Positions 1 through 64,000 of a stretch of 64,000 nt of DNA are shown piece after piece. The stretch's first letter is position 1. Each line of letters begins with the position of its first letter. The notes under the pieces were generated by a model that saw only the letters and a list, made by a program, of their open reading frames with translations, made no database searches and had not been told where the DNA came from. Source of the stretch: Candidatus Obscuribacteraceae bacterium (lineage in GTDB: Bacteria; Cyanobacteriota; Vampirovibrionia; Obscuribacterales; Obscuribacteraceae); contig JBGAHS010000005.1 of assembly GCA_044226015.1 (NCBI GenBank), forward strand, positions 608,001-672,000, in the 5' to 3' direction. Both the position numbers and the translations under genes were made by a program.

Positions 1-244
1 TTCCTGTGAGGAAAATGACTGGAGTTTGATTTCCAAGACCCCTTATCGTACGCAAGACGTCATAGCCGCTGATATTTGGAAGTCCCCAGTCAAGCAATAT
101 CAAATCAAATTGAAATTGCTCTATCAGCTGAAGACCATCTTCTCCAGAATTTGCAACTTCAACTGTGTGTTGTTCTAGCCTTAACCAATTGACAATGGAA
201 TCAGCTAGTTCCTGGTCGTCATCCACTACGAGTATCTTCGCCAT
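1..244 (-). CDS. Response regulator, receiver domain, probably OmpR family (5' part only; runs off the window start)
   Basis: Manual translation from ATG at 244: MAKILVVDDDQELADSIVNWLRLEQHTVEVANSGEDGLQLIEQFQFDLILLDWGLPNISGYDVLRTIRGLGNQTPVIFLTG. It has the acidic pocket, the phospho-Asp (LLDW) and PVIFLT. Not in the ORF track. Confidence 0.9.
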   Translation of the reverse strand, partial: MAKILVVDDDQELADSIVNWLRLEQHTVEVANSGEDGLQLIEQFQFDLILLDWGLPNISGYDVLRTIRGLGNQTPVIFLTG

Positions 245-360
245 GATGCCCTGCGAGGTGAGATGGTGACATTATAGCGAAATTTCACGCAATGGACTGC
301 ATTAGGTTCCTGATGTCATTCGAAAATTTCGATTTCGTTCTCTTGAAAACTGCAACGAAA

Positions 361-392
361 TCACGTGATTTTCACAATGGTGAAATTACGAT
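361..392 (+). promoter_or_regulatory. TCAC-N7-TCAC-N11-(-10) promoter upstream of ORF 440
   Basis: tcac gtgattt tcac aatggtgaaat TACGAT; same geometry as 8 other copies in the window. Confidence 0.7.
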
Positions 393-439
393 GTTTTCCA
401 TAAACATCCTCCGCGAATTTCGAGGATAGAGGAGTCCAA

Positions 440-1189
440 ATGACAGCAGATAGAACACACCCGAATGACTTCAATAAAATTTCCGAGAAGCATGGAAAAG
501 CAGAAGGTGAATCGGTACATCAAAAATTACTAGCTGATTCCACACCAAACCCAAATCAATTTACTAAAGGCCAAGAAAATAGAAATGATGCGAATGCCGC
601 TGTGAAAGCGCAGGGATTTCCAGATTTGCAATTGCATGATTCATCAAAAAATAGTGACGCTAAGAAAGATCATCCAAAGGATGGTCATACCGATCCTAAA
701 GACAGTGCGACCACGCCGAAGGATAGCGCTGGGAACGGCGGTAAAGATTCCGCTGCTAATGGACAATCGCACAAGGGCAGTGAATCCACTCGTAATCAGG
801 AATCAATAAAAAACGCCCCGGAAGCGAAGGGTGGTAATGAGCGTATAAAAAACGCACCTCACTCAGATAATTCAAAGGCTGAATTTGAGCAGAGTCCAAA
901 GGATTCAAATGGAAATCAGCATAAAGACTCTGGCAAATCTGGCGATAAGCTGATGGGAGCCAGCCAGACTCCAGCTGCCGGAGTAACAACCAATCTCGAT
1001 GGAAGTACAAGTGTGGTTGGAAAGGATTCACCAAACTCCTCTCAGACAGCGCCTGGCGAGAACAAACCTGATTTTGGGCAAGCACAGCAAAAGGAAAAGC
1101 CAAATCAAACCAACAACTCTGATGCTGCACATGGTGGCAAAACAGACAGCTCAGCTGATCGACATGGATTAGCAAAGGGCAAAGACTAA
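440..1189 (+). CDS. Hypothetical low-complexity hydrophilic protein (KDS repeats)
   Basis: 249-aa ORF with strong SD (AGGAG) upstream and a hairpin downstream. Confidence 0.75.
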   Translation: MTADRTHPNDFNKISEKHGKAEGESVHQKLLADSTPNPNQFTKGQENRNDANAAVKAQGFPDLQLHDSSKNSDAKKDHPKDGHTDPKDSATTPKDSAGNGGKDSAANGQSHKGSESTRNQESIKNAPEAKGGNERIKNAPHSDNSKAEFEQSPKDSNGNQHKDSGKSGDKLMGASQTPAAGVTTNLDGSTSVVGKDSPNSSQTAPGENKPDFGQAQQKEKPNQTNNSDAAHGGKTDSSADRHGLAKGKD

Positions 1190-1216
1190 ACAGAAAGTTT
1201 AACCGGGTCGCTGGTA

Positions 1217-1277
1217 TCAGAGGGCACGCTAGAGGAATGGACAGATTCCTTTTGCTTTGCCCTCTGAGCGCTTTTTC
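1217..1277 (+). terminator. Hairpin/terminator after ORF 440
   Basis: tcagagggca...aggaat-loop-attcct...tgccctctga, with a T-run shortly after. Confidence 0.45.
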
Positions 1278-1538
1278 AGGAGCCAATTCAATATTTCTAT
1301 TCTTATAGAGAATGCTTGGTCTGAACGATTCTGCTTCGATATCAGTTTTAAGGGGACGGTTTGATGATAGCGATACACGATTATGTCTGGAGCCTCAGGC
1401 TGAAGGACTATGTTCGCAAGAGCAGGGCTGCAAGAGAAGGTTGGAAGTGCAGGGTTGTAAGATCAACGTTGCAAGAACTGGGTTGCAAGAGCAGGGCTGG
1501 GTGATCAAGTCAGTAATTTGGATCGTATATACAGATTG

Positions 1539-1694
1539 TCACGGTCTTTTCATTCGAAGCTTAGTATTCTAGCTTGTGTTGAACGACAAGAACGCATCAG
1601 TCCGAACTGAGCCTAAGTTCAAAAAGATTTTCCTCAAGCAACCAACCAACACCTCATAGAGACAGACTTCTGCCAAGTCTGTCTTTATGATTTT
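1539..1694 (+). ncRNA. Sibling sRNA unit 1 (promoter + about 120-nt RNA + terminator)
   Basis: tcac-N7-tcat-N11-TATTCT; core CCTCAAGCAACCAACCAA at 1632; hairpin tcatagagacagactt/aagtctgtctttatga followed by TTTT. Confidence 0.65.
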
Positions 1695-1739
1695 GTGCAT
1701 GACAATAGAGTAAGAATGCAGAATTGAACATGCCAAAAC

Positions 1740-1935
1740 TCACGCATTTTTCACCTAGCCAAAACTACTCTATAAACACAATCCCTTCCAAAACAAATTC
1801 CCCAAGAATGACTTTTGAATGATTCCTTCAGCCAGGAGGCGAGCCACATAATCCAAATCCCTTAACTTTTACCTCAAGCAACCAACCAAAAACTTCATAA
1901 GGACAGATCACTGCCAGGTCTGTCCTTTTGAATTT
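1740..1935 (+). ncRNA. Sibling sRNA unit 2
   Basis: tcac-N7-tcac-N11-TACTCT; TAATCCAAATCCCTTAACTTTT; core at 1872; hairpin aaggacagatc/ggtctgtcctt. Confidence 0.65.
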
Positions 1936-1992
1936 GGTTTTCTCGATTGTTTGAACTGTTTTGAAAGACTGTGTTGTAATACATATGTTTGT

Positions 1993-2185
1993 TCACGCCG
2001 TTTTCACACCCAAATGACTATTCTGTTTTTGTTGATAGTTTTTCTGGTTCACCGGAAGAGCGCTGCGGAAAACCAAATACGGTGCAAGACGCGGACGCTC
2101 AACTTCAACAAGATTTTTCCTCAAGCAACCAACCAAACCAACAGCATAGGGACAGACTCTGCCAGGTCTGTCCCTATGTTTGTTA
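1993..2185 (+). ncRNA. Sibling sRNA unit 3
   Basis: tcac-N7-tcac-N11-TATTCT; core at 2119; hairpin catagggacagac/gtctgtccctatg. Confidence 0.65.
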
Positions 2186-2226
2186 TACCTGTGGTCCTTA
2201 TTTCTGCGTCTGATGAATCTCCATCC

Positions 2227-2361
2227 GTCGGATTCGCGTCTGTCGGATTCGCGTCTGTCGGATTCGCGTCTGTCGGATTCGCGTCTGCCGGATTCGCGTC
2301 TGTCGGTTGGCGTCTGTCGGTTGGCGTCTGTCGGATTGGCATTTGTCGGATTGGCGTCTGT
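2227..2361. repeat. Tandem repeat, 15-bp unit GTCGGATTCGCGTCT (about 5 good copies, then degenerate)
   Basis: Direct inspection. Confidence 0.9.
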
Positions 2362-2484
2362 TGAATCTGCGCTTTTATCCTGGAGCGCAAGCTTCTATCT
2401 GTAGTTGGTCAAACACATTTTCTGAATGCACAGAGATCTGCTTGAATCTAGAATAAGAAACTGTGCGAATCCACTGCTGGTGAG

Positions 2485-2695
2485 TCACGGCTTTTTCACA
2501 GCGAGTTGATTAGTCTATAACTGTTGAACGTTTCCCCTGTTCAATACCAATGCTCTCCCTTAACGAACCTAAGCCTAATCCAATTCACAAGCACCCTCGG
2601 AGGCTCTGAACCGTAATCCAAATCCTTTAACTTTTACCTCAAGCAACCAACCAAACTCAAAGGACAGACTCTGCCAGGTCTGTCCTTTTGATTTT
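2485..2695 (+). ncRNA. Sibling sRNA unit 4
   Basis: tcac-N7-tcac-N11-TAGTCT; 5' hairpin ttgaac-gtttcccct-gttcaa; core at 2637; hairpin aaggacagac/gtctgtcctt followed by a T-run. Confidence 0.7.
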
Positions 2696-2742
2696 GCTGC
2701 GACCCTCTTGCTGTCGCTTGCTTATACTCTAAGGGTAAGACC

Positions 2743-2775
2743 TCTTCTTCTTCTTCTTCTTCTTCTTCTTCTTCT
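2743..2775. repeat. (TCT)n microsatellite, about 11 units
   Basis: Direct inspection. Confidence 0.9.
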
Positions 2776-2950
2776 CTTTCTATTTCTACGCTGTTCTGTT
2801 TTGGCGGCTTAAGAGGGTTTTGGATACATCGTAATCGGAAGCTATCGGGAATTGTAAGAGAGATAGTGCCATATATGGTATCACTGTATATATGATTTGG
2901 TTGGGGATTTGGTTTCTGAGAAAACACTGTGTGAATCCACTGCTGGTGAG

Positions 2951-3157
2951 TCACGGCTTTTTCACAGCGAGTTGATTAGTCTATAACTGTTGAACGTTTC
3001 CCCTGTTCAATATCAATGCTCTCCCTTAACGAACCTAAGCCTAATCCAATTCACAAGCACTCGGAGGCTCTGAACCATAATCCAAATCCTTTAACTTTTA
3101 CCTCAAGCAACCAACCAAACTCAAAGGACAGACTCTGCCAGGTCTGTCCTTTTGATT
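2951..3157 (+). ncRNA. Sibling sRNA unit 5 (near-identical recent duplicate of unit 4)
   Basis: 2927-3157 is almost identical to 2461-2693; core at 3101. Confidence 0.7.
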
Positions 3158-3231
3158 GGTATGAAGGTCGCTGTAGCACTGGTTTTGTGATCATTAGCTG
3201 CATGCAACTGTAGGAATCTACCGATGTAGAA

Positions 3232-3433
3232 TCACAGTTATTTCACAGCAGGCGGACTACTATAATCTCAATTGAACTATCCCCTGTTCAATCCTAAAGC
3301 TCTCCCTTAACAATTTGAGCTATTCCGAGATAAATACCTACTTTGGAGGTCTCTGCTTATAACCTAACCCTAATCCAAATCCCTTAACTTTAACTCAATC
3401 AAGGATGGACTTCTGCAGAGTCCGTCCTTTTTT
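3232..3433 (+). ncRNA. Sibling sRNA unit 6 (divergent; lacks the CAACCAACC core)
   Basis: tcac-N7-tcac-N11-TACTAT; ttgaac-tatcccct-gttcaa; TAATCCAAATCCCTTAACTTT; hairpin aaggatggac/gtccgtcctt followed by a T-run. Confidence 0.6.
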
Positions 3434-3572
3434 GATTGTGAGCGATCTCAGGTCACATTGCGAAAAGACGTTGAGTGATCTGCTTAAGGACTGGCTTCTC
3501 AGGCGTCGATTGAAAGGTCTACAAAAATGTGCTCGATTGCAGATGAAACTGCACTATTCCACCCTAGAGGTG

Positions 3573-3604
3573 TCACAGCGTTTTCACCCCAGAAGAATTA
3601 GTTT
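3573..3604 (+). promoter_or_regulatory. TCAC-N7-TCAC-N11-(-10) promoter upstream of ORF 3673
   Basis: tcac agcgttt tcac cccagaagaat TAGTTT. Confidence 0.65.
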
Positions 3605-3672
3605 ATTAGCATAAACATCATCGCTTTCTATTCATTTGTTTCACGCAACCCCATATATAGGTCCAAACTGTC

Positions 3673-4137
3673 ATGTTCAAACCAGCCATAGATATCGACC
3701 CAGTTGCGCTGAGAAGCGTCAACATCGCCGCTGCGCCACTACCACCAGTGGCAACAGTTCCACCAGCAAATATTCAATCCAAAGTCCAGGAAAAAGAACT
3801 CGCAAGACAGCTCACTGAGAGACTAGTCGAAGAACTGAAGGATGAACTCATCAATGCTTCAATTGGTGAATCCATTCAGATTCATATTCCGCCCCTGGAT
3901 AACAACTTCGGTTGCCTCACTAAGGTCAAATTTATAGGACGTGCCAACGCTTCTAAATCTGACATGACTACACTTCCAGATTTGAAGAAATTTCAGGATG
4001 AGATTCTCTATCCTGATATCTGTATGGCCCGTTCCGGTAGCGTCATTCCTGAGTGGAAATCTCTCAAATTTTTGATTGGAACCGAAAAGTATGCCGTTGT
4101 GATGATGTGCTTTGTTGGAATTAAGCGCTCAGCTTAG
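3673..4137 (+). CDS. Hypothetical protein
   Basis: 154-aa ORF with protein-like composition, preceded by the box promoter. Confidence 0.6.
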   Translation: MFKPAIDIDPVALRSVNIAAAPLPPVATVPPANIQSKVQEKELARQLTERLVEELKDELINASIGESIQIHIPPLDNNFGCLTKVKFIGRANASKSDMTTLPDLKKFQDEILYPDICMARSGSVIPEWKSLKFLIGTEKYAVVMMCFVGIKRSA

Positions 4138-5222
4138 TTTCGTGCTTGCTTGAATAAGTAGTGCGATACAATCCATTCTTCACCTTGTCTGTAGCCCCAG
4201 AGTTCAGCGCATGCCAGAAAGAACAAGCGCCAATATATCCACCAACGTTTTGCCTGAGCCTCGCCATAAGTGTCAGCTAGAATGGGAAGAATTCGTTCCC
4301 TGTTAGAACTCATGTTCTCAAGCCAGGCTTCTGCGGTTTTCTGATAATGCTTGCCGTTAACTTTCCAATCCTTTTCGATTTTCAAGTCCTTGTTGAAGTG
4401 AGATAACAGATCATGTGATGGCATGGTTCCGCCCGTGAAAAAGTACTTCGTGAGCCAGTCGTTCTGGTCAGAGCTGTCGAAATGGTATGGATGTTCCACG
4501 TGTGTAAAAATATGCACAAATAGCTTGCCATCAGCTTTGAGCCAGCATGAAAGTGTTTGCAATAGTCTCTCGTAGTTTTTCATGTGTTCGAACATTTCGA
4601 CCGATACTATTCTGTCGAAGCGTTCATTTTCCCCGAAGAATGACTCGGTAAGCTCGGCGACGTTCCTGGTTAGTACGGTCAGGTTCCTTATTCCTCTTAA
4701 TTCAGCTCGACGCATGATACTTTCACGCTGGCTGTTTGAATTGGAAATCGCTATAAAAGTCGAACCAGGGTATTTGGCAGCAGCGAAGAGTGAGAAAGCT
4801 CCCCAACCGCACCCGAGGTCGAGCACCCGTTGTCCGTCGTTAATTTGGGCACGCTCACACGTCTCGGCAAGCATTCTGTTTTCAGCTGAATCTAAACTGT
4901 CGTTGTCTTGCCAAAGTGCACAGCTGTATTTCATGTTAGAGCCGAGTATCATTTCATAGAAGGAAGCTGGCACCTCGTAGTGTTGTTTATTTGCTGAATC
5001 GGTAGACACTGCCACTGGTGAATGTCTCAGTTCTTCAACAAAGTCTCTTTTCCTTTGTGCCGGGTTACCGCTACCGAGTTCACGCGTCTTTTGTGCCAGC
5101 ATGTTTCGAATGCCAAGTCTCACGACGAATTCTGGCACCAAGCCTGTCGCAATAAAGTCATAGAGGGCAATATTGCTTTTTGAGTCTTCACAGTATTTTC
5201 TGTTCAATGTGCTGCTGGTCAT
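4134..5222 (-). CDS. SAM-dependent methyltransferase, cyclopropane-fatty-acid synthase-like
   Basis: ANKQHYE, MKYSCALW, VLDLGCGWG and SVEMFEHM motifs. Confidence 0.9.
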   Translation of the reverse strand: MTSSTLNRKYCEDSKSNIALYDFIATGLVPEFVVRLGIRNMLAQKTRELGSGNPAQRKRDFVEELRHSPVAVSTDSANKQHYEVPASFYEMILGSNMKYSCALWQDNDSLDSAENRMLAETCERAQINDGQRVLDLGCGWGAFSLFAAAKYPGSTFIAISNSNSQRESIMRRAELRGIRNLTVLTRNVAELTESFFGENERFDRIVSVEMFEHMKNYERLLQTLSCWLKADGKLFVHIFTHVEHPYHFDSSDQNDWLTKYFFTGGTMPSHDLLSHFNKDLKIEKDWKVNGKHYQKTAEAWLENMSSNRERILPILADTYGEAQAKRWWIYWRLFFLACAELWGYRQGEEWIVSHYLFKQARN

Positions 5223-6007
5223 GTTGTTCTCCTGAACCAGGGAATGAATACCGAGGTTCTTTTTTGATAGTCTGCATAATCTGATCGCGTTTTAACTGAA
5301 TGTTCTTCGGAGGGTTTAACGCCTGTTACGTTGAAGAGCAAATGTAAGAGTGTTAGAGACGAGCTCACTGAGAGGACGCCCCACGGCGAACCGAGCGCGT
5401 AAATAGTGAACGAGCTCGCAGCTAACCATTCAAAAAAGTAGTTTGGATGGCGCGAGTAGTACCATAATCCTGTTTGGCATGTTTTACCTTTGTTGGCTGT
5501 GTTTTTCGAAAATTCGGCTAATTGCTGATCTGAAATTGCTTCACACGTCATTGAAATGAGCCAGATGGATGCAGCGATCCAGTGAAGAGCATCAATTGCT
5601 TGTTCATGGTCAGTCACTACAAATGCAAATGGTGCAGACATAAGGCATAGAATGAGTCCCTGCCAGAGGAATATGACTAGCAGCTTTATGCCATTCTTGT
5701 CTTCGCCCATCTGCCTCTTCAACTCGGTGTATCTTGCGTCTTCTTCAGGATAATGGCGCAAAAATCTGTTAGTGAGATGCCAGGTGAGGCGAAGACTAGA
5801 AACTACAACCATTGTTGCCAGTAGCAGTTGCCGCCCACCAGTGTTTCCTGAACAAAGCAAGTAAAGCACAACGAGAATTGTTGACCCGAACGCCCACGAT
5901 AAATCAACGATTCCCGCATTTCGAATTCGCTGTGCAATAAACCATGTGAGAGTCATGAAACCCGCACTGCAGCCTAATCCTATTGCCAGTATCAAGAATG
6001 CATTCAT
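5219..6007 (-). CDS. DUF1295 / steroid 5-alpha-reductase-like membrane protein
   Basis: NAGIVDLSW, EDARY, GLWYYSRHPNYFFEW; multiple TM segments. Confidence 0.9.
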   Translation of the reverse strand: MNAFLILAIGLGCSAGFMTLTWFIAQRIRNAGIVDLSWAFGSTILVVLYLLCSGNTGGRQLLLATMVVVSSLRLTWHLTNRFLRHYPEEDARYTELKRQMGEDKNGIKLLVIFLWQGLILCLMSAPFAFVVTDHEQAIDALHWIAASIWLISMTCEAISDQQLAEFSKNTANKGKTCQTGLWYYSRHPNYFFEWLAASSFTIYALGSPWGVLSVSSSLTLLHLLFNVTGVKPSEEHSVKTRSDYADYQKRTSVFIPWFRRTT

Positions 6008-7311
6008 TCAACCAGTTCCGAACTCAGCTCATAATTATTGGGACGCGAGTACAAAGACTGAACTACTGAGATGTTTCGCATATGAAAAGCTGCCTGGCAA
6101 TATTCGAAGTAATAATTCCATTTGCGCTTGAATTTGTCATCGAAGCCCATCGCTTTGATATGTTGCCACTCACGATTGAAATTTCTATCCCACAGCTTTA
6201 GAGTGGCTACATACGAGTCAGTCATGTCAAAAACATCAATTGGGAACAGGTCTCCACACTTTTGCATAGCACCTGAGACGCGGCGTAGCGAAGGAAGTAG
6301 TGAACCCGGAAAAATATGTTTTTGAATAAAGTCGACGTTGCGCTTCAAAGTTTCGTATCGCGAATCTGGGCAGGTGATCATCTGCAGGAGTACCAGACCA
6401 TGGGGTTTAAGAACTGAATCGATTGTGGAGATGTACTTGTCCATATACTCGTCACCAACAGCTTCGATCATTTCTATGGATACGACTTTATCAAAGCTAC
6501 CTTTGAGGTCTCGGTAATCGAGTAATTTCAGGTCGATGCGGTCTTCTAGCCCTGCGGCTCTCACTCTGCGTTGGGCATATTCGAGTTGCGCTTCTGATAT
6601 TGTTATTCCGGTGATACGGCACCCATATTTAGACGCTGCATGAACTGCAAATGCGCCCCATCCGCAGCCAATCTCAAGGACGTGATCCTTTGAGTTGAGC
6701 CGCAACTTCTTGCAAATGCGATCGAATTTGGCGTATTGAGCTGTTTCCAAATCCTGATTTCCTGATTCGAATAGGGCTGAGGAATAGGTCATCGAAGGGT
6801 CTAATATTTTGTTGAAAAAATTGTTTCCCAGGTCGTAGTGCTCGTATATGTTAATGCGACTGTTTTTGACTGAGTTATTTCTAGCCACGTGAGCCAGGCG
6901 ATTAAATGCACCTAGTAAATTGAATGCGATTCCAGATTTCTTTGACTCGGTCATAACAGGTGAGTTGTCTGTGTTTATGAGAAACCAGGAGATGACGTCC
7001 CTGATGCTACTAATCTGGCATAGTCCGTCCAGATAAGATTCTGCTAGCCCTAAATCTGCATAAAGCAAGCAGCGTTCAAAGAACTCATCGTTGAAAATTT
7101 CAATTGTTGGCGTTTCTTTGAATATAGATTCTGACGGTTGGGCTTGCCCAAAGACAAGTGACTCACCATCTGGAGTGATGATTCGCAGCCGATCGCGCCT
7201 TAATTGTCTTAAGAGCGAAATGATGATGCTTTTTGCCTGGCGTCTAATAAAGCTGGAAAATGCGCTTCCTGGCTGTGTCGGAATTGTGTGGTTCAGGTTT
7301 GATATCATCAT
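6004..7311 (-). CDS. cfa: Cyclopropane-fatty-acyl-phospholipid synthase family methyltransferase (Cfa/UfaM-like)
   Basis: HYDLGN, MTYSSA, LEIGCGWG, SIEMIEAVG, IFPGSLLP. Confidence 0.9.
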   Translation of the reverse strand: MMISNLNHTIPTQPGSAFSSFIRRQAKSIIISLLRQLRRDRLRIITPDGESLVFGQAQPSESIFKETPTIEIFNDEFFERCLLYADLGLAESYLDGLCQISSIRDVISWFLINTDNSPVMTESKKSGIAFNLLGAFNRLAHVARNNSVKNSRINIYEHYDLGNNFFNKILDPSMTYSSALFESGNQDLETAQYAKFDRICKKLRLNSKDHVLEIGCGWGAFAVHAASKYGCRITGITISEAQLEYAQRRVRAAGLEDRIDLKLLDYRDLKGSFDKVVSIEMIEAVGDEYMDKYISTIDSVLKPHGLVLLQMITCPDSRYETLKRNVDFIQKHIFPGSLLPSLRRVSGAMQKCGDLFPIDVFDMTDSYVATLKLWDRNFNREWQHIKAMGFDDKFKRKWNYYFEYCQAAFHMRNISVVQSLYSRPNNYELSSELVE

Positions 7312-8349
7312 TTACTCGCTTTGAATTGGTCTTGGATTTAGAACATTCGTTTGTAATTCTGGATGCTCTTCTTTTCTATGAAAAGGTATGCGCTTAAGCC
7401 ATAAAATCGCTGCATGAAGGTGGATCAAAAAAATGACATTTATTGTGCAGAGAGGATTAGCCAGTGCAAGTTTTAAGATACTTTTATCGCTGAATTCGTG
7501 TCGCTCTCCTGCGATGTAGCCAGCCATGATGAGCTTTTGAGCGTCATCAGCTAGCTCTGTGGTGCTTATTTGAATAGCTAAGTGCTTGCCGGGAATGCCG
7601 ACCTTGAAGTCGAAGAATTGGTCCAATTCCGTAAATGGAGAGACGTAGAAATACTTTTTCTGTACATCGCAAAAGAAGTCAGCTTTTAAGTCGCGAAGAA
7701 GATACATTTTTCTCTCATGGAATGTATTCTCTACTTCGACGATGCAGCAAATTAGCTTTTGATGAGAGTCAAAGCAATAAAAGCAAGAGATGGGATTGAA
7801 CACATAGTTAAAGTTTCGAACATTGCATAGCAGAGCCACTCTTTCAATTTGCTCCTCAACTCCCTGGTCTTGCAAATAACCCCGCACTCTTTCAAGTAAG
7901 GAGCTTGGTGCCTCCTGGCTGTTTTGCCAGTCTAGGTTCTCGCTATTGCTGTTGGCTGAGACTTGGAGCTTCTCTCTGTCAATGCGATTGGCCGCTGGTT
8001 TGTTTTTACTAAGCGCTACAGGGCAGCTTTTGCCTGAGTCATTGTCGTCGTTTCGTTCTGTATTTTTTTGTTCTGTATTGTGTGGTTCTTTATTGTTTTG
8101 ATCTCTCAAGGGAAAATGATCTGATTCCAGGAAGCGAAAAATCCTTTGCTGCTCAGTGCCAAATAATGAAGTGGCTAACTCTAATTCCGACAGTTCATCC
8201 AACCAGAGGTAGAACATGAAATGAGAGAGTGAAAATTCATGCTTTTTCGGGGTGAAGCGTCGGTGTTTAATAGAACATTTGTACAGGCAGGAGTCAAATC
8301 GCCTTACCTTGTTCCTATTCCTCTCTGCTGCTGTTAAAGCCTGAATCAT
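7312..8349 (-). CDS. DUF1365 family protein (UfaO-like) with a low-complexity insertion
   Basis: HRRF.PK.H.F, YVFNPISCFY, EVENTF.E, FYVSPF, IHLHA..LW.K. Confidence 0.9.
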   Translation of the reverse strand: MIQALTAAERNRNKVRRFDSCLYKCSIKHRRFTPKKHEFSLSHFMFYLWLDELSELELATSLFGTEQQRIFRFLESDHFPLRDQNNKEPHNTEQKNTERNDDNDSGKSCPVALSKNKPAANRIDREKLQVSANSNSENLDWQNSQEAPSSLLERVRGYLQDQGVEEQIERVALLCNVRNFNYVFNPISCFYCFDSHQKLICCIVEVENTFHERKMYLLRDLKADFFCDVQKKYFYVSPFTELDQFFDFKVGIPGKHLAIQISTTELADDAQKLIMAGYIAGERHEFSDKSILKLALANPLCTINVIFLIHLHAAILWLKRIPFHRKEEHPELQTNVLNPRPIQSE

Positions 8350-9611
8350 ACTAAAATACCAGTTTTACTCAGAATTCTAGTCACAGCTAGCGAGGAATTG
8401 AGAGCGTCTTCGTGAAAACCATAGGTGAAGTAGCTTCCGCAAAAATAGATGTTTCCACTGTTCTCATTGAGCTTATGCAGTGACTTTTGGGCTTCGACAG
8501 CTTCCAGGGTGAAGATTGGATGATGGAAGTCGAAGCTGTTCAGCACCGCAGATGGAGCAATAATATTCTGACTATTCAGCGAAACAAAATAGTCCTTTTT
8601 CTTTGACACGCCCTGCAGCGAATTCATCCAGTAGTGGGTTGTGGCAGTGTGACCGTCTTGCTCAATACGATAGTTCCATGATGACCAACAACGGTTGCAC
8701 TCAGGCATCACACTAGTGTCTGTGTGGACTATGGCATTGTTTAACTGGTATTTGAATTTTGAAAGCAATGTGTGCTCGATTTCACGTGGCTGGTCTAAAA
8801 TTGAAAGGGCTTCGTCGGCATGGCATGCAAATATCACCTTATCAAATTCAAAGTTATCGCCTTCTTTTGTGCGTATCTGCACCTTGTTGTTGGATGCCCT
8901 GCTAACTCGTTCTACTGCAGAGTGAATCTTTCTGCTGCTGTTCGGCAGTTTGCTTTCGATCTTCTTCACGTACTCGCGTGCGCCACCTTCCACCGTCCAC
9001 CACTGATGCTGAGTCTTCTGACCCAGAAAACCATGATTATGGAAAAAGCGAAGTAGGCTGTTTGCAGGAAAGTCTATGATCTTCGAGGGCGGAGTTGACC
9101 AAACCGCACTACTCATTGGAACGAGATAGAAATCTAGTAAGTCTTGACCATAACCTCTCGAAAGAACGTACTCCCTGAGAGACATCGCTTTGAATGACTC
9201 CGCATCGATGGACGGTACTGCATCTTTATTGAATTGATCAAGCGCAAAGAGCATTTTCCAGAATCGCAAATTCACTAAGTTGCGTCGGTCTGCGAACAGC
9301 CGATTGAAACTTGCGCCTGAATATTCCAGGTTGAAACGCTTTTGCTGAACACTGAAAGACATATCAGTCCTTTTTGTTGCTACATCTAGTTCTGCAAACA
9401 ATTTTGTAAGGTTTGGATATGTGACGTGGTTAAAGACCATAAAGCCTGTGTCTAATGACACAGACTTTCCATCTTCCGCAAAATCGAGAGTCCTGGTGTG
9501 ACCACCGACATAATTGTTCTTTTCGAAAATGGTTATTTCATACTGGTCCCTCAGGTAGTATGCTGCGGAGAGCCCGGCTATCCCACTACCCACTATGGCG
9601 AGTTTCTTCAT
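8346..9611 (-). CDS. FAD-dependent oxidoreductase, amine oxidase family (UfaD-like)
   Basis: Start MKKLAIVGSGIAG at 9611 overlaps the desaturase stop (ATGA); GGHT, DTGFMVFN..TYP, YGFHED. Confidence 0.9.
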   Translation of the reverse strand: MKKLAIVGSGIAGLSAAYYLRDQYEITIFEKNNYVGGHTRTLDFAEDGKSVSLDTGFMVFNHVTYPNLTKLFAELDVATKRTDMSFSVQQKRFNLEYSGASFNRLFADRRNLVNLRFWKMLFALDQFNKDAVPSIDAESFKAMSLREYVLSRGYGQDLLDFYLVPMSSAVWSTPPSKIIDFPANSLLRFFHNHGFLGQKTQHQWWTVEGGAREYVKKIESKLPNSSRKIHSAVERVSRASNNKVQIRTKEGDNFEFDKVIFACHADEALSILDQPREIEHTLLSKFKYQLNNAIVHTDTSVMPECNRCWSSWNYRIEQDGHTATTHYWMNSLQGVSKKKDYFVSLNSQNIIAPSAVLNSFDFHHPIFTLEAVEAQKSLHKLNENSGNIYFCGSYFTYGFHEDALNSSLAVTRILSKTGILV

Positions 9612-10603
9612 GTTCGGTTCCTCGAATATGTCTGAACCGCCTGTGGTGCTAGCTCGGTTTGAGCATTTTCTAAAGCCTTTTGTGGAGCATGTTTGAGATC
9701 CCAAATGATGCCTAGTTTGTTTAATATCACCAGTGCATAGTAAGTAAAATCAATTTCCCACCAGTAAAAGCCCTGTCTCACACTATTTCGGTAGAAGTGA
9801 TGATTGTTGTGCCAGCCTTCACCGAGCGTGATCAAAGCACAGAGAAAATTATTTCGACTGTTGTCATTAGTCTTGTATCTTCGACTTCCCCAGAGGTGGC
9901 AGATGCTGTTGATGCTTGAAGTCGCATGAAACAGAAGAACCGTGCTGATAAAGAAACCCCAGACTAGTAATTGTGGTCCCGAAGTATGCAAGTCGGGGCG
10001 ATAAAGTTGTAGGAGCTGACCAGTCCCGAGCAACCCTACTGCCAGTAACAATGGCATAAGCCAGTCAAACCTATTCAGAAATCGCAGCTCTGGAAATTTC
10101 TCGAAGTCCTTAATCCTTGAGTAGTCGGTAGGCATGTTCTGGGAGGAAGTGATCCATCCTATATGAGCCCAGAGGAAGTCGCGCGAGATGGGGGAATGTA
10201 TATCTCCTTCTTCATCAGATTCGGCATGATGTTTGCGATGATGAGCAGCCCACCACAACGGTCCTCTCTGAACTGAACAGAGTCCAATCACCGCAAATAT
10301 GAATTGAGCGACTCGCGAAGTCTTGAATGTTCTGTGTGAGAAATAGCGATGATAAAAACCTGTGATGGCGAACATGCGCACCAAATATAGTGAAAAGCAA
10401 GTTGCCACGTCGAACCATGATACTGGCATCGCCAGAGCTGCCAGACAACTCAAATGCAAGAAAGCAAATGGTATCCATCTGTCTGGCTCAGGTTCAGGGC
10501 GTACAACCTTCTCCGGAGATTTTTTCTCAGTATCTGAATCAAGCCACGCAAAAAAGGTATTAGCCTTAGTATTCTCAGAGGCAGCTTTCATTTTATACCG
10601 CAT
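9608..10603 (-). CDS. Membrane fatty acid (acyl-CoA, delta-9-like) desaturase
   Basis: His boxes HRYFSH, HRKHH and HNNHH. Confidence 0.92.
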   Translation of the reverse strand: MRYKMKAASENTKANTFFAWLDSDTEKKSPEKVVRPEPEPDRWIPFAFLHLSCLAALAMPVSWFDVATCFSLYLVRMFAITGFYHRYFSHRTFKTSRVAQFIFAVIGLCSVQRGPLWWAAHHRKHHAESDEEGDIHSPISRDFLWAHIGWITSSQNMPTDYSRIKDFEKFPELRFLNRFDWLMPLLLAVGLLGTGQLLQLYRPDLHTSGPQLLVWGFFISTVLLFHATSSINSICHLWGSRRYKTNDNSRNNFLCALITLGEGWHNNHHFYRNSVRQGFYWWEIDFTYYALVILNKLGIIWDLKHAPQKALENAQTELAPQAVQTYSRNRT

Positions 10604-10699
10604 AAAGGTCTCGACAATGCCAGATCATTCCAACTTTAGGTGAACCTTGGGTGAACGGTGTGGATTATACGCAAAGTGCACAAACGCACAGTAAGCGAC

Positions 10700-10731
10700 T
10701 CACGTGTTGTTCACTCAGAATTTTTTACTTT
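10700..10731 (+). promoter_or_regulatory. TCAC-N7-TCAC-N11-(-10) promoter upstream of ORF 10743
   Basis: tcac gtgttgt tcac tcagaattttt TACTTT. Confidence 0.6.
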
Positions 10732-10742
10732 GATCTGAAACC

Positions 10743-12755
10743 ATGGAGACCGACAGAATGATTGATAATCCCGACTCGAGAAGTGTGAATCGCAGTTCTG
10801 CGGAAGAAAGGTTCAGTAGTCTGCACGAGGATGCGTATTCGTCGGAGAAAGGAAACGGCCTTCAATCGTCTCGAAGTGTTAGCACTGGTAAATTGGCTCA
10901 GAATGAACCGGAATTTCAAATTGAAGTTGTGCGGCATCGTCGTCCTGATAACGATGGCGAGAATCACCAGTACCGTAATTACCAGTACCGTAATTACCAG
11001 TACCGTCGTGATGATTATGATGGCGAATATAACCAGTATCGTCATCCTTATGAAAGGAGCGATAGGCATCGATTAAGTAATAGTTATGACTACAGGCAAT
11101 ATGGTGATTTGTCTGCTCCAGTAGAGAAACCTGGCTTCTTTTCAGAGGCATGGCATGCTGGTTTGCGCTCTCTTGTTCAATCACCTCTCGATAATGCTGC
11201 ACAACTTGTCGATAATACTGTGGGCAAGTTTCTTGACACCCATCTTTACGACAAAACAAAAGAATTGATTGTAGCCAACAATAAAGCAGATGTGGAAGTC
11301 GGCTCAGCGGCATGGCACGGAAGAATGGTTGGTGATGTGGTAGGAATGCTTCCGTGGATGCTTCTTGCTAATAAAGTTGTTCGTGGATCATTAGGAAGTT
11401 TCGAGGCAAGCAAAGGGCTGATCTCATCAGGCGAGGCTCTTGGACAGGCTACGTTCCGTCAGTCTTTTACTGAAGGTGCGCTAACTGGAGCCACTTATAC
11501 CGGACTATTTAGCTCTGAATCAGACAACGAGAACTTCTGGTCTTCGAAAGCAAAGCATACGGCATTAGGTGCTGGAATGATGGGAACATTTGGTGCATTC
11601 AATAACGGTATTCTGCAGCGTATGGCCGAGCGCAATTTGAGCGGCACAGCTTCAAGAATGTTTGCTGGTGCTCTGTCTGCTCTTCCGGGTGCTGCTGTTG
11701 AGACTGGGCTGGACCATATGTTGTATGAGCGCAATACTGATCTGGTATCAGATTTCAAAGTTAATCTGTATAAGGACGCTTTGATTGGGGCTGGCTTTAA
11801 TGGACTGTCTCGTTTTGAGAATGCTGCTGATAGAGTGCGCGCGGCAGAAAAAGTTGATCTTAAACCACTAGAGGCACCTACAACAATTGCAGAGATGCCT
11901 GAAGGCTCGGTTGGATGGACCCCAAGTTGGGCTTTGAAGACTGGACCAAAGAATACACTCTGGATTTCATCAGATGCGGTTGCAGGCACTGAATTCAATG
12001 CATCTCCGGCCCTCTCTAATACCCTAAGGGTTATAAGAACAGAGAATGGTGGCATTGCTGTAGATATGGCTAAGATGGCTGATCCATCACATGCAATTAC
12101 GTGGCGAAATTCATCGGACCCCAAGGGAGAAGGATTCTTGCCGGTAGGACTTGCAATGCATCCTAAGGGCGTTTTTCCATTTGAAGGAAACCAGGCTCGT
12201 TTGCCGGCTGGCTATGGTGAAAATATAAAACCGGACCTTACTCCGCGGACCTTCTCTGATTCCAGACCTGCCCCAGCAGACAGAGCCCAAAGCCCAGGTT
12301 CTTCACCGCCCTCTTCAAGTTCTGGCTGGGGACTTTTTGAACATTTTCTGTTCTGGAATTGGATTAGTGGTGGCAGTAGCCACATACATAATCAAACAAC
12401 TTATAACCTGGGCGGTACTGATTCAAGTTTCACCAGCAATTCTGATGTTGCCGGTGCTGCGCCAGGTACTGGGCTCTTCGGTGGATGGGGCGCCGATCGC
12501 AGCTGGGGTGGCGACAACGCCCAGCAAGGTACCGCCGGTGGTGATACCACTGGTCAAGGCTGGGGCGCTACGCTAGGCTGGGGCGACAGCAATGGTGCTC
12601 AAACCTTCGGAGGCGACGATGGTTATCGAAGTGGAGGCGACGATGGCTACCGAGGTGGAGGTGAGCAGCAGTTTGACCAACCTGCATACGACCCGCCAGC
12701 ATATGACCCGCCAGCGTATGATCCCGCACCAGACATCACTAGCTACGACGTCTAG
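10743..12755 (+). CDS. Hypothetical protein with Gly/Ala-rich amphipathic helices and a Gly-rich tail ending in YDPPA repeats (start may be ATG 10758)
   Basis: 670-aa ORF; GGAG SD precedes ATG 10758. Confidence 0.8.
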   Translation: METDRMIDNPDSRSVNRSSAEERFSSLHEDAYSSEKGNGLQSSRSVSTGKLAQNEPEFQIEVVRHRRPDNDGENHQYRNYQYRNYQYRRDDYDGEYNQYRHPYERSDRHRLSNSYDYRQYGDLSAPVEKPGFFSEAWHAGLRSLVQSPLDNAAQLVDNTVGKFLDTHLYDKTKELIVANNKADVEVGSAAWHGRMVGDVVGMLPWMLLANKVVRGSLGSFEASKGLISSGEALGQATFRQSFTEGALTGATYTGLFSSESDNENFWSSKAKHTALGAGMMGTFGAFNNGILQRMAERNLSGTASRMFAGALSALPGAAVETGLDHMLYERNTDLVSDFKVNLYKDALIGAGFNGLSRFENAADRVRAAEKVDLKPLEAPTTIAEMPEGSVGWTPSWALKTGPKNTLWISSDAVAGTEFNASPALSNTLRVIRTENGGIAVDMAKMADPSHAITWRNSSDPKGEGFLPVGLAMHPKGVFPFEGNQARLPAGYGENIKPDLTPRTFSDSRPAPADRAQSPGSSPPSSSSGWGLFEHFLFWNWISGGSSHIHNQTTYNLGGTDSSFTSNSDVAGAAPGTGLFGGWGADRSWGGDNAQQGTAGGDTTGQGWGATLGWGDSNGAQTFGGDDGYRSGGDDGYRGGGEQQFDQPAYDPPAYDPPAYDPAPDITSYDV

Positions 12756-13219
12756 CGGCAGAAGTTCACGCGGTGCTTTTCATAATATTTCTGATGGTAC
12801 TCTTCGGCTCGCCACCATGTGCCAGCTGGCTCTAAATATGTATGGATTGCCCGTTTGCTTCTGGTTCCGAAATCTTTCAACGCACGCTTCGCCTCTTCCT
12901 CTTGCCCTGGGCCAGAAAAAAGGATAGAAGTGCGATATTGTCCGCCTCTGTAAAAAGGGACTTCAAAACTAGGATTGTGTTGCCTTAAGAACAATAGAAC
13001 GAGTTCGTAATAGCTTGTTTTTTCGGGGTCGTAAATCACTTTTACTCCCTCGGCATGTCCGGTTCTACCTGAGCAGACCTGCTCATATGTCGGGTTTTCT
13101 GTTCTACCGCCTACATATCCAACTTCAGCTGATATGACGCCTGGCAGTTTTCCCAGTTCTTCCTCGACTCCCCAGAATCAACCTGCGGCAAAAATTGCGA
13201 AGTTCTCTGTTTTATCCAT
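12752..13219 (-). CDS. msrA: Peptide methionine sulfoxide reductase MsrA with in-frame TGA (probable selenocysteine) at the catalytic residue
   Basis: MDKTENFAIFAAG-[TGA 13180..13178]-FWGVEEELGKLPGV...GYVGG...TGHAE...QYRTSI...AEEYHQKYY; SD GGAGA; the frame is continuous with the tracked ORF 12752..13039. Confidence 0.88.
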
Positions 13220-13282
13220 GTTGTCTCTCCGGTCGCTTGACCTTTTGCTTTCCTTTTATTCTAGATCGAAATTGGCAGATGA

Positions 13283-14140
13283 TTATTTCAAGATTCCAGA
13301 AAAGGCGATCAGTGCAGCACCAAATATTAGTCTATAGATGACGAACACAAGGGTGGAGTGATTTTTCAAATACTTCAGCATCCAGTGAATCGCAGCAAAG
13401 CTGACAATCGTTGACACAACTAGCCCAACAAGCAGGCTGCTTATAGCCGCGTCACCAAGTCCTTCTTTCACCATGTCTTTTAGCTCAACGAGTCCGCTGA
13501 TGAGAATCGCAGGAATTCCCAACAGAAAACTAAATCTTGCGGCTTCGTCTCTTTTGAATCCAAGAAAAAGAGCAAATGTAAGCGTAGAGCCACTGCGTGA
13601 GCAACCAGGAATCAAAGCCATTGCTTGACCTAGACCGACAATCAACCCATCTTTTCCTGCCACATCATCTACGCTTCGAGAATGCTTTGCAATTTTCTCG
13701 GCTCCTAACAAGAGCAAGCCCATAACAATTGAGGCGATTCCAACTGTCATGATTGAACGAAGTGGACTGTCATTGACTTCGAGTAAGGGCTTAAGAGCAA
13801 GTCCTAATATACAAATTGGTATGGTACCGACTATGATGGCACCTGCCAGTCGGAATTCTTTGCTCCCAAATTCTTTGTCTTGTATTGCTTTGAAGGCTCC
13901 CATTGCTATTTGCAATAGGTCCTTAAAAAAGTAGGTCAAAACAGCAAGAACAGAACCTAGTTGAATAACTGCGGAATAAGCTACTCCCGGGTCGGTATAG
14001 CTCGGGTCCATGAGTCGCATCACTGCTGGTGCCACTCTGAGGTGCGCTGAGCTACTGATCGGCAAAAATTCCGTCAAGCCCTGGACGATGCCTAGAACTA
14101 TTGCTTCGACCATTGGAATTCCGGTTCCGCTCATTGTCAT
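13283..14140 (-). CDS. uppP: Undecaprenyl-diphosphatase
   Basis: GIVQGLTEFLPISSSAH and PGCSRSGST motifs. Confidence 0.95.
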   Translation of the reverse strand: MTMSGTGIPMVEAIVLGIVQGLTEFLPISSSAHLRVAPAVMRLMDPSYTDPGVAYSAVIQLGSVLAVLTYFFKDLLQIAMGAFKAIQDKEFGSKEFRLAGAIIVGTIPICILGLALKPLLEVNDSPLRSIMTVGIASIVMGLLLLGAEKIAKHSRSVDDVAGKDGLIVGLGQAMALIPGCSRSGSTLTFALFLGFKRDEAARFSFLLGIPAILISGLVELKDMVKEGLGDAAISSLLVGLVVSTIVSFAAIHWMLKYLKNHSTLVFVIYRLIFGAALIAFSGILK

Positions 14141-14190
14141 ACCTTCCTATTACCTCTTAGTATTTTTGGTTTAAAGTTGAAAGCGTATCG

Positions 14191-15060
14191 CTACTGCAAT
14201 TCCACATCTTCTTCATAGTCATTCAAATCTTCGAAGTTTTCATTCGCGTCAGGCTCTTGTGGCTCATTTCCTGAACTTTGCGCACTACTTTTGTTCGCAG
14301 CAGGCGGTGGTCCCTTCACAAAGGAAAGGTTATCGCGACCGGCTTTTACCCACGTGCGCAAAGAGCCCGTGTCGGACATTTGTCCCTTCGTGCCCTGCAA
14401 TTGACTGCCGAGATAGGTAAGCATGTTCTCGATGTTTTCCAGAGTGCTGGTGTCAACATCGACAATCTCGGCACCAATCTCGGTTCGATTTAACAGCCAG
14501 TTAAATCTGCTGTTAACTATGCGAAAACGATTCCTTATGTGCACAGGTCCAATGTCATAGGAAATGAGGATCATTTGATCAAGCACAAAGCGCTCGACGC
14601 ACTCTCCTTGCGCCGCGAAGCCCAAGCCAAATCTTGAGACATTGCGGGTGACAAGTTCCTTATCAAAGTCTTTCCAATCATCGCCTTCAACTTTCAATGG
14701 CACGCTGATGTCTGTACGGACGTGAACGCGTCTTTGATTTGACTGCTCGAATTTGGGAGTTGGCGACTGTAGGCAAGTTCTTCCTTCAATTATCTTGGCT
14801 CCTCTAATCTCGGAGGACCACAGTCCGTTAAATCGGTTGTTAGCTGAGCTTCCGACAAAAGAAATCTTTGCACCGCGCGCAACCTTGGTGCCTTTGCTGC
14901 ATTTGAGCTGAAAATATATGCTATGAGCATCTACCGCAACTATGGTTGCTCTGCCAAACCCATTCTGCGTGGGCGACAACTCAATCTTGGCTTTATAGAT
15001 CTGACCGGGTTTGAACATCTTTAATTCAGCATGGTGCGCCTGAATTATCGCATGTTTCAC
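14191..15060 (-). CDS. PilZ-domain protein
   Basis: QRRVHVR and NVSRFG match the PilZ RxxxR and D/NxSxxG motifs. Confidence 0.7.
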   Translation of the reverse strand: MKHAIIQAHHAELKMFKPGQIYKAKIELSPTQNGFGRATIVAVDAHSIYFQLKCSKGTKVARGAKISFVGSSANNRFNGLWSSEIRGAKIIEGRTCLQSPTPKFEQSNQRRVHVRTDISVPLKVEGDDWKDFDKELVTRNVSRFGLGFAAQGECVERFVLDQMILISYDIGPVHIRNRFRIVNSRFNWLLNRTEIGAEIVDVDTSTLENIENMLTYLGSQLQGTKGQMSDTGSLRTWVKAGRDNLSFVKGPPPAANKSSAQSSGNEPQEPDANENFEDLNDYEEDVELQ

Positions 15061-15887
15061 TCTTTTAGCTGAAGACCCAGCTTATAGATATCTGATGAGC
15101 TGCGACCTGACTCATTCGCTATAATTCTTGCCGCATCCTTTAGGCGGGCGCCTGAGGAAAGCAAGTCTTCTAACTTGGTTTGAATCTCTTCATCGGTCCA
15201 AACATTCATCGTCTCGTCTTTTCCCGCAAGAACCAGCACGCATTCACCTTTGAGTTCTCGCTGTTGCGCGATGGCAAGTAGGTCTAATACGTTAGCGCGA
15301 ATATACTCCTCGTGTTTTTTCGTGAGTTCGCGGCAAAGGCAAGCCTTCCTGTTTCCCATGATTTCATTTATTTCAGGAAGGACTTTTTGGATGTCTGTAA
15401 TTGGCAAGAAGAAGACCAGTGTTCTGTCGTCGTTCTTGAGATGTTCAAGTCGTTTTCTTCTGCTTGAGCCTTTCTCTGGCAGGAAGCCTTCGAAGGAGAA
15501 CCGTTCGCATGGAATGCCGCTAGCAACAAGAGCTTGCATTACGGCACTTGGTCCTGGAATGCCTATAACATCGATGCCGAGCGCAATCGCTTTTTGTACA
15601 AATTTATAGCCAGGGTCGGAAATGAGTGGCGTGCCTGCGTCGGAAATCAAGGCGACAGCTTTATTTTCAGCGGCAATTCTCTCCAGTTCTGCTGCGCGTT
15701 TCTCTTCATTGAAGTCATGGCAGCTAACCAGTGACTTGCTTAGCCCGAGGTGGCTCATCAGCTTGATTGACACTCGAGTATCTTCTGCGAAAACGAGATC
15801 AACTTCGCCGAGTATCCTTTTTACACGCGAAGATATGTCTTCCAGGTTCCCGATCGGTGTCCCAACTATATACAACTTGCCAGCCAT
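15057..15887 (-). CDS. rsmI: 16S rRNA (cytidine1402-2'-O)-methyltransferase
   Basis: MAGKLYIVGTPIGNLED, AEDTR, SDAGTPLISDPG, RELTKKHEE; true start at 15887. Confidence 0.95.
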   Translation of the reverse strand: MAGKLYIVGTPIGNLEDISSRVKRILGEVDLVFAEDTRVSIKLMSHLGLSKSLVSCHDFNEEKRAAELERIAAENKAVALISDAGTPLISDPGYKFVQKAIALGIDVIGIPGPSAVMQALVASGIPCERFSFEGFLPEKGSSRRKRLEHLKNDDRTLVFFLPITDIQKVLPEINEIMGNRKACLCRELTKKHEEYIRANVLDLLAIAQQRELKGECVLVLAGKDETMNVWTDEEIQTKLEDLLSSGARLKDAARIIANESGRSSSDIYKLGLQLKE

Positions 15888-15996
15888 GGGTATACCCCAT
15901 ATTAATTCGCAGGGACCGCCCAAGACTTTGAATCTGGGGGCTTTCGGGAGCTTAGCATAAATAAGATGAAACGACTTGGTTCTTGACAAGAAAGAG

Positions 15997-16085
15997 TTAT
16001 CTACAGGCTTATCTACAGCTGTAGATAATTTAATGGCTAAACTGAAGACTAAGGTCTTGCAAAAAAATACGTCTGGTTTTCCACA
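15997..16085. promoter_or_regulatory. Cluster of four DnaA-box-like 9-mers
   Basis: TTATCTACA at 15997 and 16009, its reverse complement TGTAGATAA at 16020, and TTTTCCACA at 16077. Confidence 0.5.
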
Positions 16086-16174
16086 CCGTTTTGCAATCAA
16101 ACCTGGTTTCGTTCAAAATCGAAATGATGTAAGATTGGCTTGTTCAGCGGAGATCGCTAGAGAGGTTACTCGCG

Positions 16175-18334
16175 ATGCAAGCTCAGAAAGCAAAATCAGC
16201 AAAGAGAATAATCTCTGATTTTCGCTTGGCTGCGGCGTCTGTAATACTCGGTAATGACACTCATACGGCTTGTATATCGAGCGATATGCGGAATACTGAT
16301 CATATTGCAGAGTTATGTGAGCAATATAGCCTGTTTATAGCTTTGCATAGCCTTGGCACCAGATATGGTTTGTCTGTATGTCGGGAATCTATATATTCGT
16401 ACAGCGCTAATGACACCCGGGCGACCCTTATTTCGGCTTCACTAGCTGATCGATATCCATTTCAAATAAGTGACATGGTGCCAATTGTTGGCAAAGACTT
16501 CGAAAACTTACAGAGCCTTTCTCAGCAGCTTATTGAAGAGTCTCTTGAAACGATTGGTGACATCTACCAGCAGACTCTCTCGGCGCCACTTGCGATCAAT
16601 GATCTCAATAAACCATATATCGATTTGAAATCGAATCAACGTGTAAGTGGAGAGTTCTATACTCCATCATGGGTAGCTGATCGCTCTTTCGCGCTCTGGC
16701 TTAACAGCGATTCAGCCAATAAATTGAAACTGCTTAAGCAAGATTTGCGCATAATTGACCCCTCTTGTGGAACAGGAAATTTCTTGTTGGCAGCTATGCG
16801 AATGGCAGATTCGCAGCTGTCTGAGAGTGCTCAAATACTTCGTTTCGCGAAAGAGTGTCTATTCGGACGCGATATTGATGGCAAGGCGATTGAGATTGCT
16901 AAGGTACTTGTTGTGTTTATGGTTGCGCGTTCATTTTTGAAGCGCGATCAGATCTTGTCCATTAAAGAAGTGGATGGTCTTTTAGCTGCACTGGATGAAC
17001 ATTTCCAAGTTAGAGATGGACTCTTGAATTCGATTGCACTTGGTTTAGATATGCGGGGTGGGACAGCCATCGAGACAGTCATTGGAACAGCCATCGAAAC
17101 AGCCGTTTCGCTGGCACATGCATGTGTCGCTGAACCAAAGTTCGACCTGGTGATTACAAATCCGCCGTACATTAGCTTTGGATCGCGCGATCAACAAACA
17201 TTGTCAAAAGAATGGCAGTTGTTTCTGAAAAAGAGGTTTCCCGCCTCAAGCGAGTATAAGGTTCGACTGACTTCTATGTTCCAGGAAATTGGCATTCAGA
17301 TGATTAAGCCTGGAGGACAGTGTATTTTTCTTGTACCCGACGCTTTCTTGACGGGGAGCTATTATCAAAAGATTCGCGAACACATTCTTAATAACGTAGA
17401 GATCGTTCAGTTAACAGAATTGCCGGAAAGCACCATAGGTGATGCTACGGTGGGTCGCTGGTGTTTGGCGCAATACGCAAAGTTTGCTTCTAGTTCGAGC
17501 TCGAAAGAGTTGCTTTCAGCATCTAGTGTCAACCTTCAGAGCCTTTATTTCGATAAGGAAAAGGTTTTGCAAGAATTGAACTTCCGCGTACCTCTTGAGT
17601 CCCTTGTTAGCACTGATAAGAAGCGCTTTCAGCTTTTATTTTCTGATGAGGATCTTCAACTGGTTGAGCTTTGCAAGGATTTCGATTTCCTTAAAGAGGA
17701 ACTTCGAGGGCACACTGGTATTCGCGCACGTAATGGACAGGCTTCGATTGTTGCACGGCGGAAATTGAATAAGTATTTTCATCGTGGTATCACTTCTGGA
17801 GCTGAAGTGACAGCGTATAAGATTGATTGGAATGAGAATTGGATTGAAATTATTGCAGAGAAGCTTTTCGCAGGTGGGTTTGACCCAAATATTATTGAGA
17901 GGGAAAAGGTTCTGGTTCGGCAAACTGGCGACAGATTGGTGGCTGCTGCTGATAAGGGTGGGTTCTATCATCTCAACAATGTACATAGCTTTGTTCCGCA
18001 GAAAACAATTGCTTCTAGGAGCGTTGATTTCTATACCAGTTTGCTTAACTCTAGTTTCTTCCTTTATTACTACAGGTTGAAGACCCGCGAGCATAAGCGC
18101 GCACTCGCTCAGATTGATATTGAGACGGTTGAGCACATGCCACTACCACCGGTTAATCTCAAGTTAGACAAAGATATCGAAAAGCTTGGTGTGCTGTTAG
18201 GTGGACCAGACCCCGAATGCAAGCAAGGTAGAAAGAGAACATCTGCTTTAGCGGAAATCGATGAGTTGGTTTTTGATCTGTTTGGCATAAACCGGAGGCT
18301 TCGTGAGCACATTCTCGCCGGCATTCAAGTTTAG
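16175..18334 (+). CDS. N6-adenine DNA methyltransferase (Eco57I/TaqI-like, with C-terminal specificity domain); no nuclease partner seen
   Basis: GEFYTP, IIDPSCGTGNFL, ITNPPY, EKVLVRQTG, LLNS. Confidence 0.88.
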   Translation: MQAQKAKSAKRIISDFRLAAASVILGNDTHTACISSDMRNTDHIAELCEQYSLFIALHSLGTRYGLSVCRESIYSYSANDTRATLISASLADRYPFQISDMVPIVGKDFENLQSLSQQLIEESLETIGDIYQQTLSAPLAINDLNKPYIDLKSNQRVSGEFYTPSWVADRSFALWLNSDSANKLKLLKQDLRIIDPSCGTGNFLLAAMRMADSQLSESAQILRFAKECLFGRDIDGKAIEIAKVLVVFMVARSFLKRDQILSIKEVDGLLAALDEHFQVRDGLLNSIALGLDMRGGTAIETVIGTAIETAVSLAHACVAEPKFDLVITNPPYISFGSRDQQTLSKEWQLFLKKRFPASSEYKVRLTSMFQEIGIQMIKPGGQCIFLVPDAFLTGSYYQKIREHILNNVEIVQLTELPESTIGDATVGRWCLAQYAKFASSSSSKELLSASSVNLQSLYFDKEKVLQELNFRVPLESLVSTDKKRFQLLFSDEDLQLVELCKDFDFLKEELRGHTGIRARNGQASIVARRKLNKYFHRGITSGAEVTAYKIDWNENWIEIIAEKLFAGGFDPNIIEREKVLVRQTGDRLVAAADKGGFYHLNNVHSFVPQKTIASRSVDFYTSLLNSSFFLYYYRLKTREHKRALAQIDIETVEHMPLPPVNLKLDKDIEKLGVLLGGPDPECKQGRKRTSALAEIDELVFDLFGINRRLREHILAGIQV

Positions 18335-18448
18335 GTCCGTGTACTCAGGAAACATTCGATGAACAACTTGAGTCCAATTTAATTGTGCTTGTCCAAGGCT
18401 GCCAAATAAGCGTTTTGTTAGAGATTGTATTATCGAATCATCTGAAAG

Positions 18449-19885
18449 GTGATGGAAAGGGCGCTAAACTATAGGCAAGTCCGGCAAAAGTACAGGCTCA
18501 TGACAACAAAACGAATTCTCACAATAAATCTTGCAGTGCTTTGTGCGCTTTCTTTCACAGGGCTTTCGCCCGCGAATGCTCTAGGCTTGAAAAAACCTGC
18601 AGCGAACACTGAGTCTGAGCCTGAGAAAATGGACATCAGAGACAAATGGGCTCTCGTCGTAGGAATCAACAAGTTTGCTGACCCTGCAATCACCGGGCAG
18701 CGGCTGGCACAAAAGAGCGCTTCTGATGTGGCTCGCGCTTTGAAGGACGCAGACTCTGGCCATTTCGGCCTTGACCATGTCCTCTCGGTGAATGGTGCTG
18801 ATGCCAGTAAAGCTGGAATAGAGCAGGCATTCAATGAGTGGTTGTTCAAGAAAGCTTTGCCCGATGATTTGGTTGTTATCTACATGAATTCAAAGCTTGT
18901 CAAAAACGCTGCTGGTGAAATTTTCCTTTGCGCAAATGATTCAAAGCTTGCTGAGCCCGAGAAAACTGCTATAAACCTTCTCGATTTCCTGAAGAATGTA
19001 CGTCAGCGAATTGGTTCGACTCACATTTTGTGCTTACTCGATACGAACGCAGCTTTGGCCAGTGATGCAAATAAATCAATTCATGATTTGAAATGGTTGG
19101 CATCAAACAGCGGTGTGACAGTTCTGGCCGCATCTGATTTGTTGAAACCATCAGGTGATGACCAAACGAGCTTGCAGACATACTTTGTTCACTACTTTGT
19201 TGAAGCGTTAAAGACTGGTGGAGGCAACTTTCCCCTGGCGATGACCGCTGAGTATGTCTGGCAGAAAGTGCAAGAAGCTACGCAGCAATCAGGTGCTCAG
19301 TCCCCAGTTCTTGCTCTTCCAACTGAAAATTCGCAGACCGTTTCAATTCCTATAGGAATGATGGTAAAGAGCTCGTTGCCGCATCAGGTGGCAATCGGTC
19401 ATCCATTAGATAATCTTGGTATGAGCCGACCAGACATTGTTGCTCCTACTAATACTGCTACCAAACCTGGTATCAAACTTCAGGCAAGAAATCCTGTGCC
19501 GAGCAAAGTTGCGAAGCCTGTTGTTCGTTCTGCGGCCGAAGACGAAGATGATGAGGATTTTGACCCTAAATTAGATTTGCGCCCTTACGTGACTAAAATG
19601 AAGGCTGATATCCAGAAAAGATGGGTAACTCCTAAAGGGTTGGAGAGCAAGCGTGTTACAACCATGTTTTCAATCACCCGTGAAGGCAAAATAGTCAATC
19701 CGGAAATTGTCGAGAGCTCTGGAAGTGAGGAGGTAGACAAGTCTGCCTTGGCTGCTCTTGTCGCTAATGTGGATCCGCTGCCGAAAGGTAGCCCGCGAAC
19801 TGTCGATATAAAGTACGTGTTTGATTGGACTTCGAAACCGGTGACAGGTTCGAATAGTCCTGTGACTCCGACTGCGGCAAAGTAG
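18449..19885 (+). CDS. Exported caspase-like (peptidase C14 fold, probably inactive) protein with a C-terminal TonB_C domain
   Basis: Hydrophobic N-terminal signal; DKWALVVGINKF; TonB_C-like KRW..P, GKI...I..SSG...VD..AL. Confidence 0.75.
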   Translation: MMERALNYRQVRQKYRLMTTKRILTINLAVLCALSFTGLSPANALGLKKPAANTESEPEKMDIRDKWALVVGINKFADPAITGQRLAQKSASDVARALKDADSGHFGLDHVLSVNGADASKAGIEQAFNEWLFKKALPDDLVVIYMNSKLVKNAAGEIFLCANDSKLAEPEKTAINLLDFLKNVRQRIGSTHILCLLDTNAALASDANKSIHDLKWLASNSGVTVLAASDLLKPSGDDQTSLQTYFVHYFVEALKTGGGNFPLAMTAEYVWQKVQEATQQSGAQSPVLALPTENSQTVSIPIGMMVKSSLPHQVAIGHPLDNLGMSRPDIVAPTNTATKPGIKLQARNPVPSKVAKPVVRSAAEDEDDEDFDPKLDLRPYVTKMKADIQKRWVTPKGLESKRVTTMFSITREGKIVNPEIVESSGSEEVDKSALAALVANVDPLPKGSPRTVDIKYVFDWTSKPVTGSNSPVTPTAAK

Positions 19886-20326
19886 CTTTCCTATCCACCC
19901 GCGCAGAAAAAACAGAGAGCTGAAGCGGTACCGTTTGAGTTCTAGGGGAAAACCTTCGCTTTTGGCGGAGCAGAAAAACCTGAGAACTGAAGCGGGGCTT
20001 CCTCTTCATCTGTATGCGCCCTGTAAAGACCTAACGGATCCGCGGTTGCCATGTCGAGGACCGCTCATAAGCCGTGCCGGCCGGCTGGAGCTGTCCACAG
20101 CTGTACCTGCATGGATGTGCTACATGAGGAGCAATAGATTAAACCCCGAAACGCCCGCCCGGTGGTTGCCAAGAGAAAACTTTGCTCATCTTGGCGACCC
20201 TCTACGTAGAAACCACATTGACGATCCAGCTGCGGAAGGTTAAGTTAGAAAAGGTGAGGATGAAAAGCCTCGAAAGAACCAAAAGCTAAAGGGTAGTGGC
20301 GGTCAAGGGAGTAACCAAGGGGAATT

Positions 20327-20761
20327 ATGAGCGGCGATTTTGAAAATATCGGTAAAAAGGCAGATGCGGCAGGTGCAGAGAACGCTGCACAGGAAGCTGC
20401 TTCACCTTTCCACGAGGAGCTGCACGCTATAAAAGGCCCCGAAAAGGTCGAAAATAAAGCTTCTGAAGAAAAGGTAGCTCTCACAGGCAAAGATGGCTTC
20501 AAGGAAGGTTCGGGCGAATCCTATTCGGACTACCTGGCAAGAACAATGTCTCCAGAGCAACTTCTTGATGGACTTCGAAAGCATCTCGAAAATTCGATGA
20601 AGAAGATTTCAATGCTAGAGGAAAATGGCTACGGTGACGAAGCCAGGAAAGTGACCGAAGGTGGAAACTTCCTCGGCGGTTATGTGCAAGACTCATCTCC
20701 GGCAGGTGTTCGTAAGTTCTTAGATACCATTGCCGATGCAGTGAATCAGAAAGGCAACTAA
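20327..20761 (+). CDS. Hypothetical protein
   Basis: 144-aa ORF with SD AAGGGG and a downstream terminator. Confidence 0.7.
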   Translation: MSGDFENIGKKADAAGAENAAQEAASPFHEELHAIKGPEKVENKASEEKVALTGKDGFKEGSGESYSDYLARTMSPEQLLDGLRKHLENSMKKISMLEENGYGDEARKVTEGGNFLGGYVQDSSPAGVRKFLDTIADAVNQKGN

Positions 20762-20785
20762 GTAAGAAGTAAGCCAAAAGTCTTG

Positions 20786-20818
20786 AGGTCCTCGCCCCCG
20801 CGGGGACCTTATTTTTTT
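20786..20818 (+). terminator. Rho-independent terminator
   Basis: aggtcctcgc/gcggggacct hairpin followed by a T-run. Confidence 0.8.
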
Positions 20819-20950
20819 GTCATTTCTTTACCGCCAACGCTGGCCAGCTTTTCGCGTTAATTTAGTCCGTTACAATGCTGAAGCCTGTTTCCGCCGTTGT
20901 GTTATTATAACTAGCCGTTATTTGCATATATAAATTAGGAATTCCTAGCC

Positions 20951-21220
20951 GTGCCTAGAATTAAATCAGCTATTAAAAGAGTCGATGTCGCAGAACGCAA
21001 CCGCGAAAAGAATCGTACTTGGAAATCGTCAATCAGAACTGCTCGCAACAAAGTAGAAGACAGCTTGAGCAGCGATGACAGCAAAGTCGCCGCAGATGCT
21101 TTGAGCAATGCATTCTCTATCATCGACCGTGCCGTTTCCAAAGGCGTTCTTCACAGGAACACTGCAGCTCGTCGCAAGAGCAGGCTCGTAGCACAAATCA
21201 AAAGATCCAAAGAAGGCTAA
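20951..21220 (+). CDS. rpsT: 30S ribosomal protein S20
   Basis: PRIKSAIKR...IDRAVSKGVLHRNTAARRKSRL. Confidence 0.97.
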   Translation: MPRIKSAIKRVDVAERNREKNRTWKSSIRTARNKVEDSLSSDDSKVAADALSNAFSIIDRAVSKGVLHRNTAARRKSRLVAQIKRSKEG

Positions 21221-21322
21221 ATTCGACCGCGACGAATTTGCCTAGCTTTAACAAGCAGTTAGCAATGGATTGTCCTATCTCGGCTATGCTGAGCTAGGCT
21301 TTAGATTTTTGCGAGGACATCA

Positions 21323-22801
21323 ATGGAAATAGACACATCCCGCCCGGTTGAGCCAGTGACAGGATCAGTTTCTGACAGTAAGCAAAAGGTCGAGCTAGGG
21401 CGAATCGCCGGACCAATTCATTTTATTGGAATCGGCGGAATAGGGATGTCAGCACTCGCATTGCTTTTGCTGGCGAGAGGCGCGAAGGTGTCGGGCTCTG
21501 ACAAAGCGGCGAGCCCAATCACTGAAGAATTGAAAGCTTTGGGCGCGGATATTCACATCGGGCACAAAGCAGAAAACCTTGGAAAAGCAGAAGCTGTTGT
21601 GGTTTCGACAGCAATTACAAGAGAAAATCCTGAGCTGGCACGGGCTCTCGACAATGATATTCCTGTTTACCATCGCTCTGAAGTGCTCGCATTTTTGTCG
21701 TCGAGCAAGAAGTTGGTAGCTGTTTCTGGAACACACGGAAAGACGACTACCACTGGCATGGTCGCCCAAGCATTGATGGACACAGGCAACGATCCATCAG
21801 TTGTCGTCGGCGGCATTTTTGCTTACATGAAGTCCAATGCGCATGCAGGCAAGAGCGAATATTTCGTAGCAGAGGCTGATGAAAGCGATCGTTCACACGA
21901 GACTTTGCCGTCTGAAATTGCTGTCGTTACCAACATAGAACCAGACCATCTAGAAAATTATCCTGGCGGAATGGAACAGATTCTTGCCACCATGGCTAGT
22001 TTCGCAAATAAGGCTCGCAGATGCGTTGTGCTATGCGCAGATGATGCTGGGTGCAGGCAGTTGCAACCTTTGCTGAAAGGCAAAGTTGTCACTTATGGAA
22101 CACGCGACAAGTCTCCATCAGCTGACTACACCCTTGAGCTTGATACCGAAGGCGGTTTCACCATTTACAATGGCAAGACTCAATTAGGCACGATGCGTCT
22201 GGCCGTTCCTGGCATGCACAATAAGATGAATACGCTGGCCGCTATCGCTGTGTGCATGGAGCTTGGAGTGCCATTTGAAGGTGCTGCCCGGGCTCTCGAA
22301 ACCTTCCATGGTGTTGCTCGCCGATTTGAGCACATTGGTGAGTCTTACGATATTTTGGTAGTCGATGATTATGCCCATCACCCAACCGAAGTTCGGGCGA
22401 CATTGGAAGCCGCGCAGCAGTTTAGAAGAACTAACCGCCCAGGCAAAGAATACGGACGCATTGTTGCTGTGTTCCAGCCTCACCAGCCTGGAAGATTGCG
22501 CGACCTCTGGGACGAATTTTGTGGCGCTTTCCCAAATGCTGATCTAGTTTTGCTTGCAGATGTCTATGTTGCAAGAGGTGGACAGATCGAAGGTATTAAC
22601 TCAGAAAAGTTTGCTCAGGCAGTGAAACACGATAACGCACATTATGTGCAAGGTCCTGTTTCGGAACTGCCGGCAAAAGTCAAAGCACACTTGAAGCCTG
22701 GTGACATCGTTTTGACGATTGGTGCCGGCGATATCACAGGGCTAGGAAAACCTCTTCTCGCATTGATTCGCAACGAGGGTTTTGATGGAACTAACAACTA
22801 A
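21323..22801 (+). CDS. murC: UDP-N-acetylmuramate--L-alanine ligase
   Basis: IHFIGIGGIGMS, GTHGKTTT, EADESD, DDYAHHPTE. Confidence 0.96.
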   Translation: MEIDTSRPVEPVTGSVSDSKQKVELGRIAGPIHFIGIGGIGMSALALLLLARGAKVSGSDKAASPITEELKALGADIHIGHKAENLGKAEAVVVSTAITRENPELARALDNDIPVYHRSEVLAFLSSSKKLVAVSGTHGKTTTTGMVAQALMDTGNDPSVVVGGIFAYMKSNAHAGKSEYFVAEADESDRSHETLPSEIAVVTNIEPDHLENYPGGMEQILATMASFANKARRCVVLCADDAGCRQLQPLLKGKVVTYGTRDKSPSADYTLELDTEGGFTIYNGKTQLGTMRLAVPGMHNKMNTLAAIAVCMELGVPFEGAARALETFHGVARRFEHIGESYDILVVDDYAHHPTEVRATLEAAQQFRRTNRPGKEYGRIVAVFQPHQPGRLRDLWDEFCGAFPNADLVLLADVYVARGGQIEGINSEKFAQAVKHDNAHYVQGPVSELPAKVKAHLKPGDIVLTIGAGDITGLGKPLLALIRNEGFDGTNN

Positions 22802-23693
22802 TATCCCATTATGGCGATTCTCAACCATGAAAGTGGGCGGCGAAGCGCAGCGCTTTTGCCAGCCTCAATCAGCTGAAGAGCTGGTTGAACTCATTGATAA
22901 GTTGAATCGCGATGGTGAGCCATGGCATATTCTGGGTGGTGGCTCGAATACCTTGATTTCATCGGAGGGCGTTGAGGGCTGCGTCATACGCATGACTCAA
23001 ATGACCAAACTTAGTACTCCAGAGCAAGACGTCATTGTTGCTGATGCCGGCACGCGTTTGCCTCATCTAGCAAAATACGCTGCTGGGCTCGGCTTGTCTG
23101 GTCTGGAGTTTGCTGTTGGTATTCCTGGCACCGTTGGTGGTGCTGTGGTGATGAATGCCGGCGCTCATGGCAGTTGCATGGCGAATGTTGTTGAATCAGC
23201 CCTTGTGCTTGATTGCAGGACCTGTGAGATTCGCGAAGTAAGCAAAGACGATCTCAAATTTGTTTATCGCAACTCTGCGATCGACCCAGCTTCTCAGATA
23301 GTACTTTCCGCTAAGTTGCGCATGCTACCTGGCGCTGCCGATGACATTAAGAAGGTTACCGATCACAACGAGGAATATCGCTGGCGCACCCAACCCCTCG
23401 GTTGGCCTAACCTCGGAAGTACTTTCAAGAATCCTGCGCCAGATAAGACGGCGGGTTTCTTGCTTGATAAATCAGGAGCCAAAGAATTTAAAGAAGGGAA
23501 CGCTGCGGTTTCAGCAATCCATGCGAATTTCGTCATCAATTTGGGTGGTGCTTCCACAAAAGAAGTGGTGACATTGTTGCGAAGAATGCAAGACGTTGTG
23601 CAAGAGCGTCACGGGTTGCGCTTGCATCCCGAATGGAAGACTCTGGGAACTTTTTCGGAAAACATATCAGAGATATGGGATGGTGAATCATGA
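22785..23693 (+). CDS. murB: UDP-N-acetylenolpyruvoylglucosamine reductase
   Basis: GGGSN, GIPGTVGGAVVMNAGA, GSTFKNP, HANF. Confidence 0.96.
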   Translation: MELTTNIPLWRFSTMKVGGEAQRFCQPQSAEELVELIDKLNRDGEPWHILGGGSNTLISSEGVEGCVIRMTQMTKLSTPEQDVIVADAGTRLPHLAKYAAGLGLSGLEFAVGIPGTVGGAVVMNAGAHGSCMANVVESALVLDCRTCEIREVSKDDLKFVYRNSAIDPASQIVLSAKLRMLPGAADDIKKVTDHNEEYRWRTQPLGWPNLGSTFKNPAPDKTAGFLLDKSGAKEFKEGNAAVSAIHANFVINLGGASTKEVVTLLRRMQDVVQERHGLRLHPEWKTLGTFSENISEIWDGES

Positions 23694-24673
23694 AACAGTC
23701 GGAAAAAATCACGAAGAAAAGCAAGATAGCAGTATTATGTGGCGGATTGTCGAACGAGCGTGAGGTATCACTTCGTTCTGGAAGCAATTGCTTGGCTGCA
23801 CTCAAGCGTCTCGGTTACGAAAATGCTGAGTCGATAGATGTGAATAAGGATCTGTCGGAACAACTTAAGAAGCATGGCACCGAATTTGCGTTCATGGCAT
23901 TGCATGGTAAATACGGTGAAGACGGCGCAGTTCAAGGCATGCTTGAGCTGCTTGGAATACCCTACACCGGTTCAGGTGTGCTGGCTAGCGCTGTTGCGAT
24001 GAGCAAACCTTTGACCAAGAATTTGTTGGCAGCTAACAATATTCCATACGCACCAACAATAATAATCAGCGAAAGAGAACGAGAAACAGTAGACAGCATT
24101 GTTGCTTCAGTTGATTGGTTGCCCGCGATGGTAAAGCCATTGAATGAGGGCTCTTCGGTCGGTGTTGTGAAAGTTGAGGACAAGTCTGAGATCAAGACAA
24201 AGGTTGTTGAAACTCTAGACCAGTATGGTGGCGTTCTTCTGGAGAAGTACATCAAAGGTCAGGAGATCACTGTAGGTGTGCTGGAAGAGAGCCCAGAAAC
24301 TCGTAATGGTAAGGATATTTGGGCGTTGCCGATTCTCGAGTTGCGTCCAAAATCGAAAGCTGGCTTTTATGACTACGAAGCGAAATACACCAAGGGCATG
24401 ACTGAGTTTATTTTGCCGGCTGAACTATCGCCAGAGTTGACTAAAAAGTGTCAAGAACTCGCTGTGCAAACATTCCGTGCATTGCATTGCAGCGGTTATG
24501 CGCGGGTGGACATGATGGTGAGCGAGGACGGTCAACCTTATGTTCTTGAAGTTAATACACTGCCTGGCATGACTGATACTTCAGATCTACCTGCAATGGC
24601 CCAGGAAACTGGAATGGGATACGACCAATTAGTAGAACGTATTCTATTCAGCTGTGGATTAGATAAGTCGTAG
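23690..24673 (+). CDS. ddl: D-alanine--D-alanine ligase
   Basis: GGLSNEREVS, LHGKYGEDG, GSSVG, YDYEAKY, EVNTLPGMT. Confidence 0.96.
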   Translation: MKQSEKITKKSKIAVLCGGLSNEREVSLRSGSNCLAALKRLGYENAESIDVNKDLSEQLKKHGTEFAFMALHGKYGEDGAVQGMLELLGIPYTGSGVLASAVAMSKPLTKNLLAANNIPYAPTIIISERERETVDSIVASVDWLPAMVKPLNEGSSVGVVKVEDKSEIKTKVVETLDQYGGVLLEKYIKGQEITVGVLEESPETRNGKDIWALPILELRPKSKAGFYDYEAKYTKGMTEFILPAELSPELTKKCQELAVQTFRALHCSGYARVDMMVSEDGQPYVLEVNTLPGMTDTSDLPAMAQETGMGYDQLVERILFSCGLDKS

Positions 24674-25105
24674 CACTTCGGACTGGATAAGTTCCAATTG
24701 TGGAAAAATTTTGGCATTCCAAAAGCTTGCGGGAAAAATGAATAGCTGACCCTTCCGATGATTGAGCTTCCGATTGAGCATTGCGATCAGCGATCAACTC
24801 GCGATATTGAAAAAGCTGCCGCGTTCTTCATCGTACATTTGAAATTTGAAAGTTATTTGAAAACATTGTGATGGAGTTTAAAGTGGTATCACTTTTATAC
24901 AATCGTATGCCAAAATTTTGCCATATTTCTGAACTAAGCTCAGTAATGTGCCGAATTCTATCGACTTGAAACTGCTGTCATTAGCGGGGTTGCGGAGATT
25001 CGTTCGGTGTTATCAATCACTCTTAAAGTGATATGTGAAATATTGGTACCTCTTTCTGAAAAACCAAGTCAGAAGAATTTCACAATACAAAATAACAGTT
25101 TGCGA

Positions 25106-25294
25106 TCAGCGGCTTCTGATGAGGATCATAGGCTTTAATACGATGCAAAAGAAAAAGATACCCGAGAGAACTATCACATCGAATTTTGGTGGCACTAGCT
25201 TGTTTGTCAAAATTCCAACAACCACTAGAACGATGGAAACCCAGTATAGGACCTCATCCAGGTATTCAATCTTTGCGCGAAAGCGAGTTCTCAT
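25106..25294 (-). CDS. Small membrane protein (2 TM)
   Basis: 62 aa, SD GGAG, two hydrophobic segments. Confidence 0.55.
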   Translation of the reverse strand: MRTRFRAKIEYLDEVLYWVSIVLVVVGILTNKLVPPKFDVIVLSGIFFFCIVLKPMILIRSR

Positions 25295-25486
25295 TCAATA
25301 GTCTCCGGTGGATATATGGCCCATTGCCTTCGCCAATCTTCATTGAGTATGTATCGAAAACGAGGAACTTGCAACAGCTTGACATTCGTAATTCTACCTG
25401 TGTGGCGGCAAAGCAGTGGTACAACTACGCACCTTTCACAGCTGCATTTTTCCACATTCATAATCTAGCGATATTGTTAGTTTGGC

Positions 25487-26539
25487 TTAATCAGCGCGTT
25501 TTCCGAGATTGCCAAACCAATTCTTGAATTTATCCACTAATTTGGGCGTGCCACCAGATTCGGTGTCATCGTATTCGTCGTCATCTGCGTCTTCATCGTT
25601 GGAAAATCTACGACGTGAGCGTTTATGAATCTTGTCAATCTCAGCCTCGTATTCAGCCTCGGCATCCATGTTTAAGTCAGGAATTTCGAATTCAGGATGC
25701 AGCTGTTGGTATATGCGGAACAGTTCGAACTGTACAGCCCTCGCGGAAGGCGGGCGGTCATCTTTGTCCTGCGCCGTTAATTCAGTTATTAACGCAGCAA
25801 GATCCGGCATGATCTCCGAGTTGTACTTTCGAGGATCGCACGGCGTTAGTGGTTTAGGCCGCACACCGGTTAGCAAATGATGCATGGTGGCTCCCAATGA
25901 GTAGAGATCGCCGCAGGGTTCTGGTTTACCAAAATATTGCTCGGGTGGTGAGTAACCCGAGGTAACTACTCTTGTCGCAGGACCATCCTTAGGAGTATCA
26001 CGGGCGATACCAAAATCGATGAACACCACCAGTCCATCCGGTTTCAGCATCAAATTGCTTGGTTTGATATCTCGGTAAATAATTGGAGGGTCCGCCGAGT
26101 GTAAATATTCGAGGACATCACAGCACTGAATCGCAATTCGAAGAACCGTATCGGAACTGAGAGTCGACTCGCGTTGAAGTAGCTCTTCAAGATTCTTACC
26201 TTCGATGTATTCCATAACAACGTAGTAACCATTTTCGTTCTCAGAATAATGGTCGGCCAGATATTTGACGATGCCGCGATGATTCAGTTTGTGCAAAAAT
26301 TCGGCTTCACGCTGGCCCATGCGTAGCATTTCAGCTTGTGCCTGCAAGTCACCCTTTTTGTTGTTGAAGATCTTTTTGATTACGCAAGGCGCGTGCCCAT
26401 TCGACTTATCTTCGACAAGATAGACTTCGCCCATGCCACCACTTCCCAGTGGTTGTATAAACTCGAACCGGTCGAACCACGGGTCGGTAAGAAAATCATC
26501 GTCGTCGTCGTCAAGGTCCATTTTCGTCAGCATGTCCAC
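25487..26539 (-). CDS. Ser/Thr protein kinase (Hanks type, soluble)
   Basis: LGSGGMGEVY, YRDIKPSN, DFG, YSPPEQ. Confidence 0.92.
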   Translation of the reverse strand: MDMLTKMDLDDDDDDFLTDPWFDRFEFIQPLGSGGMGEVYLVEDKSNGHAPCVIKKIFNNKKGDLQAQAEMLRMGQREAEFLHKLNHRGIVKYLADHYSENENGYYVVMEYIEGKNLEELLQRESTLSSDTVLRIAIQCCDVLEYLHSADPPIIYRDIKPSNLMLKPDGLVVFIDFGIARDTPKDGPATRVVTSGYSPPEQYFGKPEPCGDLYSLGATMHHLLTGVRPKPLTPCDPRKYNSEIMPDLAALITELTAQDKDDRPPSARAVQFELFRIYQQLHPEFEIPDLNMDAEAEYEAEIDKIHKRSRRRFSNDEDADDDEYDDTESGGTPKLVDKFKNWFGNLGKRAD

Positions 26540-27001
26540 TACATAGTAGCTTTCATATTTAACCCAAAAAACGGCTCAAACTAACTATCTAGCCTGGCAT
26601 TTGCCACATTTTGAAATACGAATTGAAATCGAAAGCGGCTGTATATGCAGTTGCTGTAGTGCAGTACTCCTGTAGTACTCTTCCTGTGCCCAGTAGGCGG
26701 TCGTACTTATCCTGTCTGGCTCAGCGTTATTCAAACTGACTCGCAGTCTTGATTCTTGGAATCGATGCGAATGATTGAGAAGCTACTCGTATGTATGTGT
26801 ACCATACACGCGTTCTTGACAAGTCGGTCCCGCTAATGTTAGTACAGGCGGTCGTTTCAGAAATTTTTCCAGGCGAAAAGAAAATGATTGACATACGGAT
26901 GTATGGGTGTTATCTTTTTCCCATCTCCCCAATTTAACTAACCAATCTAAAGAAGCGGCATCGGGTACGATGCAGCTCCATTTTTGCCGGAGGAATTTAC
27001 A

Positions 27002-27475
27002 ATGAGCATGAGCAATATATCCATAGTGGGGAACCTCGCCAGAGCACCCGAGCAAATCTGTTTCGCGTCAGGCAAAATCAAGACTGTTTTGGTTGTGGCG
27101 GTGGATGGTCAAAAAAGTCCAGATAAAAGCAAAACTGAAACTGATTTCTACAAAGTTGAGACATGGGGAAGGCTTGCTGAACTCGCACAGAAGTATCTCA
27201 ATAAGGGTCAACAAATTGGAATTTCTGGAAGGCTGATTATGGAACATTGGACTGACCGGGAAGGGCAAGAGCGCCTGACACCGGTAGTCTCAGCTACTCA
27301 ACTTTCCTTCCCACAAAGAATGAATAAACCTTCTCTAGTTTCCTCCGGTTCTGAAAAATCGAATGAGGACTACGACGATGGAAGTGAATTGTTTGAAGGA
27401 GCCCGCGCGATAACCGTAGCGGAACCACCCGCATATTACTTTAAAGCCAGACCTCGCCTCCACGCTGTTCGCTAA
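27002..27475 (+). CDS. ssb: Single-stranded DNA-binding protein with an atypical C-terminus
   Basis: SIVGNL..PE, TDFYKVETWGRLAE, KG.QI..SGRL...W; SD GGAGG before ATG 27002. Confidence 0.85.
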   Translation: MSMSNISIVGNLARAPEQICFASGKIKTVLVVAVDGQKSPDKSKTETDFYKVETWGRLAELAQKYLNKGQQIGISGRLIMEHWTDREGQERLTPVVSATQLSFPQRMNKPSLVSSGSEKSNEDYDDGSELFEGARAITVAEPPAYYFKARPRLHAVR

Positions 27476-27975
27476 TCGCATCCTGCTGCGATCACACACA
27501 CACAGACTTACCTGAACAAAAGGAGTAGAAGGGAATGAGAACCACGACCACAAGGAGGAAAATGCGCTCAGAAATGAATGCTTATTGCCGACCGCCTTAG
27601 GCGGGATCAGGCAGGTCGCATCCAAGCATTGAGTTGATGAGTCGCACTTTTGCTTAAGCCGATTTGGCTCCAATATGATCAAAAAAATGCTTGCTTGCAA
27701 TAACCTGTCTTCAAAGTGGTGGCGCGCGATTGATGTATCGCTGTTATAACCTTCGAGACTTGCATCCTTGCCCTCTCTACATGGTTTCTTGCACAGCATC
27801 CCGCGACATTTCGCGCGCGATCACTTTAAGGACAGGCTTCTTCTCTCCGAGTTCGAATCGCTGTCGGAAGGCTTCGGTATCGAGCCTACTGGACCTCCTC
27901 TTGATGACTGTTTGACGTTAATTCGTTGGGCTTCTAACATAGTAAGCTCCATCAAGCGCAAAGCCATCAGGGTGA

Positions 27976-30294
27976 ATGAATAAGAACGGAATTATTCTTG
28001 CAGCAGTTATTCTGCTCACGTTTGCGATCGTCGCAGCTTTTGTATGTCTCAGAAAAGGCAAAATACCAGATGCATCAATCAGCGTTCCTCAGACTCTGAA
28101 AGTTGAATTCGGTGATGCACTCTTTCATTCTTTGCTGAAGGCATCATCCAAGCTAGACTTGACGGCTTCTGGAGTTTTAGCTGCAGAAAAAGCTAGCATC
28201 GAAAAACGTCAAATTCGAGTGGACGATGGAACAGAATTCAGAATATCTGTTTCTGTCGATGTTGCAGATGATGGAGCGATCAATTTAGAAAAGAGCAGGG
28301 GCTTTTTGAGTTTCTCCAAACCTGTTTTTGTTGACGAAATTCCTATGCCTACGAAAATTGAACTGCAAAACTCCCAGGTGCAGTTTGATATGCTCCTCTA
28401 TTGCAGAAAGCTTGTTGGAAGCGTAGTTCAAAGCGTGATGCAAGCGCCAGTTAGTGAATCGGTTGAAAAAAAGCTGCCTCGTCAATTCATTTCTAAACTA
28501 AGCATCCCTGAACTTAACTTGCAACTAAGAGATGGTAGTGAAATCAGTCGTGACGCTAATCATATCAAGATTGGCGATGCTTGTTCAATTCAATTTAAGG
28601 ACATTGTTTTTGCTGAACCGCAAAACTGGAGTGGTCATCTTCTGAGTAACTTGCACTTGCTGAAGGGGTCGGTATTAAAAGAGCAGAACTTGGAGATCGA
28701 ACCTCATAACGAATCATTCATAACTGCCGCTTTGGATGCAGAATCCAGGAATGGGCAACTTCATATTTCTATTCCGAATGGTACCAAAAGTGATACCGTA
28801 ATCGGACCCTTTGACATAAAGCAAATAAAAGAAAAGCAGAGTATAAAGCTAAGCGAGGTAAAACTCTCACTTTCTAAGCTCGATTGTACTTACAACCCGA
28901 ATAATTCCTCTGCAAAGGGAAACGCTGATGGAACTTTGATGGTTGGCGGAGGCTTAAGTTATAGAGATGGTGAAGTAGAACTTCAGAGCGACCCTGCAAA
29001 AGCAATCAATCTTCCCTTTCAATTAGAGCAAGATAAAGGTATTAGCATTTCTAGTGCTAAAGACTGGATTTTGCCAGCAGCCACACTTTCGGACACAAGT
29101 GCTTCTGGTGCAAAAATTAGCATAAGCACAAACTCACTGACACTTCGACCGTTTGAGTTGTCGGCTGCAGGGGTGCCTTCTGTTGATCTTCAAGGTCTCG
29201 AATTTTCACCTCGTTCAATTTCCTATTTCAACGGAAAAACAACTACGTCTGTTGATCTCACTGACTCTAAAGTTGCTACCAGTTCACCGCTCAGTGTGGT
29301 CAGAGACTCCGAAGTTGCGCGCTTCGCTCCAATAAAATTAGATTTTTCAGGAGCCAAAATTGTGGTTCTGCGAGACGCGAACGAGGCAGTGCGTTTTGAC
29401 AAAATTGCTGGATCCATTGAAGGGCGTTCTGACGGTAAGAGAGCAAATATCGACCTCAAACTTGATGCTATTGCCAGTCCCAAGAAAATTGGCTTTGGAA
29501 ACATCGAACTCAAGATTCGTAAAGCCGCAATATCTGGTAGCGAAAAAGAGCAGTCTCTGGCACTAGACGATTGTGCAATCCTGATCGCTAAGTCTGAACT
29601 CGAAAAAACTATAAGCAAGCTGATTCCAGGCGCGATTTCACATTCCATGGACGCTACTTTCAACAAGGAGATTCCGTTGCGATGGAAAAATCCGACCCTG
29701 AAACAAATCGATATTGAGAATCTAAAAGTAGGTTCTATCGACCTGGTAGATAACGGTGCAAATTTCTCTCTTTCAGCAGATGTGAAATTATCTGGTGTTG
29801 TTGATCGTGGGCGGCCGAATCTCAGCCTTGGAATTGGGGGCGGTAAATTGCATTTGCCGCATCCTCGCGCAGGCGTTTCGTATGAAACCAAGCCCTGGAG
29901 TGCGCTTGCAAAACAAGCTAAATGTGATGTGAAAAGCAAATTTTCGTTTGAGCCCGGAAAAAATCTCAGAGAGAGTTTTCTAAATGTTGTGATTGATGCC
30001 GCTCTGCCAGTGCCAGCTGACGTCACTATTGATTGGTCGCAGGTTGATGGAGTTTCCCGAGTAGAGGACTTTCTGGCTGACAAACTTCTTGAGCTTGCGC
30101 GCAGAAAATTTACCGATGGCATACCCATTCATGTGGAGAAAAAGGTTCCACTTATTGCGAAGAAAAATGGGGAATTATCGTTGCTGGGAACCAATGCAGA
30201 TAAGCGGCTAAGCAATTTGACGATATCAAAGCTAAACATAACCCCAGTTGATTCGAAGATAGAGCTGAAAGTTAGTGGCAAGATGAAACTCTAG
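27976..30294 (+). CDS. Hypothetical membrane-anchored beta-rich protein
   Basis: 772-aa ORF with an N-terminal TM helix. Confidence 0.8.
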   Translation: MNKNGIILAAVILLTFAIVAAFVCLRKGKIPDASISVPQTLKVEFGDALFHSLLKASSKLDLTASGVLAAEKASIEKRQIRVDDGTEFRISVSVDVADDGAINLEKSRGFLSFSKPVFVDEIPMPTKIELQNSQVQFDMLLYCRKLVGSVVQSVMQAPVSESVEKKLPRQFISKLSIPELNLQLRDGSEISRDANHIKIGDACSIQFKDIVFAEPQNWSGHLLSNLHLLKGSVLKEQNLEIEPHNESFITAALDAESRNGQLHISIPNGTKSDTVIGPFDIKQIKEKQSIKLSEVKLSLSKLDCTYNPNNSSAKGNADGTLMVGGGLSYRDGEVELQSDPAKAINLPFQLEQDKGISISSAKDWILPAATLSDTSASGAKISISTNSLTLRPFELSAAGVPSVDLQGLEFSPRSISYFNGKTTTSVDLTDSKVATSSPLSVVRDSEVARFAPIKLDFSGAKIVVLRDANEAVRFDKIAGSIEGRSDGKRANIDLKLDAIASPKKIGFGNIELKIRKAAISGSEKEQSLALDDCAILIAKSELEKTISKLIPGAISHSMDATFNKEIPLRWKNPTLKQIDIENLKVGSIDLVDNGANFSLSADVKLSGVVDRGRPNLSLGIGGGKLHLPHPRAGVSYETKPWSALAKQAKCDVKSKFSFEPGKNLRESFLNVVIDAALPVPADVTIDWSQVDGVSRVEDFLADKLLELARRKFTDGIPIHVEKKVPLIAKKNGELSLLGTNADKRLSNLTISKLNITPVDSKIELKVSGKMKL

Positions 30295-30526
30295 GCTCTC
30301 ATAAATCCCTCGAGTTTGGGTGCGAGTTATAGAGAACTGAAACCTAAGTTCTCCCAGTCGGCTTCATTTATCTGAGTCAATTGAATGGCGGCTGTGCACT
30401 TTTTCTGTCATTTTGCTGGTTCGTCCGTTTGATTCAACGCAATTCCTAAGATTAAAGCAATTTTGCGCTTAGGAAATTTTGTCTTCGGGAACGCATTACC
30501 TTGTCGACAAGTTCTTGAGGACAAGT

Positions 30527-31978
30527 ATGACCACCGATGAGCAGACCATTAGTTTGTTGACCGATTGGAGTCGCCTTCTAACTAAGGGAGTCTCAATTAA
30601 AGAGCGGCTTGATCAGGGAAAACGCGTTCGCGAGGTTCTATCGAGAAAAGACCATTCGAAGTGGAGCCCATCGAGGCACCGTGAGCCGACGGTTGACCTG
30701 CTTATGAGTCAAGACACTGGGCGAATTGAAGACCTGGTTCCTATCAAATATGGGCGGATGATGGAATCGCCTTTTGCTTTCTTTCGCGGCGCTGCCATAG
30801 TGATGGCGCATGATCTTGCTTCGATGCCTCGCACTGAATTGATGGTACAACTCTGTGGTGATTGTCATCTGTCTAATTTCGGAGTTTTCGCCACACCAGA
30901 GCGCAATGTGATTTTTGATTTGAATGATTTCGACGAGACCCTCCCAGGTTCCTTTGAGTGGGACATAAAGCGGCTTGCTGCCAGCTTTGTGATAGCTGCG
31001 CAGGACAACGGCTTCTCGCGGTCTGTCGCGGAAAAGAGCGTTCAGATTTTGGCTCGGACATATCGTGAAAAGATGGAAGAGTTTTCGGAGATGAGCACTC
31101 TCGACGTCTGGTATCATCGCATTGATTGGAATTATCTTGTTCAGCACTTGCAACGCTCAGGTAAAAAGGGCTTCGCACTTGCTGATTTGGAGAAACTAAA
31201 GGAAAAACGTAGTCATAGAGGCGCGCTTGCAAAACTCACGGAGAAATTCGATGGCGAGCTGCGAATTCGCGATAGCTTGCCACTGATATTTCATCCCGAT
31301 AAAATTACACTTGACGTGATCAAAGCTATTATGAGTTCTTACTCGAAGAGCTTATGGCAATCCAGGCGCCGCTTATTAGAGCGCTATCGTTTTGTTGATG
31401 CTGCTGTCAAAGTCGTTGGCGTTGGAAGCGTCGGTGTACTTGCTGCAGTGATGCTTCTTCATGGTGAAGGTGGCGATGACGATTACATTTTCTTGCAGTT
31501 AAAGCAGGCACTACCATCGGTGTTTGAATGGCACGTCGGTAAAAGCGAATTCTCTCACCCCGGAGAGCGAATCGTATGTGGTCAGCGCATTTTGCAATCC
31601 GCGTCCGATATGTTTCTAGGTTGGGCAAGTGGACCCGTTCGTGATTTCTATGTTCGGCAATTGATGGATGTGAAATCTTCAATTCCTGTGAGCGATCTTG
31701 ATCAACAATCATTTAAGAAGTACGCGGAGATTTGTGCCTACGCGCTGGCTCGGGCGCATGCGCGAACTGGCGACCCGATTCAGTTATATGGTTATCTTGG
31801 GCGCAGCGAGATGTTCGATGAGGCACTTGTGAACTTTGCTTTCGCTTACGCAAAGCAAAATGAAAAAGATTACGAGGCACTTGTGAAAGGAATCAAGGCG
31901 GGGAAGATCCGAGCGGTTCCAGAGGAAGAGCTGAAGCAGCCTACCATTCATTTCGAGAGAGGGCTGGGACAGCATTAA
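30527..31978 (+). CDS. DUF2252 family protein
   Basis: GRM.ESPFAFFRGAA, CGDCHLSNFG, DLNDFDE, KVVGVGSVG, ALARAHAR. Confidence 0.92.
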   Translation: MTTDEQTISLLTDWSRLLTKGVSIKERLDQGKRVREVLSRKDHSKWSPSRHREPTVDLLMSQDTGRIEDLVPIKYGRMMESPFAFFRGAAIVMAHDLASMPRTELMVQLCGDCHLSNFGVFATPERNVIFDLNDFDETLPGSFEWDIKRLAASFVIAAQDNGFSRSVAEKSVQILARTYREKMEEFSEMSTLDVWYHRIDWNYLVQHLQRSGKKGFALADLEKLKEKRSHRGALAKLTEKFDGELRIRDSLPLIFHPDKITLDVIKAIMSSYSKSLWQSRRRLLERYRFVDAAVKVVGVGSVGVLAAVMLLHGEGGDDDYIFLQLKQALPSVFEWHVGKSEFSHPGERIVCGQRILQSASDMFLGWASGPVRDFYVRQLMDVKSSIPVSDLDQQSFKKYAEICAYALARAHARTGDPIQLYGYLGRSEMFDEALVNFAFAYAKQNEKDYEALVKGIKAGKIRAVPEEELKQPTIHFERGLGQH

Positions 31979-32106
31979 CTGTGGAGAATGGCATTACCAT
32001 TCTTGTCCGCATCGAGAAATTAAAGCAGATGAACCGACGTTATCGATTCATCTGCTATCTTGCGCCAATCAAGTCTGTTTAGTGTTGTTACTCAATCGTT
32101 GTCGCC

Positions 32107-32240
32107 ATCATTGTCGCTACTGGATCATCCCCGCTACTGGATCATCGCCGCTACTGGATCATCGCCGCTACTGGATCACCGTCGCTACTGGATCATCGAC
32201 GCTACTGGATCATTGTCGCTACTGGATCACCGTCGCTACT
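32107..32240. repeat. Tandem repeat, 17-bp unit CGCTACTGGATCAYYGY, about 8 copies
   Basis: Unit starts every 17 nt from 32115 to 32234; the last copy contains the stop codon of ORF 32236..33303. Confidence 0.9.
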
Positions 32241-33303
32241 CTTTCTTGAGCAATTCTCGAATGTCGTCCCATTTGTATTCCCGCGGATTTGCGATTCTAA
32301 TTGGCGCATGAATCTCTGATTTCACGCGGGTTCTGATATCCTTACTTAAAGACATTCGGTCTTCCTCTTGTCCGCCTTTCGATTTCAATGAAAGGTCCAT
32401 AGAAATGCCATCTTTTTTAGTTGTGATTTTCTGAGGATAGTAGTATATGTCCAGGTTCCTGTCCTTAGGCATTGGATGGTGAATCTCTGTGCTTTCTGAT
32501 GTCCATTGTCCGATCTTTCCATCTAGCTTCATGCCGCTCGGCTCCAGCTTTTTGTTAATCGCGGCAACTAGTTTTTCGAAGGACTCCTTCCCTGCCAAAC
32601 CCGCTTCCTCGAACATCTTTTGCATTCTTTCTTTTTTTGGACCATAAGCAAAGTCAGTGTTTCGCACCAGTATGGTGGCAATGTCGCTGGCGTATTTTTC
32701 TATTGTGGCGTCTTCAAGTTTCTTGCCGGGATCTACTTTGTCGGTTACCGTCCACTCATCTTTGCCTTCTGGCTTTATGTTTAACAGCTTGAGCAAATCA
32801 AGAAGGGAGTCGTCACTGCTTTTTGGTTTCTCTGAACTCGGCAGCTCATCAGAATTTCTTGTGACCTGTTTAGACGGCGGATACATCGATGCATCTGCAT
32901 ACGGTAGAGGCTCGTTGGAAAGGTCCTTTGTTCCCGTCAGATTGAGACTCTTGAACAGCTCTTTAATGCTGGGAATTTCCGTAAGTGCTCTACTTCGCGA
33001 TTTTCCGTTGGTCGGTGACGCTGCGTCTTCTTCCTTGCGATCTTTAGATGTTTTTGGCAATCCTCTGTCATCAACGAAAGGAGGATACATAGACGCATCA
33101 GCATAAGGTAGTGGTGGCAGCTCTTTCTTTTGCGGGTTCTTCTCAACGGGGCTTTCGCTCGCCGTTTTCGTTTTTTGATTTCCTGATGGAGGCGCCGCAA
33201 AAATTTCCTTAGATATGCACGAAAATATATCTTCCGGCTTCTGATTGCGCTCATCCGTGTCTTCTGTATTTCTCAGTGCTGGTGAATTATCGACTTCTCT
33301 CAT
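32236..33303 (-). CDS. Hypothetical protein, paralog of 54158..55012
   Basis: Shared I..YA..IA.I...N.DFAYG...E...AG.ESF.KL...N..LE..G.K..GK; internal PLPYADASMYPP twice. Confidence 0.8.
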   Translation of the reverse strand: MREVDNSPALRNTEDTDERNQKPEDIFSCISKEIFAAPPSGNQKTKTASESPVEKNPQKKELPPLPYADASMYPPFVDDRGLPKTSKDRKEEDAASPTNGKSRSRALTEIPSIKELFKSLNLTGTKDLSNEPLPYADASMYPPSKQVTRNSDELPSSEKPKSSDDSLLDLLKLLNIKPEGKDEWTVTDKVDPGKKLEDATIEKYASDIATILVRNTDFAYGPKKERMQKMFEEAGLAGKESFEKLVAAINKKLEPSGMKLDGKIGQWTSESTEIHHPMPKDRNLDIYYYPQKITTKKDGISMDLSLKSKGGQEEDRMSLSKDIRTRVKSEIHAPIRIANPREYKWDDIRELLKKE

Positions 33304-33528
33304 TCTTGCGCTCCTTCTAAGTCAGATCCGCGTGCGCGGATACTTTCAATTAGCGCAATCAACTCGATGAACTGTAATACACTTTTTTTTCAAGAAATAG
33401 ACTGCGCAAGTCCGCAAATCTCTATCAGTAATACGACAGCAGTATTTTGATATTGTCTTGTGATATTCGCTTGTTACAATAGAGAGAGATTTCGGCGCGA
33501 TGGCGTTTGAAGCAATGGAGAATTCAGT

Positions 33529-33969
33529 TTGCACAGCGGCGCCATACCATTAGTAATTTGTTTCTTCCTCCTGCCGCTAATGCGCTTTCTGACTCGTGCC
33601 GCAGAAGCCGATAAAATTATGAATTTCGGCAAGAAGCCATCTCCAAGGGTGATGAAGCTAGATTTGGAAACGTTTCCCTATGCGATGGGTTTGATAATTC
33701 TGGCGATTATGGCTTTTCTTGCGGCTCCCGTTACCGCCATGGTGATAGTTGCATATGCCGCACGGCGCGCTGTCTTCTTGTTAGTTTGGGCTTGCAAGAA
33801 GATGATGCTGAAGGAAAAGGCGCCAGCAAAGCTGCAAGCCGCAATTCCTATGAAATTATTTGCTGCTGGGGTCGCACTTCTGGTTTGTTGCGGATTTGCA
33901 GTTTATTCCTGTTATTGGCTCGAAACAACAAAGTTTGATTCGACGCCTCCGATGCTTTATCGCACGTAA
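33529..33969 (+). CDS. Hypothetical membrane protein (start uncertain)
   Basis: ORF with 2-3 hydrophobic segments. Confidence 0.5.
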   Translation: MHSGAIPLVICFFLLPLMRFLTRAAEADKIMNFGKKPSPRVMKLDLETFPYAMGLIILAIMAFLAAPVTAMVIVAYAARRAVFLLVWACKKMMLKEKAPAKLQAAIPMKLFAAGVALLVCCGFAVYSCYWLETTKFDSTPPMLYRT

Positions 33970-34126
33970 AAGTGAGTGCCCAATTAAAGTGGGTCTGCGA
34001 AAGCTAGCGAAAAAGGCAAACTGGTCGGAATTAAATGATGAATCCTTCTGAAAAGATAGAGCAAAGAATGACAATCTGGGCAAATCTTGTGTAGTATCAC
34101 AATTTCTAAAGTGGCAACGAGACAAG

Positions 34127-36460
34127 ATGGAACTGAAAGCAAGCCCAGGCAAGAGTTATCCCTTAGGGTGCACCATCATGCCTGATGGTGTTAATTTCGT
34201 AGTCTATGCAAAAAGAGCTGACTATCTTGAGCTGCTACTTTTTGACAACGAAGATAGCGATGCGCCCTCTGCTGTATACAAACTCAGCGCCGAGGAGAAC
34301 CTTACCTCGAACTACTGGCACGTTTTCATTGCTGGGTGCAAAGCAAATCAGCACTATGGCTGGCGTGCTTATGGTCCATATGAGCCTGAGCAGGGGCTAT
34401 TGTACGATGCTCACAAAATACTTATTGACCCGTATGCACGCGGTGTTGTTGGATGGAAAAACTACTCCAGAGATGCAGCAATGGTGCCAGGCGATAACTG
34501 TGCGAACGCATTGAAGTCCGTGGTGCTTGATACCAGTCTTTATGATTGGGAGCATGACCGCCCGCCTGCGATTCCTTTCTCAGAAACGATCATATATGAA
34601 ATGCATCCTGCAGGATTTACGCTTAATCCTAACTCCGGATTGCGAGAAGACATTCGCGGAACCTTTGCGGGAATCATCGAGCAAATTCCGTATTTGAAAT
34701 CGCTTGGTGTCACTACGGTAGAGTTGATGCCGGTTCATACTTTCGATAAGTTTGACGCGCCGATTGGGCGTACAAATTACTGGGGCTATAGCCCTATCAA
34801 CTTCTTTTCGCCGCACATGGCATATAGTTCAAAGCGCACAGCCATTGAAGCTGCTGATGAATTTAGAGATATGGTGAAGGCGTTTCATAAAAACAAAATC
34901 GAAGTGATTCTCGATGTTGTGTTCAATCACACTGGAGAAGGGGGAGCTGCAGGACCCATTTTGTCCTTCAAGGGACTCGATAATCTGACCTATTACACGC
35001 TCGATGAAAATGACTTTTCGTATCAGGACTTTAGCGGTTGCGGTAATTCCTTGAGGTCCGAACATCCAATTGTTGGACAGTTGATTCTCGACTCTTTGAG
35101 GTATTGGGTCTCAGAGATGCATGTTGATGGTTTTCGTTTTGATCTTGCATCTGTTCTTTCTCGTGATCTCTTTGGCAAGCCAGCTGAGCGACCTCCGGTA
35201 CTCTGGGCAATTGAGTCAGATCCTATTCTTGCATCCTCAAAATTGATTCTCGAAGCCTGGGACCCAGCCGGACTTTATCAGGTTGGTTGGTATGTAAGGC
35301 GTTCCAATAGATTCGCTGAATGGAACGGACCATTTCGAGATGATGTTAGAAAATTTGTCAGAGGTGACTCGAATTCTGTTTATTCTCTATCGCAAAGAAT
35401 CAGTGGAAGCAAAGACATTTATGGGAAGAGCGATTGGGACCCTGCAAGAAGCATTCACTTTATCACCTGCCATGATGGATTCACTTTGAATGATGTCGTT
35501 AGTTACAATCAGAAGCACAACGAAGCAAATGGTGAAGACAACAGAGACGGCAGCAACGAAAATTTCAGTTGGAACTGCGGCGTCGAGGGTCCGACAGATG
35601 ACGAAGAAGTTGAAGCGCTGAGGATTCAGCAAATCAAGAATATGCTGACGATTTTGTTTCTTGCGCCGGGTACTCCGATGCTCTCAATGGGTGATGAACT
35701 GCGAAGAACGGCGCGGGGTAACAATAATGCATACTGTCAGAACAGTGAGCTGAGCTGGTTCGATTGGAGTCAACGTTCGACCAATCGTGAGACATTCTTG
35801 TTTACGAGAAATTTGATTGCATTGCGCAAGATGCTTGGGCTTTATAAGAAGAACTATTTGTGGCAAGAGAGCGATGGTGATGGTCGGCATGCTCGCGGTG
35901 ATAATCCTAAGTCGGTGAGCGGTAGGTATGCACGAGCTGCTTCTGATAATGTAAGCTCCGCGGGTGGTGCGCGTGCTCAAGGTAGTGGTGCAAATGCTGC
36001 TGATGGTGAGCATGCTCAAACTGGTCCTAACTTCAACTCAGTGGACTCAGAACCGATGACTTTACTAAAGTGGCATGGTGTGAAGCTTGACCATCCAGAT
36101 GTTTATCCTCAGTCTCACAGTCTTGCTATGGAACTAAAAGACACTAGAAACTTTGAGCACCTGTATGCTGCATTCAATGCTTATTGGGAGCCACTTGAGT
36201 TTGAACTTCCACATCCTCTCAAAGGTGATACCTGGCAGAAAGTTGTTGACACATCAATGTTGAATCTCAACGAGATCAGACATTCTGATGCGATGATTGT
36301 TTCCACGTCGAAGCTAGTCGTACAAGCGCGTTCTACGATTGTACTAGTGAATTCGAATACGCTGATTGCCGATGGAACCAAACTGGTTAAGGCTGGTGCT
36401 TCGATAAGCCGCCCCGATATGAAGATCACCTGGACGGCACCGAAGCCTGATTTCGACTAA
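34127..36460 (+). CDS. glgX: Glycogen debranching enzyme / isoamylase (GH13)
   Basis: NYWGY, DVVFNH, DGFRFDLA, CHDGFTL, NNAYCQ. Confidence 0.95.
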   Translation: MELKASPGKSYPLGCTIMPDGVNFVVYAKRADYLELLLFDNEDSDAPSAVYKLSAEENLTSNYWHVFIAGCKANQHYGWRAYGPYEPEQGLLYDAHKILIDPYARGVVGWKNYSRDAAMVPGDNCANALKSVVLDTSLYDWEHDRPPAIPFSETIIYEMHPAGFTLNPNSGLREDIRGTFAGIIEQIPYLKSLGVTTVELMPVHTFDKFDAPIGRTNYWGYSPINFFSPHMAYSSKRTAIEAADEFRDMVKAFHKNKIEVILDVVFNHTGEGGAAGPILSFKGLDNLTYYTLDENDFSYQDFSGCGNSLRSEHPIVGQLILDSLRYWVSEMHVDGFRFDLASVLSRDLFGKPAERPPVLWAIESDPILASSKLILEAWDPAGLYQVGWYVRRSNRFAEWNGPFRDDVRKFVRGDSNSVYSLSQRISGSKDIYGKSDWDPARSIHFITCHDGFTLNDVVSYNQKHNEANGEDNRDGSNENFSWNCGVEGPTDDEEVEALRIQQIKNMLTILFLAPGTPMLSMGDELRRTARGNNNAYCQNSELSWFDWSQRSTNRETFLFTRNLIALRKMLGLYKKNYLWQESDGDGRHARGDNPKSVSGRYARAASDNVSSAGGARAQGSGANAADGEHAQTGPNFNSVDSEPMTLLKWHGVKLDHPDVYPQSHSLAMELKDTRNFEHLYAAFNAYWEPLEFELPHPLKGDTWQKVVDTSMLNLNEIRHSDAMIVSTSKLVVQARSTIVLVNSNTLIADGTKLVKAGASISRPDMKITWTAPKPDFD

Positions 36461-36580
36461 TCCATTAGAAGCAAGTTAACTTCGTGCTACGAACTTGACC
36501 AACCATCACTGGTGGTGAGTCCGACTCTCGAAGAGCAATTCTCCTCTATCTCAGAGCTGCCGCCGTAAGATAGTCCATCT

Positions 36581-37018
36581 TTAGGCGCTGGGTACAGCAT
36601 TTACTGCGACTCCTAACCGTTTCATAGCAGCAACAATTTTGTCCCAGCTTTGCTTGCGGTAAATCTTGCTTGCTTTTGTCCCAGCAGAGAGTCCACTTTC
36701 CGTGAGAATTATTACTCGTCCGTATGGCCATGAGGATACAGGCAAGCTAACAAGAAAATTCTCAATTCCTTCAGGCTTCAGTTCCTTGTGTTTTTGCCTA
36801 CTGTTCCAGCTGACAGCCACAGTATTGTCGTAAATTGTTATAGACGGATTGCTCCACTTCTCGGGAGGAACACGCGCTACCTTCTCTAACGAAGCTGCTT
36901 TGATCTCAGGATTTAGAACCATTACTTGGTCTCTCCCTTCACTTGGCTCTGCTACAAAGAAAAGGAACGCTATGAGTATGAGCACGGTCATGTCCATGTG
37001 TTTCATAAAGAACCTCAA
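36581..37018 (-). CDS. Hypothetical exported protein
   Basis: Signal-like hydrophobic N-terminus; 145 aa. Confidence 0.6.
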   Translation of the reverse strand: MRFFMKHMDMTVLILIAFLFFVAEPSEGRDQVMVLNPEIKAASLEKVARVPPEKWSNPSITIYDNTVAVSWNSRQKHKELKPEGIENFLVSLPVSSWPYGRVIILTESGLSAGTKASKIYRKQSWDKIVAAMKRLGVAVNAVPSA

Positions 37019-37103
37019 CTTTGATAGTACCAGTTATATTAGTCGAACTGCGTATAGTTTGTATCTAGGAATCACCCTAAGATCATCTGATCATGGCGGC
37101 TTC

Positions 37104-38369
37104 TCATTCCAATAGCTCTCTTCCATTCAGATATGGTCGCAACGCTGCTGGAATGTATATGCTGCCATCGGCTTGTTGATGATTCTCAAGAAAGGGAATC
37201 AGTATGCGCGGTGAAGCAATTGCAGTGTTATTCAATGTGTGTGCGAATCGCTTTTTACCATTCTCATCGATGAACTTAATTCCCATGCGCCTGGCTTGAA
37301 AGTCGTTCATAGTTGAGCATGAATGCGTTTCTCCGTATGCATTTCGGCTCGGCATCCATGTTTCAATGTCGTGTTTGCGAACCTGTCCCTGACCAAGGTC
37401 ACCTGTGCAAACCGCGACAATTCTGTAGGGGAATTCTAGCGCTTGCAATATTTCCTCAGCATTCAACAGTAATTCGTCGTGGAGTAATCTGGTTTGTGCT
37501 GGGTCGTTAGTTGCAATAATGACTTGCTCTACCTTTTGAAACTGGTGCACTCGGTAAAGCCCACGTGTGTCTTTGCCTGCTGCCCCCGCCTCACGGCGAA
37601 AGCAAGTTGAGATGCCAGCCATTTTAAGTGGCAGTTCCTCGGGCTTATAAGTGTTGTTTGCTCTCATGGCTACTAGCGGAACCTCTGCAGTTCCCGCCAA
37701 ATAGTATTGGTCACGCTCAAGAGCATACGCGTTTTCTGCTCCCAGTGGAAAATAGCCTGTACCAGTCATTGCGTTTTCACGCACCAAAAGTGGTGGTACC
37801 ACAAGTTGAAATCCTTTCTCTATCAATCTATCAACGGCAAATCGCATGAGTGCCATCTCTAACAGAGCACCAAAGCCGGTGAGCGCATAAGCTCTCGCTC
37901 CTGCAAAGCTTCGAATGTTTTCGAATTCTGCGAGCTTATGTCGCTGCGCTAGTGTTAGGTGGTCTTGCAGTTCAAAGTTAGCTAACCTGGGCGTTCTCCA
38001 TTTGCGAAGCTCCAGATTCTCCGTGACATCTGCACCATCTGGGGTGTCATCCGTTGGAATGCTGGGAACACGCAAGAGTTCAATGTCTAATCTGACTTGG
38101 TTTTGTCTGAGTTGTCTTTCCTTTTCCTCAAGTTCCTCAGCTAATTGACGTGCATTCTCTATGTGCTTTTCTCGCTCTTCGCCGAGCAATCCTTTCGTAA
38201 TTTCTGCCCGTCGATTGCGTTCTTCACGCAGTTTCTCAATGTCTGCGCGCTGTTGGCGACATTGTTTGTCCAATTGGACTATCAGTTCAATGTCAACCTC
38301 TATTCGCTTCCGCCTGGCAGCATCAGCGAATAGCTGTGGCGTTGTTCTTATGGCGTTTATATCTATCAT
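37104..38369 (-). CDS. serS: Serine--tRNA ligase
   Basis: GTAEVP, CFRREAG, RGLYRVHQF.KVEQ, ETHSCS, HTLNNTA. Confidence 0.96.
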   Translation of the reverse strand: MIDINAIRTTPQLFADAARRKRIEVDIELIVQLDKQCRQQRADIEKLREERNRRAEITKGLLGEEREKHIENARQLAEELEEKERQLRQNQVRLDIELLRVPSIPTDDTPDGADVTENLELRKWRTPRLANFELQDHLTLAQRHKLAEFENIRSFAGARAYALTGFGALLEMALMRFAVDRLIEKGFQLVVPPLLVRENAMTGTGYFPLGAENAYALERDQYYLAGTAEVPLVAMRANNTYKPEELPLKMAGISTCFRREAGAAGKDTRGLYRVHQFQKVEQVIIATNDPAQTRLLHDELLLNAEEILQALEFPYRIVAVCTGDLGQGQVRKHDIETWMPSRNAYGETHSCSTMNDFQARRMGIKFIDENGKKRFAHTLNNTAIASPRILIPFLENHQQADGSIYIPAALRPYLNGRELLE

Positions 38370-38408
38370 AACTTCTCTCCTTGAATTTTCTGCAAGACAA
38401 GGACCGCC

Positions 38409-38443
38409 AAAAACAAAAACAGCGAGCCTTGTGTGGCGCGCTG
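38409..38443 (-). terminator. Attenuator terminator in the serS leader
   Basis: Minus strand cagcgcgcc-acacaa-ggctcgctg followed by TTTTTGTTTTT. Confidence 0.75.
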
Positions 38444-38494
38444 AATATCGTTACTCTAATGTCCGTTAGAACTGCACGTAATCGCTCGCCTTCG

Positions 38495-38542
38495 TTATTT
38501 CGAAGACGACGAGGAAAATTGTAGGTGTGCAAATTTGTCCAT
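38495..38542 (-). CDS. serS leader peptide MDKFAHLQFSSSSSK
   Basis: Five consecutive Ser codons (TCC TCG TCG TCT TCG) upstream of a terminator and serS. Confidence 0.75.
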   Translation of the reverse strand: MDKFAHLQFSSSSSK

Positions 38543-38548
38543 AATCTC

Positions 38549-38576
38549 AGTATATGTGTGTTTCAGTTTGAGTCAA
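38549..38576 (-). promoter_or_regulatory. Sigma70-type promoter of the serS leader
   Basis: TTGACT-N16-TATACT, ending 6 nt before the leader ATG (leaderless start). Confidence 0.65.
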
Positions 38577-38583
38577 CCAATGA

Positions 38584-39360
38584 TTAACGTTTGCGAAGTT
38601 TGTCAACAAAATTGTTTTGCATTGATGCATCAACGAATTTCGGCAAAGGTTGGCTACCCAGAAAGTGTCTGAACACTGCATTGTATTTGAGATATGACCC
38701 TCGTTCTTTCGCATTCGCTATAGCCCAAATTTCCTTTTCCGAGAGTTTCGGTGGATGTTGATTCAATTGATTTGCTGCATAAATCGCAAATCCTTCAAAG
38801 AACCACATAGGACCCATTTTTTCTTCTTTGCCTTTGCAGATGCGCACGTGCAATCTATGCGCGAATTCGTGTGTGATCAATTTTCTAAAAGCATTTGGTT
38901 CTGACTTTCCATCAGGGTAATTGGCGAAGTAAACGTCTGGCGAAACTGCAAGTAGTATGCCGCCCTCAATCGCTGCCGAGAATGTTTTGGGAATGTCCTT
39001 TGGGGCATCTGGAACAATCTGTCGCAACCTTGCATCCCACTCGGGCTTTGTAGCATAAATTTCGGCAGAGTCGGCCAGTGGCTTGCTCATCAATTGAGAC
39101 CAGCCATTCTTCTCAGCAAAAACGTGCAAATTCCTTTGCGCTTCTATTATCTCGTTGCGAAGTTCATTTCGGCGAGGCTCAAGCGATTCAGAAAGCTTTA
39201 AGGAGAAGTCGAAAACCCCAGGCTCTATTTGTTTTGGTGCCGAGACAGTGATTTTGGCTTCATTGGAATTATTCATCTTCTGATGAGGTGATGTTATTCC
39301 TTGCTGAGTTGGAACGGCTATGCATGTGACAATTATGAGGGCGGGAATATATTTGAGCAT
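38584..39360 (-). CDS. Exported zinc metallopeptidase (HExxH, gluzincin-like)
   Basis: Signal peptide; LITHEFAH; WFFEGFA. Confidence 0.75.
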   Translation of the reverse strand: MLKYIPALIIVTCIAVPTQQGITSPHQKMNNSNEAKITVSAPKQIEPGVFDFSLKLSESLEPRRNELRNEIIEAQRNLHVFAEKNGWSQLMSKPLADSAEIYATKPEWDARLRQIVPDAPKDIPKTFSAAIEGGILLAVSPDVYFANYPDGKSEPNAFRKLITHEFAHRLHVRICKGKEEKMGPMWFFEGFAIYAANQLNQHPPKLSEKEIWAIANAKERGSYLKYNAVFRHFLGSQPLPKFVDASMQNNFVDKLRKR

Positions 39361-39433
39361 ATGGAATCTTGTCTTCGGGCTGTGATGACATAGATCTGCC
39401 GAGAGGCGGTAACAGACTTTACGTTAGTGCAGC

Positions 39434-39883
39434 TTGGCATTATTATGTGGAGGAGTAAAATTAATTCCATCTTCCTTTGTCAGTCTATATAGTGGCAGGT
39501 CTATTTTGTTTGTTGTTGAGCGAAGAATTTTGTTTTGGATGAAGGCGTTTTTGGTTGTAGCAGCCGTCACTGTGCTTGTATCGGCTTTGATTCAATTATC
39601 ATTGCCGGGGTTTTTCAATGTGCCTGAACCAAATACGGTGCAAACGGCAACGCCTGGTCCAGGTGACGAGCACTTCAACGTTTTGATGTTTAGTTTATAC
39701 GGCTTCGAAGCCATTGGCGTCTGGTTCGCCATAACCATCGTGGTTCTAATTATGTGCAAGAAATTTGCTGCAAGCCAGAGGCAAGCATTATCTGGAATGT
39801 CCGTGGCTGTGTTGATGACCTCCATGTCGCTTCCTCAGTTTGTGTTGAATGCTTTGAGCATGATCCATAAGTTCATTCAGTAG
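39434..39883 (+). CDS. Hypothetical membrane protein (probable start ATG 39539)
   Basis: Three hydrophobic segments. Confidence 0.55.
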   Translation: MALLCGGVKLIPSSFVSLYSGRSILFVVERRILFWMKAFLVVAAVTVLVSALIQLSLPGFFNVPEPNTVQTATPGPGDEHFNVLMFSLYGFEAIGVWFAITIVVLIMCKKFAASQRQALSGMSVAVLMTSMSLPQFVLNALSMIHKFIQ

Positions 39884-40163
39884 CGCAAGGAAATATTTTT
39901 CTAGCGCCGAGAGATTATTTTATAAAGCCGGATAATTTTCTTCAGGAATAACCGTACTGAGGTACTTCTATTTCACAAACATGTTGCAATATCATTATGC
40001 GGAGCCGACACCGGAAGCAGCGTAAAAGACGATATTCAGATGATGAAAGACGGCGCCGAAGCTCTGCTACAAGCCCCGATTGTTGCGGCTAATGGCATTT
40101 ATAGCCTCTTTGCTCCTACCTCGAAGAGACATCGATAATCTCCTCATTTAAGTTTGGTTGCTC

Positions 40164-40191
40164 GATGCGCCGTGTTTATTCACGGCGCATC
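40164..40191. terminator. Perfect 11-bp hairpin
   Basis: gatgcgccgtg-tttatt-cacggcgcatc. Confidence 0.55.
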
Positions 40192-40335
40192 CTGGTTTTT
40201 CCAGGACAATGTCCCTGATTGTGATATTGCGGTGAAGACCCGCCGGGACGCTTTTACTGACATCTTCACTCTGCTATATTTTAGGCGAGTTGGCTTGTTA
40301 ACTCAGGAACTTTGCTCTGCTGGGCAAGAGGAAGA

Positions 40336-43300
40336 ATGTCTTTAGGACCTGATTCAATTATTGCCTCTCGCTATAAGCTGCTTCACAAGCTAGGTGAAGG
40401 CGGATTCGCCATTGTCTTTAAGGCGCAAGATCTTGAGTTGGGGCGCACTGTAGCGATCAAATTCCTGAAGGCTGACGGGCAAGATTCTGAAAGTCTTGAA
40501 CGCTTCTTGCGCGAAGCAAGGTTGATTGCTCGTCTAAGTCATCCTAATGTTGTTTCAGTTTATGCAATCGACGTTCTAGAAAACGAGAACATGCCATACA
40601 TCGTAATGGAATTTCTCGATGGAGAAAGCCTCGCGAGTCGAGTTAGCCGCCTTGGACCGTTCTTTGATGGCGAGTGCATGAAATTGTGCCTTGCGCTTTG
40701 TGACGGCTTGAATCAATTGCACGAAAACAACATCCTTCACCGTGATTTGAGTTCAAACAACATCTTTCTGTGCAAGTTAGCAGCGGACGATTCTTTCGAT
40801 CCCAAAATCATAGATTTAGGCTTGTCGAAGGTTCTCGCAGATAATTCTTCCGTTGCCGATAAAAAGCTAACAGCCACAGGTCTTTTAATCGGCAATCCTG
40901 CATTTATGAGCCCCGAACAAGCTCGTGCAGAGGCTCTGGATAAGCGAAGTGACATCTATTCTCTGGGCTGCGTTTTTTACACAGCTGTGTATGGGCGTGC
41001 ACCTTTTGAGGCGGATACTCCCGTTGCGTTGCTTTATAAGCATCAAAATGAAGAGCCAAGTTTTCCTGTACTTAAATGGAGGGACCAAAAGGCTGCAACG
41101 CGAGTCATAAACACTTTGCGAATCGCAATGCAAAAATCTGCTAGTAATCGCTTTCAGTCATGCACAGAATTCGCAGCTGCCTTGCGGGGAGAATCACGGC
41201 TCCCTTCTAAAAATAAAAGCAACCTTGCCTGGAGATTAGCAGCGCTTTCTGGCGTTCTTGTGGTCGGGTTTCTTTCTATGTACGTCTTCTCGATTAAGAA
41301 GAAATCAGCTGAGCTTCCGCAGCCTGCTGGTCATAAGATTTCGCGGAAATCCAGTCTATCGCTGAGCATGCGCAAGCCCGAGTCTTTTTTTGAACTGCTT
41401 GATGTGGTTGAAGATTTCGTCAGGCAGAAGCATCCCAAGGAAGCTCTAGAACTTTTGGATTCATTCAAAGGCAATCTTAACGCTAGAGAAAAACAATTGC
41501 TCAACATGCGGAAGTTGAGTCTTTCTGCAGCTCTCGGTATGAAACATGAGGAAGATCGCCTGGCGGCGAAACTGTATTCTGACCCTACGGTAATTGAAAA
41601 TCATTCAGTTTTGATTTCGCTGATTGATTACTATGTTACCCGAGACCCGTCTAAGTGTCTTGAACTTTGTAAACTCTGGCAGAAGAAGAACCCAGGGGAA
41701 CGCGACTTTATAGTTGAACTTTGCAATGTACGTGCCTTAGTTTTAACGCGCAAATTCTCTGAGGCTGAAAAACTTTTTCCCTCGTTTGATTCGTTCGGAA
41801 TCTCCCAGAGCCCTGACCCTGTGAATGTTGTTTCTCAACTTGAACAAATAAAGCTGGTTGCAAGAATTGGAATGAATCAAAGTATTGATGTTGTTAAAGC
41901 TTGCGATGCGCTCACTGACGTACTTCCTCGAAGAAGGATATCTGACAGGTATCATAATTATATTGAGGTTGCTGATCTGTTAGAAAATGCTGGGTTAATC
42001 GAGCCTGCAGCCAAACTTTGGTTTGCTGCTGCGCACGGTTGCAAGAAGTCAGATCTTGACAAATCTGTTTCTTGCTTCTATAGAATTTGTTCCGGTCCAT
42101 TTTATAGAGATAATCCTGAATTGGTGATTGAATCTGCCAAGGAGTTACTTGCTAGCAGGCATCCTCATGTAAACACTTTTGAGATTCGTCATGTCCTGTT
42201 CGAGATGTACATCGTGCTGAACAAAATGGATGAAGCAAAACGTGTTGCAATGGAAAGCTACGAAACTTTTGAGAATACTTATTCAAGTAAGTCTCAATGG
42301 ATAGCTGAAGATTTGAAAGGGCTATTAACTTGCGAGACTGATGTGTGGCTTATTTCTATGAGCCAAAGAGCTAATGAAGATTGCCGACGCGTATGCCATC
42401 GGGTCTTGGAACTCGTTAAAGGGCGCAAAGAAGCACCGATTGTTACGGCTGCAACATTCTGTTTTCTTGCTCATGATGCAGAAGCTGTATGCGATCACGC
42501 AGCATTGATACGTTATTCAAAAATTGCTGCTGACGATCTTGAGAACATCAGTCAGCCTCAGCTGTCAGAAACCTTTGCTAAATTGCTTTCACCATTTTTG
42601 ACAATGTGTGCAAATCTTCCTCCTCGCGACGCGGTTTACTGTCTCGATAAAATTCAACGTGCCTATAAAAGAGCATACCCGGCTCGTTCGCAGCCTCTAG
42701 CATTACTTGCCTTGCTCTCTACAGCGTATTCAGCGATGCCATCCTCCGAATCGGTAATAAAAATTTTTCCAGATTTCATGAATTCTCTAGAAGAGTATGA
42801 TTTTGCCAACTCTAATGAGCTTCCTGTTGATATGCTTTCCTTAATCAGGTTCTTTTCTAATACCATAGATTCTGCTGAGATTAAGAGTGCGGTTTCTAAA
42901 ATCGGAAGCAAGAATCCTTCTGCAGAAAATCTTGCAGTCCGTTCCCTCGCACTTTCTGAATATTTTCTGGATAGAAGACAGTCAGCAGAGTTCGCTCAAA
43001 GTTTCACCACCTTCCGCGCGCAACTTTTTGATTTGAAGAAATGGAATAAATACGCTTACGAAATTTTGAGAAGAGATGCAATAATTCTGTCTTTGAGATC
43101 TGGAGAAAAGTCGGCTCCGGCGCTTATAAGTCAGCTGGTTTCTGACATCAACGAAAGAGGGCGTATCCAACTCTTTGTTGAGTTATCAGGTTATTTTGAG
43201 CGTTTTCGAGATTACGGTATCTGGGCAAATTTTCTTCGGCAAAATGAGGCTCTTCTCAAGGACTCAACGAATTATAATGTCTCTACTCTCATTCGAGTTG

Positions 43301-43644
43301 AGGGAGATTGCTTTCATAGTTGTGGCGACAACGTTCAGTCTGAACAAGTGTTTGCTGCGGCATTGGCTGATTATCTTGCTAGAAAACACTTAACCGAAGC
43401 TGATGTAGGGAATGATTTAGATCTGGCGCTCCTTTATTGGGGAACTGTTAGGGCTAAAATGGCATTAGGCAAAAATGACATACCTTTGCGGGTGTTCAAA
43501 ACTTTGGCACCAGCCTTGAGTAAATTCAAGTTTGCACAGAAAATAGGACTCAAGAAGTTCGTCGATTTCTGGCAGGCTGCTGCAAAAAATGGCAACCCAG
43601 GTGATCTTAAAGAGGTCGAGGATTTCAGGCGTATTATGCTCTAG
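40336..43644 (+). CDS. Transmembrane Ser/Thr kinase with a long helical (TPR-like) C-terminal region, paralog 1
   Basis: LGEGGF, VAIK, HRDLSSNN, DLG, MSPEQ; TM helix after the kinase domain; start ATG 40336 after AGAGGA. Confidence 0.9.
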   Translation: MSLGPDSIIASRYKLLHKLGEGGFAIVFKAQDLELGRTVAIKFLKADGQDSESLERFLREARLIARLSHPNVVSVYAIDVLENENMPYIVMEFLDGESLASRVSRLGPFFDGECMKLCLALCDGLNQLHENNILHRDLSSNNIFLCKLAADDSFDPKIIDLGLSKVLADNSSVADKKLTATGLLIGNPAFMSPEQARAEALDKRSDIYSLGCVFYTAVYGRAPFEADTPVALLYKHQNEEPSFPVLKWRDQKAATRVINTLRIAMQKSASNRFQSCTEFAAALRGESRLPSKNKSNLAWRLAALSGVLVVGFLSMYVFSIKKKSAELPQPAGHKISRKSSLSLSMRKPESFFELLDVVEDFVRQKHPKEALELLDSFKGNLNAREKQLLNMRKLSLSAALGMKHEEDRLAAKLYSDPTVIENHSVLISLIDYYVTRDPSKCLELCKLWQKKNPGERDFIVELCNVRALVLTRKFSEAEKLFPSFDSFGISQSPDPVNVVSQLEQIKLVARIGMNQSIDVVKACDALTDVLPRRRISDRYHNYIEVADLLENAGLIEPAAKLWFAAAHGCKKSDLDKSVSCFYRICSGPFYRDNPELVIESAKELLASRHPHVNTFEIRHVLFEMYIVLNKMDEAKRVAMESYETFENTYSSKSQWIAEDLKGLLTCETDVWLISMSQRANEDCRRVCHRVLELVKGRKEAPIVTAATFCFLAHDAEAVCDHAALIRYSKIAADDLENISQPQLSETFAKLLSPFLTMCANLPPRDAVYCLDKIQRAYKRAYPARSQPLALLALLSTAYSAMPSSESVIKIFPDFMNSLEEYDFANSNELPVDMLSLIRFFSNTIDSAEIKSAVSKIGSKNPSAENLAVRSLALSEYFLDRRQSAEFAQSFTTFRAQLFDLKKWNKYAYEILRRDAIILSLRSGEKSAPALISQLVSDINERGRIQLFVELSGYFERFRDYGIWANFLRQNEALLKDSTNYNVSTLIRVEGDCFHSCGDNVQSEQVFAAALADYLARKHLTEADVGNDLDLALLYWGTVRAKMALGKNDIPLRVFKTLAPALSKFKFAQKIGLKKFVDFWQAAAKNGNPGDLKEVEDFRRIML

Positions 43645-43745
43645 GTTCGGGGTTTCTTGCGTGTACTGCGAGCGAAAGCGCAAATGATTACTATATTTAT
43701 GGGCTTATCTTGATATCTAAAGAGCAACTTCTCAGGTAGACTAAA

Positions 43746-46700
43746 GTGATGATGTTGCTGGGACCAGATGCAATTATTGCCTCACGCTACAAGCTTCTGC
43801 AAAAGCTTGGCGAGGGTGGGTTTGCTATTGTCTACAAGGCTCAAGATCTTGATCTTGGGCGCACTGTAGCGATAAAGTTCCTGAAAGCCGAAGGGCATGA
43901 CTCTGAGAATATGCAGCGGTTCTTGCGTGAAGCAAGGCTGATTGCTAGTGTAAGCCATCCCAATGTAGTTTCGGTTTATGCAATCGACGTTCTCGAGAAC
44001 GAGAACATGCCTTACATCGTGATGGAATATCTTGACGGAGAGAGTCTTGCGAGTCGAGTTAGCAGGCTCGGTGCGCTTTCTGCCGATGAATGTAATAAGC
44101 TTTTTTTTCAGCTGTGTGACGGTTTGAATCAACTTCATGAGAATAACATCCTTCATAGAGACATCAGTTCCAACAATGTGTTCTTATGCAACGTATCTAA
44201 TGGTGAGCCTTTTGTGCCTAAGATTATCGACTTGGGTTTGTCGAAGGCTCTGGTGAATAGTTCGTCTAATACTGATAAGAAGCTGACTGCAACCGGACTC
44301 TTGATTGGCAACCCGTCCTTCATGAGTCCAGAGCAGGCAAGAGCCGAGGCGCTCGACAAGCGAAGTGATATCTATTCGCTTGCTTGTGTTTTCTACACTG
44401 CCGTGTATGGGAGTCCTCCGTTTGATGCCGACACTCCTGTGGCTTTACTCTACAAACATCAGAATCAAGAAGCTCGTTTCCCCCCGTTAAAGTGGCGTGA
44501 CCAGCAGGCTGCGAACAGAGTAATTGACTCATTAAGGGTCGCGATGAATAAGGATGCAAATGCTCGCTTTCAATCTTGCCCTGAGTTTGCTGCTGCATTG
44601 AGTGGAGATGCGCCCTTGCCTGTGCGTTCGGCTCCTGCCTCGAATCGGCTTGCGATAACCGTTGTTCTTTTGTCTGGACTCATGGTACTTGCTCTCCTTC
44701 CTGCCGTTTATTTCACAAGAAAAAAAAGTGCTGAACCAGTTTTAGGATTCCACAAAGTAAGTCAAAAACGCTCTAATTTGTCTCTCCGGATGAGGAAGCC
44801 GAGTTCCTTCCTTGATTTGCTGGAAATTGCTGGAGATTTTGCAGAGCAAGGGCATGAAAAAGAAGCGCTCGACCTATTGAACTCGTTCACAAATGCATTC
44901 AGTCTTTCGCCCGGCGAAAAACAGATTCTGAATATGCGAAAGCTGTCTTTGTTTGCGGCACTGGGAATGCAGAAGCAGGCTGATGCCACAGAGGAATTGC
45001 TTTATTCAGATCCCACAATTACAAAGAACAGTTTGCTCACCGCCAATTTCGTTGATTATATGGTTTCGAAGGATCCTGCGAAGTGCATTGTCATTTGTGA
45101 GCACTGGCAAAAGAATAATCCTGATAATAGAAGTCTACGAATTGAGCTTGCGAAGTTGCGCGCCTTAGTTTTCTGCCGGAAATATGCCGAAGCAAAAAAA
45201 CTTATTCCGTCTTTTGATTACTTTGACCTTAAGCTAAGCGCGACGAATGAAACTGCTTTGAGCGAGCTTGAAGAGCTAATACTTGTAATAAAGTCTGGCT
45301 TGGGTGAGAAAGTAGATCTGGTAAAGGGCTGCAAAGAAATCACAGAAGCGAATCCACGGCGGCGCTTGCATGATGAACATAAAACCTATCTTGAGGTTGC
45401 AAACCTTTGTGAATTGTCTGGTTCGAGGAAAGAGGCGGTGACTCTTTTGATGACCGCTGCTCGCAAGTGCGAGACGACGAATCCTGAAGCTGCAAAAGAG
45501 TGCTTTAGAAAGGTGTTTTCTGAAAAAGATTTTTGGAATGAGTTTCCGTCTGAAGTCATTGAAGCCGCCAACGGAGCTTTGAAGTTGGGGCTAACGCCAG
45601 TTGAAGCTTATCCCGTGCGAAACGTGCTTATTCACGTTTATTGCAATCTCAAAAAATACGACTTAGCAAAGAAATTCGCGCTGGAGAATTATGATTGGTT
45701 TTTGCAAGCTTATGGAAATAAGCCCGAATGGAGTGCAGTTGAATGTCGGTATTGCGCAGATATCATGGGGGGGCTGACCAGAGCTTTTGATGGAGACCAA
45801 AATAGAGATGAGTTAATCAGGCTGTCAGAGCAGGGGTTGGTGCTGTTTCAAAAGCATAAAGAGGCGGCATCAGCCCATGTCGAGGTACTGCTGAATTTAG
45901 TTAGGAGTGTTCAGTGGGTGGATCATGAGAGGATGGGTTCTTTTTCTAGAAGAGCTGCTGATCAGCTTATACTTATTTCTCCAGATGAACTTCCCAATTC
46001 TCTTAGTCGTAAGATGCCCTTGATAGAATCGTTGTTTTCTGCAATTCCGCCTGTTGACCAGATCTACTGCTTTGACCATCTTCTTACGGCTTATTCACAA
46101 GCTTTTCCAGGGCGGGCAAAGCCACTCAAATCCCTATCTTCGTTAGTCTATTCGTATTCCGTGTTGGGGCAAATGGATAATTTGCGGAAGCTATATCCTG
46201 TCATTTCCAAGTCTCTAATCGAAACAGATTTCAGTAAAGAACAAAGTGATATTACTTCTGTGATATTTATGGTTCGAACCATTGAGAATTCCCCAAAATT
46301 TGCCGATTTCGAAAGTGTTCTTGCCAAAACTGGCAGCGCTAAAAACTCGCCTGTGAATCGGGCTGTCGCGTCTTTAGTTCTGGCTGATTTTTATCTTGAT
46401 GTGGGAAGAACCACCGATTTTGAAAACACCTTTTCCAAGTTTCGCTTGCAGCTGAAGGAATTGAGTGTCCGTGATCCAGTCTATGCTCAGCTCAGAAAAT
46501 GCTCTTTATTACAAGCTCTACGAACTCAAAAGCAAGCGTTTAGCGATTTCGTAAACCAGAAATTGGCTGAAGTAAAAGGAGGAGATCGACTTAGACTGTT
46601 TTTGGAATTCTCCGAGTATTTTCAACACTTTTCGGATTTGGCTGTGTGCGTGAAATTTCTCGATGAGCACAAAAATGAGCTGAGTGATAATTCCAATCCT

Positions 46701-47078
46701 GATGTTTTGGTTTTAAATCGCGTCAGGGGTGATTGCTACTATTTGCTCAAAGAATTCGCTCTTTCCGAATCTCTTTACCGCTCTGTTTTAGCAGATTACG
46801 AAAAACGCAAGAGTCTTACTGGCGCTGACGCTGTAAACGATAAAAATCTGGTTTTGCTCGAATGGGGGCTGTTCGATGCATTGAAAGCCCAGAAAAAATT
46901 TGATGAGTCTTTAGAGCTATACAAAAATCTTGGTGCTGGACTCGTGAAGTTTAGAATTAGAGAGCCAAAGGTGCTGAGGGAATTTGCCGCAATTTGGCAA
47001 GCTGCTGCAACTAAGTTTGGCGACGAAAATGATTTGAAGGAAATTGAGAGATTTAAAAATGCAATCGCTGGAAATTGA
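43746..47078 (+). CDS. Transmembrane Ser/Thr kinase with a long helical (TPR-like) C-terminal region, paralog 2
   Basis: Same architecture as paralog 1; HRDISSNN, DLG. Confidence 0.9.
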   Translation: MMMLLGPDAIIASRYKLLQKLGEGGFAIVYKAQDLDLGRTVAIKFLKAEGHDSENMQRFLREARLIASVSHPNVVSVYAIDVLENENMPYIVMEYLDGESLASRVSRLGALSADECNKLFFQLCDGLNQLHENNILHRDISSNNVFLCNVSNGEPFVPKIIDLGLSKALVNSSSNTDKKLTATGLLIGNPSFMSPEQARAEALDKRSDIYSLACVFYTAVYGSPPFDADTPVALLYKHQNQEARFPPLKWRDQQAANRVIDSLRVAMNKDANARFQSCPEFAAALSGDAPLPVRSAPASNRLAITVVLLSGLMVLALLPAVYFTRKKSAEPVLGFHKVSQKRSNLSLRMRKPSSFLDLLEIAGDFAEQGHEKEALDLLNSFTNAFSLSPGEKQILNMRKLSLFAALGMQKQADATEELLYSDPTITKNSLLTANFVDYMVSKDPAKCIVICEHWQKNNPDNRSLRIELAKLRALVFCRKYAEAKKLIPSFDYFDLKLSATNETALSELEELILVIKSGLGEKVDLVKGCKEITEANPRRRLHDEHKTYLEVANLCELSGSRKEAVTLLMTAARKCETTNPEAAKECFRKVFSEKDFWNEFPSEVIEAANGALKLGLTPVEAYPVRNVLIHVYCNLKKYDLAKKFALENYDWFLQAYGNKPEWSAVECRYCADIMGGLTRAFDGDQNRDELIRLSEQGLVLFQKHKEAASAHVEVLLNLVRSVQWVDHERMGSFSRRAADQLILISPDELPNSLSRKMPLIESLFSAIPPVDQIYCFDHLLTAYSQAFPGRAKPLKSLSSLVYSYSVLGQMDNLRKLYPVISKSLIETDFSKEQSDITSVIFMVRTIENSPKFADFESVLAKTGSAKNSPVNRAVASLVLADFYLDVGRTTDFENTFSKFRLQLKELSVRDPVYAQLRKCSLLQALRTQKQAFSDFVNQKLAEVKGGDRLRLFLEFSEYFQHFSDLAVCVKFLDEHKNELSDNSNPDVLVLNRVRGDCYYLLKEFALSESLYRSVLADYEKRKSLTGADAVNDKNLVLLEWGLFDALKAQKKFDESLELYKNLGAGLVKFRIREPKVLREFAAIWQAAATKFGDENDLKEIERFKNAIAGN

Positions 47079-47225
47079 AGATTTGACCAGGCAGAGTGTT
47101 AGATTCGTTGACTAAAGCAGCTTTCCTTGAACCTGTGGGCAGGCGAAAACCGAGGGCAAAGTCCAAAGCTGTGGACTTCAGGACATGACTTAGAACCTCG
47201 TAAAACTGGTGAAGCATTAGCCCAG

Positions 47226-47528
47226 CTAAAACCAGTCCATTTGAGTCTCCTTAGGAGCTATAGGATTATTTTCTGGAACTTCTATTCCAATGAATTTAAT
47301 GTTACCTGGCTCAAGTGGACCACTGATGGCGAGGAGCCATTCGTGCATTGCGGTGTTTGGCGGGCATACGAGAGTACTATGATAAAAAACGTCTTTTTTG
47401 CTACTGATGAGCTTGACCCTGAGGCTGCTGTCTTCCAACATCATCACAGTGCTTACATCTCCGACAGGTGGAAACTTGCTGGGGTCATTAAAAGGGAAAT
47501 TGCTGGGTTCGTTTAACCGATCTGTCAT
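47226..47528 (-). CDS. Putative immunity protein, paralog 5 (subtype A)
   Basis: FNDPSKFP..YHSTLVCPPNTAMHEWLL.ISGPL.PG. Confidence 0.75.
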   Translation of the reverse strand: MTDRLNEPSNFPFNDPSKFPPVGDVSTVMMLEDSSLRVKLISSKKDVFYHSTLVCPPNTAMHEWLLAISGPLEPGNIKFIGIEVPENNPIAPKETQMDWF

Positions 47529-47540
47529 TCGTTAGGTTTT

Positions 47541-47831
47541 TCAAAAAAATTCTGATAGCTCATTTGGTGCATCGAGGTCTATTTCTTGGTCTTGGAATTC
47601 CTCATACCCGAACAGGTGAAGTTGCCCTTTTCCCATTGGCCCAGTCATTGAAATAATCCAATCATGCATTTTTGTGTCCCTGGGGCAGTTAATCATGCCG
47701 TGATAATGCATTTCATTATCGCTTCGAAGAACGCGAATTTGCAAACTGCCATCGCCTTCCATGATAACGGAGACGAGATCCTCTTTTCTGGGAAATGTTC
47801 TTGAGTCGTTGTATTTTTTCAAATCCGTCAT
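47541..47831 (-). CDS. Putative immunity protein, paralog 4 (subtype B)
   Basis: YND..FPRKEDLVS..RSD..MHYHGM..CP..T.MH.W. Confidence 0.75.
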   Translation of the reverse strand: MTDLKKYNDSRTFPRKEDLVSVIMEGDGSLQIRVLRSDNEMHYHGMINCPRDTKMHDWIISMTGPMGKGQLHLFGYEEFQDQEIDLDAPNELSEFF

Positions 47832-47867
47832 TGTCGTCTTGCTTTCGTCTAGGGATTTCTGGTTTAC

Positions 47868-48146
47868 CTAGAATTCGTTAGCTGCGTTTTCATCGTACTC
47901 GCCCTCTTTCAATCCATCTGCTAAGCATAATTGCATTACCCCTGGAATTATAGGACCTGTTATCTCTAGCAACCAAGAATGCAATAAGGTGTTTGGTGGG
48001 CATGTGATCATGCCGTGATAATGCATTTTGCTATCGCTCCGTAGAACGCGTACTTCCAAAGTAGTATCCTGTAACATAGTTATTGATACCAGATCTTCAC
48101 GCCTTGGAAATCTTTTTGGATCGTTGAAAATTTCTTGATCTACCAT
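47868..48146 (-). CDS. Putative immunity protein, paralog 3 (subtype B)
   Basis: Same motif; start ATG 48146 overlaps the stop of an upstream toxin-tip remnant. Confidence 0.75.
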   Translation of the reverse strand: MVDQEIFNDPKRFPRREDLVSITMLQDTTLEVRVLRSDSKMHYHGMITCPPNTLLHSWLLEITGPIIPGVMQLCLADGLKEGEYDENAANEF

Positions 48147-48290
48147 AATTTTGATTGAATTGCCTCCCATAAGTTATTTCGTTTTGACCAATTCATCGAT
48201 TCCAACGTTGATTCGATTTCTCCGAAGTGTTGTGTCAGCTTTCGAATAGTCTCGGGTCTCCTATTAGTACCTCCATTTGCGATAATCGCT
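48140..48290 (-). pseudogene. Orphan toxin C-terminal remnant
   Basis: Translates AIIANGGTNRRPETIRKLTQHFGEIESTLESMNWSKRNNLWEAIQSKLW*, homologous to the C-terminus of 49175..51379; no start codon for the toxin frame. Confidence 0.8.
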
Positions 48291-48384
48291 GTTTTGAACT
48301 GGGTTGCAAATCTTCATTTGCATCTTGCTTTTGTTGCTTATTTCTATTGATCAACTAAGAGTCTTTCGATCTGAACGCTGCAAT

Positions 48385-48672
48385 TCAGTCAACGAGCCAT
48401 TTTTTTGTGGCTTCTTCATCATATTCTCCCTCTGCTAGAGGATCTACGTTGCATAATCTCATGTTGCCTGGATTCATGGGACCTGTTATTTCGAGTAACC
48501 ACGAGTGCATCAAAGTACCTGGGGGACAGGTGAGCATTCCGTGATAGTGCATTTTGCTGTCACTTCGGAGGATACGTACCTGAAGAGTGTGATCGGTCTC
48601 CATAATGACGGAGACCAGATCCTCCTTTCTGGGAAATTTACTTTTGTCGTTGTAATCGTTATTTCCTTCCAT
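48385..48672 (-). CDS. Putative immunity protein, paralog 2 (subtype B)
   Basis: YND.SKFPRKEDLVSVIME..RSDSKMHYHGMLTCPPGT. Confidence 0.75.
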   Translation of the reverse strand: MEGNNDYNDKSKFPRKEDLVSVIMETDHTLQVRILRSDSKMHYHGMLTCPPGTLMHSWLLEITGPMNPGNMRLCNVDPLAEGEYDEEATKKWLVD

Positions 48673-48895
48673 AGAAACTCTTCATTACCTCCCAAAAAGT
48701 TTCGCGCCGTTTCTATCCGTCTCTTTCCAACGACTCATTGATACTGCCGAAAGTCTCCATAAGTTTCTTCTTTGTGAAATCCATACGGTTGGTTCCGCCA
48801 TGAGCCATTGCGTAGAGATCTGCCACTACTTCCTTGGGTCCTCTAACTAGATTCGTATTCAGCGAACTCCCCTGGGTTTTCTGGAACTGCTGAAA
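48659..48895 (-). pseudogene. Orphan toxin C-terminal remnant with a premature stop
   Basis: RGPKEVVADLYAMAHGGTNRMDFTKKKLMETFGSINESLERDG*KRRETFWEVMKSFYGRK*; the TAG at 48715..48713 aligns with a Trp of the intact toxin. Confidence 0.8.
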
Positions 48896-48899
48896 TTAC

Positions 48900-49178
48900 T
48901 CAGAACCATCTACGCGGTGGCGGATCCGGGTTGAGGTCCTTCTTGTCTGGAGGAACTACACCTATGAGTTTGGATTCGCCTGGTCTCAAAGGACCGCTCA
49001 AGCTTAACAGCCATGTATGCATCGCGGTGTCAGGCGGACAGACTAGAGTACCGTGATAGCTCAGGTGCTTTTGGCTGCTCATAATTTTTACTTCCAAACT
49101 GTTATCAGCGCGTCGAGTGACGATTTTGACATCAGATTCGAGTGGAAACTTTGTTGGATCGTTAAACCGTTCTGTCAT
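48900..49178 (-). CDS. Putative cognate immunity protein, paralog 1 (subtype A)
   Basis: ATGA overlap with the toxin stop; family motif present. Confidence 0.78.
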   Translation of the reverse strand: MTERFNDPTKFPLESDVKIVTRRADNSLEVKIMSSQKHLSYHGTLVCPPDTAMHTWLLSLSGPLRPGESKLIGVVPPDKKDLNPDPPPRRWF

Positions 49179-51379
49179 CTCCTAAACCAGCTCCTTATCT
49201 GCTCCCATCTATTAGACTCGGGTTTTGCCCAGTCTATACCGATCATGTGCTCGTTTATTTCCCCGAATGTTTCAATCAGTTTCTCTACCACTCTGGGATC
49301 CCTGCAGGTTCCTCCATGAGAAATTGCATAGCAGTCTGCAAGTACTTCAAGCGGACCACGGTCCGGTGACATATACTCGTAAAACTGGTGAAGCAATCTC
49401 AATCGTGTTCTTGACTCTGTCATAATAGATTCGTCGATTATACCTGCTTCAGCGACCACTTTTTCTGCCGTAGACTCGAAAGCGTTCATGTAGCTGAACC
49501 ATGACTCGGCTCGATTTTTATCGTAGATTTTCTGGATTTGTTTGGTCCAGCCATAAGTATGGTCTATAGCATGTCCTATCTCATGGCGCACCACGCCCTC
49601 TGTAATGCCGCTTGCCTCAAATCGTTTCGTTGAGTTTTTAAATGCCTGCTGAGGAATGACAACCATTTTTCTAGTGGTATCTGTGCATCCTAGTGTGTTT
49701 TCTAAGTCTCCAACGTAGTCCATCACATCTGTAATTGTTCTAGGTGCGAAGATTTTGTAACCTGCTTTTCGAATGTCATTGATGTGCTCAGCGGGCAGAG
49801 TTAGTAGCGTTTCCTTGACTCTAGCAACGTGTTCAACCGAAGCTTGGCTGCTGACGTTATTTTCCATCATTTTGTCGATAGATTTTACAGCTTCAGGTGA
49901 GTGCCGTGCCTCAATTTTGTTGTGGTTCCTAAAAATGTTGCCTTCGCTTTGATAATCAAAGTCAAACTTATTCTTCGCAAAAAGTAGCTCAGGCTGCTGC
50001 TTTCGACTGAAGACGGCTTGCTTTTCGCCATTTACAAGCGCTTCTTCTGCATGCTCAGCTTTCTGCGCAGCCTTTAGAAATGCACCTGTCTTTTCTGTAG
50101 CAAGTGCTAATTCTTCTACTTTGTTGCCAGTCGATAAGATGCGTCCGAGATGTTTGCTTGTGTTTGCAATAGCTGCACCGGCAGTTTCAATTTCGCCAAT
50201 TCCACCTGATGTGAACATCAGCGAGAGCTTTCCAGCTTGTTTTCCGCGCTCATAGTGGCTCGACTTGCTGTAGCTATCAGACCAAGATACGACACCGTCG
50301 GCGATGGCTTTGCCTGCTTGACCGGCGTCATTCATTATGCCTTTGCCATCCCCTTTTCCAAGATGAACAGCGTAGTAATCGAATGCTGTTTTTACAGACT
50401 CTTTGGCGCCTGCGGTAAGGTCATTGACCAAGTTATGCTTGCTCAAGTAGTCGACGCTTTGCACCACTGTTTCTTTGACCGCTTCGCCAAATCCATCCTT
50501 GAAGCCTTTACCCATTTCAAGGACGTCATTGAAGTTTTGCACTCCCATTGTCCTTCCATGGTAGTCTCGCGGGAGGGCTTCCGGTCCCAGATTCTCTGGC
50601 GTAGGTGGAATATGCATAGACTGTTTAGATATTCGCTCGAACTGTGCGCGAGCTGCTTCTACTGGATTTTGTCTTCCTGCTGGCGAGTGCTTTTCGATGA
50701 GCGATTGCTGTTCAGCCGCAGCATGTTGTTCTGTCTTTTCTGTATGCGAGTTCTTTTCTGCAGGTGTGTTCTGTTCATTCGCAGCATGTTTTTCTGTTGG
50801 AGCGTGCTTTTTCTCAGGTGTTCGCTTTTCTGGGGTTGATTGTTTCTCAGAAGAGTGATGCTTTTCCGCAGGCGAGTTCTTTTCTGTAGGTGTATGTTTC
50901 TCAGAAGCTGTATGTTTCTCAGAAGCTGTATGTTTCTCAGAAGCTGTTTGTTTCTCAGCAGCTGGATGCTTCTCGTTGGATGCAGCTGTTTGATGGGGGG
51001 TCTGCTCACTCGACCTTAATTTTGGCTGCTGTTCTTTTGGGTGTTCCTTCGCACCTGCTGCATCTTTTGCAGAAGCGCCGTGGTTCGAATCGAGGTGCGA
51101 GTTACCTCTACCTGTCACGCCTGTGTTGTGTCCCGTGGATTGCTCAAAGTGCGCTGCTGATTCCTTCTTAGACGCAATGACTCGACCCTTGTCTGTGATG
51201 CCGAAACTCTGCCCGCCACCGCCGTCAGGGCTCACAGTGAAACGCCGATTTGGGTTTGCCTTTAATGCTTGTCGATGAGCATAAACGGAGTTCTCAGGGC
51301 TGTCCTTTGCGAGTCTTTCGCTTGCTCGCTCAGCCTTCTGAGAAGTATTATCTGTCTTGTGCTCTGCTTTATCCGACAT
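49175..51379 (-). CDS. Putative polymorphic toxin with a C-terminal HExxH zinc metalloprotease (lethal-factor-like) domain
   Basis: Disordered N-terminus with EKH repeats, helical Gly/Ala middle region, VVRHEIGHAIDH plus a distal EVLADCYA. Confidence 0.7.
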   Translation of the reverse strand: MSDKAEHKTDNTSQKAERASERLAKDSPENSVYAHRQALKANPNRRFTVSPDGGGGQSFGITDKGRVIASKKESAAHFEQSTGHNTGVTGRGNSHLDSNHGASAKDAAGAKEHPKEQQPKLRSSEQTPHQTAASNEKHPAAEKQTASEKHTASEKHTASEKHTPTEKNSPAEKHHSSEKQSTPEKRTPEKKHAPTEKHAANEQNTPAEKNSHTEKTEQHAAAEQQSLIEKHSPAGRQNPVEAARAQFERISKQSMHIPPTPENLGPEALPRDYHGRTMGVQNFNDVLEMGKGFKDGFGEAVKETVVQSVDYLSKHNLVNDLTAGAKESVKTAFDYYAVHLGKGDGKGIMNDAGQAGKAIADGVVSWSDSYSKSSHYERGKQAGKLSLMFTSGGIGEIETAGAAIANTSKHLGRILSTGNKVEELALATEKTGAFLKAAQKAEHAEEALVNGEKQAVFSRKQQPELLFAKNKFDFDYQSEGNIFRNHNKIEARHSPEAVKSIDKMMENNVSSQASVEHVARVKETLLTLPAEHINDIRKAGYKIFAPRTITDVMDYVGDLENTLGCTDTTRKMVVIPQQAFKNSTKRFEASGITEGVVRHEIGHAIDHTYGWTKQIQKIYDKNRAESWFSYMNAFESTAEKVVAEAGIIDESIMTESRTRLRLLHQFYEYMSPDRGPLEVLADCYAISHGGTCRDPRVVEKLIETFGEINEHMIGIDWAKPESNRWEQIRSWFRR
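50820..50960 (-). repeat. Coding 18-bp repeats (EKHTAS-like) in the toxin linker
   Basis: tgtatgtttctcagaagc three times plus degenerate copies. Confidence 0.8.
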
Positions 51380-51613
51380 AAGACTACTATACCTCTTGAG
51401 GCAAGGCTTGTCGGCAGTTGTGATTGCTGATTCAGGAATTTAAATCTTGCGTGCTAGCAACCTTCTCCGCAATCCAATTTTTGCCTGATTCCTCTGCCTC
51501 GGCATCCTTGTTGCATGCATGCATCCCCGCAAAGCAAAGTCGATGTTATTGGTGGAAATCCCCCAAAGATTGTCTTTCGGTATAATGACTAAAGATGTTG
51601 CCGAGGTGATCAA

Positions 51614-52983
51614 ATGAAGCCGCATAGCGAGAACTCTGTTTCATCAAAGAGCACTGAGCGTGCATCCGAGAGAAGTGATTCGTCTCTTGAGAAATCCTCA
51701 GCGAATTTGCAGGCTGAAGCGTCACCTGCAATGAGTGAATTGAACGCGATGATTATCTTGAAGAGGCAGGAGAATAAGGCTCAGAGAAATGAGCGCCTGA
51801 GTAGTCAGTTTCGGCAAACCGGAGATGCTAAGGTTGGGGTTATAACTCGTCAGTTTGGCTGTAGCATTGAATTATCTGACAAGCGAAAGGGCGCAGTTGT
51901 TGTACCTGGAAGGTCAACCGAGGATCTTGCTCGATTGCAAGAATTGAAGTCAGCTGCAAATACCGATGCGCTTATTGGTGAGGGAGGGTCTATCCTGATT
52001 CCCGATAAGACTAGTCCGCGCAATGGAGATGATTCGAATGCAACGCCACAGTTGTATGATGAAGCTTCTGGTGAGATTCACATTGGAAAGAGGACATACT
52101 CTCGCGATCAAATAGTTGCTGATGCTTCTCAGAGCACCAAGGGTGATGCCATAGCAGTTAAACATCCTTTCGTGCTAAATCCTGGTGATAGGTCATGTGA
52201 TTATCCGGACGGTGTCGGTTATATCATGAGAAATGACGGGACTTTGATAAATTCAAGAATGGAAAATATCTTGGTACTGCAATCGATGAATCAACCAACA
52301 AGCCATATAATGCTAATGGTTCTCAGATTTCTTTTCCAGGAACTAGTGATGTGCACAATTTTGGCAAATCGAAAGTCCGCTTCATCAATCCATCATTGCT
52401 TCAGGGTGGAGTGCAGGAAGATGTGAAACTTGAGAGACCTAAAGAGAAGCTCGACGCTCAATTGGACGAGCAAGCTGCTAAAAGCCGATTAGAGAAGACT
52501 CAGATCAGCGAAAAGGATGCACTAAAAGACAAGGCGCAGACCAATGATAAGCCTGATTCGTTCTATTCTTTGGTTCTTAAGGCTAACTATTCCTATGAAA
52601 CACAGTCAGGCAGCATGACTGGGCGACGCGATGGTGGTGATTACATAAACATTAATATTCGAGATAACATGGTAGTGAATGGAAGCCCGATCAATGATGG
52701 TTTATCCCATCGAGGTGTTTTCCCAATTGATGTTGAAGGAGCCTACTTTAAGTGGGTTGATGCTACAGTGCAGGTGAATTCTGGTGGAACAGGCTCAATA
52801 GAGATTCATGGACTTAGTCCCAACACTGGTGATAAGCCTCCGGGACCTGACCGTGTCTGGTATTCTCCTTCTGAGACCTCATTTACGTTGCACCAGAGGA
52901 CAGAGAAGCTGCATGCAGATGTCCACAATTTTTCGCAACTGCCTAAAGAGGTTAAGCGGGAAACTGTAATGAAGAGAAAATGA
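51614..52983 (+). pseudogene. Frameshifted single gene (about 456 aa if repaired), toxin/effector-like
   Basis: ORFs 51614..52426 and 52351..52983 join if one T is added at the TTT run 52243-52245 (…MRNDGT-FDKFKNGKYLG…); could be a sequencing error. Confidence 0.6.
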
Positions 52984-54017
52984 AGTTGAGCATTCTAAAA
53001 TTCTCTATTTTTGCAGTTATTTGCTTTCTCATTGGGTCGTCTTCTGTCTTTGCAGACAGCTTGTTAAGTCTCTCGGACTGGGAGAAGTTGTATAAGGAAA
53101 CGAGGGAAACCGATAGGCGTGGCGGTCGGACACTGCAGTCCTACGAGGAGTTGATTACTAGAAATCCTGAAGGGGTGCCGCCTGATGAGTTGAGCATCTG
53201 TTACTTACAATTGGCTCGGAAGTTTGATGATCTGCATGAGCAAAAATCACACTTGTTGAAAGCTATTGATTTGGCAAAGCATGCAACGGTTAAATCCCCA
53301 GAGTTGTGCGATGCTTTTAGTGACCTATCTTATACCTGCATGAGGCTTGGAGAATACCGCGATTGCGAGACATTCGCTAAGATGGGTATGGATTACGCCG
53401 CTGTCGTCTACGGCAAGAGTTTGCGCAGTGGAAGTTCAATTGTTGTCTATGCTACAGCTGCCGCCAAGAATAGGAATTACAAATTTGCAGAAGAGCTCAT
53501 TTCCAAAGTCGACGAAATGTGCAAGAAAGCCAGTCTTGAAGAAAGGCGAGACTACGAGACACAACTACTCTTTGAGGTTGCAAGCGCTTATCAAGCAAGC
53601 GGTGATTTTTCAAGCGCAGAGAAATACTTTAGGAGAGCCATTTATGCGGCAGAGTCGCTATGGTATCCGTTGTGTGATTGGTGTGGAAGGTGCTTTTCTA
53701 ACCTAGTGACTTGCTGTAATGAGCAGGGGCAATACGCTGAGTCCGATAGAGTCTTTGCTCGCGCGCTAAGCATTCAGAAGACTGGTAATGACCCATTAGG
53801 TGTTGATATTTGCAAATTTTGGAATGGGCAAAAGGCACCTGAGGATATGAGAGTCGTATTTAGCCCATATGAAGTCGTTTCGGAAAAGGAGATGCAAAAG
53901 CGGCGCACTCAGCCGCCTCGTCGCAAGGCGCTCTCTGCTATGGACAAAGATCCTCTGGTGGTCTACAAAAAATACTTGAAGCGAATTCAGCGAAGCAATG
54001 CAAAGGCGAGTCACTGA
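52980..54017 (+). CDS. Exported TPR protein
   Basis: Sec signal (VFA-D), TPR-like helices (A.AYQ.SGDF..AE.YF.RA), ATGA overlap with the upstream gene. Confidence 0.8.
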   Translation: MKLSILKFSIFAVICFLIGSSSVFADSLLSLSDWEKLYKETRETDRRGGRTLQSYEELITRNPEGVPPDELSICYLQLARKFDDLHEQKSHLLKAIDLAKHATVKSPELCDAFSDLSYTCMRLGEYRDCETFAKMGMDYAAVVYGKSLRSGSSIVVYATAAAKNRNYKFAEELISKVDEMCKKASLEERRDYETQLLFEVASAYQASGDFSSAEKYFRRAIYAAESLWYPLCDWCGRCFSNLVTCCNEQGQYAESDRVFARALSIQKTGNDPLGVDICKFWNGQKAPEDMRVVFSPYEVVSEKEMQKRRTQPPRRKALSAMDKDPLVVYKKYLKRIQRSNAKASH

Positions 54018-54055
54018 TCGCGAGAGGCGGCGACAGAGTTCCGTCTGAATGTATG

Positions 54056-54081
54056 AGCGTCGGACTTTTCAATCCGACGCT
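54056..54081. terminator. Hairpin between convergent genes
   Basis: agcgtcgga-cttttcaa-tccgacgct. Confidence 0.5.
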
Positions 54082-54157
54082 TGCATAGCTACTTCATGCA
54101 GTGATGTATTTTAGTCTGCCATGAGTAATTGGAGCGGACATAACCTATGTTCGCTGG

Positions 54158-55012
54158 CTATAGCCCATCCTTAATCCGTTTCAGGCGTATGTTAGGCGAG
54201 AGTTCGGAGTCTAGTGGCTCACGATAAGACTCTCTCCTGGTTACATCAGAGATTACTTTTCTGAATTTCAATGTGTCTTCTTCTGCGCCTGACTTTGAGG
54301 TCAGTGTGAGATCCACCTGTGCGGTCTTAGTATGACGCACTTTTGCATCTTGATAAATTGGCGGATACGAGGTCAAAACGATACTACCTGTGCTAAGCAG
54401 CTCAGTGTCATTTGATACAGACATCTTGCCGCTTACCTTAAGACCTTTCGCCTCCAACTCTTTGTTCAATTGCTTGATCAATTTGTTGAAAGACTCTTCG
54501 CCTGCTTTTGCTGCTTCTCCAAGCAAGTTTTGGATCTTCTCATTCCTGCCACCATATGCGAAGTCATCGTTCTTGCCAATAATCGCAGCGATCGATTTTG
54601 CATACTCGCGAATCTTCTGGTCATCGAGCGGCTTCTCATTCGCTTCGAGTAGCTCTTTGATAAGTGTTTTGTGTTCTTCCCAAGCCTTATCTCCTTCTTT
54701 TGGAATGACCGAACCTTCTTTGATTTGATCCAATATCGATTTCAAATTCGGTAGCGCCTGAGTATTGTTCGGTGTCTTGTCGATCGCATTTTTGACCTGC
54801 TTCATCAATGATTCGATGTTTGGAAACTCAAGCTGACTTGGCGATGCATTCTCATTCTTGTCCGTCAATCGCGGCAAGTTGCTCTTCGCTTCCGGGCTGT
54901 TATTCTTCAAGATTTCGACGAGCGAGAGTCCGTCGGTGCTGCTGTTGTTTGTCTTGTTGTTGTTGTTGTCCAAATTGTGCTGCGATTCGATTTCGTAATG
55001 TTTGTCTGACAT
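54158..55012 (-). CDS. Hypothetical protein, paralog of 32236..33303
   Basis: Start MSDKHY at 55012; shared C-terminal domain. Confidence 0.8.
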   Translation of the reverse strand: MSDKHYEIESQHNLDNNNNKTNNSSTDGLSLVEILKNNSPEAKSNLPRLTDKNENASPSQLEFPNIESLMKQVKNAIDKTPNNTQALPNLKSILDQIKEGSVIPKEGDKAWEEHKTLIKELLEANEKPLDDQKIREYAKSIAAIIGKNDDFAYGGRNEKIQNLLGEAAKAGEESFNKLIKQLNKELEAKGLKVSGKMSVSNDTELLSTGSIVLTSYPPIYQDAKVRHTKTAQVDLTLTSKSGAEEDTLKFRKVISDVTRRESYREPLDSELSPNIRLKRIKDGL

Positions 55013-55239
55013 ATTCCTGCGCCTCATCCTTTTCCTGCTGCGGTCGATTGAATTCCGACCGCTGACTTCCTGGCGCAACCTTCGCGATGCTTATGTTCTA
55101 TCCTCGGCGGATCAATTCTGGACTGCGGACTTCCGCATTTGTTTGCTGTGCAAGTGATATTGGCGTTTGGTTGGGAGTGCGCTTCACGCTGCGGCGAAGC
55201 TTTTGTTGGATTGCACGACGTGTGCCACGGAGCTGAATC

Positions 55240-55286
55240 GGGGGAAGCTGCATTGGGGGAAGCTGCATTGGGGGAAGCTGCATTGG
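55240..55286. repeat. Tandem repeat, 15-bp unit GGGGAAGCTGCATTG, three copies
   Basis: Direct inspection. Confidence 0.85.
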
Positions 55287-55585
55287 CGATGCGGTATCAA
55301 CACAATGGTTAGAACGAGGCGAAAGTTATTTGAAGGGCAAATTTCTTGTTGCAGAGGATGTAACTCTTGGCTCTCTTGAGATCTCTTGACGCTAAGAGGT
55401 GAGCCGTCTGGATCCAAAACTTTGAACATTGGATTTCCACAGGATTTTGCACAATCTGGAGTTTGTCGCTTTTTCTGAGACGGCGATAGGGCGGCTAGTG
55501 TTGCTTGTTGGCAAGCGGTCGCTCTGGTTCTCAGGAGGGTTGAATTTCAACACGGACTGGCAATTATTGTTATAATTCGCCCATT

Positions 55586-55659
55586 GCCCTGGTAGTTCAG
55601 TTGGATAGAACACCTCCGTCCTAAGGAGGGTGTCGGGAGTTCGAGTCTCTCCCAGGGTG
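55586..55659 (+). tRNA. tRNA-Arg (CCT)
   Basis: Cloverleaf: acceptor gccctgg/ccagggt, D stem gttc/gaac, anticodon stem cctcc/ggagg with CCT at 55620-55622, T loop ttcgagt; CCA not encoded. Confidence 0.92.
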
Positions 55660-55816
55660 AGCTTTTCCGGGATCGGTATATACGAGGCCCTACATGGGCC
55701 CTACATAAAGATTTTGAACACGATTCGTCCTAAGGAGGGTGTCGGGAGTTCGAATCTCTCCGAGGGTGAGGCTTTCCGGGATCGGTATATAGCGGGCCCT
55801 ACATGGGCCCTACATA
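55617..55816 (+). mobile_element. Duplicated att-like site (tRNA 3' half plus flank); probable left end of a genomic island
   Basis: 55617-55707 is repeated at 55726-55816; each copy contains tandem GGCCCTACAT repeats. Confidence 0.75.
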
Positions 55817-55900
55817 GACCCAAGAATATGCGATTCCAAAGATCGAACTTGTTGCCGCACCAATGAACTATCGTTATTATCGATACAGTTCGATTGGGGG

Positions 55901-57109
55901 ATGAATAGGATGTCCATCATTTTTATTCACGGCGTTGCAAATCGAGATTCAGATCAAAAATTGCAAAAGACGCGTTTGATTCGAAAACATATGTTTGAGG
56001 AACTGGTTGTAAAACCCGCATCTCAGAAGGTCGCTTCATTTAAATTTGTAGCACCCTATTGGGGCGATCTGGGAGTGTCAGTCCCCGGCAACTTCAAGTC
56101 ACTTCCCAGAGCTACTTACAGGGAGTCTTTGTCTGGCACCAATGAAGACACCAATTCCGGTTTGGATTACCTAATTGCGCTCTATCCTCAACATTCAAAC
56201 GTGAACAAAGGAGAGCGACAATCTCTAGGGACTGCAGCGAGTGGAACGACTGATCAGGTTCTCGTAATTCCTGCTCAGGAGAATCCCAAAGAGTTGATTT
56301 GGGCATTCACTTCAGAATTGATCGAAGATGCATTCTCCTTACATACGGATCCTACTGCGGTAGTTGACGCCATTTTAAAGAAAGCAAAATCGCAATGCGA
56401 TTCAGAGGAATTTTTGGACAGCTTAAGAAAATGCCAGAGCAATAAGGACGTTATCGAAAAACTAGAAGGCTCGTACAATGCCCCTCCTCCTGTTGGAGGA
56501 GGAGGACGACAATCTTTAGGTCCAGCCAAAGATAAGGCTACCCAGCTGATTGATTCAAGCAAAAAAGTCTTAGAAAAAATCGGGCATCTCGCCGCACGCG
56601 GGCTTTCCATTCCTTTTGTAAACATAGCGAGAGATCAGGCGACTACAACGAGGAGATTGATTTTTGTCGGTGACGCAATCAAATATGGAACCTCTGCTCG
56701 CAGAGATGTAATTGATCGCGTTCTTGAAGCAGTTAAACCTGAAATTGGTGCCGACAACCCGCTGATATTGGTTACTCACTCCTTCGGAGGTATAATCGGC
56801 TACGAACTTCTCAAAGAATTAGAGAAGGACTCTGTTGCGCTCTGGGTTACTGTTGGTTCCCCTCTATGTTTTTTCATTGAGCTTGGGCTATTTGACGATC
56901 CATTGCAATGCAGAAAGCCTGAGTCCGTGAAGCGATGGCTGAATGTTTATGATCCTCTCGATCCGATCAGCAGCATGGCTGAACCGATTTTTCCAGGACA
57001 GGTCACCGACATATTGTTAAAAGAGGGGCGTTTTCTGAATTCCGCACATGGAGATTACTTTGTTTATCCATCATTCTACGAAATAATTACAAGCGAATTG
57101 GAGAGCTAA
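55901..57109 (+). CDS. Alpha/beta hydrolase (lipase-like)
   Basis: IFIHGV, PYWGD, nucleophile elbow THSFGG, VTVGSP, WLNVYDPLD, AHGDY. Confidence 0.85.
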   Translation: MNRMSIIFIHGVANRDSDQKLQKTRLIRKHMFEELVVKPASQKVASFKFVAPYWGDLGVSVPGNFKSLPRATYRESLSGTNEDTNSGLDYLIALYPQHSNVNKGERQSLGTAASGTTDQVLVIPAQENPKELIWAFTSELIEDAFSLHTDPTAVVDAILKKAKSQCDSEEFLDSLRKCQSNKDVIEKLEGSYNAPPPVGGGGRQSLGPAKDKATQLIDSSKKVLEKIGHLAARGLSIPFVNIARDQATTTRRLIFVGDAIKYGTSARRDVIDRVLEAVKPEIGADNPLILVTHSFGGIIGYELLKELEKDSVALWVTVGSPLCFFIELGLFDDPLQCRKPESVKRWLNVYDPLDPISSMAEPIFPGQVTDILLKEGRFLNSAHGDYFVYPSFYEIITSELES

Positions 57110-57113
57110 TTAC

Positions 57114-58283
57114 GTGCTTTGGCTTGATCGGAAGAACACTGTGGGAGACAACTCACCTTCAACGCATGCTTTTGTAATCGGTGTCTCGCACTACGACATA
57201 GTTGAGGAAAATCCAAGCAAACATCGGACGTTTGGTATCAATCATTTGGACTGTGCGGCATTGTCGGCTCTTCAATTCGCCAGATGGCTGCGAGATGACT
57301 ATAATAATGCCGCCGCTCCGCTCTCGACTATCAGAATGTTGCTTTCTCCCTCAGTATTGGAAAGAGGAGAAGATCCCGATCTCAATAACTGGAACGACGA
57401 GCATTCTCCAAGCACCGAATCGGTTACTACGGAACTCGAGCTGTGGAGAAATGATTGCCGTAGAAACCTAGACAATGTTGCAATTTTTTATGTCTGCGGA
57501 CATGGTGGAATGTTCAACAGAGGAAAACGATTACTACTCTTGAAAGATTTCGCAAAGCATGAGCAGGTACTGAATTTTTCAATAAACGTAGATAAGGTTA
57601 TTAGTGGATTTGCCGAGAATGATATAGCGCAGACCCAATTCTATTTTGTCGATTGCTGCTCAGTTCGCTTGGGAAACGGAGATGATATAGATTTGGGAGA
57701 TGGAGTTGGATTAACCAGTGCCTGGGGACCCAGTCCAAGGGCTTCTTCCACTTACTTTGCATCAACATGTGAAGAAGAAGCTTATGGTGATCCTGGTGAA
57801 GCTACTGTGTTCATGCAAGCATTGCTTCGATCGGTTTCGGGAGAAGGTGTCGTACCGCATTTAAACGCAGCTGGAAATTGGACGGTGACTGCTCAAAGCT
57901 TGGGCACCACTTTGACTCAACTAGTTGCCAGCCTCGAACCAAAGCAACGAATCACCACTCATTTTATCGGCAATCCGAATTTTCATGTCATACCAGGATC
58001 GCCTAAAGTATCCAGGAAATTACACGTTTCGCCAGAGGAAGGTGCTGAAAAATCTGATGTGATCATCAGGGACAATCAGGCTACAACAAGAATGAAGGTT
58101 GATCGCCCCTTTGCACCCAGTCCGCGGGAAATAGCATTGGAAGCTGGGATTTATCTTGTTGATGTGGTCCCCAGTGATAAATACAATCCGAGAACTAACA
58201 TTGGCTTCGATCTTATTCCAAGTCTTGGAGCTCAGTTGAATCAATTCGATATTGAATTGGAGTTGCAGGTCAATGAAAAATAG
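57114..58283 (+). CDS. Caspase-like protease (peptidase C14) with an intact His-Cys dyad and a C-terminal beta-sandwich
   Basis: THAFVIGVSHY, FYVCGHG, FVDCCS. Confidence 0.88.
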   Translation: MLWLDRKNTVGDNSPSTHAFVIGVSHYDIVEENPSKHRTFGINHLDCAALSALQFARWLRDDYNNAAAPLSTIRMLLSPSVLERGEDPDLNNWNDEHSPSTESVTTELELWRNDCRRNLDNVAIFYVCGHGGMFNRGKRLLLLKDFAKHEQVLNFSINVDKVISGFAENDIAQTQFYFVDCCSVRLGNGDDIDLGDGVGLTSAWGPSPRASSTYFASTCEEEAYGDPGEATVFMQALLRSVSGEGVVPHLNAAGNWTVTAQSLGTTLTQLVASLEPKQRITTHFIGNPNFHVIPGSPKVSRKLHVSPEEGAEKSDVIIRDNQATTRMKVDRPFAPSPREIALEAGIYLVDVVPSDKYNPRTNIGFDLIPSLGAQLNQFDIELELQVNEK

Positions 58284-61278
58284 CGTCCAATTCACCTTTG
58301 ACCATGACCTAGAGGGTAGCAGCTTTTGCGTATTAGAATTGCTATCAAAGCAACTACACCTAATAAGTGTGGGCGAACTCAGTCAACATGTCGAGCTGGA
58401 CGAAGGACGATATGCGGCAATCGTTTACCTTCCAAGCGGAAGTCAATTACATGCTACGTTTCAAACGCAAGATGGCAACAATAAAGTTGTGCGTCTGCCC
58501 TCAGCGGCCCGATCAGCAGGATCGCTCCTGAAGCTCTCCTCTACCCTCAGAGCTACGACGATAGATGAAGCTACTCCACTTCCAATGAATATAAATAGAC
58601 TCACGTCTTTAGCAGCTGAGATTCGTCTTTCATTTAGCATCCCCGAGCAAAGCCCATCAACTATAGATTCCTTTTTGCTACAGGTAGGCTCAAACAAAGA
58701 TGAACAAATAAACATTACCTATCCAAAAGTATTTAGAGATAGGCACGGACAATACACTGTAGCAATCAATGAGGTAGAAAACAATTTTTCGGCAAGAGCC
58801 GTCCTACCTCCAACTAAACTTGGGATTGCATGGGAATATGCCTGTAATGGAAGTGCAACGCAATCCACAGTTCTAGCAAACTCAATTTCATTTTCTGATC
58901 TTTCCTCTGACGAGGAAGTCCTCTTAGCCGGACTCTTGATGATAAAACTCGGACTCAGAGCAACGGAAGATAATGTGCTAAAAGCAATAGAAAAAATTGA
59001 AAAAAGTGCGGACGCTCTAATAATTCAAGGGGAAATATTTGCTAGGCGTGGACTACACAGCAAGTCGTCAGATTGTTTTCGCGCTGCGGCCTCATTTGTT
59101 CCAGCTTTTGGATATAGTCTTGAGATTTTGTGTTTCAGAAGTTCTCAATACAGTGGTTCAGAATTTGAATTCGATCATTGGGCGAAGTTTCAAATTGCAT
59201 CCGCTGGAGTAATCCATAATAGCGTGACCCTAACATACAGAATCCAAAAGCCTGTTTCTGGCGACTTGGGCGAGATGCCACAATCAGTCGATACATCCAC
59301 AGAATCAACGCCGATTTTGGATGAATCGTTTACAAGATATACGATGAAAGCACTAGACGAGAAGAATAAGCGCATGTCCGTTCAGGAAACCCTAGAGTCA
59401 GAGATCCGACAGCGACTAAGGCTTTTGCTCCTAGAAGAGCCGGCGCACAAGACGTATGTGGCTAGAACTACCATCAAGGTGCCAAGCAATTTTTTCTATT
59501 TTTCTCAAAGCCGGAGCAATTTCTCTCGCTATCTTTCCTATGAAGATGACAAGTTGGATGCTGCAAAACGCCAAATTGGAAAGGGTAATTCGAACGCAGC
59601 TCTGAGAATGCTGGCGGGAATTGATGATTCAAAACTTTCGCCACTCGGGCATGTGAGAGTCGCTGTGAATAAAGGTATTTGTCATCTCATGTCAGAGCAT
59701 CTGGCTGATGCAGAACAGCAGTTTAAACAGGGGCTTGACATTGATGAGAATTCGCCTATCGCCCAAATCAATTTTGCTCAAGCGAAATTGCTACAGGGTG
59801 AGACAGCAGTAGCGTATCAGTACAGCGTACGAGCGCTCAAAACGAAATCAGCGCCGGACTACTTGGCGGTTCATCTGGTTGTCTTGTACGCAGATAAAAG
59901 ACGCCGACAGTTGGCAGAGTTTCTATGGAAACATCGGCGAGCCATCCAAAAAAGTTCTTCCTGTTTGTCCGCCCTGGGTCAGAATGCTATGGATGATAAA
60001 CGGCCTAGTAAGGCCGAATATTACTTCCGCCAAAGCATTTCGGTTAATCCTAAGAATGCGCAAACTTATTATCAGTGCGCATTATCGATCTATGTGCCGA
60101 CCGCAGAGAACGTTATGGAGAACCCGCCAACTCATGGAAATTATTCGAAATCAGTTCGTCAAAACCTACAATCAGTAATTGAACTTTTAGAAGTCACCAT
60201 TGAGTTATTGCGAAACGGAGACCTTACCCATCAGCTTTCAAAAGCGCTTGTATTTAAAGGTGCTGTTTATGCAGCCCTTGGTAGGCGCAAAGAATCCTAC
60301 ATGAATTTCAACGAAGCACTATCATTGGAGCCTGAAAATGCAGAGGCGATATTTAATATCGCAAAATTTCATATCCTTCAGGATCAACCGCAAAAAGCAG
60401 TGGAATTGCTTGAAAGGCTGGCGAGAAGTTCAGACAACATTACAGTTTTGGAGATGCTTGGTGAGGCTTACTGCCGCATGGGTCGATACGGAGATGCACT
60501 TGTACCGTTGCGTAAAGTGGTTGGCTTGGAACTGACTAATAGCCCGATGTATTTCCACACATACGATCGTCTTTTGGAAGCGGAATATAGGCTTGGTAAC
60601 GGTATTGAAGTTGAAAAGCTCACACAAAACCTCATGGCTCTATTTGAGAGCAAAAAGGATGGTCCTCGTTATGTCCTTGCAAAGCATTGGAAACGCCAAG
60701 GTAATCTCGCAATGGCGGAAGCTTTCTATGTTGCCGCTGCAATGGTCGCAAATGAATCGATGCGTTTTTGGATAACGAGAGAGCATGCGCAATTTGTCTT
60801 CGATGAGGCTCAAAAGACGTGGTTCCAAGATGCAGCAGTATCAAAAGCGCTGTTTGAAAAGTCGGCAATTTTGCTGCAGCAAATTATTTCAAGTGAATCT
60901 GACTCGCCAGAATATCGGGAATACATTGCAGCAATCGCAAATGCAGGACATCTTGAGGCGGCCGGAGAACTCGCACGCAAATTGCGCGAGTCTATCGGAG
61001 AAGTAATGCCGGTAATATCTGAGATTGAGGCACAAGCTGCCGCAAAAGCTGGAGATCTTCAGCGAGTTCTACTCCTGTTAAATCAACTTGTAAAGATAGA
61101 ACCAAACAACGTTAGAGCGAAAGCAAATCTTTTGAGTATCTACCGCAGAATGGGCCGCGTAGAAAGCCTTACGGCTGCATTGAGCACTGCAGTTCACAGT
61201 AACGTTCAAAACATTGGTCAGTTGGTGGCACAAAAAATGAGCATCATCTCGACAGCAAGAAGAATCGACGAGATTTGA
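58273..61278 (+). CDS. Large TPR protein
   Basis: Many TPR-like repeats (e.g. NAEAIFNIAKFH, LGEAYCRMGRYGDAL); start ATG 58273 overlaps the caspase 3' end. Confidence 0.85.
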   Translation: MKNSVQFTFDHDLEGSSFCVLELLSKQLHLISVGELSQHVELDEGRYAAIVYLPSGSQLHATFQTQDGNNKVVRLPSAARSAGSLLKLSSTLRATTIDEATPLPMNINRLTSLAAEIRLSFSIPEQSPSTIDSFLLQVGSNKDEQINITYPKVFRDRHGQYTVAINEVENNFSARAVLPPTKLGIAWEYACNGSATQSTVLANSISFSDLSSDEEVLLAGLLMIKLGLRATEDNVLKAIEKIEKSADALIIQGEIFARRGLHSKSSDCFRAAASFVPAFGYSLEILCFRSSQYSGSEFEFDHWAKFQIASAGVIHNSVTLTYRIQKPVSGDLGEMPQSVDTSTESTPILDESFTRYTMKALDEKNKRMSVQETLESEIRQRLRLLLLEEPAHKTYVARTTIKVPSNFFYFSQSRSNFSRYLSYEDDKLDAAKRQIGKGNSNAALRMLAGIDDSKLSPLGHVRVAVNKGICHLMSEHLADAEQQFKQGLDIDENSPIAQINFAQAKLLQGETAVAYQYSVRALKTKSAPDYLAVHLVVLYADKRRRQLAEFLWKHRRAIQKSSSCLSALGQNAMDDKRPSKAEYYFRQSISVNPKNAQTYYQCALSIYVPTAENVMENPPTHGNYSKSVRQNLQSVIELLEVTIELLRNGDLTHQLSKALVFKGAVYAALGRRKESYMNFNEALSLEPENAEAIFNIAKFHILQDQPQKAVELLERLARSSDNITVLEMLGEAYCRMGRYGDALVPLRKVVGLELTNSPMYFHTYDRLLEAEYRLGNGIEVEKLTQNLMALFESKKDGPRYVLAKHWKRQGNLAMAEAFYVAAAMVANESMRFWITREHAQFVFDEAQKTWFQDAAVSKALFEKSAILLQQIISSESDSPEYREYIAAIANAGHLEAAGELARKLRESIGEVMPVISEIEAQAAAKAGDLQRVLLLLNQLVKIEPNNVRAKANLLSIYRRMGRVESLTAALSTAVHSNVQNIGQLVAQKMSIISTARRIDEI

Positions 61279-61380
61279 CAAATTGTCTCTTCTGACACCT
61301 TCACTTAAGAGTAGGCCACTTTTGGGACGACGGTGGCCCCATTTTCGATTGGCAATATCAACGGCACAACTCGGAGCAGA

Positions 61381-63303
61381 TCAATCCCATCCAAGAAGCT
61401 CCGTTGCATTGCCGTTTGCCCAAAGTTCCCGTCGATCGAGCGTAGAGGCGCGCATCCATCCATTCAACTTCTTCGTCGACCACTTACTGGAAAGAATTTC
61501 AATCAACACTGGCATTCTCAGAAGTCTATATGCCTCGCCCAGTCCCGAAGAGGACGTAATAGTGACAGCCTTCTCTTTTGGGAAGTAGCGTATGGATCCC
61601 ATATCGAAGACCTTATCCTCTAAGTTCGTTGGATCCTGAGTCCATGCGCCAAAAATCTTGAGGTATGCGTATTTTCTGCGTTGTCGATACAAAATTCTTT
61701 CAAGAAGCGCTCGGCTATCTGTCTTGAGAATGAGGGTCCGCATGCCCCCATCCCTAACAGCGGACAGCTGGAAGCGTCTACCCATAAAATCGAATGACAC
61801 GTCAAGGAATTGAGTTCCCTCCAGTCCTGAAAGGTCAACCTTAATTCCTTGAAGTACTGAATTTGCGCATGAAAGCCAGTCATCTTTGGGAAGCAAATTA
61901 ACACCAAATTCGTAAGATCTTTCATCATGGCTGCCCATGAATTCATCGGCAAGGAATCCCACCTTTAGCAAAGGTGGAGTTCGTTGACTCCTAATCGTTG
62001 TTGTATCGACAGTCGATTCTTTATCAAATAAATTACCGTAGGAGGGATCGCTTTTATGTCTCTCAATAACTCGATCAACGAGCAAGTATGCATTTTGTTT
62101 GCTGCGTTGCTTTCGGAGTGCCACTACAAACTTTCCAAGCCCTTTCGATTCACCAACACCAACAAGTTTTCCTGCAACATGCTCAATAATATTGTGCCTA
62201 AGCAAGAGCGCCACCAACAATTGGTGAAGAAGCTGAGCCTCTGATAAGAAGGGACATGACCTTGTGCTATTGAGAATCACGCTCACATCGCGTCTGATTC
62301 TGTCCTTCGCCAAAAATTCTGGTTTTCTAGCAGTATCATTCGCTATGAATGATTTCCAATACGCTGCTTTTTCTCTGTCTGTTGCAAATCTGAGTATTGA
62401 TCTAGCCTCAGTCGCCATCCGTTTCAACGAATTGTTTCGCGCTACATCATGAAGGAATGATTTGTGTTCGAAATCCAAGAAAGACAATCGCAAAACTTCA
62501 GTAAGTCCTCCGTCGCCAGAGCCTGAAACCAATATTGAAGTACCTTGATTCGGGAAAAGTATTTGTTCGAGGTCGTCATTTCGCCAATAGGAAGGAGTCA
62601 TACTATGCCTTGGCGATTCCAGTCCGTAGCCGACGGCAATGACAACTAAATTAAATGAAGCATCGGATCTTCCGTCAGAGAAACTCAAAACTGGTAGGTC
62701 TCGATCGTTTAATCTGATACTTTCAATTTTGCAGCCAAATACAATTCTTTTCTTGAATGTTTTGGCAAATCGGTTCCACTGCGCCTGAAGCTGCTGCGCA
62801 ACTTGACCAGCAGCCCCCGCTTGCCAATTTAAGAACGGCATATGTGTAATTGGATAATCGAATCCTTGTTTAGGCCAGATGTACAAATTTGGATGTAGTA
62901 ATCGCGTAATGTTTCGACGCTGCAAATGCATTATTTCCTTTGCGCTCTCGAAGATGAAAACATGAGATCCAAGAGCATGCAGTGCAAGAGCCGCGGTAAT
63001 GCCGGAGATTCCGCCTCCAATTATTGCGATTCGCGATTTTGTGTTGATTTTATTTGCTTCCTTAAGTAACCACGCCAATTGAAAGGCGCGGCGTTGCTGC
63101 GCATGAACAGTAAGCAGGCTTGCGCGACATCCAATTTGGTAAACAGTCTCTTCAAATCCGTCAACTTCGTAGTTCTCACGCAGTATTTCGGGAATGGTAT
63201 GATCATTACTTTTCATCATCGGAGAAATCCAAGCCAACACTCTTTTATCCAAGTATACTGCCAAGTTACTGGCAAAACTATCTGGTTCAAAAGCACTGTC
63301 CAA
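61381..63303 (-). CDS. FAD/NAD(P)-binding oxidoreductase with an uncharacterised C-terminal domain
   Basis: IAIIGGGISG, LHPNLY.WP, AVGYG.E, SYWRND, VSGSGDGGL. Confidence 0.8.
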   Translation of the reverse strand: MDSAFEPDSFASNLAVYLDKRVLAWISPMMKSNDHTIPEILRENYEVDGFEETVYQIGCRASLLTVHAQQRRAFQLAWLLKEANKINTKSRIAIIGGGISGITAALALHALGSHVFIFESAKEIMHLQRRNITRLLHPNLYIWPKQGFDYPITHMPFLNWQAGAAGQVAQQLQAQWNRFAKTFKKRIVFGCKIESIRLNDRDLPVLSFSDGRSDASFNLVVIAVGYGLESPRHSMTPSYWRNDDLEQILFPNQGTSILVSGSGDGGLTEVLRLSFLDFEHKSFLHDVARNNSLKRMATEARSILRFATDREKAAYWKSFIANDTARKPEFLAKDRIRRDVSVILNSTRSCPFLSEAQLLHQLLVALLLRHNIIEHVAGKLVGVGESKGLGKFVVALRKQRSKQNAYLLVDRVIERHKSDPSYGNLFDKESTVDTTTIRSQRTPPLLKVGFLADEFMGSHDERSYEFGVNLLPKDDWLSCANSVLQGIKVDLSGLEGTQFLDVSFDFMGRRFQLSAVRDGGMRTLILKTDSRALLERILYRQRRKYAYLKIFGAWTQDPTNLEDKVFDMGSIRYFPKEKAVTITSSSGLGEAYRLLRMPVLIEILSSKWSTKKLNGWMRASTLDRRELWANGNATELLGWD

Positions 63304-64000
63304 TCAAAACAACTCCGGCAAAATTTCGGGCGTCTAGATCTCCTTTTCGAATGCAAAAATAGAGTTTTCCATTGTCTCCCCAGAAAAAGTTTGCTAAGTC
63401 GTCAGAAGCTATCTGCAATAACAGCAGCCAGTTATTAGCTGGATCGCCCGGTTCCGAGGATGGCGTGACGAACTGCTTTTGATATTTCGGATCGAATCGT
63501 TCCAGTTCTTCGTAGCAGTCCACAAACACGTCCTGCTGTATAAGTTGTGGATGACCAAGCAATTGATGTGTGGGTTCGTCATGCGCGTCACCCTGCCAAC
63601 CGTAAAGCAGCTCCTCGTATTTATCCCTTTCTTCGTCGGACATGATAATTGATCGGATCGTAGTCGAGCAACCGTCAGGAAGCGTATTTACGCAAGCAAA
63701 TTCAACAGAACAGGCTGGAAAAGTCTCTTCCGGAAAATCATCCCAGATCGGGTCCGGGGACGGCCGTTGTGCCGGCATTAAAGTGCTTTGGTTTTCAAAA
63801 TGGAAAACTTTCCAGGATGATGCTATACCGCCAAATGAGAATTCACTTGGATCGGCGAAGAACGAAAGTATGCCGTTTGATGGCAATCCTGAATCTGGCC
63901 AAACAGTTGCTATTACAGAAAGATCGAGCTGGCACAAAAATTCAAGTGGTGCTACAGCCTCACAGTCCACTACTGGCCATTCAAAATCTGGCGGCACATC
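63287..64000 (-). CDS. YwqG / DUF1963 family protein (5' end probably outside the window)
   Basis: PLEFLCQLDL, LP..G.LSFF, HQLLGHP..IQ, LLLQI.SD, WGD.G.LYF.I...DL. Confidence 0.88.
   Translation of the reverse strand, partial: DVPPDFEWPVVDCEAVAPLEFLCQLDLSVIATVWPDSGLPSNGILSFFADPSEFSFGGIASSWKVFHFENQSTLMPAQRPSPDPIWDDFPEETFPACSVEFACVNTLPDGCSTTIRSIIMSDEERDKYEELLYGWQGDAHDEPTHQLLGHPQLIQQDVFVDCYEELERFDPKYQKQFVTPSSEPGDPANNWLLLLQIASDDLANFFWGDNGKLYFCIRKGDLDARNFAGVVLIGQCF

Follow-up and report, generated by a model that had tools for sequence, protein, structure and literature searches.

A tandem array of six putative sibling small RNA units beside an OmpR/PhoB-type regulator gene in a Candidatus Obscuribacteraceae genome

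The DNA analyzed in this work (the window) is a stretch of 64,000 nucleotides from the assembly GCA_044226015.1 of a Candidatus Obscuribacteraceae bacterium. It begins inside the gene of a 225-aa response regulator with the domains Response_reg and Trans_reg_C, and a histidine-kinase gene is found about 0.6 kb beyond this regulator gene. On the plus strand there is an ORF of 249 aa, a gap of ~1.9 kb and an ORF of 154 aa (Table 1). Within the gap we have found six head-to-tail units (u1 to u6, positions 1539–3436), all built in the same way, with a direct repeat TCAC-N6-TTCAY (the box), an 11-nt spacer, a -10 hexamer TAnnnT, a G-poor body and a hairpin followed by a T-run. The bodies are ~120–175 nt long and contain 13–21% G by composition count. 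Simple repeats flank and interleave the array (14–15-nt units at 1416–1499, 15-nt units at 2203–2386, and a TCT run at ~2740–2775).

Table 1. Positions of the array units and of neighboring features in the window, with predicted transcript starts and RNA lengths.
Feature	Span	Strand	Box	-10	Predicted start	Other elements	Terminator hairpin	Predicted RNA
Unit u1	1539–1697	+	1539–1553	TATTCT 1565–1570	~1577	18-nt motif 1632–1649	1654–1690 plus T-run	~121 nt
Unit u2	1740–1935	+	1740–1754	TACTCT 1766–1771	~1778	TAATCCAAATCCCTTAACTTT 1849–1869; 18-nt motif 1872–1889	1899–1927	~158 nt
Unit u3	1993–2186	+	1993–2007	TATTCT 2019–2024	~2031	structured 5' domain; 18-nt motif 2119–2136	2145–2178	~156 nt
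Unit u4	2485–2696	+	2485–2499	TAGTCT 2511–2516	~2523	5' hairpin 2523–2545, loop UUUCCCC; GCUCUCCCUUAAC 2552–2564; second motif 2614–2634; 18-nt motif 2637–2654	2659–2688	~174 nt
Unit u5	2951–3160	+	at 2951		~2989	elements of u4, shifted	3123–3152	
Unit u6	3232–3436	+	3232–3246	TACTAT 3258–3263	~3270	5' hairpin, loop UAUCCCCU; GCUCUCCCUUAAC 3299–3311; second motif 3371–3391; without 18-nt motif	3401–3429, compensated stem	~167 nt
Box promoter and 249-aa low-complexity ORF	361–1189	+	361–375	387–392		ORF 440–1189		
Box promoter and 154-aa ORF	3573–4137	+	3573–3587	3599–3604		ORF 3673–4137		
Ninth promoter-class site	10700–12755	+				ahead of 670-aa ORF 10743–12755		
Response-regulator gene, 5' part	2–244	-				225 aa; complete at G000:C8:607567-608244		

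A first-pass annotation made from the letters alone had described some 1.9 kb with six self-contained promoter-RNA-terminator units, and the sequence elements on which it relied were all located, including a common promoter geometry (box, 11-nt spacer and TAnnnT in 6/6) that matches the six predicted 5' ends. As it had noted, an invariant element lies just before the hairpin in five units (CCTCAAGCAACCAACCAA, the 18-nt motif, exact in 5/6 and missing from u6), another one is common to four units (TAATCCAAATCCYTTAACTTT), and a TTGAAC...GTTCAA stem opens four of them (u1, u4, u5, and u6), and in three of these (u4–u6) its loop is C-rich. In u4–u6 the loop reads UUUCCCC or UAUCCCCU and is accompanied by an unpaired CUCUCCCUUAAC; u2 and u6 carry AAUCCCUUAAC, and u1 and u3 only UUCCUCAAG. 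The unit bodies have diverged to ~60% identity. The copies u4 and u5 are 97–99% identical, with a period of 464–466 nt and a 2-nt deletion in the body of u5, and are the product of a recent duplication in an evolutionarily young array.

That the units encode small proteins is extremely improbable. There are short ORFs (e.g., 30 aa at 2524–2616 or 65 aa at 3016–3213), but none of at least 12 codons has a Shine-Dalgarno motif upstream in any unit, no ORF is common to the units, and the frames vary from one unit to another. Besides, the 2-nt indel shifts the frame between u4 and u5 and disrupts the longest one, the u5 ORF reads through the terminator, and the longest ORFs overlapping the array region (137, 106, 89, 69, and 65 aa) gave no Pfam match above cut-off. 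All of this agrees with the first-pass annotation, which had argued against a conserved peptide.

Each unit ends in a hairpin of 10–16 pairs and then a T-run on the plus strand. The terminator scan returned 12 terminator-like sites versus 3.7 expected; it called those of u3 and u5 on the minus strand only, and their plus-strand form is taken from the sequence, the folds and the model matches. Seven G-U cells in the terminator stems would be mismatches if read on the opposite strand. An alignment of the units with a covariation test had been proposed together with the claim that changes in the stems preserve pairing, and both give the same picture: 98.5% of the 66 stem cells are paired and 3 of the 11 pairs have changed on both sides with pairing intact, which only 3 of 500 shuffles reach, in an alignment of six paralogs that was fitted to the model and in which structure is favored for that reason. 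All of the covariation is between paralogs, as no RNA of this family turned up in another species. The folds of the units are also more stable than those of shuffled sequences, with z-scores from -2.2 to -6.4 (the latter for u3).

These compensated changes argue for selection, and they bear on the reading of the array as decaying duplicated DNA, for example remnants of a duplicated promoter and leader that no longer serve a function and are perhaps not even transcribed. Such decay would fit an array found in one species only, with simple repeats around and between its units, but we give it quite a slim chance, given that the exact 11-nt spacing between box and -10, the TAnnnT hexamer and a paired terminator have been kept in 6/6 units despite the ~60% identity of the bodies.

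The box, TCACRNNNNTTTCAY, appears eight times in the window, always on the plus strand and always between 361 and 3587, where 0.32 occurrences are expected and the maximum in 100 shuffles was 2. Six of these sites head the units and two precede the ORFs on either side, and a TAnnnT hexamer stands exactly 11 nt after the box in 8/8. Throughout the 8.19-Mb genome, the promoter class TCAC-N6-TTCAY-N11-TAnnnT has 35 sites versus 2 in a reversed control, with a sharp peak in the distance between box and -10 (8 sites at 10 nt, 35 at 11 nt, and 4 at 12 nt). Nine of the 35 are inside the window, and six of those nine have no ORF behind. The other genomic sites are located mostly 5–55 nt ahead of an ORF start and therefore look like working promoters. 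The box-driven set of the genome includes a thermolysin-like protease, a GH25 lysozyme, a lysozyme-inhibitor-like protein and many family-less proteins. Among the box-bearing ORFs of the window, no family was found for the 249-aa ORF (Pfam and NCBIfam profile searches) or for the 154-aa ORF (Pfam and NCBIfam, with no usable match in a Protein Atlas search either), and the 670-aa ORF belongs to no Pfam family.

In sites of the OmpR/PhoB family, two half-sites follow each other in tandem with a period of 11 bp, adjacent to the -10. The direct repeat placed 11 nt from the -10 in 6/6 units has this form, and the shared promoter box is thus a putative site for an OmpR/PhoB-type response regulator that would bind there. 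Position 1553 is a C in the contigs of runs X2, X4, and X5, so in these the u1 half-site reads TTCAC. The box has words and spacing identical to those of the cre/blr tag of CreB, TTCAC-N6-TTCAC, as given for the CreBC/BlrAB regulon in the part of the source available (PMC13214185), a likeness that concerns the DNA site only. Membership in the CreB regulon was rejected, since the adjoining regulator is not a CreB equivalog (171.4 bits with the NCBIfam model versus a cut-off of 273). We know of no sRNA array in the cre/blr tag regulon. All other NCBIfam equivalog models were below cut-off as well, including the best one, RppA (193.5 bits, cut-off 250); the top-scoring models for this regulator are cyanobacterial. 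Its closest paralog (C6:236550–237218) is 49% identical.

By its adjacency, this 225-aa regulator is the best candidate activator of the array. When box promoters were counted within 10 kb of the 39 OmpR-type loci of the genome, the locus beside the array had the most (8, with 3 and 2 for the next two); in all, five OmpR-type loci other than this one have 1–3 boxes nearby. The regulator gene itself is not preceded by a box in the array genome, as read from the sequence. In one relative (G007), 10 of the 17 promoter-class sites are on the 51-kb contig that bears a 61%-identical regulator, although across ten relatives the number of boxes is not cleanly linked to whether a close regulator ortholog is present (G004, with a 65% ortholog, has 2 sites, and G017, where the best match is 55%, has 24).

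Eight boxes in 3.3 kb beside a regulator gene could also be seen as elements acting in cis or as DNA, that is, a promoter bank that titrates the regulator or sets read-through into the ORF at 3673–4137, with RNAs that have no function in trans. All units are oriented toward this ORF, which bears a box itself, the number of units differs among assemblies, and there is a precedent of read-through of tandem siblings, from PrrF1/PrrF2 into PrrH, in the portion available of PMC4211561. Still, this explanation seems improbable to us: even at a distance from the promoters, motifs of the bodies show little or no variation among units that have otherwise diverged, every unit has its own hairpin and T-run on the plus strand, and the ORF has a complete promoter of its own.

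The comparison with Rfam suggested by the first-pass annotation places the units outside any family of Rfam 15, including LhrC, csRNA, and OmrA-B. At gathering score the sole match in the whole window was a tRNA (55586–55659), and at E ≤ 10 the region 1200–3700 gave four weak matches to eukaryotic or archaeal families (16–21 bits versus cut-offs of 45–83). On the sequence evidence, an RNA family absent from Rfam 15 is supported. Inside the genome, 38 of the 39 blastn-short matches of the six units fall within the array (the other one is an 18-nt chance match), and a covariance model of the 3' module (R1) has six matches, all in the array. Units scattered genome-wide, which the first-pass annotation had named as evidence against its claim, were not found by either search, and a dispersed repeat of the MITE/REP kind is ruled out because the genome has no further copies outside the array.

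The search of related genomes with the resulting model, also proposed there, was carried out and returned no relatives in the family and genus sets. The 1.9-kb array had no BLAST match in 40 relatives, and model R1 none in 60 other genomes of the family at E ≤ 0.01 (with stricter filters); in five genomes of the genus its best E-values were 0.077 and 0.94, the first being an ordinary gene terminator. Altogether, BLAST and the covariance model were applied to ~70 genomes from this family and class and revealed no relatives of the RNAs. Exact 17-mer scans gave 61 loci in genome contigs and at least 119 in metagenome contigs. In the 141 of these loci that were inspected, neither the box nor the second motif was present, and the hairpin pattern had a single chance match. 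Chance alone would yield about 70 17-mer matches in 596 Gb; the matches are unrelated.

Sludge and bioreactor metagenome assemblies produced in other studies do contain the array, in one case as a five-unit form. Contigs of X2 and X5 carry it at ≥99% identity, and a contig of X2 joins 2613 to 3078, resulting in a form with one copy of u4/u5. The diverged X4 contigs have seven listed differences over u4, none of them in the box, -10, 5' hairpin, 18-nt motif or terminator; the depth of the contig concerned is only 3.8, so that single differences may be errors. We read the putative RNA family as species-restricted.

Regarding targets, 8-mers complementary to UUUUCCUCAAG ranked first among the seed matches in translation-start regions. 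The target prediction proposed by the first-pass annotation did not yield a genome-wide signal over controls in our scans, which used k-mer seeds and motif-only duplexes on crude gene calls. When the motifs were paired with 6316 crude start regions, the duplex energies were like those of shuffled motifs, sites complementary to the 18-mer (≤2 mismatches, outside arrays) were 2 versus 3 in the control, and among 25 box-driven genes there was no target enrichment. A single good site on contig C1, GGUUGUUUGAGG-CGU-AUG of a 189-aa ORF, offers 14 pairs including one G-U, with no enrichment over shuffled controls overall. The top "target" of the 18-mer turned out to be the antisense strand of another array, on contig C11, and was discarded as an artifact of the crude gene calls.

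This C11 array has three stable hairpins, each with the 18-mer (2 mismatches) in a loop of 26–27 nt, and together with the five copies described here it accounts for all eight genomic sites with ≤2 mismatches. The recurrence of the CA-rich motif in those loops would fit a role as sponge or decoy, in which the RNAs would be made but, instead of pairing with many mRNAs, would use their single-stranded 18-mer to tie up an RNA-binding protein or some other RNA. Sponge RNAs such as CrcZ or RsmY/Z work by displaying one motif many times; here there would be eight copies, the 18-mer is the sole element invariant in five units, the scans of duplexes, complementarity and box genes gave no convincing set of mRNA targets, and there is an Hfq-like ORF below threshold (25.6 bits, cut-off 27). 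However, no candidate binding protein emerged, no CsrA gene was found in the 92%-complete genome and each RNA has at most one GGA-type motif, the 18-mer as read forms no clean A-R-N repeat, and u6 lacks it while retaining the other motifs. We consider the decoy role unlikely. A larger version of it is rather unlikely too, namely that the two arrays form a two-locus system with eight single-stranded copies of CCUCAARCAACCWACCAA titrating an RNA-binding protein or a master RNA, of which five would be controlled by a signal and three would be under constitutive-looking promoters. If true, it would be an inducible-plus-basal sponge circuit in an uncultured lineage, with no described counterpart.

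The explanation that we favor, with a probability of about 0.6, is that the six tandem units are transcribed into separate sibling sRNAs of ~121–174 nt, co-activated by an OmpR/PhoB-type regulator through the TCAC-N6-TTCAY box. The box would stand in for the -35 element and be bound by a dimer of the phosphorylated regulator, probably the one encoded beside the array. The RNAs would act in trans, most likely by pairing of their exposed C-rich stretches (the hairpin loop UUUCCCC / UAUCCCCU, CUCUCCCUUAAC, AAUCCYUUAAC, and (U/A)CCUCAAGCAACCAACCAA) with purine-rich ribosome-binding regions, blocking translation of the mRNA in the manner of LhrC, and having several copies would provide dosage and slightly differing ranges of targets.

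Sibling arrays are composed of paralogous non-coding units that each possess a promoter and an intrinsic terminator, as the six units do, and by analogy we read them as species-restricted, two-component-controlled sibling sRNAs comparable to LhrC, csRNAs, and OmrA/B. LhrC1-5 of Listeria monocytogenes are, according to the text available of PMC4132741, G-poor multicopy sRNAs dependent on LisRK, whose redundant CU-rich motifs (CUCCC/UCCC), located in the loop of a 5' hairpin and in a single-stranded stretch, base-pair with Shine-Dalgarno regions of target mRNAs. The array shares with them, as far as that text goes, the multicopy siblings, the scarcity of G and redundant CU-rich motifs in a 5' loop and single strand (exposed UCCC/CUCCC motifs in u4–u6, with AAUCCCUUAAC in u2 and u6), and putatively the dependence on a two-component system (PMC4132741). 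It differs in having no sequence or Rfam relationship to LhrC, in its longer units with a different regulator box and an additional invariant CA-rich 18-mer, and in its terminator loops, which lack the UCCC motif.

The promoter repeat of CiaR presumably differs from the array box too. The csRNAs of streptococci depend on CiaRH, number two to six per genome with some in tandem, belong to the genes that the response regulator controls most strongly, and act around the Shine-Dalgarno/AUG of the targets, as described in the available parts of PMC4507080 and PMC4211561; the array resembles them in copy number and tandem arrangement. They are a different sequence family (no Rfam match) and are distributed genus-wide, whereas the array family is in one species. 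OmrA and OmrB of enterobacteria are controlled by EnvZ-OmpR. In the portion of PMC4211561 available they are Hfq-dependent tandem siblings of 82–88 nt with conserved ends and divergent middles. The array has in common with them the tandem arrangement, the conserved ends with divergent middles and, as a candidate, a regulator of the OmpR family, but there are two copies there and six copies of an unrelated sequence here. In the interpretation as sibling sRNAs given by the first-pass annotation, the self-contained modules, uncatalogued in Rfam 15, with a response-regulator-like box and CU-rich motifs, hold up; they do not belong to the csRNA or LhrC families, and the likeness is one of architecture.

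Being a familiar kind of system, its value lies in the detail and not in the principle. If the RNAs are made, they would be an sRNA family uncatalogued by Rfam 15 and would clearly exemplify a regulator with a local regulon that, in one species, consists for the most part of RNA genes. The array would also be a snapshot of the birth of sibling sRNAs, with a recent duplication, a five-unit form elsewhere and no counterpart in the genus, where in other species a related regulator would instead have small protein genes under its control. The promoter class, with ~35 sites per genome and present also in several relatives, provides a ready regulon map for this uncultured group.

Six units lie head-to-tail on the forward strand of the window, which is 608001-672000 of contig C8 (see the table), each behind a promoter repeat, TCAC-N6-TTCAY, hereafter the box. 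Eight copies of the strict box pattern occur in the 64 kb, where 0.32 would be expected and 100 shuffles gave at most 2; all eight are on the forward strand within 361-3587, and in all eight the spacing to a TAnnnT hexamer is exactly 11 nt. Across the whole assembly (8.19 Mb, 13 contigs, 47% G+C), TCAC-N6-TTCAY-N11-TAnnnT was found at 35 sites, nine of them in the window, versus 2 in the reversed genome, and spacings of 9, 10, 11, 12 and 13 nt gave 0, 8, 35, 4 and 0 sites, respectively. The pattern marks a genuine promoter class, and the six transcript starts proposed in the first-pass annotation (near 1577, 1778, 2031, 2523, 2989 and 3270) coincide with those predicted from the box/-10 geometry. 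Simple repeats are also found between or ahead of the units, namely a 15-nt repeat (TTCGCGTCTGTCGGA, at least nine copies) that has GTCTGTC in common with the 3' arm of the terminator, GCAAGAGCAGGGCTG in four copies, and a TCT run, which may be marks of replication slippage in a fast-evolving region.

Table. Features of the array and other loci named in the text (window positions unless a contig, C7-C12, is named).
Feature	Position	Strand	Box	Predicted length	Pfam or NCBIfam family
Six-unit array	1539-3436	+
u1		+	TCACGGTCTTTTCAT	121 nt
u2		+	TCACGCATTTTTCAC	158 nt
u3		+	TCACGCCGTTTTCAC	156 nt
u4		+	TCACGGCTTTTTCAC	174 nt
u5		+	TCACGGCTTTTTCAC	172 nt
u6		+	TCACAGTTATTTCAC	167 nt
Box-driven ORF	440-1189	+		249 aa	none
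Box-driven ORF	3673-4137	+		154 aa	none
GCAAGAGCAGGGCTG repeat	1416-1499
15-nt repeat	2203-2386
TCT run	~2740-2775
Lipid-modification cluster	4134-10603	-
Box promoter beyond cluster	10700
Hfq-like ORF	C7:624641-624775			87 aa
Two short box-to-terminator units	C9:34500-40300	-
Three-unit array	C11:44441-44811 (~1340-1700 of locus L007)
Two tandem small ORFs	C12:399494-399900			~43 aa

Every unit closes with a hairpin of ~10-16 pairs followed by a T-run; for two of the six hairpins the scan listed the reverse strand only, and the forward form comes from the sequence, the folds and the covariance-model matches. In an alignment refitted by the covariance model, the 66 cells of the terminator stem are 98.5% paired, seven of them as G-U, where the opposite strand would have mismatches. 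The pairing-preserving changes described at first pass stand for three of the 11 stem pairs, changed on both sides (equalled by 3 of 500 shuffles), as a covariation signal qualified by a sample of six paralogues and an alignment fitted to structure. The units fold more stably than shuffles (z-scores -2.2 to -6.4), and their bodies are poor in G (13-21%). No Shine-Dalgarno-preceded ORF was found in the unit bodies and no ORF common to different units, the frame is shifted between the near-identical u4 and u5 by a 2-nt indel, and ORFs overlapping the array region gave no Pfam match above cut-off. Rfam 15 had no match for the units, consistent with the unrecognised family suggested initially. Identity as a dispersed repeat is ruled out, the 18-mer (a CA-rich motif preceding the terminator), blastn-short and the covariance model all matching the units here only. 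At the level of sequence, the array is well supported.

The predicted RNAs of u4, u5 and u6 start with an 8-pair hairpin (loop UUUCCCC or UAUCCCCU), after which comes an unpaired stretch made of GCUCUCCCUUAAC, a variable spacer in which GGAGG occurs once, and UAAUCCAAAUCCYUUAACUUU; the 18-mer stands directly before the terminator in u4 and u5, not u6. The 3' half of u2 is in common with u4-u6, and u1 and u3 have different 5' domains and keep UUUUCCUCAAGCAACCAACCAA and the terminator. u4 and u5 form a tandem duplication with a period of 464-466 nt and 97-99% identity.

The search for relatives of the units in related genomes came back empty, both by BLAST (0 of 40 relatives) and by covariance model (0 of 60 family genomes, and nothing real in five genus genomes), and when public genome and metagenome contigs were scanned for exact 17-mers, the matches listed were all unrelated and at the level of chance. 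The window DNA itself is present in 18 listed non-RNA runs from 13 studies, with at least half of the sampled words in two (one activated sludge, one bioreactor) and small shares elsewhere. One run from another study, X2, contains the array at ≥99% identity, and one of its contigs joins 2613 to 3078; either the array has a five-unit form there, or the assembly collapsed the u4/u5 duplicate. In X2 and in two further runs, X4 and X5, the base at 1553 is C, making the u1 box TTCAC. Diverged versions of u2 and u4 were found in X4, where the u4-like contig (depth 3.8, errors possible) has seven listed differences, none of them in the box, -10, 5' hairpin, 18-mer or terminator, and one of which changes UCCUUU to the UCCCUU found in u2 and u6. 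The array appears, from the sequences compared, to be restricted to one species.

The array is like LhrC, csRNA and OmrAB in architecture and likely logic, and it is likely, by analogy, to be of their kind, although a member of none of these families (no Rfam 15 match). The initial comparison with csRNA/LhrC holds for the architecture. LhrC binds the Shine-Dalgarno region of lapB through three redundant CUCCC/UCCC sites, one in a loop, one in a single strand and one in the terminator loop (PMC4132741). The exposed C-rich motifs, G-poor bodies and putative two-component promoter mirror LhrC. We propose an LhrC-like action: a signal would induce a burst of trans-acting sibling sRNAs, whose exposed C-rich motifs would pair with the Shine-Dalgarno regions of mRNAs. 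We put the probability of pairing at about 0.45. Among 8-mer matches in the genome's translation-start regions, those to UUUUCCUCAAG, which is complementary to GAGGAAAA, are the most frequent; scans of the same genome gave no statistical support for a target set. The strongest individual candidate site lies on contig C1, at the RBS of an ORF for an uncharacterised 189-aa protein with a hydrophobic N-terminal stretch, with 14 pairs (one of them G-U) ending 3 nt ahead of the AUG.

That the predicted RNAs act as a sponge, the other role first suggested, seems improbable to us; what still speaks for it is a second locus, on C11, with three tandem units of ~100 nt. Each contains a TTGACC...TAAGGT promoter-like pair (read by eye; the consensus scan found none) and a hairpin of 13-15 pairs whose 26-27-nt loop has CCUCAAACAACCUACCAA, the 18-mer with 2 mismatches. 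Behind the third unit there is a strong hairpin resembling a terminator. The C11 array was absent from 40 relatives. CsrA was not found in the genome, and the Hfq-like ORF on C7, scoring 25.6 bits, just under the Pfam cut-off of 27, may encode a divergent Hfq.

The classic layout of OmpR/PhoB-family sites is a direct repeat of 11-bp period that adjoins the -10 and replaces the -35. A divergent gene for an OmpR/PhoB-type regulator (225 aa) lies directly upstream of the first box-driven ORF, with a histidine kinase (846 aa) ~0.6 kb past it. The regulator fits no named equivalog, scoring 193 bits for RppA (cut-off 250), 176 for PhoB (296) and 171 for CreB (273); the likeness of the box to the cre/blr tag of CreBC/BlrAB, TTCAC-N6-TTCAC (PMC13214185), is resemblance only. 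In favour of the adjacent regulator, eight promoter-class sites fall within 10 kb of it, the highest number among 39 OmpR-type loci (3 and 2 at the next two), and in the relative G007, 10 of 17 sites are on a 51-kb contig carrying a 61% orthologue, where small protein genes rather than RNA-like units follow them. Against a simple one-to-one link, one to three sites also lie near five other regulator loci of the source genome, and among ten relatives the counts do not track a close orthologue: G004 has one at 65% yet 2 sites, G017 a best match of 55% yet 24 sites, and G002 one at 64% with 15 sites, none near it. Because of these other loci and these counts, action of the adjacent regulator on the array is something that we infer.

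The class extends well beyond the array. Of 26 ORFs that follow box promoters in other parts of the genome, 14 have no Pfam family, and the rest include those for an M4 thermolysin-like peptidase, a GH25 lysozyme, an LprI-type lysozyme inhibitor, an MFS transporter, an amine oxidase, a GNAT protein, an HTH protein, GTP cyclohydrolase I and a paralogous regulator. There were no phosphate-starvation genes among them, and identity with the Pho regulon is therefore rejected. Adjoining the array is a lipid-modification cluster (two cyclopropane-fatty-acid-synthase-like genes, DUF1295, DUF1365, amine oxidase, fatty-acid desaturase), bounded on its far side by a box promoter. On C12, two near-identical ORFs with hydrophobic, Cys-containing tails (...FACVCKTVLG) stand in tandem behind a box promoter. 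On C9, two further box promoters have terminators just ~45 and ~65 nt behind them, so that additional small RNAs, possibly mini-sRNAs belonging to this regulon, may also be under the control of the class; a run of ~40-nt repeats, GATCGGATCCCC...CACAGTAAG, lies downstream of one of the two promoters. Five relatives (G002, G006, G007, G013 and G017) have 8-24 promoter-class sites each versus 0-3 in reversed controls, and in these and the source genome there are 39-50 OmpR-type regulator genes per genome. The promoter class is a family-wide regulon signature.
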